In this document: positions 1-32,000 of the stretch, in pieces
Layout of the letters: each line of letters opens with the position of its first letter
Numbering within the stretch: position 1 is the stretch's first letter
Origin: a cyanobacterium endosymbiont of Epithemia turgida isolate EtSB Lake Yunoko
GTDB lineage: Bacteria; Cyanobacteriota; Cyanobacteriia; Cyanobacteriales; Microcystaceae
Assembly (NCBI RefSeq): GCF_000829235.1
Contig: NZ_AP012549.1
Span: 180,001-212,000 of the forward strand
Direction: 5' to 3'
DNA length: 32,000 nt
Made by a program: the position numbers and the translations under genes
Notes under the pieces: model-generated
What the model was told of the DNA's origin: nothing
The model's input: the letters and a program-made list of their open reading frames with translations, nothing else
The model's database searches: none

Positions 1-1858
1 TTTATTTTTGTCATAATGACTAGATTGTATCGATTATTAATTATAAACTTGAATATTAGGAGAGAATGGGATAAACTTAAAAGCACAATTAACCTAAAAA
101 AATAGTTTTATAATTGCTTAATATATCTATTGGTTACGATGAATGAAAATTAATTTATTTATAAAAAATTTTATTATAAAGTAATATAATATTTGCGACA
201 ATTTAATTGTATCTATATCTTGATCCTGATTCTATATTTTTATTTATTTTTAAAAAATTTATCTAGTTGAATTTATAATAACTTATTTAGAGATACATAA
301 AGTAAAAAAAATATCTATGATTAGATTAAAATATAATCATTTACTTATAGAAAAAATAATGTTAATTAATTGTGATAAAAAAGAGAATTAGTTTAGAAAA
401 TAATTATTAAATGGCTTTAAATAAGTGATTAACAAGTCATCAATTTTTTACCAACTACTTGAATAATCTAAGCAAAGACTGGAACAATTATGACAAGAAG
501 GCCTCAGCTAGATAAAAGTCTAACTATTCGACAATTAACATAGATTTTTACAAAATTTAATTATAGGTAAAGTTCTTATTATTATCCATAATGGAACAAT
601 TAATATGCTTGTCTTTATAAGAATTAGTATTAAACTATTTCTAATAATACTGCTATTTTATGAATTTTAAAATAAAAAGTAATTTAATCATTGAATAACC
701 AAGAGTAGATTTACAATATTAGAAGTGTTATGTTAAGGTTTTATATATAATATAATTATAATGTCTATTATATATAAAACCTAATTATTTTAAAGAATTT
801 TATTTTAATTTTTTAAAAAAAATATTAATTTTTATAACTTAAAAACTTGAACTATGCCCTTATATAAAAATACTTTAAATATAATTTATAACCTATTACA
901 AAGATAATAAAAAAAACAGATGATCTCTATCGTAAAAATATACAGTATTATATTTCATTTTTTATCATTGCTGTCACTCCATCGGCTATTCCTCTTTTTT
1001 TTGTAAATAAGAAATTTTTAATAGCTTGACAAGTTTTTCAGACAAGAGTAATTGTTAGTAGCCATTACAGGTTATTTTTTAAACAAATAGTACGTGATAC
1101 GAAAATCAATCAAGTCTATACTAGGATTTTATAGTACAATATCAGCATCTTGGGTAAGGGCTGATACGTTAACATTAGGATAAAATACTTCTGTTTATCT
1201 TTGAAGTTTAATGGAAGGAAAAAAATTGATCAGTAAATTTATATATTATACAGGAGATATTTTAAAAAGCATAGGAACAATTTGTTGAGAAAGTTAGTAA
1301 CAGAAAGAAAATATATAATTGGAGTTTTTATCTATTGGTATAAAAATTTTCCTTTCTGAGAAAACTTAAACTTTAAGATAAATTATTATTTACCAAAAAC
1401 CTATTACAGCAATCAAATAAAAACATGTTATTATTTAATTGATAAGACTAAAAAGTGCAGACTAAAGTAGTTTAATTAATACTATTTTTAATACAAAACT
1501 AGCTGAGGTTAGTGTTTTGTCTAGTACTAAAAAAATTAACTTTTTGAAATACTGCTGGTTATGAATAAGTCAATCGCCCTTAATTTCATAAACAACTTCC
1601 AAATTCTTGTATGAAAGCTTACTTATTATTAATTACTCCTATTCTTAGCCTGCCTTTATAAATAAACGTTATTTTTTTTATGCTGTCAAATCTGAGGGAA
1701 TAGACTTACCATCATGAGTTTACTTTCGATTCAGAGACTGTTTTGAACGAAACTTTAAGTAAGTGACATATAAGAAAATAAAATTTTTTAGGTAATTTTT
1801 TTTTCTTTAAGCCATTTAGATGATTCTTTTGGAATGTTAGTTCAGCGAAATACATCAT

Positions 1859-1880
1859 ATAGTTATCTTAAGATAACTAT
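1859..1880. repeat. 22-bp perfect palindrome (atagttatctt|aagataactat)
   Basis: Read directly: 1859-1880 equals its own reverse complement. It lies about 130 nt beyond the stop of the minus-strand monooxygenase gene. Confidence 0.9.
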
Positions 1881-2012
1881 TATAAATAGTCTCCTATGAG
1901 TTCTTTTAGATGAAGAACAAATTGACCAATTTTCTGCTCTTATTATTCTTTTAAAATTTAGATAAAAATTGATTACACCTAAAAATCTAGAATGATTTAC
2001 TTAATTGATCGT

Positions 2013-3254
2013 TTATTTAAGCAATTGAGGCATTTTCCCTAGTAATCCTGTCATTAATTGCAAAGAAACCCGTTTAAATAAAGGAACAGTATTAATCAAC
2101 CACAATCCCAACCGACGCAATATCATTAATAACCACCACTGATTAGAAAATAAGCGATTTAAAAAGTCAGTAAACCCCAATATTACCCAATTCTCGCTTC
2201 TGCGCCAGTGTTCGTAACGTTTCAAGACCTTTAAACTTCCGATATCTTCTCCTTGTTGATGAGCTTTTTGTAAAACTTCTGCTAAAGCCGCCACATCTCG
2301 AATTCCCAAATTTAACCCCTGTCCCCCCAAAGGATGACAGCAATGTGCAGCATCCCCGACCAGAACAAGTCTGTGCTTTGTATAGCGCTCACTTTGCATT
2401 AACTGAATCGGAAATATAAAACGATCACTGACCAATTCTAATTTTCCTAAAATTCCTCCAGTCCGTTGCTGTAACTGACTTAAAAATTTTGTTTCGTCTA
2501 ATTCTCTAATTGCTTTCGCTTGGGAATGAGGAGCTGTCCAAACAATTTGACAACGATTTCCTGGAAGGGGTAAAATCCCCATAGGTCCCGAATACCAAAA
2601 TCGTTCAAATGCTATGTTATTGCTCGGGGCGTTATGTTTAACTGTGAAAGTAACACAAGACTGCCAATATTTCCATCCTTGAGTTTTAATACCTACTTTT
2701 AAACGTATTGGCGACTGTGAGCCGTCGGCTCCTATAACTAATTTACTACGGATTTGCTGTAATTGTCCCTCCACTTTGACCTTGACTACAGCCTCTGTAT
2801 CTTGATAGTCCACGGCTATCACTTCAGCCGGACATAACCATCGAATTTCCGGCTCCTCTAAAATCGCTGTTTGTAGTGTTTCTAAGAGCATTTTATGTTC
2901 TCCCACGTAGCCTAGATAATCTGTTCCAATATCGGTAGTTTGGAACTCAACTACCTGTGGATAATCAGCATCAGAAAGGCGAATAGAGTGAAACTTTCCA
3001 ACTTTAGGAAATATTTTTTCCCAGATCCCAATTGCGTCTAAAATACGCGCAGACAGTAGTGAGAGAGCATAAGCTTGAGGTTTGCTTGCAACCTTTATCT
3101 GAACCTGAGTCTCAACAATAACGATTTTCAATCCGGATTTTTTGAGGGCTGTAGCTAAAATCATACCAACAATTCCTCCCCCCACAATAGTAAGATCGTA
3201 GTCTGCAGTATGTTTAGAGAGTGCAATAGAGGCGTTTAGCTGATCGACAGTCAT
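2013..3254 (-). CDS. FAD-dependent monooxygenase/hydroxylase, UbiH/UbiF/Coq6 family
   Basis: 413-aa ORF. It has an N-terminal dinucleotide-binding motif DLTIVGGGIVGMILA (GxGxxG) and the family signature GDAAHCCHPLGGQGLNLGIRD near the C-terminus. Confidence 0.8.
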   Translation of the reverse strand: MTVDQLNASIALSKHTADYDLTIVGGGIVGMILATALKKSGLKIVIVETQVQIKVASKPQAYALSLLSARILDAIGIWEKIFPKVGKFHSIRLSDADYPQVVEFQTTDIGTDYLGYVGEHKMLLETLQTAILEEPEIRWLCPAEVIAVDYQDTEAVVKVKVEGQLQQIRSKLVIGADGSQSPIRLKVGIKTQGWKYWQSCVTFTVKHNAPSNNIAFERFWYSGPMGILPLPGNRCQIVWTAPHSQAKAIRELDETKFLSQLQQRTGGILGKLELVSDRFIFPIQLMQSERYTKHRLVLVGDAAHCCHPLGGQGLNLGIRDVAALAEVLQKAHQQGEDIGSLKVLKRYEHWRRSENWVILGFTDFLNRLFSNQWWLLMILRRLGLWLINTVPLFKRVSLQLMTGLLGKMPQLLK

Positions 3255-3911
3255 TTTAAATTATTTCTTCAAAAAAGGTTTAAAAAACATACACTTTTTA
3301 ATTGTGACGTGAATTTTTTGAGTATGCAAGGTCATTAATCTAGATCCTTACTTTAGGATGAAGTATTTTGGCATTATGGCTCTCAGGTTAAAATTTAACT
3401 GCCCATGAGGAGTTAAAGTCTGATTTTTAACTCCTGATTTTTACCAGATTAGCTACTACAATTCCTATGAAATAGCCCCACAATAGTCCCTAAACTAACA
3501 TTTTGTACTAATTTCAAAACAGTAGAGTTTTTTCCACTTCAGGGGGAATAATCAACTGCAAAGGATCTATTTGGGGGTTAACAGATTCTATCTGCACCTT
3601 TTGGAAAGTGTTTAAGAGATGAGTTAAGACTATTGTTAGTTATAGTTAATTTTTGCTGCCAATGATCATAAATATTGCGTACAACAATAGATATTTTGTA
3701 TATTTCGTGCTGAATACTTTATATTTCTTTGCGAATATCTATCTTAATCGCTCGTAAAACCTCAATTTAATTTATGGTCTCAATAAGTTACTAATGAAAG
3801 GAAAAACGTAAGTTACTAAGAGATATTCTCGAATGATATGAATTAATATTTTGGCTTTCCAAAGCTTTTGAAGCTTCCTGTCGTAAAAGTTTCATTAAAT
3901 TAATTTTTATG

Positions 3912-3967
3912 TTTCTAAGTAATCTCAATTATTAGACAAAAGTCTAATAATTGAGATTACTTAGAAA
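3912..3967. repeat. Perfect hairpin: 26-bp stem, 4-nt loop
   Basis: Left arm 3912-3937 (tttctaagtaatctcaattattagac) is the exact reverse complement of right arm 3942-3967 (gtctaataattgagattacttagaaa). The loop is aaaa. It lies in an ORF-free spacer. Confidence 0.95.
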
Positions 3968-4902
3968 GTTGAATGTCCAGTATCTGAAGTTTATGTATAA
4001 GATCTTGATAATAGGAGTAATCACTCAATATACTGACTTTAATCATCTCTTAAAGAGATTATTTTCGATAATTTTCTAAAAAATTGTATAATACATTATT
4101 TTTTGTGATTTTTATTTATTTATTGTAATCTAAACTCCTTAACCAGTTAAATTATCGAGAAAGCTTTTGGTATTTTTATTGAAGCTCTATCAAATAAGAT
4201 TGCTGGCACAACCGTTGTAGTTGCTGTTGATTTTAACTTACTGCCTAACGTAATTTAAAAATTTGCTCAGTTACAAACTTTATTCCTTATTTAACCCAAA
4301 TATTTTTGTATTTATTGTCTTAATCGATATAGGATTAAGCTAAATGAGCTAAGACAAATTTTTTGAGTATCCTCATGTTGCAAAGTCACCTCCATCATGT
4401 TCTTCATTTTTAAGGGTTTAATGATCAGAGAAGCTTTTTTCCTTGAACTAGACTGTGATACCCTAGGGCAGGATTTTCCCAAGTAATTTATGAAATAATT
4501 AGTCTCAATGTACCATAACTTGATTTTTTAAAACTTTAATTTTTATCTTTAAATCAATTGGTGTTTTAGGGTAATTTTTTTAGTGTTAAAAGTTTATAAA
4601 AATATTTGAAAATGCCCTCTATAAATAAGAGCTTATTTCATCAATTAAATGGCTACTGTTATTATAATCGCTAAAATTAGGGAAACAATTAATGTTTAAT
4701 CGTATCCTTAAATATACTACTAATCGTCCTATTTTTTATCTCAATTGAGCGCTTAATTCTCTTTTCTAAATAAAAATCTCTTCAGTTATCTTTATCTCCT
4801 CAGGGAATAATTAAATTTTTATTACTATCGTTTGTACATAAGAGATTTCCTCACAATACACTCACATTTCACATTAATATAAAACACAATATTCAGTTCA
4901 GG

Positions 4903-4938
4903 CGTTTGCTCCAATGATTATAATCATTGGAGCAAACG
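4903..4938. repeat. 36-bp perfect palindrome with no loop
   Basis: cgtttgctccaatgatta|taatcattggagcaaacg was checked base by base and is its own reverse complement. It lies about 335 nt beyond the stop of the minus-strand hydrolase gene. Confidence 0.95.
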
Positions 4939-5273
4939 ATTTAGTCTATCATAGTAAATAGACTCCTAAAAATAACCTATGCTTTCTTGATTGTCATTAA
5001 GTCAATCTATACTTAATGAATATTGTCTATATAAATTCATGGACAAGAAACAAAGAATATACAGATGATGATAATTTCATGTTGTCAATCGCAAAGATTG
5101 AGAGAAATAGATGTTTGCAGAAATAATTACTTTTTGCAGTCCCCAAATCTGTTTTTGAATTAATGTTAAACAATTAAAGAATTAAGCTCTTTGGCAAGGT
5201 GGATGGCACACTCCAGAAAAAATAGATTATCAAGAAGCATACATAGAGATTTCGTCAATAAGTAGCATAAATT

Positions 5274-6194
5274 TTAACTATGGTTCATAATAATTTTTAA
5301 CATCTTCTCCCCTAATATCTTTGGTTGTTCTATCATAGACATATGACCACAATTAGACAGTTCAATAACATTACTCCCCTGACCCTCAAAAAGAGGATGA
5401 AAACTAGCTAAATAGCGAACATATTTAGTTTCCATTACCGTGTCTTTGTCCCCAGCCAAAAAATAAACAGGTTGTTGTAAACGAGATACTATCTGGGGGA
5501 GTAAGTGAACCTTAGTTTCTGTTGTAGAATCAAGTAAAAATCCCAACGCAGCTTGAGTATCTGCTTTAAGCAAATCTAGGACCCGTTGTCGTCCCCAACG
5601 TCGTTCTAAAGAACAAGCCATTATAAGTCGAGAGAAAAGTACATCAATTAGAGCCACAGAGAGTAGCCAGCTTGGTCGGCGCCTGATTAACCGTTCTCCG
5701 ACTGAGCGGAATTGTTCGAATTCTTCCTTGAGATAAATTCCGCCTCCTGAATTCAGGCAAATAACTCCCTGAACAGTTTCAGGACAAACATCAGCCCCCC
5801 ACAAAGCAATACTACCCCCCAAAGAATGGCCTATAAGCCAAGCTTTCTTAATAGCCAATTTTTGTAGTAGAACACTTAAGTCTTGAGCATAAGCCCCTAA
5901 ACCGTAAGGAGAGATGTTATTAGTTGAACTGGGATTGGCTCGTTGAAATGAAGTTCTCCAGTTGATTACTTTGTCTTGATTTAAAGCTTCTCGAACTTGC
6001 TGAGAGTCACCAAACCCTCGGAGATCATAAATTAGACAAGGATAGTTAGGTGTTAATTGTTCAATTAACGGAAGCCAGTATTGACGACTCAATAACCATC
6101 CATGAATAAAAATAAGTACAGGGGTAGATGCTTGAAAAGACGTGGATGTTAGCTCATAGGCGTGAGGAACTCCCAAAATGTCGATAGTTGGCAT
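5274..6194 (-). CDS. alpha/beta-fold hydrolase
   Basis: 306-aa ORF with an oxyanion-hole HG (FIHGWL), a nucleophile elbow GHSLGG, and a C-terminal His context CGHMSMIEQP. Confidence 0.75.
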   Translation of the reverse strand: MPTIDILGVPHAYELTSTSFQASTPVLIFIHGWLLSRQYWLPLIEQLTPNYPCLIYDLRGFGDSQQVREALNQDKVINWRTSFQRANPSSTNNISPYGLGAYAQDLSVLLQKLAIKKAWLIGHSLGGSIALWGADVCPETVQGVICLNSGGGIYLKEEFEQFRSVGERLIRRRPSWLLSVALIDVLFSRLIMACSLERRWGRQRVLDLLKADTQAALGFLLDSTTETKVHLLPQIVSRLQQPVYFLAGDKDTVMETKYVRYLASFHPLFEGQGSNVIELSNCGHMSMIEQPKILGEKMLKIIMNHS

Positions 6195-6340
6195 ATATTT
6201 ATCCTAACCTGATAAGAAGGCTTTTTAGTCGATATAATGATTTAAGGAAAACCTTGCAATTTGGTGTCTACTTAAAACCCACCCAAATAGCCTAAATACA
6301 GTATAAATTAAATAAAACATCAAAGCTTAGCCGTGTCGGC

Positions 6341-6868
6341 ATGGTCTTTTGGAAACGATTGTTTAGTAACCCTTCTGATTCAGTCACCTCTGCTCTAACT
6401 TCGAAATTCAACGGAGAACCCCTAGACATAAAAGGCGAGACAAACAGTCAACGGCGCATTTTCTTAAGTACCGAACGAGATATTAATCTCTACGAACTCG
6501 AAGAATTATGTAATGCTGTTGGCTGGGCGCGTCGTCCCCTACGGAAGGTTAAGCAAGCCTTACATCATAGTTTTATCGTAGTCTCTATGTGGGAAGTTGA
6601 GAAAAATCAGAGGCGTTTGGTTGGATTTGCCCGTGCAACTTCCGATCACGCTTTTAACGCTACGGTTTGGGACGTGGTCGTCCACCCAAGTTGCCAAAAT
6701 AAAGGACTTGGGAAAGCTTTAATCAAATATATGATTCATAAACTTAGGAATAAGAATATTAGTAATATTACTCTGTTTGCTGATCCTCAGGTAATAGATT
6801 TTTATCGTCGTCTGGGATTTGTTTTAGAGCCTGAAGGCATCAAAGGGATGTTTTGGTACCCCAATTAG
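6341..6868 (+). CDS. GNAT-family N-acetyltransferase (cyanobacterial/plastid Ycf52-like)
   Basis: 175-aa ORF with the acetyl-CoA binding motif [10 protein letters not shown] (Q/RxxGxG/A) and a typical GNAT beta4-alpha3 region VWDVVVHP. Confidence 0.75.
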
Positions 6869-6937
6869 ACATCTCCAAAAATTAAGATGCAACCCTGATG
6901 ATATAAAAGTTTTAGGTTAATCTTTGACAAAGGTGTA

Positions 6938-6967
6938 TTGATGATTTGTGAGTATTTAGGCTACAAT
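6938..6967 (+). promoter_or_regulatory. Candidate sigma70-type promoter for tRNA-Pro
   Basis: ttgatg (6938-6943), an 18-nt spacer, then tacaat (6962-6967). The -10 element ends 18 nt upstream of the tRNA 5' end. This rests on a motif match only. Confidence 0.25.
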
Positions 6968-6985
6968 AAATAAGTAAGCGCGATA

Positions 6986-7059
6986 CGGGATGTAGCGCAG
7001 CTTGGTAGCGCGCCTGCTTTGGGAGCAGGATGTCGCAGGTTCGAATCCTGTCATCCCGA
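6986..7059 (+). tRNA. trnP: tRNA-Pro (anticodon UGG)
   Basis: Hand-folded 74-nt cloverleaf. Acceptor stem is CGGGATG/CATCCCG, D stem GCGC/GCGC, anticodon stem CCTGC/GCAGG with loop TTTGGGA (anticodon TGG, G37), and T arm GCAGG-TTCGAAT-CCTGT. The discriminator is A and CCA is not encoded. Confidence 0.95.
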
Positions 7060-7378
7060 CTTTAACTGGATTACCCACAACTTTACTGCCTTTGATGTTT
7101 CATCAGCTCTATGAGTATGAGTTTGTTATGATGAGATAAAATTGCGTAGGAACTTGGTTTTAGCGAATTTCGTCCGACTCCAAGTAAAGGTCTGGTCACG
7201 TATCGAAAAAATTCTGAATCTTAACTACCTCAGGTAGTAAAATTACTATGAAAACAATAGATTTGTAAGAGATAAATTTTCTAAACTTAAACTTGTGCCC
7301 AAAAAATTAGTTCATTTTTGTCGGCTATTAAGTATAAATAAAGTCAATCATAGTCATAGAATGTGAGGTTAACTTCTT

Positions 7379-8134
7379 ATGAAATCATTCATCCGTAGCA
7401 GTATTACTCTAGGATTAGCTAGAAGTTCTGTTATGATTTATTCTTTGTTAAATTATGATTTGAGTGTTTTGGCATTAACTCCAGAACAAATTGTACAGAA
7501 ACTTAATCAAGTGCCTGTATTTACTATTGGCAACAGTAAAGAAATATTATTGTCTACTGACAATAATAAAAAAACATTTGTCACTTATCTGAGTCATCAG
7601 GATGCTCAGCAGGTTGTTGAGCAAATTACTAAAGACAATCCTCAAAGTCAGCTAGAAGTAATTACTATTCCTTTAGGTAAGGTTTATGAATTACTAAAAA
7701 GCAAGGAAAAAAGTCAATCCCAAGAACCTCCTGATTTATTTACTTTTATTCCTTTAAAAAAACAACTTCCATCAGCTTTATCAATTCTTAAACAAGAAGA
7801 TCCTAGTGCTAAAGATTTTCCTGGAATTCCTTTATTTTACGGAATGATCAAGGTCAATGAACAAGAGACTTTTTTGTCTGTAAAAGACGGAGAGAAAAAT
7901 TTTACTCCTTTTTATTTTGAAAGAGAGTCTCTACAGAAATTAATTGAAAATATCAGACTACAACAACCTAAATTTGCTTCATCTATAGAAGTCAAAGTAA
8001 CTCCATTAGGTGGAATTGTTTCAGCCTTTGAAAGTGACGATAAAAAACAAGAAGACTTCATAAAAAGTGTAGTACTTGTTCCTTCACAAGAGTCAGCAAA
8101 AAAGTTACTAGAAACATTCAAACAAAATCAGTAA
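7379..8134 (+). CDS. Tic22-like periplasmic protein, paralog 1
   Basis: 251-aa ORF with an N-terminal signal-like segment. The Tic22-family pattern is present: LTPEQIVQKLNQVPVFTI ... AQQVVEQI ... VITIPLGKVYEL, and a second half with IPLFY ... PFYFE ... VTPLG. Confidence 0.7.
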   Translation: MKSFIRSSITLGLARSSVMIYSLLNYDLSVLALTPEQIVQKLNQVPVFTIGNSKEILLSTDNNKKTFVTYLSHQDAQQVVEQITKDNPQSQLEVITIPLGKVYELLKSKEKSQSQEPPDLFTFIPLKKQLPSALSILKQEDPSAKDFPGIPLFYGMIKVNEQETFLSVKDGEKNFTPFYFERESLQKLIENIRLQQPKFASSIEVKVTPLGGIVSAFESDDKKQEDFIKSVVLVPSQESAKKLLETFKQNQ

Positions 8135-8240
8135 GTAAAGTAGGAAATTCAGGATGGAAAAGCTAGTAATGTCATCAATTTATTGACATAAAAAATGATT
8201 TTTCATCAAATGTTAAAAAATATTAAATTCTTATAAAAAT

Positions 8241-8969
8241 ATGAAAACTTTGATTCGTTGGGGTGCCACTCTAGGATTAGTTGCTAGTACAATTTTATGT
8301 TCTGGCTTGTATCAGTCGCGTTCAGCTTTTGCCTTGCCTCAAGAAGAAATTTTTAAGTTACTCCGTGGAATTCCCGTTTTCATGTTGGTAAACGATAAAA
8401 ATGTCCCGTTGGGAGGTAAAATAGATGAACAAACAATGTTTACTAACGTTTTTATGAGCAAACAGAATGCTCATGAATTTTTGATCCAACTTAAAAAAGA
8501 TAAACCCTCTATTGCTGATCAATATAAAGTAGAACTTATCTCTTTAGGTGCAATTTATGAGGTTTCTCAAAAGAATTCTAATGAATCCCAACGATTGGCA
8601 CTTCAATATATTCCCACTAAAACTGAAGTTGAGTCTGCTAAGCCTATTCTAAGTGAAGATGGAAAGGAATATAGAGGAGGTGTTCCCTTATACATACTTA
8701 AAGGAGGACCTGAACAAAATTATTTAACAATCAAACAAGATGGGGAAACTATTATTCCTATATTTTTTGAAAACCAGACAATTCAACAAGTTATTAATAA
8801 CCTAAAACAACAGGAATCTGACCAAGCTACTAATCTCAAAATAGAAGTAATTTTACTGGGAAATTTAATTGGTACTTTGGAAAAAGAAGATAATGAGTTT
8901 TTTCGAAAAATTCGGTTATGGCCATCTCAGGAAATGATGAAAATCATCCAAGAAAATCGCCAAAATTAA
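8241..8969 (+). CDS. Tic22-like periplasmic protein, paralog 2
   Basis: 242-aa ORF with the same architecture as the upstream gene: MKTLIRWGATLGL signal, LPQEEIFKLLRGIPVFML, LISLGAIYEV, VPLYIL, PIFFE, VILLG, WPSQE. Confidence 0.7.
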   Translation: MKTLIRWGATLGLVASTILCSGLYQSRSAFALPQEEIFKLLRGIPVFMLVNDKNVPLGGKIDEQTMFTNVFMSKQNAHEFLIQLKKDKPSIADQYKVELISLGAIYEVSQKNSNESQRLALQYIPTKTEVESAKPILSEDGKEYRGGVPLYILKGGPEQNYLTIKQDGETIIPIFFENQTIQQVINNLKQQESDQATNLKIEVILLGNLIGTLEKEDNEFFRKIRLWPSQEMMKIIQENRQN

Positions 8970-8977
8970 CAACGCTA

Positions 8978-9901
8978 ATGGAAAATTTAACAGAAGATAG
9001 TCAAAGAACTGCTGTATCGGGATCGGACCTAGAAACTTGGCGAAGTTGGGCTATAAGTGAATCAATCGCCGCCAATGTCCTTCCTCAAGAAGTAGACTGG
9101 GTACTTCAGGAAGTAGCAGAGTTAGATCGACTTTCATTGAAGTTAGAGTTATTTCGGCAGCGATCAAAAATTTACCTAAAATTTCCCCTATCTTACTTAG
9201 AGCAATTATGGCGGCATCGTCTCAAAGATAGGGTTCCTATTCAATATCTTGTAGGTGTAACTCCTTGGCGTAATTTTTTACTGAAAGTTGCTCCTGGAGT
9301 TTTTATTCCTCGCCCTGAAACCGAGTTGATCATTGATTTAGCTGTTCAAGCAGTTCAGAAGAGTTCCATTCTTAACTTAAACTCAGGACATTGGGTGGAC
9401 TTGGGGACTGGTAGTGGAGCAATTTCAATTGGATTAGGTATTATATTTCCCAAAGCAAAAATCCATGCTGTTGACTATAGTGAAGTCGCCCTAGCTATTG
9501 CTAAAGAAAATGCTAAAAACTTAGGACTCTCTTCAAAAATTCAATTTCATGAAGGATCATGGTGGACTCCCCTAGAAAATTTGAAAGGTAAAATTAGTGG
9601 GTTGGTCTCTAATCCCCCTTATATTCCCACAGAAATACTGTCTCAACTCCAACCAGAAGTCAAATACCATGAACCATATTTAGCTTTAGATGGAGGTAAA
9701 GACGGTTTAGAGGCAATTCGCTATCTAGTAGATAGTGCTCCTAATTATCTTCAGTCTGGGGGAATTTGGTTGATTGAAATGATGGCCGGACAGGGAAAAA
9801 ATGTAGCTCAATTGTTAGAAAATTCTTCTAATTATCATTCAATCAAAATATTGTCAGATCTAGCAGGAATTCAACGTTTTGCTTTAGCTTATCGTACTTA
9901 A
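8978..9901 (+). CDS. prmC: Release-factor glutamine N5-methyltransferase PrmC (HemK)
   Basis: SAM-binding motif DLGTGSGAI and catalytic NPPY (VSNPPYIP). The start is moved from the track's 8918 to the ATG at 8978, which follows the upstream stop (8967-8969) and removes a 52-nt overlap. Confidence 0.85.
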   Translation: MENLTEDSQRTAVSGSDLETWRSWAISESIAANVLPQEVDWVLQEVAELDRLSLKLELFRQRSKIYLKFPLSYLEQLWRHRLKDRVPIQYLVGVTPWRNFLLKVAPGVFIPRPETELIIDLAVQAVQKSSILNLNSGHWVDLGTGSGAISIGLGIIFPKAKIHAVDYSEVALAIAKENAKNLGLSSKIQFHEGSWWTPLENLKGKISGLVSNPPYIPTEILSQLQPEVKYHEPYLALDGGKDGLEAIRYLVDSAPNYLQSGGIWLIEMMAGQGKNVAQLLENSSNYHSIKILSDLAGIQRFALAYRT

Positions 9902-11796
9902 TTAAACTGTTTGATTAATGCTTCTCTATCCAAAATTGTTTGTATTTTTACCCGAATTAATTGATAAGCAATACTTTCCCCAATAACTTGATAATCAGAT
10001 GATTTTAAGGCTAACTGTTCAAAATATTTAGGTTTAGCTACTATCAAGATAGTTGATGACATATTTTGCTGATTAGCTTGCTCGTTAAAATAGTCAATTA
10101 CTCTACCATTATAGATATCAGTTTCAGTAATAGAATCAACGGTTTGTTGAGTGTAATAAGTTATACTCGGACGCATAAAACCAATAAAAACTAATTTTTC
10201 TCCTGGCTTCTGTTCTTGTTTTACCAAGGTTCCAAGTTCTCTCAGAGGAAGTTGCCGTTGACTGTCAACAATTGGAGCAATAGGAAGTGCAACCCAACTA
10301 AAAAAAGCCATAAAACCTAATAAATTTGCTGCCCAAATCCAGCGTCGATGATGTTTCCAGAACAGTAAAATTAAAATACCTAAAGTGGAAAATGACAAGA
10401 TAATTCCACTATGGATGGGTACACCTGATTCCTTTAATAACTCGCTAAACTGGGGCATCATTGGATCGTAACCAATAAGTTTAGGGCTGATGAAACTTGC
10501 AACAGCTAATCCACTTAAAATTCCTATATTAGCTAATCCACTAAGCCAAAATAAAATTATCCAAAATCCTGACGATTTTTCTCCTTTTGTTGCCATTTGT
10601 TCGCTCCAAAACAGTGTAATCATAATGGCTGCAGCTGGTATTAAAGGAAGAACATAACCTGCTAATTTAGTGACTGAACTAGAAAAAAATGAAAATATAA
10701 CAACAAACCAAACTAAAGCGAATAAACCTAGGTGGTTTGAACGATGGGAAGAAACCCAAAATCTCCGTTTCCAAAAACGTAAACGAGCAATAGCTAATGG
10801 TAAGAAAATTGACCAAGGAAGTAATCCAACTAAGACCACAAAAAAATAATAATACCATGCCCCAGGATGGCGACTAACAACACTAGTAAATCTTTGTATA
10901 TTGTGCAATCCAAAAAAAGTATTAATATATTCTTGACCGTATTTTAAAGTAATAAGAACAAACCAAGGAACAGTAATAGCAACAAAGCTCCCAATTCCCA
11001 ATAACCAAGGAGTCTCTTTTATCACTTCACCTAAGCGATTAACAAATAACAGAAATACAATGACGATAATCCCTGGGAGAACAATTGCTACAGGACCTTT
11101 AGCTAAAACACCTAAAGCCATAAATACCCAATATCCCACATACCACCAATTTGTAGAAAATAATTTTAATTGCTTAGTAGAATCTTTTAGGGGATGAGCA
11201 TAACCAATAAAAAATGACAGTAATGCTAATCCAATATTACTAGATAAAAACATATCAGAAACCGCTGTTCTTCCCCATGCAATCCAAAAAGGATTAAAAG
11301 CAACAATAGCTGCTCCTAAATTAGCTGAAAACCAGGATTTACAAGAATCGGGTCTTATTTTCTCTTCTATGGAGGAGTGGAAAGGTTTAAGGCTAGAAAA
11401 TCCAAAATTGTGTAAACTATAAAAACTCAAACCTACTAAAGCAATCGCAAATAAAGCCGAAGGAAAACGAGCCGCCCATTCACTCACTCCAAATAGTTTA
11501 AAAGATAACGAAACTAGCCAATAGGTCAAAGGCGGTTTATCAAAGCGAGTTTCGCTATTCCAATAAGGAGTTAACCAATCTCCTGTTATGTGCATATGAC
11601 GGGATGCTTCAACAAACATAGGTTCTGTTTTATCAATCAACCCAATAGTTCCTAAATCCCATAAAAAAGCGATCCAGCTAATTAGTACCAGCCATAAAAC
11701 AGAAAAGAGCCATAGTATTTTGGGGGATTTTTTTAAAAAGTTATATTTGCTTATAATTTGTTTATGTGCGTCTATTTTATCCATAATAATATCCAA
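9898..11796 (-). CDS. ArnT/PMT-like membrane glycosyltransferase (GT39/GT83-type, lipid-phosphate-sugar dependent)
   Basis: 632-aa polytopic membrane ORF. The N-terminal loop EPMFVEASRHMHITGDWLTPYWNSETRFDKPPLTYW matches the ArnT/PMT signature (acidic residue after TM1, then DKPPL). Confidence 0.75.
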   Translation of the reverse strand: MDIIMDKIDAHKQIISKYNFLKKSPKILWLFSVLWLVLISWIAFLWDLGTIGLIDKTEPMFVEASRHMHITGDWLTPYWNSETRFDKPPLTYWLVSLSFKLFGVSEWAARFPSALFAIALVGLSFYSLHNFGFSSLKPFHSSIEEKIRPDSCKSWFSANLGAAIVAFNPFWIAWGRTAVSDMFLSSNIGLALLSFFIGYAHPLKDSTKQLKLFSTNWWYVGYWVFMALGVLAKGPVAIVLPGIIVIVFLLFVNRLGEVIKETPWLLGIGSFVAITVPWFVLITLKYGQEYINTFFGLHNIQRFTSVVSRHPGAWYYYFFVVLVGLLPWSIFLPLAIARLRFWKRRFWVSSHRSNHLGLFALVWFVVIFSFFSSSVTKLAGYVLPLIPAAAIMITLFWSEQMATKGEKSSGFWIILFWLSGLANIGILSGLAVASFISPKLIGYDPMMPQFSELLKESGVPIHSGIILSFSTLGILILLFWKHHRRWIWAANLLGFMAFFSWVALPIAPIVDSQRQLPLRELGTLVKQEQKPGEKLVFIGFMRPSITYYTQQTVDSITETDIYNGRVIDYFNEQANQQNMSSTILIVAKPKYFEQLALKSSDYQVIGESIAYQLIRVKIQTILDREALIKQFN

Positions 11797-11823
11797 TTTA
11801 AATATTTTTAATAACTGAAATAA

Positions 11824-12492
11824 CTAGAAATTACGATATTTTGTGTCAATAGTTTTCAAAAGAAAAATAGATAAAGTAAAGGCTAGATAGCCAACGCAAA
11901 AACCGGCAATAATATCTGTTGCCCAATGAACTTGTAAATAAAGACTCGCCCAACCCATAAAACAAATCAAAATAATTGATATGCTATAGAAGTAAACAGT
12001 TAGTTTAGGAAACTTGAATGAAATCAAATAAGAAATGTATAAATACAGCATAAAGTTACCAGAAATGTGACCACTAGGGTAACTGTTTCCCTGAACATCT
12101 ATTAATCCTGGAGCGGGACGAATTCGATCAAATAAAGGCTTTAAAAACTTATCAGTTAAAATAAGAATTCCCAGAGAAGAAATTGCTAAAACTTGGGCTT
12201 CCTTTAAATAACGTTTCCAGAATAAAAAACTTAAACTGCCTAAAACAAAAAAAATAACAATTTCAGCTTCTCCCGAAATATAAGAGAATCGTGCAAATTC
12301 CAATAAACCAGGTTGACAAAAGTGGCGAACCCATCGTATAAAAGTTTCATCCCAAGCATCAAGATTTCCCCGAACAACTTCTTGATTCAGCCATAATAAT
12401 AGTAATAAGACAATCACAAATGATGTTAAAGTCTTATTTGTTATTACTTGGCCAATCTTTTCCATCACACTCTTTCTTAGCTTTAGCTTCAT
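11824..12492 (-). CDS. PAP2-family (type 2 phosphatidic acid / undecaprenyl-PP) phosphatase
   Basis: 222-aa membrane ORF with motif 1 KPLFDRIRP (Kx6RP) and motif 2 PSGH. Motif 3 is present but deviant: ASLYLQVHWATD, where SRx5Hx3D is expected. Confidence 0.7.
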   Translation of the reverse strand: MKLKLRKSVMEKIGQVITNKTLTSFVIVLLLLLWLNQEVVRGNLDAWDETFIRWVRHFCQPGLLEFARFSYISGEAEIVIFFVLGSLSFLFWKRYLKEAQVLAISSLGILILTDKFLKPLFDRIRPAPGLIDVQGNSYPSGHISGNFMLYLYISYLISFKFPKLTVYFYSISIILICFMGWASLYLQVHWATDIIAGFCVGYLAFTLSIFLLKTIDTKYRNF

Positions 12493-13992
12493 ATCTAGTT
12501 AGATGTTAAAATTTAAGTAAGTATCACCATATAATAACACTCGGATTTATAAACGGCTTTACTCTGACTTAATCTGGGATAATTAGGATCCTTTCTGAGA
12601 ACTAATCATCAATAATCCTATAAAAATCAGTTATTTTAAAGATAAGTTAAAAAAAATAAACATCTGACTCATCGGGTAAAAATTATTACTATCATTGGTT
12701 CTGTAGGCAATTTTTAAACAAATAGTTAATGACCGAATAAATGTAACGAGGTTTAACTTTTTACCTGTAAGCAATGAAACTCGCACTTTTATGAGATCTC
12801 TATTATGTGATCTTTTCTGAAAGATTGGAAACTTCTATCAATTTACTATTAATACTTACAGTGTCTCAAAATTCAGGTGTAACAAATTTTGGTGGATAAA
12901 TTCTCTTCGACCAAGAGAAGTTATTCCCTCTTGTTGATAAATAAAGTAATCAAGCGAATACCGCCTTAATTACTTTGAACTTATGGTCAAAATCTTGCTA
13001 TTCAATCAAATATTAAGGTTAATATTTAAAGAAATTCAAAAACAGTGGGTTATCTACAAAATTGCTGAAAAAACTAACCTATTAAATCTTGATTCATGTA
13101 TTATTTCCATAATAGACCGAGACAAAAAAGAGTTTAGATTCAACTTATTTTAATAAATTCACTTATCATCTCTAAATTTTACTGAAAATAAATAATATTT
13201 GTATATTAACGAAATTGAATTAGTGTTTCGATTATTACAAAAATCAAGAAACACTAATCAGTAAATAATTTTAGAATAGATTATAGAAGACTATGATAGT
13301 GTTATATTGACAAGGAGAGATTTAGGAGTAAAAATAATTTATTAACTAATTCCCGTGCTAAAAAAATAGACTGTTCAGTTATGTAATTATAAAAGAATGC
13401 CCGCCATTACCGCTACCTAAATACTAGACAGCACATTTCATAACTTCTATCGGACTCGTGCTTAAACTATTAATTTTGCTGATGTTAAAGACTGTATCAT
13501 TTTCACTAAAGTGGTAAAAATTCTAGCTGCAATTACCCTCTTTGAAAGGTATTAAATTTTTTAAGACACTTCTCTAGACAAGATTAATGATACCGAAGCC
13601 TAAAATTGCGCTCTTATTATTTTCAATAAATCTTCAACTTACGGCATACCGTCACCCTTACAGGATAAAATAATCCCTTTTTATTAGTTTTAAGAAATTA
13701 TCTTCATTGGTCCATAATTATTATTATTTTCTATGAAAAAGTTTATTAACGTCTTGATTTGATTTAGGAACTGATTTTTGCTTAATTAAAGAGGAGGTAT
13801 ATTTTTTTACAATATTAGTTAGTCAAACAAACTTAAATTTATTTTATTTGAGACAATTTAACTTTAAACCAGGAAAGCTAGAATAGCTTTTACATTTTAG
13901 TAATACTATTAATTAATAAGTAAAACAATAAATAAGATTAAATAAATCTAAAACATTAAAATGATTAAAAAGAGCAAATACGCCAATGTTTC

Positions 13993-14205
13993 TGAGAATC
14001 AATTCTTAAGTTTTCTTGATACAAATAACCGTATTAGGTGTATAAAGATGTTCTCTAAAAGTTTAGTTACCAATCGAGCTAAAAATCAATAAAAATAGGG
14101 TATGTATTCAACTAAGGAACTCGATAAAAGTTTTCAATCTCTACTTTTCATCAACTCTCTAATATTCGATATTAATTTATTGAAGAATTTTAATGTCTAA
14201 TGTTT
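13993..14205 (-). pseudogene. Decayed tandem duplicate of the hemH 3' end (last ~71 codons)
   Basis: Direct repeat with a ~213-214 nt offset to 14206-14420. For example, 14070-14100 ccaatcgagctaaaaatcaataaaaataggg matches 14283-14314 ccagtcgagctaaagaatcaataaaaataggg, and 14119-14134 matches 14333-14348 at 16/16. My by-eye estimate of overall identity is about 75-80%. The minus-strand translation H*TLKFFNKLISNIRELMKSRD*KLLSSSLVEYIPYFY*FLARLVTKLLEN parallels the intact [50 protein letters not shown]. Confidence 0.8.
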
Positions 14206-15234
14206 TTAGGGACAAATTTTTATTTTTTTTAAACGAATAACTGTATCAAAAGTACAAGGAGGTTCTTTAAGAGATTTAGTCACCAGTCGAGCTAAAGAAT
14301 CAATAAAAATAGGGTGGGTATTTAACGCAGGCACTCGATAAAAGTTTTTAATCCCTGCTTTTTTAGCAATTTCTCGATATTCAATATCAATTTCTTGAAG
14401 AGTTTCAATATGTTCTGAAACAAAACTGATAGGAACTACTAATAAGTCTTTGACTCCTTTTTTCCCTAATTCTTTTAAAGAATCTTCTGTGTAAGGTTTG
14501 AGCCATTCTATCGGACCAACTCGACTTTGATAAGCCAGAGTGAAATCATTTGGCCGATTGAGGGTTTTCATGATTAAGTGAGTACAAGCTTCAATTTCTG
14601 CTTGATAGGGATCTCCGGCTTTGTCAACATAACTTTGAGGGACTCCATGAGCACTGAAGAAAATATGGATATGACAAGGATTTTCACATTTATCTAATTC
14701 TTGAGTAATTAAATCGGCCATCGCTGTTAAATAATCAGGATGATCATACCATGAGGCAATCAAAGTATAGTTAATTTGTGTAAGATTACTATCAGATTGC
14801 CACATTTTTTCAAGCACTTGAAAGCTGGATCCACTGGTGCTGATGGAATATTGAGGATACAAAGGAAAAATGACTAAACGCTCTATTCTGTCTCGTTTGA
14901 TGTGATTGATTGCCTCTTCAGTAAAGGGGTGCCAATAACGCATCCCAATATAAATTTGAGCATCTTGACCAATTTCTGCTAATTTTTTCCCGAGAGCTTT
15001 TCCTTGAGCTTCAGTAATTCTTCTCAAAGGGGAACCTCCTCCAATTTTTTCATAATTTTTCTTAGATTTTTCACTTCTTAGTAGAGAAATTAACCAAGCT
15101 AAGGGCTTTTGTAACCAAGGGAAAGGTAATCGAATGATTTCTGGGTCAGAAAATAGATTGAACAAAAAGGGGCGAACATCTTGTAACTGTTCCGGACCCC
15201 CTAAATTTAGTAATAAAACCCCGACGCGATCCAT
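14206..15234 (-). CDS. hemH: Ferrochelatase, apparently lacking the C-terminal CAB helix
   Basis: Motifs [18 protein letters not shown] and [14 protein letters not shown]. The start is set at [13 protein letters not shown] (ATG 15234-15232) rather than the track's 15369, whose upstream 45 codons show no ferrochelatase similarity. The 342-aa product ends ...[22 protein letters not shown]. Confidence 0.9.
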
Positions 15235-15361
15235 AATTTTATGTAGATAAATAACATTTTCGGATTCTTTGTTAAGTTTAACAATATATAGGCTCAATAT
15301 TGAGATTTCAATGACAAAATATTCATAATCTAGTGAGTTACATAAGTTAGGGGGTAACGAG

Positions 15362-15995
15362 TTGGTCACAATTTTAAAGACCTGGAGTCATCAATATTCT
15401 TGGTTGCATAACACTATTTCCCGTTTAGTATCCCTAAGTGTCGAAGGTGAAAGGAAGTTTTTTTACCTTACCATTGAAAATGTTCCTCTGAAGTCTGATA
15501 CTAAGATTTTAGATTTATGTTATGGCGGAGGTAAAGCCACTAACTTTTTTTCTACTAAAACAACCAGACTTAACGTTTTATTAACTCCTCTTTATCAAAC
15601 AGTTAAAGCAGTTTTTGAGGCTAATTATTTTGGCGAGCGAGCTAAACAAATGCCTTTTGCTCAATTTAAATTTGGTTGAGTTAATACCAGATTTGCTTTT
15701 ATTGTTCTCCACAAAATGTAAGCCAAGCAGCTTGAAGAAATTTTTAAAAGTTTATCAGGTTCTTAACACTGAAAGTTTTGTTGCTGTAACTGACTTACAT
15801 AAGCCGACTAACCGTTTCGTTTATTTTGTCCATCTCTAACTATTTTTATATGAATAGTGAATATTTGAAATGAAGACAGCCTAAAAGTTACTCAACACTT
15901 ACTTAGTGACAAAGTTAACTTCAGTAGTTTTTCGAGCTTATCAACAACGACTTTATGGAGGAGGAAGTTTGCAAGTAATTCAAGTTAAGAAATAA
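15362..15995 (+). pseudogene. Class I SAM-dependent methyltransferase, frameshifted with in-frame stops
   Basis: Three collinear fragments. The first, 15362-15679, reads [26 protein letters not shown]...ILDLCYGGGKATNFF (motif I-like)...MPFAQFKF. The second, 15615-15839, is in another frame. The third is a terminal piece ...FRAYQQRLYGGGSLQVIQVKK* ending at 15995, with stops at about 15855-15884. Confidence 0.55.
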
Positions 15996-16038
15996 GATTG
16001 AAAATGATCCCTCCATTATCATTGAGGTAAATAAACGA

Positions 16039-16596
16039 ATGTCCAAGACCAAATTACTACAACCTGATTTAGTTTTGGGAGATACTATTCTCGGTCTAAC
16101 ACCAGAAATTCTTACCTATTATCACATTCAAGGATTAGTCTTGGATGTAGACGAAACTTTGGTTTCCCTCCAACAGAGCCAAGTGTCCCAAGAACTTGAG
16201 CAATGGATAAAAACTATTAGACAAATCACTCCCATTTGGCTAGTTAGTAATAATTTAAGTGAAGGTCGCATTAAGAGAATTGCTAATACTTTAACCTTGC
16301 CTTATCTATTAAGAGCGGTAAAGCCTTCTCGACGCAAATTACGGCAGGCTGTCCAGGCAATGCAACTCCCAGTTAATGGTGTAGCTATGGTAGGTGATCG
16401 CTTATTTACTGATGTTTTAGCTGGTAATCGTTTAGGAATGTTTACCATCCTCGTCAAGCCTATAGCAGATACTGCTGTAGTTGATCGCTACTACCCAATT
16501 CACAATTTCGAAATCTGGCTGTCTCAAATTTTGGGGGTATCTCTGATAGTCCCAAAATTTGAATTTACTAAAAACGATCAATCTTTAAAACACTAG
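16039..16596 (+). CDS. YqeG-type HAD-IIIA phosphatase
   Basis: 185-aa ORF with HAD motif I LVLDVDETLV, motif IV GDRLFTDVLAGN, and the overall YqeG-like size. Confidence 0.75.
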   Translation: MSKTKLLQPDLVLGDTILGLTPEILTYYHIQGLVLDVDETLVSLQQSQVSQELEQWIKTIRQITPIWLVSNNLSEGRIKRIANTLTLPYLLRAVKPSRRKLRQAVQAMQLPVNGVAMVGDRLFTDVLAGNRLGMFTILVKPIADTAVVDRYYPIHNFEIWLSQILGVSLIVPKFEFTKNDQSLKH

Positions 16597-17259
16597 GCTA
16601 ATTCTGAATAACTTGATTTACTACTTTAGGTTAACTTTTTTGAGGAGAATTTAATCCTACCATCCTCAACAAATACTAGCCCTTACTTTAAAAGCTCCAA
16701 CAATAGTTTGATATGATACAACCAATATCAAAGTCTATTGTTTGAGAAGCTGTTTTTTTCCAAAAAACATATCCTGTGAGATACAACATCTACATCTTTA
16801 TTTATAGCGTAACCAGATTTCATCTACAATCAAGGTAAACAAATCAATATTTACTGCTAGCAGGTTAAATATTTTAAATCAAACGGATCAGTGTCTCAGT
16901 TTTGTTATATTTTTTATCAAAGTACCTTTTTTTGTTTCCTTAATATTTATGAGGCAATTTTCATGCTTATTTTCAAATATTAAGTAAAATTTAAACATTT
17001 TTCAAAATTTTTATGTATAAAATAAAATATTTTTTTACTCTCGTAATAGGTTCTGTTTTTTTGTTAATCAAACACGTCTGTTCAACAGAACATACTTATC
17101 ATTAAGTTATTGTGATGTTTAGTGAAAGTCTTCTAATTAAGATTTTTAAGTTACGGCTGTCGCAGTATTTTTCGATTTAATTGACTTTGATAGCCTGTTG
17201 GTCTCTGTGTCAATATTTGAGGGTAACTCATTGCCATTCCCCAACAAATATGTATGCTC

Positions 17260-17307
17260 TAATCTCTTTAATGAGAACTTGTGGTCATGTTCTCATTGAA
17301 GAGATTA
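17260..17307. repeat. Near-perfect hairpin: 19-bp stem (one G-T pair), 10-nt loop
   Basis: taatctctttaatgagaac (17260-17278) pairs with gttctcattgaagagatta (17289-17307). The only non-Watson-Crick position is t17269/g17298. It lies about 295 nt beyond the stop of the minus-strand kinase gene. Confidence 0.9.
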
Positions 17308-17601
17308 AAGTTGTGGGATTTATAGCATCACATTAAGCTAATTTTAACTGTTAGCATCTTCTTTCGAATATTTTGGTAATGATGTAGGCGTAGAATAAAT
17401 AAAGGACGAAGATTTATTTCCCGGATAGCCTTGATCATATTTATTGATGGATGGTTATCAGACTGTATATATATATTTCACATGATTATAGAAAGCCGAT
17501 GTTGGTCATTTATAAAAGAGCTCTGTGATCAGAGATAAATTAAAACTTACAGAGACATTTAGTCAGATATCTCTATAGTAGATTGCTAACAGAAAAATTT
17601 T

Positions 17602-18591
17602 TTAACTTGTTAGTAAAGATTTTAATTCCTCAGTAGTTAAACGAGGTCCATAACTAGTAACAATACGAGAAGAAGCCCGTGAAGCAAGATCGCCTGCCTG
17701 GACATAGGTCATTCCGTGGGTGATCCCATAAAGAAATGCTCCCGCATACATATCTCCTGCACCAACGGTATCAATAGCCCGAACAGGATAAGGAGCAATT
17801 TCAACTAATATTTGACCATCAAAAACTAATGATCCCTTCGATCCACGGGTGATAGCAAACCCCTTAGCTATAGTTTTTAAATAAGCGATCATCTCGGAAA
17901 AATCTTTTGTATTAGATATTTTTACAGCTTCTGCTTCATTAGTAAAAATAAAATCTAACCCAGAGCCAATAATCTCTAATAGCTCATTTTTAAAAAACTC
18001 CACTATGTTTGGATCAGATAAGGAAAAAGTGGTTTTTACTCCTGAAGCTTCTGCAATTTCCCTAGCTTTCATAGCTGCTGCTTGAGCAGTTGAAGAAGTG
18101 ACTAAATATCCTTCCAGGTAAAGATATTCAGAGTCAGAGATTGCTTCGAATACTAGTTCTTGTTCAGAAAAATTGCTCGAAATACCTAAAAATGTATTCA
18201 TAGTGCGATCAGCATCAGGAGTTACCATAACTATGCATTTTCCGGTAGTTCCCTCTTCGCCATCGCCATTGTGTTCATTTGTATCTAACCCACACTTGCG
18301 TAGGTCTTCTAAATAAAATTTTCCTGCTTTATCTGCCGCCACTTTACAAGAATAAAACCCGTTACCACCGAATTGATTAATAGCTATCATGGTATTAGTA
18401 GCAGAGCCTCCACTACTTTGTTTACACGGTTGTCCATTGAGCTTCTTTATCAACTCCTCTTGAAAGACTTCATCTACAAGAGTCATGACACCTTTATCAA
18501 TATTTAATCTCTGAAGTAATTCTGGTGAAACTTTAAATTCTATATCTACTAAAGCGTTACCAGCACCATAAACATGATATTTTTTCTGCAT
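17602..18591 (-). CDS. PfkB-family carbohydrate/nucleoside kinase (adenosine kinase-like)
   Basis: 329-aa ORF with an N-terminal GG/GGSATN region and the C-terminal PfkB signature [16 protein letters not shown]. Confidence 0.75.
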
Positions 18592-18775
18592 GAATGCTTT
18601 CTTGTCTTATGACAAACCTCTAAAATGTTTAATTATATTTTAGTCCAACATAGAGTATTCGCATTATAATTTTGGTCAGTTTAGCAATAAACAAGATTTA
18701 AGATAAACTACTAATTAAAGTAAAAAATAGCTATGTTTATAGAAAAAATTGATATAAATAGCTAAAATAATTAAA

Positions 18776-18832
18776 TTTTTTTGATTATAGATTTATCAAT
18801 ATTTAAAGTTAATAAATCTATAATCAAAAAAA
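18776..18832. repeat. Perfect hairpin: 20-bp stem, 17-nt loop
   Basis: tttttttgattatagattta (18776-18795) is the exact reverse complement of taaatctataatcaaaaaaa (18813-18832). It lies about 185 nt upstream of the kinase start codon. Confidence 0.9.
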
Positions 18833-19532
18833 TCATAACTAAGTTTAAATAACTCAAGTAAAACTTGAATTTTAAGTGTAAATAGATTTCACTATTAGGT
18901 TTTTATTTTATTACTGTAAAAATGATCTGAAATAGTTTAAATTTAAAGCTTAGTTTGATCGATGATAACAATCAATGAATAAGAAGTATATATATAGCTA
19001 AACAATAATTGTTTTTAGTTTAAAGGCGGATAACATTTAAAAAATAATTAAGCTATCCAAAATTAATTAACGTGATATTTTTTATTATTTTAAACAAAAA
19101 ATTATTCAAATTATATTTATTTAGATAATAAACAGCTTAACTTGTGCGTATATAGTGTTTCCTGATAATTACTAATTTAATAATTGTAGTTATTTTGTCC
19201 TAAATTTATTGTGTAATTAGTTGATAAGATTTTTAAAATCTATAACTGAATCAATTGAAATATCACTAAATTAGAAGGATTTAATAAAAATTAAATACTG
19301 TCAGCTATTTTTAGTTACAGAAATTGTTTGTTCTTTGATAAAATAGTTTATTTGTTTACGGAAACTACAGTCATTTAATAGACTTACATAATGCTTTCTC
19401 TTCTTTATCTATGATTCAAAAACAAAGGAGAAAAAACAAATACCAAAATCCCTGCCTTTTCTCCCTATTTAAGTCTTAAGTGACTTAAGGCAAAATCCTG
19501 CTAATTTTAACTAGAAAATGCCTAAAATAATG

Positions 19533-20825
19533 TTATTGACTTATGGCCTGAACGTTGCTTTCTTTAGAGTTCGTTATTTGTTGTTTAAGTACTTCAAACG
19601 CTTTATTAAACTGGGGATCACCAAAACTTCCGATTCGCTCGCGATCTTGTTGAAGAGCTTTGCGTTCGTCGTTGCTCAATTCAAATATAACATCAGGGTC
19701 GATACCTTGTTTATTAATATCTCGACCATTGGGAGTGAGATACTTAGCGATGGTCACAGCTAACCCAGAACCATCTCCTAATCCCCGAACAGATTGCACT
19801 AAACCCTTACCAAAAGTCTGCGTTCCTACAATCATAGCGCGTCTATGATCTTGTAAAGCTCCTGACAAAATTTCACTGGCACTCGCTGAACCACCATCCA
19901 CTAGCACCACTAGGGGTTTATCTGTTAAGGCACGATTACTAGCTCGTTGTTGCTCTTCTTGTCCACCACGGTTAACTGTTGAGACAATTTTTCCTTCATC
20001 AAGCCACATCCGAGCAATTTCAATGCTTGAATATAACAGTCCTCCAGGGTTGGAACGAAGGTCTAAAATATAACCGTTAACCTGTTCGGCTTCTAAATTT
20101 TTAATAGCCTCTCGCATTTCTTGACCAGCTTGACTACTAAATTGAGTCAGACGGATATAGCCAATTAACCCAATAGGAGTTTGTTGAGAACGAGAGCGAA
20201 CAGGGTTTAGCTCTATGCGCGCCCTGACAAGGGAATAATCAGTTTCTTCAGCACTACGACGAATAGTTAAAGTTACTTCACTACCTGGTTTACCCCGAAT
20301 TAACTTAACGGCATCTCCGACATCCATACCCTTAGTAATCTTGCCATTAATTTTTGTAATAACATCTTTAGATAAAATTCCGGCCTTAAATGCCGGAGTA
20401 TTTTCAATTGGGGCAACTACCATCAATTCGTTAGTTTCTTCATCTTTAGTAATTTGAATACCTACTCCAGTTAATTCTCCTGAAGTATCAATTTGCATAT
20501 TCTTGAATTCTTCAGGATCCATAAATCGAGTATATGGATCTTCAAGCCTTTCGAGCATTTCTCTAATCGCCTTATAAGCCTCCTTTTTATCTCCATAAGG
20601 ACGCTTTAAATATTCCTGACGAATAGCTCGCCAATCTACCTGATTAAACGTTACGTCAACATAGGTCCGGTTAATTATCTGCCAGACTTCATCAACTAAT
20701 TCTTTTGGATTATCTTGAAAAAAGGCTTGACTCTGGGAGAAGCGTAGTCCTCCACCTGTGACTGCAACCGCAGTTAGGACAGCCACAGTCGCGCTGAGAA
20801 TTAGTCCGCGTTTTTTATTAACCAT
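19533..20825 (-). CDS. Carboxyl-terminal processing peptidase, S41 family (Ctp)
   Basis: 430-aa ORF with an N-terminal signal/TM, a PDZ-like middle region, and the S41 catalytic context LVDGGSASASEI (Ser) and TFGKGLVQS (Lys). Which of the Ctp paralogs (CtpA, CtpB or CtpC) it is cannot be decided from this window. Confidence 0.85.
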   Translation of the reverse strand: MVNKKRGLILSATVAVLTAVAVTGGGLRFSQSQAFFQDNPKELVDEVWQIINRTYVDVTFNQVDWRAIRQEYLKRPYGDKKEAYKAIREMLERLEDPYTRFMDPEEFKNMQIDTSGELTGVGIQITKDEETNELMVVAPIENTPAFKAGILSKDVITKINGKITKGMDVGDAVKLIRGKPGSEVTLTIRRSAEETDYSLVRARIELNPVRSRSQQTPIGLIGYIRLTQFSSQAGQEMREAIKNLEAEQVNGYILDLRSNPGGLLYSSIEIARMWLDEGKIVSTVNRGGQEEQQRASNRALTDKPLVVLVDGGSASASEILSGALQDHRRAMIVGTQTFGKGLVQSVRGLGDGSGLAVTIAKYLTPNGRDINKQGIDPDVIFELSNDERKALQQDRERIGSFGDPQFNKAFEVLKQQITNSKESNVQAISQ

Positions 20826-21029
20826 AAGCCTAGAATTTATGCAAAGATAAAAGGGTAAAGAGATTTTTACTAACTGAGTGTCAATTGTGATACTTAAACC
20901 TGATAGTCCAACTTGATATATCTTCTACTATTAAGTTGTTTAGTTCATAGGAACATACAGTTGGTTATTTTAAAATTAGAGTACTTTCCTCTAGTTATAA
21001 CATTTTTTTAAAGCAGATACAGGCATCCT

Positions 21030-21809
21030 ATGATGAATAACATGCCCATTGATATGAATTCTTTGAAAAGTAAGCGACAAACTTTACGTGTTCAGCGAAG
21101 ATTCAAGGCATGGCAAAGTGTATGGCGTTTTTTAGCCCTTTTGGGAATGATGGGAGGATTAATTTGGATGCTTAGTTGGCCTCATTGGGTCATCAAAGAT
21201 AAATCACAAATTAAGATTGTAGGAAATCAACTATTGTCTTCAGAGAAAATTCGGCAGCTTCTTAAACTATCTTATCCTCAATCTATCTGGCAACTCCCCC
21301 TTCATGAATTGACCCAACAATTGAAGGCAGAACCCCCATTGAAAGATATTCATCTTACTCGTCAACTTTTTCCAACCCAGATAACTGTTACCGTCAAAGA
21401 ACGACAACCTATTGCTATGGGGACTTCTTCTCAAGGAGATGGCTATCTCGATGCCGCGGGGGTCTGGATTCCTAAGAAGTTCTATAAAAAAGATACGAAA
21501 ATTGAAACAGAACAAGACCTCACGGTCCTCGGTTTTGAGCCTCAGTACCGTTCCTATTGGCTTGAAATATATCACCTAATTCTTCAGTCTCCTATCAACG
21601 TTATGGCAGTAGATTGGCGAGACCCAAGTAATCTGATTTTAAAAACTGAATTGGGAACTGTTTATTTTGGACCTTATGGCAATCGCTTTCGGGAACAATT
21701 GCGGATTTTGGCTAAAATGAGAGAAATTTCCTCGCATATTCCTCCAAACCGGGGTTTTTACTTAGATGTGACCAATCCTCGGTCTCCTTCAGTTCGTCTA
21801 GTGCCTTAG
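21030..21809 (+). CDS. ftsQ: Cell division protein FtsQ (DivIB), POTRA-containing
   Basis: 259-aa bitopic ORF with a basic N-terminus, one TM (FLALLGMMGGLIWMLSW) and a POTRA-like segment. It sits immediately upstream of ftsZ, as in other cyanobacteria. Confidence 0.8.
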   Translation: MMNNMPIDMNSLKSKRQTLRVQRRFKAWQSVWRFLALLGMMGGLIWMLSWPHWVIKDKSQIKIVGNQLLSSEKIRQLLKLSYPQSIWQLPLHELTQQLKAEPPLKDIHLTRQLFPTQITVTVKERQPIAMGTSSQGDGYLDAAGVWIPKKFYKKDTKIETEQDLTVLGFEPQYRSYWLEIYHLILQSPINVMAVDWRDPSNLILKTELGTVYFGPYGNRFREQLRILAKMREISSHIPPNRGFYLDVTNPRSPSVRLVP

Positions 21810-22126
21810 TATAAATTTGCTGCATTAATTACGTTAATTTTGAACTATTTATTTACTATTTTAAACTGTATTATTAAAGATTTCTCACTTGACTTTTAAC
21901 AAAAACAATTATGCTTGTAGTATATAAGGGTTGAAAACTTCAGATTTTTAGGATATGAGATAGTATAAATTTACGTGATATAGTAAGTTTTATATTACAT
22001 ATAGGTGAATATTCAATTTATTATATATGTATACTAAATTATAATCTAATTAGCTATATTTGATAGTAATTAAACATACTGTTGTTTAATGATTTTTAAT
22101 TATTCCTAATTACCCATTAATATAAA

Positions 22127-23386
22127 ATGGATTCTCGTAAAAAATTAATGTCTAACAATTCGAGTTTCAGTGACACTAAATCTTCCGAAATGTCCAATAC
22201 AGTAGACGATTGTGGTATTCATAATAATAATCTGTTCTTGTCTCAATTGAACGATCCTTCAGAATCCCTTATAGAAGACATCAGGAGCAACAGAATAGTG
22301 CCAAATAATGTGGCTAAAATAAAGGTCATTGGCGTTGGTGGTGGCGGATGTAATGCGGTTAACCGTATGGTTGAAAGTTCCTTGACTGGAATTGAGTTTT
22401 GGGCTATCAACACTGATGCTCAAGCTCTTTCTCAATCAGCAGCACCTCAACGTTTACAAATCGGACAAAAATTGACTAGAGGTCTAGGAGCTGGTGGAAA
22501 TCCATCTATTGGGACTCAAGCTGCTGAAGAGTCTAGAGACGAAATCGCTCACGCTTTAGAAAATACCGACCTTGCTTTTATTACAGCTGGTATGGGTGGG
22601 GGAACTGGCACAGGAGCAGCTCCTATCGTTGCCGAGGTAGCAAAAGAAATGGGCTGTCTAACGGTAGGGGTTGTCACCCGTCCTTTTACCTTTGAAGGAC
22701 GACGGCGTACTACTCAGGCAGCCGAAGGAGTCAATAATCTGCAAAATAACGTTGATACTCTCATTGTTATTCCTAATAACCAGTTACTACAAGTCATTCC
22801 TCCAGACACTCCTTTGCAAGAAGCATTTCTGACAGCCGATAATATTCTGCGACAGGGGGTACAAGGGATTTCGGATATTATTACAATTCCTGGTTTAGTT
22901 AATGTAGACTTCGCGGATGTTAGGGCAGTGATGGCTGACGCAGGATCAGCATTAATGGGACTAGGAACTGGTTCAGGGAAATCTCGTGCTAATGATGCGG
23001 CAGTACAGGCAATTTCTTCTCCTCTATTGGAACATTCGATTAAGGGAGCTAAAGGAGTTGTCTTTAATATTACTGGAGGCAGTGATCTCACCCTTCATGA
23101 AGTAACAACAGCTGCTGAAACTATTTTTGAGGTAGTTGATCCCGAGGCCAATATTATCTTTGGAGCGGTTATTGATTCAGTGTTACAAGGAGAAGTAATA
23201 ATTACAGTCATTGCGACAGGTTTTAGTGGAGAATCTGACAATATAGCTTCAAAAACAGTAAAGAGTACTTCTGTGCGAAGAGTAAGCAACACTACAACTA
23301 CCAAAGTTCTTGAGTCAGAATCTCCTAAACCCACAGGGTTAGATATTCCAGACTTTCTTCAACAACGTCGTTTTCCAAAACACTAG
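22127..23386 (+). CDS. ftsZ: Cell division GTPase FtsZ
   Basis: [13 protein letters not shown], the tubulin signature [17 protein letters not shown], and the C-terminal conserved peptide [11 protein letters not shown]. Confidence 0.97.
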
Positions 23387-25077
23387 TTGATTAATAAGTA
23401 TACTCGAAATAATTTTTATTAAAATCAATCTTATGAATAAGAGACTTTTTAAAATTTTGGTTTTCCTCATAACTTGATTTGAATAAAACATTAATCTAAG
23501 TATTTTTTGTTCAAGAAACTTACTACTATTACTAATCATTTGGTGTTAATTTTCTTTACTTTGATGCGTATTAAGCTCGTTTCAGAAGAAACCGCAAAGT
23601 AAATTCATGATAAATTAAAGTTTATAAAAAAATAAGTTTATATATTTATAAATTTTGTCAATCTTCAACTATAAAGTTTGTTTACTTAGTATTCTATAGG
23701 TTGATTTCACATCATATAGTTGGATACGGTTAAAAATTTTTTTGATAAAGAGAAAACATAAAATATATAATTATATTAATCTAAAATAAATAATAGTATT
23801 AAGTTGTCCAAATAGGAATATTCTGAAGTCCAGAGATATATAGGGTTTTATTTTAATTGGCTTCGATCTAAATAAAAGTTAATCAAAACCTATATATCTA
23901 TATTAACTTTTTTAAGTTACAATATACGTAGAAAGTATTTTTTATTCAAAACCCTCTTGTTTTCTATAATGTGTTTTAAACTCTGATAAGAGTATCTAAA
24001 CTTTTTTAAAGTAATACCATTCTCGTTAAGTTTAATTTTTTTTTCTAGCTAATGAGCAACTCTCGGCCCTGTATATATTTGCTAATATACTGATATATAT
24101 TTTAATATATGAGCTAATTATTAAATAATTTGATTGGTTAACAAGGTTTTTTCTTCTTTATTTTAAATTCTTATTATTAATATTTTTGTCTATCTCTTCT
24201 TTTAATTTACTAAATTTTTTTGTATTTTTTTACTATAATCATAATCTATTACTACAGTGAATAAAATATTTTTGGGATTCCTTTCTAAAAAATTTTTAGA
24301 AGAAAGTGTTATCTTTTCAATTAGACGAAATTTTAACTTCCCATGTATTTATATTTTATTTTAAACAAACTAAAATATGAAGCTAAATAAAATTTTTTAA
24401 CAATTTTTTGTATAAATCATTTCTTTCTTACTAAGAGTTAATGTTTTTATGATTAAATTGAGTAAAATTTAGTATTTACATAATTTTTTTTGATAATTAT
24501 ATTGTTATATATATAAGTTATATAAATAAACCTATTACTATCTTATTTAAGATATCAAGACCGGGAATGGTAATTTATCTAAATTGAGAGTCTCATTTAT
24601 TAAACTAAATCGAGTATTTGATACTATAGGTATAAATTAAATTAAAATATTGCAGATATGATAACATCATATACATTAAAAATATGTATTTTAACAACTA
24701 TATTATTGATAATAAAATTATGTGTATATATAAATATGTATATTAAGTATATCTAGAGAACTTAAAGTTTTAAAAATCTAAAATAGTGTAGTATTATTTT
24801 ACATATTTTACTACTTAAATAATATTAGTTCACAGAATAGTTTCTAAAGTAATTATGTAGAATAAATAAACTTTCAGTCACAGAATGATAGTTTTAATCT
24901 CATTTTTTATTTATTAGGTTATTTTAGGTTAAAGTTAATAAAGACTAAAAATTTTATTTCTAATTAAGATAGAGTGTAAATATAATTATTTTTGCAATTT
25001 GATTAGGTTTTTAGATTAAATTATTAAAGTTCAAATTTAGTTTTTAGTTATTATAATATCTATCGATAATTTTATTT

Positions 25078-25107
25078 ATATTAGATTTTATATATAAAAT
25101 CTAATAT
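25078..25107. repeat. 30-bp perfect palindrome
   Basis: atattagattttata|tataaaatctaatat equals its own reverse complement. It lies in the 2.4-kb AT-rich spacer. Confidence 0.9.
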
Positions 25108-25416
25108 CTATCTATTAATTTTTTATATATAAATAGAAATATAAAAAAATATTGTAATTTATACTTATAAATATATTTTTTTATCAGAAAATTATATACT
25201 TTACTATGTTTGTTTATTAACTTTTGATAAAAAATAGTAGCAATATTTATATTCAAAACTAATTTAAAATATCTAATTTACGCAATTTTAAATCTAAATT
25301 AAAACTAAAATATAAACTACCTAAATTAGTATTTAGGTAACAACTTATAACTATAATATACCTATTAATAGAGACTATTATATTAATAAATTACAACAAG
25401 ATTTACATAAAATTTT

Positions 25417-25450
25417 ACTTTATAAAACTATTTTTATAGTTTTATAAAGT
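25417..25450. repeat. Perfect hairpin: 15-bp stem, 4-nt loop
   Basis: actttataaaactat (25417-25431) is the exact reverse complement of atagttttataaagt (25436-25450). The loop is tttt. It lies about 320 nt upstream of rsmB. Confidence 0.9.
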
Positions 25451-25767
25451 CTCAATAAAGTTAATACACGATCAAATTTTTTTATTTTTAATAAAAATAA
25501 ATTTAATATAAAATAAATAAAAAAATAATATCAATAATTATATATTAATAGCAGTATTTATTGAAGTATGATACTTCGAACAAAAAATATTATTTCAATA
25601 TTTATCGAAGTATTTTATACTATTTTTATGAATTGCTATATAAAAAGTTTTTATATTAAATATTTAGGAATATTTTACTCATAAATTAATTATTTACTAG
25701 TCAACATTGAGCCAGTTTATGTTAGCTTAGATAGTCTACTCAATAAAAAAATGGTTTTGTAAAAACT

Positions 25768-27129
25768 ATGAAAATTTCAGCTGAAGGAAACACAAATTCT
25801 CGCCAATTAGCTCTAGTAATTCTTAAAGAAATTGAACAACGGGGAGCTTATGCTGACATTGCCCTTAACCACGCTTTGAACCAAACTAATTTCAATCTAA
25901 ATGATCGCGCTTTGGTCACGGAATTGGTCTACGGCATTGTCCGACGACGGCGTACTTTAGATACTTTAATTAATCAACTAGGCAAAAGATCTGCTCATCA
26001 ACAACCCCCAAATCTTCGTTTAATACTACATCTTGGACTCTATCAATTGCGCTATCTTAATCATATTCCCTTATCAGCAGCCGTTAACACCAGTGTTGAT
26101 CTAGCCAAAGAAAACCAATTACTTCCCCTTTCAGCGGTAGTTAATGGTATCCTGCGTCACTATATCCGTTTGAGTGAGACTAAAATTGATCCTCTAATCT
26201 TACCTGATCACCCTGTTGAAAAATTAGGTGTTCTCTATAGTTTTCCTAATGAAATTATCGAACTTTGGTTGCAGCAATTCGGGGAAAATACTACCGCCCA
26301 ACTATGTGAATGGTTTAACCAATCTCCTCATCTTGATTTACGGATCAATCCTTTGACAACTACTCTAGAAACTGTTAAAGCACATTTGAAGCAAGCTAAC
26401 ATTAATGTGATGGGTCTAGAAAATATTTGTCAAGGATTAAGACTAATTGGTAAAACTGGAGATATTAAAAAATTACCAGGGTTTAAAGAAGGGTGGTGGA
26501 CTGTACAAGACAGCAGTGCGCAATTAGTAACTCATTTACTTGATCCTCAACCTTCAGAAGTAATTATTGATGCTTGTGCTGCCCCTGGCGGAAAAACTAC
26601 CCATATTGCTGAATTAATGCAAGATAAAGGGATAATTTTTGCTTGTGATCGCACTTCATCAAGATTAAATAAACTACAAGCCAATGCCCAACGATTACAC
26701 CTAAAATCCATTAAAATCGTCACAGGAGATAGCCGTCAATTCAACCAATTCACTGCGATGGCTGATCGAGTTTTATTAGACGCTCCCTGTTCAGGACTAG
26801 GAACCTTGCATCGACATCCTGACATTCGTTGGCGACATAGTCCTGAAAAGGTCCGACAGCTATCGAAATTACAGCAAGAGTTATTAGAGAAAACGGCAAC
26901 CTGGGTAAAACCTCAGGGAGTTTTAGTGTATGCTACTTGTACCCTTAATTGTTTAGAAAATGAATTAATTATTAAACAGTTTCTTGATACCCATACGAAT
27001 TGGTACATCGAAGCACCATTAGCTCATTCGCCCTTGTGTAATTGGGTAACTTCATCAGGATGGATAAAAATTTTGCCCCATCAACATCAAATGGATGGCT
27101 TTTTTCTGGTGAAGTTAAAGAAAGGTTAA
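25768..27129 (+). CDS. rsmB: 16S rRNA (cytosine-C5) methyltransferase RsmB (Sun)
   Basis: 453-aa ORF with an N-terminal NusB-like domain, the SAM motif DACAAPGGKT, and catalytic Cys motifs DAPCSGLGT and YATCTL. Confidence 0.88.
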   Translation: MKISAEGNTNSRQLALVILKEIEQRGAYADIALNHALNQTNFNLNDRALVTELVYGIVRRRRTLDTLINQLGKRSAHQQPPNLRLILHLGLYQLRYLNHIPLSAAVNTSVDLAKENQLLPLSAVVNGILRHYIRLSETKIDPLILPDHPVEKLGVLYSFPNEIIELWLQQFGENTTAQLCEWFNQSPHLDLRINPLTTTLETVKAHLKQANINVMGLENICQGLRLIGKTGDIKKLPGFKEGWWTVQDSSAQLVTHLLDPQPSEVIIDACAAPGGKTTHIAELMQDKGIIFACDRTSSRLNKLQANAQRLHLKSIKIVTGDSRQFNQFTAMADRVLLDAPCSGLGTLHRHPDIRWRHSPEKVRQLSKLQQELLEKTATWVKPQGVLVYATCTLNCLENELIIKQFLDTHTNWYIEAPLAHSPLCNWVTSSGWIKILPHQHQMDGFFLVKLKKG

Positions 27130-27200
27130 TAGAACCTCCATGTGTTTGTTAAGTCCTTCATTATAGAAATAGGAAAAATTAGAAATAATTGAAATTAACC

Positions 27201-27614
27201 ATGAAAAGTGTTCATAAAAAGAAACAACTCCTCAAGATTTTAATTGGTGCTGCTTGGATTGACGGATTAATCCAGAAAGAAGAACGAAATTATTTGAATA
27301 AGATGATAGCTGCTCAGGGTCTTGCCGATGATCAAGAGATTGCTACTCTTTTCTCTGAACTTAAGCCAGTTCAACCTAGTCAGTGTTATCAATGGTTAGA
27401 AGAATATTTAGGAGTTAATCCTACTACTAAAGATTATCAAAAGCTACTTGAGTCTATTAGTGGTTTAATTTACAGTGATGGTGATGTGCAGATGCAAGAA
27501 GCCCAATTGTTGACTAAATTACAATTGCTTAATCCGTCTCAGGATTCTTATAAATCTTCTTTTGAGAAGATATTAAAAATTGTTCAAAAATTATATAAAA
27601 AGGCTATTAGCTAA
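27201..27614 (+). CDS. Small TerB/DjlA-N-like domain protein (function unknown)
   Basis: 137-aa ORF from the ATG at 27201; the track's TTG at 27189 adds 4 codons. The segment KILIGAAWIDGLIQKEERNYL and a second YSDGDVQMQEAQLL repeat resemble the TerB-type fold, but this is a weak assignment made from memory of the family pattern. Confidence 0.4.
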   Translation: MKSVHKKKQLLKILIGAAWIDGLIQKEERNYLNKMIAAQGLADDQEIATLFSELKPVQPSQCYQWLEEYLGVNPTTKDYQKLLESISGLIYSDGDVQMQEAQLLTKLQLLNPSQDSYKSSFEKILKIVQKLYKKAIS

Positions 27615-27915
27615 GAAATAATCAAGAGCAAAAACTATCGATCAATAATTTTATTGCCGATCATTAAATTAATTTATTGGCCATTAAAATAACAACCGCA
27701 GTCTATTCATTTTCATAAAGCCCTATTTGTGGATACGATGAGGTTAACAACTACACCCAATGATAACTGTTAATATTTAAGACTATAGTTGTTATTTAAA
27801 AACAATAATAAGTAAAGCCAATTTATCTTTTGTACTCTCTCTTGATTTCTAGACATAAAGATAAATTTTCTGTAGACGATTAGTCGAAAAATGAGTTAAT
27901 AAATATAGTTTTAAG

Positions 27916-27956
27916 CACTTAGATTGATCAAATGTTTAATTTGATCAATCTAAGTG
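27916..27956. repeat. Perfect hairpin: 17-bp stem, 7-nt loop
   Basis: cacttagattgatcaaa (27916-27932) is the exact reverse complement of tttgatcaatctaagtg (27940-27956). Two more pairs follow beyond a 1-nt bulge. It lies about 300 nt downstream of the TerB-like gene. Confidence 0.9.
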
Positions 27957-28638
27957 TTTGAGTTAATCGTTAATTATTTTAATACAAAAATATTGACGAA
28001 GTAAAATTTTATCAATTAGTTTGACTGACTTTTACTTCATCTTCTATTGAAGATAAGTAATTTCTTATATTTTTTGTTGATAGAGGTTTTTAAAAAGTCA
28101 TTGAATAATAAATTTTTAATCTTTAGAGAATTTGCTAACTCAATTGCTGCATCAACTAAAAAACAATTTTATGATTGTCTATATTCTCTGGGGTTAACTT
28201 AAAAAACAAACAATTCACTACAATTGTTTATAACTAAATTTATTTTAAATTCTTAACACCATTATACAAGATTTTAGATACATCGAATCTAAGTCTTTAT
28301 AAACTCGGTGCGCTCTACTACAAAACTGATGAAAAATCTCTATATAAATAAAAACAATAAAACTAATTTGTGTAATTTATTTTTGCCTAGGAAATAAGCT
28401 TCATAAAATGATTGCCGCTGACTAGATTAGGAGATATTTTTCACATTTGTAATATGTTAAATTGTTCAAAAGTCCGATATTTTAACGCATAAAAAGCAAT
28501 TACAATAAGTAAAACTTTACCTATTTAAAAATAAAAATGTTGTTTATATTTTATAATGAATATTATTAATTTTTAAAATATAAACAATGTTGCCGTAATT
28601 TTTGAGATAAGTACTCTGACTTACAAAATACTTCGGTA

Positions 28639-29188
28639 CGATATAATACTTTAGATCTAAAGTACTATATAGATAGTTATTTTCTTTTATTAGCAAAATA
28701 TGGTGTCGTATAAAAATTTTAGAAGATAAACTGTTTGTACGACTACAAAAAAATTATCTCGAAAAAATTTATGCTATGCAATGAGAATTATTACCCTTAT
28801 GGAGGACAAATTATCCTCCATAAGGGTAATAATTAAATTTTATTAATAAAAGAAGAGCTCTTTAATTTAACCTAAGATAAAAATATACTTCCTAAACTGT
28901 TATAATCACGTTATTCAACTGTTCGATATTTTGGAGACTTATTAAAAACTTACCTAAAGTTTAATGAATATTTATTTATCCTCTATAAATAATAGAATGA
29001 ACGAAATCATGTAAGTCTTAACAGGTATCCCTACTATTTTTATTACTCTAACTTTTATTGTAGGAATTTATAATATGAATTTTGAATATATACCATAATT
29101 TTATTGGTGTTAAAATTATATTACTGGTCTAGGTTTAATAGCAACTGTTACGACAAGTTTATTATTTTACTTTTCCCTACGGGGATAG
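28639..29188 (+). pseudogene. corA: corA (Mg2+/Co2+ channel) pseudogene, C-terminal two thirds recognisable
   Basis: Conceptual translation of 28871-29188: IYFLNCYNHVIQLFDILETY*KLT*SLMNIYLSSINNRMNEIM*VLTGIPTIFITLTFIVGIYNMNFEYIP*FYWC*NYITGLGLIATVTTSLLFYFSLRG*. This follows the CorA C-terminal pattern (YxxDVYDH..., DVYLSS, N-E-x-M-K-x-LT, IFxPLTFIxGIYGMNF, MPE, TM2, basic tail). In a different frame, 28669-28704 reads IDSYFLLLAKYG, corresponding to the (V/I)DxYF block. The 5' limit is unresolved and may reach about 28130. Confidence 0.8.
28786..28834. repeat. Perfect hairpin: 21-bp stem, 7-nt loop, inside the corA relic
   Basis: aattattacccttatggagga (28786-28806) is the exact reverse complement of tcctccataagggtaataatt (28814-28834). 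The loop is caaatta. Confidence 0.95.
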
Positions 29189-30220
29189 TTTTATTAATTT
29201 TATAGTCTTAACAAAACCCTAAATTAATTAATAGCAATAACCAATTAAGTAGATAAAATCATTACAGTTATATTTCTTTGCCAAATATTAGTACTTTCTT
29301 AAAATTTTCAGATAATACTAAGTTAGACAAACCCAAAGAAATCTCAAATAGAAAAGTAGCTACTAAAGTAAAAACATTATATAATTGTATTATTATAAGA
29401 AATTTAACAAGCATAATCAAAAGAGCAAAAAATATTAAAATTAACTAGTAATCTATAAATTAATACCATAACAATAACAAAAGCAGAAATCTTATATTTA
29501 AGTATTCTAGAATAGAAAATCAGAAAAATTGTAGGCAAAATAAAATATTTAAAATATATATTTATAAAAATAATTTATAGATAGATTATCTAGAAAAGAG
29601 AAGCATTATAGAAGTTTTTGATAAGGTTTTAAAACTAACTTTTAAATAAATAAAAATTTTAATAATACTCTTAGACAAAGGTAAAAATATTTTAAATAAT
29701 TAAAGACAATCTAAATTTTCTTAAAAAAGATAAATAAAAATTAATTTTTTTTAAACTTTTAAAATATACTATAAACGGAAAAACATAGAAGATGGCACAA
29801 ATGGCACAATAATCATCTATTTTTTTAAAAAAAGAAATTAATATTGTAATTTCATTAAAATAAATCTGTCTATACTGAATGTATTAATTAAAACTATATC
29901 GGAACAATAATAAAATAAAAAAAAGATACCCTCTGTTTTGTATGATAAATCATAGTTTTATATTAAACACCATGAAAAATGGTATCAAATAAAAGTTTAT
30001 AAAACTGTAGGAAGGATATTTAAAAATAAATATTATTTAGCTAGGTCAGCTAAATAAAATCCTGCTTAAAAAAAGTTACCCTAAAAAATATAAATTAGAG
30101 CAATAGAAATTTAGCTCTATCTTAAAAAAGATAGAAATATAAAATTATTGAAGTTTTGAACGTTTACTTAAAGCTACTTACTTGTCTACTTAGAACACAA
30201 ACTTTCCGAGCAAAAAACAG

Positions 30221-30226
30221 TATACT
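30221..30226 (+). promoter_or_regulatory. Candidate -10 box for rnpB
   Basis: tatact ends 7 nt upstream of the predicted RNase P RNA 5' end. I found no convincing -35 element. Confidence 0.3.
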
Positions 30227-30233
30227 AAACATA

Positions 30234-30620
30234 GGAAAGAGTTAGCGAGGGAGTTGCGGATTCGTCCTTGAGGCGAATTCGAGGAAAGTCCGGGCTTCCT
30301 AAAGACCAAACTTGCTGGGTAACTCCCAGTGCGCGTGAGCGTGAGGATAGTGCCACAGAAAAATACCGCATTTTTTAGGCATTGTCTAAAAAATGTAAGG
30401 GTGCAAAGGTGCGGTAAAAGCGCACCAGCAGCATCGTGAGGTGCTGGCTCGGTAAACCCCGGTGGGAAGCAAGGTCGGAGGAACTAAGGTTGGTCTTTTT
30501 CCGTTCCGTTATTGGAGAACCGCTTGAGGCGTTTGGTAACAAGCGTTCCAGATAGATAATTCCCCCTATAAGACTAATATTTTATAGGAACAGAACCCGG
30601 CTTATGTCTAACTCTTTCCC
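30234..30620 (+). ncRNA. rnpB: RNase P RNA, bacterial type A
   Basis: P1 pairs ggaaagagttag (30234-30245) with ctaactctttcc (30608-30619). Universally conserved P4 strands are present: gaggaaagtccgggct and acagaacccggcttat. The agtgccacagaaa and ggtaaaagcgcaccagc regions are typical of cyanobacterial rnpB. The gene is a sharp GC-rich island in AT-rich surroundings. Confidence 0.95.
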
Positions 30621-30710
30621 CTTTCCTTAATCATTATTTGGCGTCTATCCTTACTAATATAGGTGGCACAGTGAAGAACTACTGCCCTGAAAGGATACTA
30701 TCTGAGAACA

Positions 30711-32000
30711 TCAATTAGCAATTTCTATTTCCTCTTGGGGTAACGCTCTTTTCATCTTTCCCAACCACTCAATTAAACTCTCTAATTGTTTTTGGGGTTT
30801 TGATAGTCCTAAACCTCTAACAGTTACTTTCTTAGGACTATAAACAAATCGTGATTGCAGATAATGAGGTAGGTTTTCTTGTAATAATTTCCAAGCAGGT
30901 TCTTCCATCGGAGTCTCTAAAATGATATGTTGTTTGTCATCAGTTTTAATACGAGAAAAACCTAAAGATTTGCCAATTTGTTTTAATTCTATTACCTGCA
31001 GTAGTTGTTTTACGGAGGTGGGTATCTCTCCATAGCAGTCTGTCCAAGCTACCATAATTTGCTCTAAATCTTTTTTGGAATTCGCTGTTGCTACTGCTCG
31101 ATAAGCATCCATTTTTTGTTGCGTATCAGCAATATAACTATTAGGAATAAAAGCGGTTAACTGTAAATCAACTTGAGTTTCATTAACTTGAGGTATTTCC
31201 TGACCTTGAATTTCTTTGATTGCTTCTTGTAACATTTCCATGTACAGTTCAAATCCAATAGCCGTCATTTGACCTGACTGTTCAGCCCCTAATAGGTTTC
31301 CTACTCCCCGGATTTCCATGTCACGAGTGGCTAATTGATATCCTGAGCCCAATTGGCTGAGTTCTTGTAAGGCTCTCAATCTTTTCCTGGCTGTTTCTGT
31401 TAATTCCCCTCTACTTGGATATAATAACCAAGCGTGGGCTTGTACTCCAGATCGTCCAACTCTTCCTCTCAACTGATAAAGTTGAGATAAACCAAATTTT
31501 TGAGAATCTTCAATAATAATCGTATTAACTCTTGGAATATCTAATCCTGATTCAATAATCGTTGTACAAACTAAAATATCTCCTATCCCATTGTTAAAGT
31601 CTAACATGGTTATTTCTAATTCATTAACATCCATTTGTCCATGAGCAACCATAATTCTCGCACTGGAAATCATTTGTTGCAATTTTCCCGCTACTTCTTC
31701 AATTCCCTCAATCCTAGAAACAACGTAAAAGATTTGTCCCCCCCGATCTAATTCGTTACGAATAGCGGTTCTAATAACATCAGGATTATAACTGGATAAG
31801 TGGGTTTTAATAGAACGACGAGAGGGTGGAGGGGTAGTTATTAAACTCATTTCTCGAATACCTGATAGGGACATATATAAGGTCCGAGGAATAGGAGTAG
31901 CACTTAAAGCAAGAACATCAACTTGAGTTTTTAACTTTTTAATTTTTTCTTTTTGATTAACCCCAAATCTTTGTTCTTCGTCAATGACTAATAATCCTAA
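30711..32000 (-). CDS. mfd: Transcription-repair coupling factor Mfd (C-terminal part; the 5' end runs off the window)
   Basis: The frame stays open upstream of the track's Met (31874) to the window edge: [47 protein letters not shown], covering helicase motifs II and III. Motif VI is [19 protein letters not shown], followed by the TRG region and the C-terminal domain. Confidence 0.93.

What the first reader, a model, noticed from the sequence alone, without database searches (positions are those of the whole stretch)
13950..14420. hemH is truncated by a nonsense codon just before the CAB-domain linker and is followed by a decayed tandem copy of its own 3' end
Seen in sequence: the last ~213 nt of hemH (14206-14420) are repeated directly downstream (13993-14205) at roughly 75-80% identity, with indels and stops. 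The repeat keeps register through the end of the gene. Intact-copy codons ata aaa att tgt ccc TAA aaa cat align with tta aga att gat tct CAG aaa cat in the decayed copy, which then continues tgg cgt (..LRIDSQKHWRI). The functional copy therefore stops exactly where the decayed copy still has Gln. The decayed copy continues into a Q-x-x-W segment that, from my memory of cyanobacterial HemH (..K-L-Y-P-Q-E-x-W-x-W-G.. linker preceding the CAB helix with its W-N-G-R-x-A-M-x-G-F motif), is the start of the linker. Downstream of 13985 I find no recognisable CAB motif, only AT-rich sequence.

Established knowledge: cyanobacterial and plastid type II ferrochelatases carry a C-terminal chlorophyll a/b-binding (CAB/Hlip-like) transmembrane helix. 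Engineered Synechocystis enzymes lacking only that helix remain catalytically active, but regulation of chlorophyll versus haem flux is altered (work of Sobotka and colleagues, as I recall).

Inference: this organism makes a soluble or linker-only ferrochelatase. The likely history is a tandem duplication, then a C-to-T nonsense change, then decay of everything downstream. That would make sense if chlorophyll metabolism or photosystems are reduced or lost.
Basis: partly seen in the sequence, partly recalled or inferred. Interest (0 to 1): 0.7.

Follow-up and report, generated by a model that had tools for sequence, protein, structure and literature searches.

The report
Ferrochelatase gene that lost its chlorophyll-binding tail
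In a non-photosynthetic, nitrogen-fixing cyanobacterial endosymbiont of a diatom, the haem-making enzyme ferrochelatase has lost its chlorophyll-binding tail because 218 bases of the gene's end were duplicated out of frame. The shortened protein is already published, so this is ordinary gene decay with a well-preserved history.

Summary
hemH (window 14206-15234, minus strand, 342 aa) is followed head-to-tail by a decayed copy of its last ~215 nt. Copy 1 is 14199-14413 and copy 2 is 13984-14198; they are 77% identical (E 1e-40) and form the only repeat in the 32-kb window.

The window comes from a diatom "spheroid body" (diazoplast) genome. The same duplication, with the same junction, occurs in four relatives. 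It is absent from EcSB, EpSB-like genomes, Crocosphaera and UCYN-A.

The unit is 218 nt (3n+2), so the duplication itself put everything downstream out of frame. Duplicating that unit in silico in the unduplicated EcSB gene reproduces the real 376-aa R. gibberula product. The TAA that replaces Gln (Synechocystis Q344) is a later trim, confined to the window's own clade.

A stop-riddled remnant of the tail survives at about 13908-13983. It is homologous to EcSB's in-frame degenerate tail, and no CAB motif remains.

The catalytic domain is under strong purifying selection (dN/dS 0.06-0.15). The product keeps almost the whole linker, like the engineered, active FeChΔ347.

The truncation was published in 2026 (PMC12903740). 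The duplication mechanism appears to be unreported. Interest is low to moderate.

The parts
14206..15234 (-). hemH coding sequence, 342 aa. It comprises a complete ferrochelatase catalytic domain plus almost the whole linker (region II), with no CAB helix.
   Evidence: ORF and translation. PF00762 matches profile positions 2-316 of 317, E 1e-121. It aligns to solved ferrochelatases over residues 3-323. It is 75% identical to Synechocystis HemH, ending at the residue equivalent to P343. dN/dS is 0.06-0.15 against relatives.
14199..14413 (-). Copy 1 of the duplicated unit. It covers the 3' end of the working gene, from the His codon of SEHIETLQ to 7 nt past the stop.
   Evidence: Self-BLAST. Unit boundaries come from the junction shared with relatives.
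14206..14208 (-). TAA stop that replaces the Gln codon (CAA/CAG) of the conserved YPQERW. It is equivalent to Synechocystis Q344.
   Evidence: Alignments. CP076462.1 has the same TAA, and the P0001 contig has TGA at the same codon. R. gibberula still has CAA there, and R. gibba has a 13-nt deletion instead.
14197..14200 (-). Duplication junction, between 14199 and 14198. The sequence reads ...aaacatt|agacattaaaattc, corresponding to GAACATT|ACATATTGAAACTC in the least decayed relative.
   Evidence: The junction is at the same place in all five genomes that carry the duplication.
13984..14198 (-). Copy 2, a decayed non-coding duplicate of the hemH 3' end. It is 77% identical to copy 1, with indels and with stops when read in the hemH frame.
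   Evidence: It diverges about twice as fast between genomes as copy 1: 72-75% against about 87% identity.
13908..13983 (-). Remnant of the original C-terminal (CAB) coding region, directly after copy 2. It reads QKHWRICSF*SF*CFRFI*SYLLFYLLIN and has no chlorophyll-binding motif.
   Evidence: tblastn of the EcSB in-frame tail hits window 14018-13908 at E 2e-4. The canonical CAB peptide finds nothing above noise. DNA alignments with eight degenerate tails and with intact CAB genes.

Best explanation
The window comes from a diatom spheroid-body (diazoplast) genome of the Epithemia turgida / E. adnata type. Its hemH is a working ferrochelatase whose chlorophyll-binding C-terminal helix has been lost in steps.

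1. In an ancestor shared with EcSB and the P0003 contig, the CAB-coding stretch lost its E-x-x-N-G-R motif through substitutions and a net loss of about 9-11 nt.
2. A 218-nt segment was duplicated in tandem. It runs from ACATATTG in the SEHIETLQ codons to GAACATT in the QEHW codons. Because 218 is 3n+2, translation runs from copy 1 into copy 2 out of frame. The old tail was replaced by about 31 junk residues, a state still seen in the R. gibberula endosymbiont.
3. Different lineages then trimmed the junk. The window's clade acquired CAA to TAA at the Gln codon. R. gibba acquired a 13-nt deletion. A sister lineage of R. gibba (P0004) deleted one repeat unit by recombination between the copies.
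4. Copy 2 and the old tail now drift as non-coding DNA.

The 342-aa product keeps the catalytic domain and the linker, so it should behave like the engineered FeChΔ347. That enzyme is an active monomer that is soluble when made recombinantly and lacks pigment-linked regulation.

Shown: the duplication, the junction, the frame, the shared remnant and the purifying selection. Inferred: the order of steps 1 and 2, and the enzyme's behaviour.
For: - **Duplication.** It is present in the window, CP076462.1, the P0001 contig, and the R. gibba and R. gibberula endosymbionts. It is absent from EcSB, P0003, P0004, P0005, the EpSB-like genome, Crocosphaera and UCYN-A4.
- **Junction.** It is homologous in all five carriers.
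- **Unit length.** 218 nt, mod 3 = 2. In-silico duplication in the EcSB gene gives a 376-aa product ending ...[35 protein letters not shown]. This matches the real R. gibberula product almost exactly.
- **Single origin.** The second copies of four genomes cluster together, apart from the first copies.
- **Collapse in P0004.** It is a clean copy-1/copy-2 chimera with the switch at ATGCGGTTATT.
- **Tail remnant.** It is homologous to the EcSB tail. The length changes are shared by all eight degenerate tails.
- **Selection.** Catalytic dN/dS is 0.06-0.15, with 0 nonsynonymous and 8 synonymous differences against CP076462.1.
- **Family.** Full PF00762 match and no PF00504 signal.
- **Position of the stop.** It replaces Synechocystis Q344.
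- **Engineered counterpart.** FeChΔ347 is soluble and active with a higher kcat. Removing the linker as well inactivates the enzyme (PMC3563542).
- **Literature agreement.** Published HemH lengths (387, 371, 376, 344, 342, 342) match my ORFs. The literature links loss of the extension with loss of the chlorophyll pathway (PMC12903740; PMC5638926).
Against: - The order 'motif decay, then duplication' is not proven. A three-gene local phylogeny does not resolve EcSB, P0003 and R. gibberula (bootstrap 11-39% for a clade of duplication carriers). P0004 shows the duplication can collapse, so EcSB and P0003 might be secondary single-copy states.
- Placement of the indels between degenerate tails and intact CAB genes differs between alignment runs: 9 nt at W-N-G, and 8+2 nt.
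- The two R. gibberula copies cluster with each other. This needs gene conversion or slow decay to fit a single origin.
- No expression, protein or enzyme data were available for this organism.
Confidence: 0.85

Rival explanations
1. One reading: tandem duplication, then a C-to-T nonsense mutation that truncates the protein, then decay of everything downstream including an until-then intact CAB helix.
For: The stop does sit at a codon that is Gln in copy 2 and in all orthologues. The duplication is older than the stop, because it is shared with genomes that lack the stop.
Against: The 218-nt unit shifts the frame, so the tail was already disconnected before the nonsense change. Without the TAA, the window's reading frame would end three codons later at a TAG at the junction. 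EcSB and P0003 have no duplication and no such stop, yet they carry the same degenerate tail.
Confidence: 0.08
2. Duplication first. The out-of-frame duplication arose on the stem of the whole EcSB + P0003 + window group and was itself what released the CAB helix from selection. The shared decay followed. EcSB and P0003 later lost one unit by recombination, which re-fused the decayed tail in frame.
For: Collapse of the duplication by recombination between copies is demonstrated in P0004. The local phylogeny does not place EcSB or P0003 clearly outside the duplication carriers.
Against: The published six-genome phylogeny groups EaSB, EtSB, RaSB and RgSB as close relatives (PMC12903740). The 3' end of the EcSB gene shows none of the changes specific to copy 2, such as the CGT-to-TGT change and the 1-nt deletion shared by the second copies of the window and R. 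gibba. Full-length symbiont genes (P0005, P0007) already show relaxed selection on the CAB codons without any duplication (dN/dS 0.57).
Confidence: 0.2
3. Assembly or sequencing artefact: a falsely expanded repeat or an erroneous stop codon.
For: None, beyond the general caution that repeats can be misassembled.
Against: The two copies differ at 23% of sites, so they cannot be confused by an assembler. The same structure is seen in five genomes from different studies. The identical protein is encoded in a 97%-identical genome. An independent Logan assembly matches the window base for base over 7 kb.
Confidence: 0.01
4. Copy 2 is a functional element in its own right, such as a small ORF, a regulatory 3' UTR or an antisense RNA.
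For: It has persisted in five lineages. Small ORFs of 43 and 32 aa lie on the opposite strand (13961-14092 and 14102-14200).
Against: It diverges about twice as fast as copy 1 between genomes. It has stops and indels that differ between genomes. It was deleted without trace in P0004. No terminator-like site was found nearby, and promoter-like sites in the region are no more frequent than in shuffled sequence.
Confidence: 0.03

Closest known systems
HemH of the Rhopalodiacean diatom endosymbionts EtSB and EaSB as described in PMC12903740 (BMC Genomics 2026)
   Same: It has the same protein length (342 aa) and the same absence of the C-terminal extension.
   Different: That paper reports protein lengths and an alignment only. 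It calls the RgSB extension 'dissimilar' without explaining it. Here the extension is shown to be the out-of-frame reading of a 218-nt tandem duplicate, and the duplication, its junction and its collapse in one lineage are described.
Engineered Synechocystis FeChΔ347 / ΔH347 (Sobotka et al. 2011, as summarised in Storm et al. 2013, PMC3563542)
   Same: It has the catalytic domain plus linker without the CAB helix. The natural protein ends at the residue equivalent to 343, three residues short of the engineered one.
   Different: The window's form is natural, fixed in a lineage, and sits in a cell that makes no chlorophyll. The activity and membrane association of the natural form are untested.
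Full-length type II ferrochelatase of cyanobacteria and plastids (387 aa, CAB/Hlip-like helix)
   Same: The catalytic domain and linker are 75-82% identical to those of Synechocystis and Rippkaea.
   Different: The helix with the E-x-x-N-G-R chlorophyll-binding motif is missing from the product and unrecognisable in the DNA.
Gene decay by small tandem duplications in reductive endosymbiont genomes
   Same: It is a short, out-of-frame, head-to-tail duplication at a few bases of microhomology (ACAT), followed by drift of the orphaned part.
   Different: Here only a dispensable domain was cut off and the rest of the gene stays under strong purifying selection, so the result is domain loss rather than gene loss.

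Membership tests
Ferrochelatase (Pfam PF00762; protoporphyrin ferrochelatase HemH) | Full-length match to the family profile above the curated cut-off | tested here: met
   406 bits against a cut-off of 27, covering profile positions 2-316 of 317. Human ferrochelatase structures match at E 3e-75 over residues 3-323.
Ferrochelatase (Pfam PF00762; protoporphyrin ferrochelatase HemH) | Conserved active-site motifs (His of FSAHG; H-I-E-T-L acidic stretch) | tested here: met
   [11 protein letters not shown] and [15 protein letters not shown] are identical to Synechocystis and align with the human enzyme motifs. That these residues are catalytic is from my own knowledge of the family.
Ferrochelatase (Pfam PF00762; protoporphyrin ferrochelatase HemH) | Evidence that the gene is still maintained by selection | tested here: met
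   dN/dS is 0.06-0.15 over codons 1-330 against nine relatives.
Ferrochelatase (Pfam PF00762; protoporphyrin ferrochelatase HemH) | Enzyme activity (insertion of Fe2+ into protoporphyrin IX) | not testable with these tools
   This needs a recombinant enzyme assay or complementation.
Type II (cyanobacterial/plastid) ferrochelatase with C-terminal CAB domain | C-terminal hydrophobic helix with the chlorophyll-binding motif (..AEVWNGRLAM..) | tested here: not met
   The product ends at the residue equivalent to 343. tblastn with the CAB peptide finds nothing above noise in the window. PF00504 gives a weak hit only in free-living Rippkaea and none here. No 19-residue hydrophobic window occurs in the last 60 aa.
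Type II (cyanobacterial/plastid) ferrochelatase with C-terminal CAB domain | Linker (region II, about residues 325-346) between the catalytic domain and the CAB helix | tested here: met
   [22 protein letters not shown] aligns with Synechocystis residues 321-343. Domain limits are from PMC3563542.
Type II (cyanobacterial/plastid) ferrochelatase with C-terminal CAB domain | Descent from a CAB-bearing ancestor (orthology) | tested here: met
   The nearest free-living relatives (Rippkaea, Crocosphaera) and UCYN-A have the 387-aa form. Gene order (PfkB, YqeG, hemH, PAP2) is shared with the full-length EpSB-like locus. A remnant of the tail lies downstream.
Tandem segmental duplication | Two adjacent head-to-tail copies with similarity far above chance and a definable junction | tested here: met
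   E 1e-40. It is the only repeat in the 32-kb window. The junction is shared by five genomes. TRF is negative, as expected for two copies at 77% identity.
Pseudogene fragment (copy 2 and tail remnant) | Disrupted reading frame and faster divergence than the working copy | tested here: met
   Stops and indels occur in the hemH frame. Between genomes, copy 2 is 72-75% identical against about 87% for copy 1.

The most novel reading that the evidence does not exclude
The hemH 3' end of diatom diazoplasts may be a natural, stepwise deletion series for the CAB domain that tracks loss of chlorophyll synthesis.

The stages seen are:
- full-length genes with mutated pigment-binding residues (EpSB-like, P0005, P0006);
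- a hydrophobic tail without the motif that may still anchor the enzyme in the membrane (EcSB);
- a junk tail from an out-of-frame duplication (RgSB);
- clean truncations (EtSB, EaSB, RaSB).

The duplication itself is a dynamic marker, gained once and collapsed at least once. If these forms differ in activity or location, they would show what the CAB domain does when no chlorophyll is made.
Probability: 0.35. Interest if true: 0.4.

Novelty: already known. Interest (0 to 1): 0.3.

Why it matters
It confirms, at the DNA level, that a cyanobacterium which gave up photosynthesis keeps haem synthesis but sheds the chlorophyll-sensing part of ferrochelatase. It also shows how that happened.

It explains a published oddity: the 'dissimilar' C-terminal extension of the R. 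gibberula endosymbiont enzyme is an out-of-frame reading of the duplicate.

It offers naturally occurring counterparts of the engineered ΔCAB enzyme.

The shared junction and its collapse in one lineage could serve as a rare-genomic-change marker for relationships among diazoplast lineages that short gene trees do not resolve.

None of this changes current understanding of ferrochelatase or of endosymbiont genome reduction.

Tried and rejected
- **Tandem Repeats Finder** found nothing. The two copies are too few and too divergent, so BLAST and the repeat finder were used instead.
- **Canonical CAB helix search.** I searched all six frames of the whole window by tblastn. Only noise came back, with the best hit at E 0.76 at an unrelated place. 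A hidden in-frame CAB ORF is rejected.
- **Exact indels that destroyed the CAB motif.** Two MAFFT runs place them differently. I claim only a shared net shortening of about 9-11 nt.
- **Local phylogeny.** I tried to resolve whether the duplication carriers form one clade using yqeG + hemH + PAP2 with bootstrapping. It was unresolved, at 11-39%.
- **Terminator or promoter tied to the repeat.** No terminator-like site lies near the repeat, and promoter-like sites in the region are no more frequent than in shuffled sequence.
- **Pfam on the dead region downstream of copy 2.** Translation confirms that all frames there are broken.
- **Sobotka et al. 2011 (PMC3091120)** is not held. Its results are cited only through PMC3563542.
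- **Literature searches** for 'spheroid body' + ferrochelatase and for hemH + tandem duplication returned nothing relevant.
Full report
**What is in the sequence.** On the minus strand, an ORF runs from ATG 15234 to TAA 14206-14208. It encodes a 342-aa ferrochelatase ending ...[18 protein letters not shown]. Pfam PF00762 matches it end to end (profile positions 2-316 of 317, E 1e-121). Solved ferrochelatases align over residues 3-323.

Directly downstream lies a second, decayed copy of the gene's last ~215 nt.
- The repeat finder gives 68 nt at 85% and 22 nt at 91%, with spacing 213-214.
- Self-BLAST gives 77.6% identity over 214 columns, E 1.2e-40.
- It is the only repeat detected in the whole 32-kb window.
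- Tandem Repeats Finder is negative, as expected for two copies at this divergence.

Using the junction shared with relatives, copy 1 is 14199-14413 and copy 2 is 13984-14198.

**Where the window comes from.** The closest genomes are the cyanobacterial endosymbionts ('spheroid bodies' or diazoplasts) of the diatoms Rhopalodia gibba, R. gibberula and Epithemia clementina, at 92-94% protein identity. Free-living Crocosphaera follows at 79% and UCYN-A4 at 76%.

The exact 342-aa protein is encoded in CP076462.1, a 2.78-Mb chromosome that is 97% identical to the window over 7 kb. It is also encoded in a Logan assembly of SRR29904087 that is identical to the window over 7 kb. The stop and the repeat are therefore not errors.

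Published HemH lengths for these endosymbionts are 387 (EpSB), 371 (EcSB), 376 (RgSB), 344 (RaSB), 342 (EaSB) and 342 (EtSB) (supplement of PMC12903740). They equal the ORFs I read from the DNA. The window is thus of the EtSB/EaSB type.

**The full-length state.** Crocosphaera, Rippkaea, Synechocystis and UCYN-A4 all have 387 aa ending ...NMKMYPQERWxWG(M/L)TTAAEVWNGRLAM(V/L)GF...GLL*. Window P342 aligns with Synechocystis P343, and the stop replaces Q344.

In Synechocystis the catalytic domain is residues 1-324, followed by a linker and then the CAB helix. The engineered FeChΔ347 is soluble, monomeric and active with a higher kcat, whereas removing the linker as well inactivates the enzyme (PMC3563542). 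The window's protein therefore keeps almost the whole linker. The stop is at the end of the linker, not before it.

**The duplication is shared and is itself the truncating event.** Self-BLAST of orthologous loci finds the duplication in five genomes: the window, CP076462.1, a JGI metagenome contig (P0001), and the R. gibba and R. gibberula endosymbionts. It is absent from EcSB, two Logan contigs (P0003, P0004), a 3.1-Mb relative (P0005), an EpSB-like 2.48-Mb genome (P0007), Crocosphaera and UCYN-A4.

The junction is at the same place in all five carriers. The least decayed, R. gibberula, reads ...CAAAAACATT|ACATATTGAAACTC. The unit runs from ACATATTG (in the codons for SEHIETLQ) to GAACATT (in the codons for QEHW). 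It is 218 nt, which is 3n+2.

As a direct test, I duplicated that 218-nt unit in silico in the unduplicated EcSB gene. The predicted product has 376 aa and ends ...[35 protein letters not shown]. This is almost identical to the real 376-aa R. gibberula product, which ends ...[35 protein letters not shown].

So the duplication alone disconnected the old tail and added about 31 junk residues. The 'dissimilar C-terminal extension' noted for RgSB in PMC12903740 is that junk.

**Later trimming.** The window and CP076462.1 have TAA at the Gln codon, and P0001 has TGA at the same codon. R. gibberula still has CAA. R. gibba has a 13-nt deletion that gives ...TPQNITY*. The nonsense codon is therefore younger than the duplication and confined to the window's own clade. 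Without it, the window's frame would stop three codons later at a TAG at the junction.

P0004 is the closest relative of the R. gibba endosymbiont (96.6% nt identity) and has a single copy. That copy is a clean chimera. Every informative site upstream of ATGCGGTTATT matches R. gibba copy 1, and those downstream almost all match copy 2 and its tail. In that lineage one unit was deleted by recombination between the copies.

**Copy 2 is drifting.** Between genomes, first copies are about 87% identical and second copies 72-75%. The second copies of the window, CP076462.1, P0001 and R. gibba cluster together, apart from all first copies, which fits a single old duplication. The two R. gibberula copies cluster with each other at 86% identity, which needs gene conversion or slow decay. 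No terminator-like site lies nearby, and promoter-like sites in the region are no more frequent than in shuffled sequence.

**The old tail.** Copy 2 continues into sequence that aligns with the in-frame tail of the EcSB gene (YPQEHWRGCSFLTTVLFLVYLSSLTYLLAN**). tblastn of that tail hits window 14018-13908 at E 2e-4, reading QENLRIDSQKHWRICSF*SF*CFRFI*SYLLFYLLIN.

The canonical CAB peptide finds nothing in the window. PF00504 gives a weak hit only in free-living Rippkaea.

All eight degenerate tails are mutually alignable and share a net shortening of about 9-11 nt relative to intact CAB genes. These are EcSB, P0003, P0004 and the five duplication carriers. The exact indel placement differs between runs. 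The motif was therefore destroyed in a common ancestor of this group.

Even the symbiont genes that keep a 387-aa ORF show relaxed selection on these codons. They read AAKIWNTRLVIVGF, VADIWNAGLIIVGF and TIEVWNTRLAIIGF. Their dN/dS is 0.57, against 0.06-0.07 in free-living and UCYN-A pairs.

Whether the motif decay or the duplication came first is not settled. My three-gene local tree does not resolve EcSB, P0003 and R. gibberula, and collapse of the duplication is possible. The published phylogeny groups EaSB, EtSB, RaSB and RgSB as close relatives, which favours decay first.

**The gene still works.** Over codons 1-330, dN/dS is 0.06-0.15 against nine relatives. There are 0 nonsynonymous and 8 synonymous differences against CP076462.1. 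The active-site motifs are intact. The last 60 residues contain no hydrophobic 19-residue window, unlike EcSB (FLTTVLFLVYLSSLTYLLA, mean hydropathy 1.9) and the full-length forms. By analogy with FeChΔ347, the product is most likely an active, CAB-less enzyme. This is an inference and was not tested.

**Biological context.** These endosymbionts lack photosystems. In EtSB, all genes of the chlorophyll-a pathway are pseudogenised or undetected (PMC5638926). PMC12903740 already states that EaSB, EtSB and RaSB HemH have no C-terminal extension, that EpSB keeps a conserved one, and that this roughly follows chlorophyll-synthesis capacity. Its supplement notes a truncation 'by 40+ aa' for hemH.

None of the papers I searched or read mentions the tandem duplication.

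**Verdict.** It is wrong on three points:
- the position of the stop relative to the linker;
- what cut the tail off (the out-of-frame duplication, not the nonsense codon);
- the absence of any tail remnant.

The protein-level result is already published. The duplication mechanism, the explanation of the RgSB extension and the collapse in one lineage are new details of an ordinary decay process.

Noticed in passing
window 15362-15679 (+): A 105-aa ORF lies just upstream of hemH on the other strand, with no Pfam match. The supplement of PMC12903740 pairs the 105-aa EaSB gene KPI85-04810 with a 207-aa class I SAM-dependent methyltransferase of Rippkaea. It is probably a truncated remnant.
   Followed up: partly
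window about 12696-13780 (+): The 1.5-kb gene-free stretch between PAP2 and hemH copy 2 shows tblastx similarity to the region downstream of hemH in a 3.1-Mb relative (L088). That region still holds a 57-aa fragment with a pyruvate kinase (PF00224) hit. In the window all frames are broken, so it is probably a dead pyruvate kinase pseudogene.
   Followed up: partly
window 1-2000, 23400-25700, 27700-30700: There are long stretches with 18-25% G+C and no ORF of 100 aa or more, against 31-40% in the genes. This fits the low coding density and many dead genes reported for these endosymbionts.
   Followed up: no
L086 (Logan SRR31326947) 2199-2650; also L087: The closest relative of the R. gibba endosymbiont has a single hemH 3' end that is a clean chimera of R. 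gibba copy 1 and copy 2, switching at ATGCGGTTATT. The duplication was removed there by recombination, leaving a 338-aa product ending ...AVICYKKT*.
   Followed up: yes
L002 (R. gibberula endosymbiont) 4001-5131: The published 376-aa HemH with a 'dissimilar' C-terminal extension is explained by read-through from copy 1 into copy 2 in the wrong frame.
   Followed up: yes
L088 and L089 (P0005, P0007), hemH codons 343-387; P0006 (protein only): These endosymbiont genes keep a 387-aa ORF but have changed the chlorophyll-binding residues: E to K or D, and G to T or A in WNGR. For P0005 against P0007, dN/dS is 0.57 for these codons, against about 0.07 in free-living relatives. Pfam no longer detects the CAB motif in P0005 or P0007.
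   Followed up: partly
L003 (EcSB) 5030-5116: The EcSB HemH keeps an in-frame 28-residue tail that is strongly hydrophobic (FLTTVLFLVYLSSLTYLLA) but has no chlorophyll-binding motif. It could still be a membrane anchor, or simply not yet be interrupted.
   Followed up: partly
P0047 (ENA contig, 347 aa): A Crocosphaera-like HemH ends in an unrelated ...TFKHENVSPRTLAVGTDYCC. This is probably a frameshift or assembly error in a metagenome contig.
   Followed up: no
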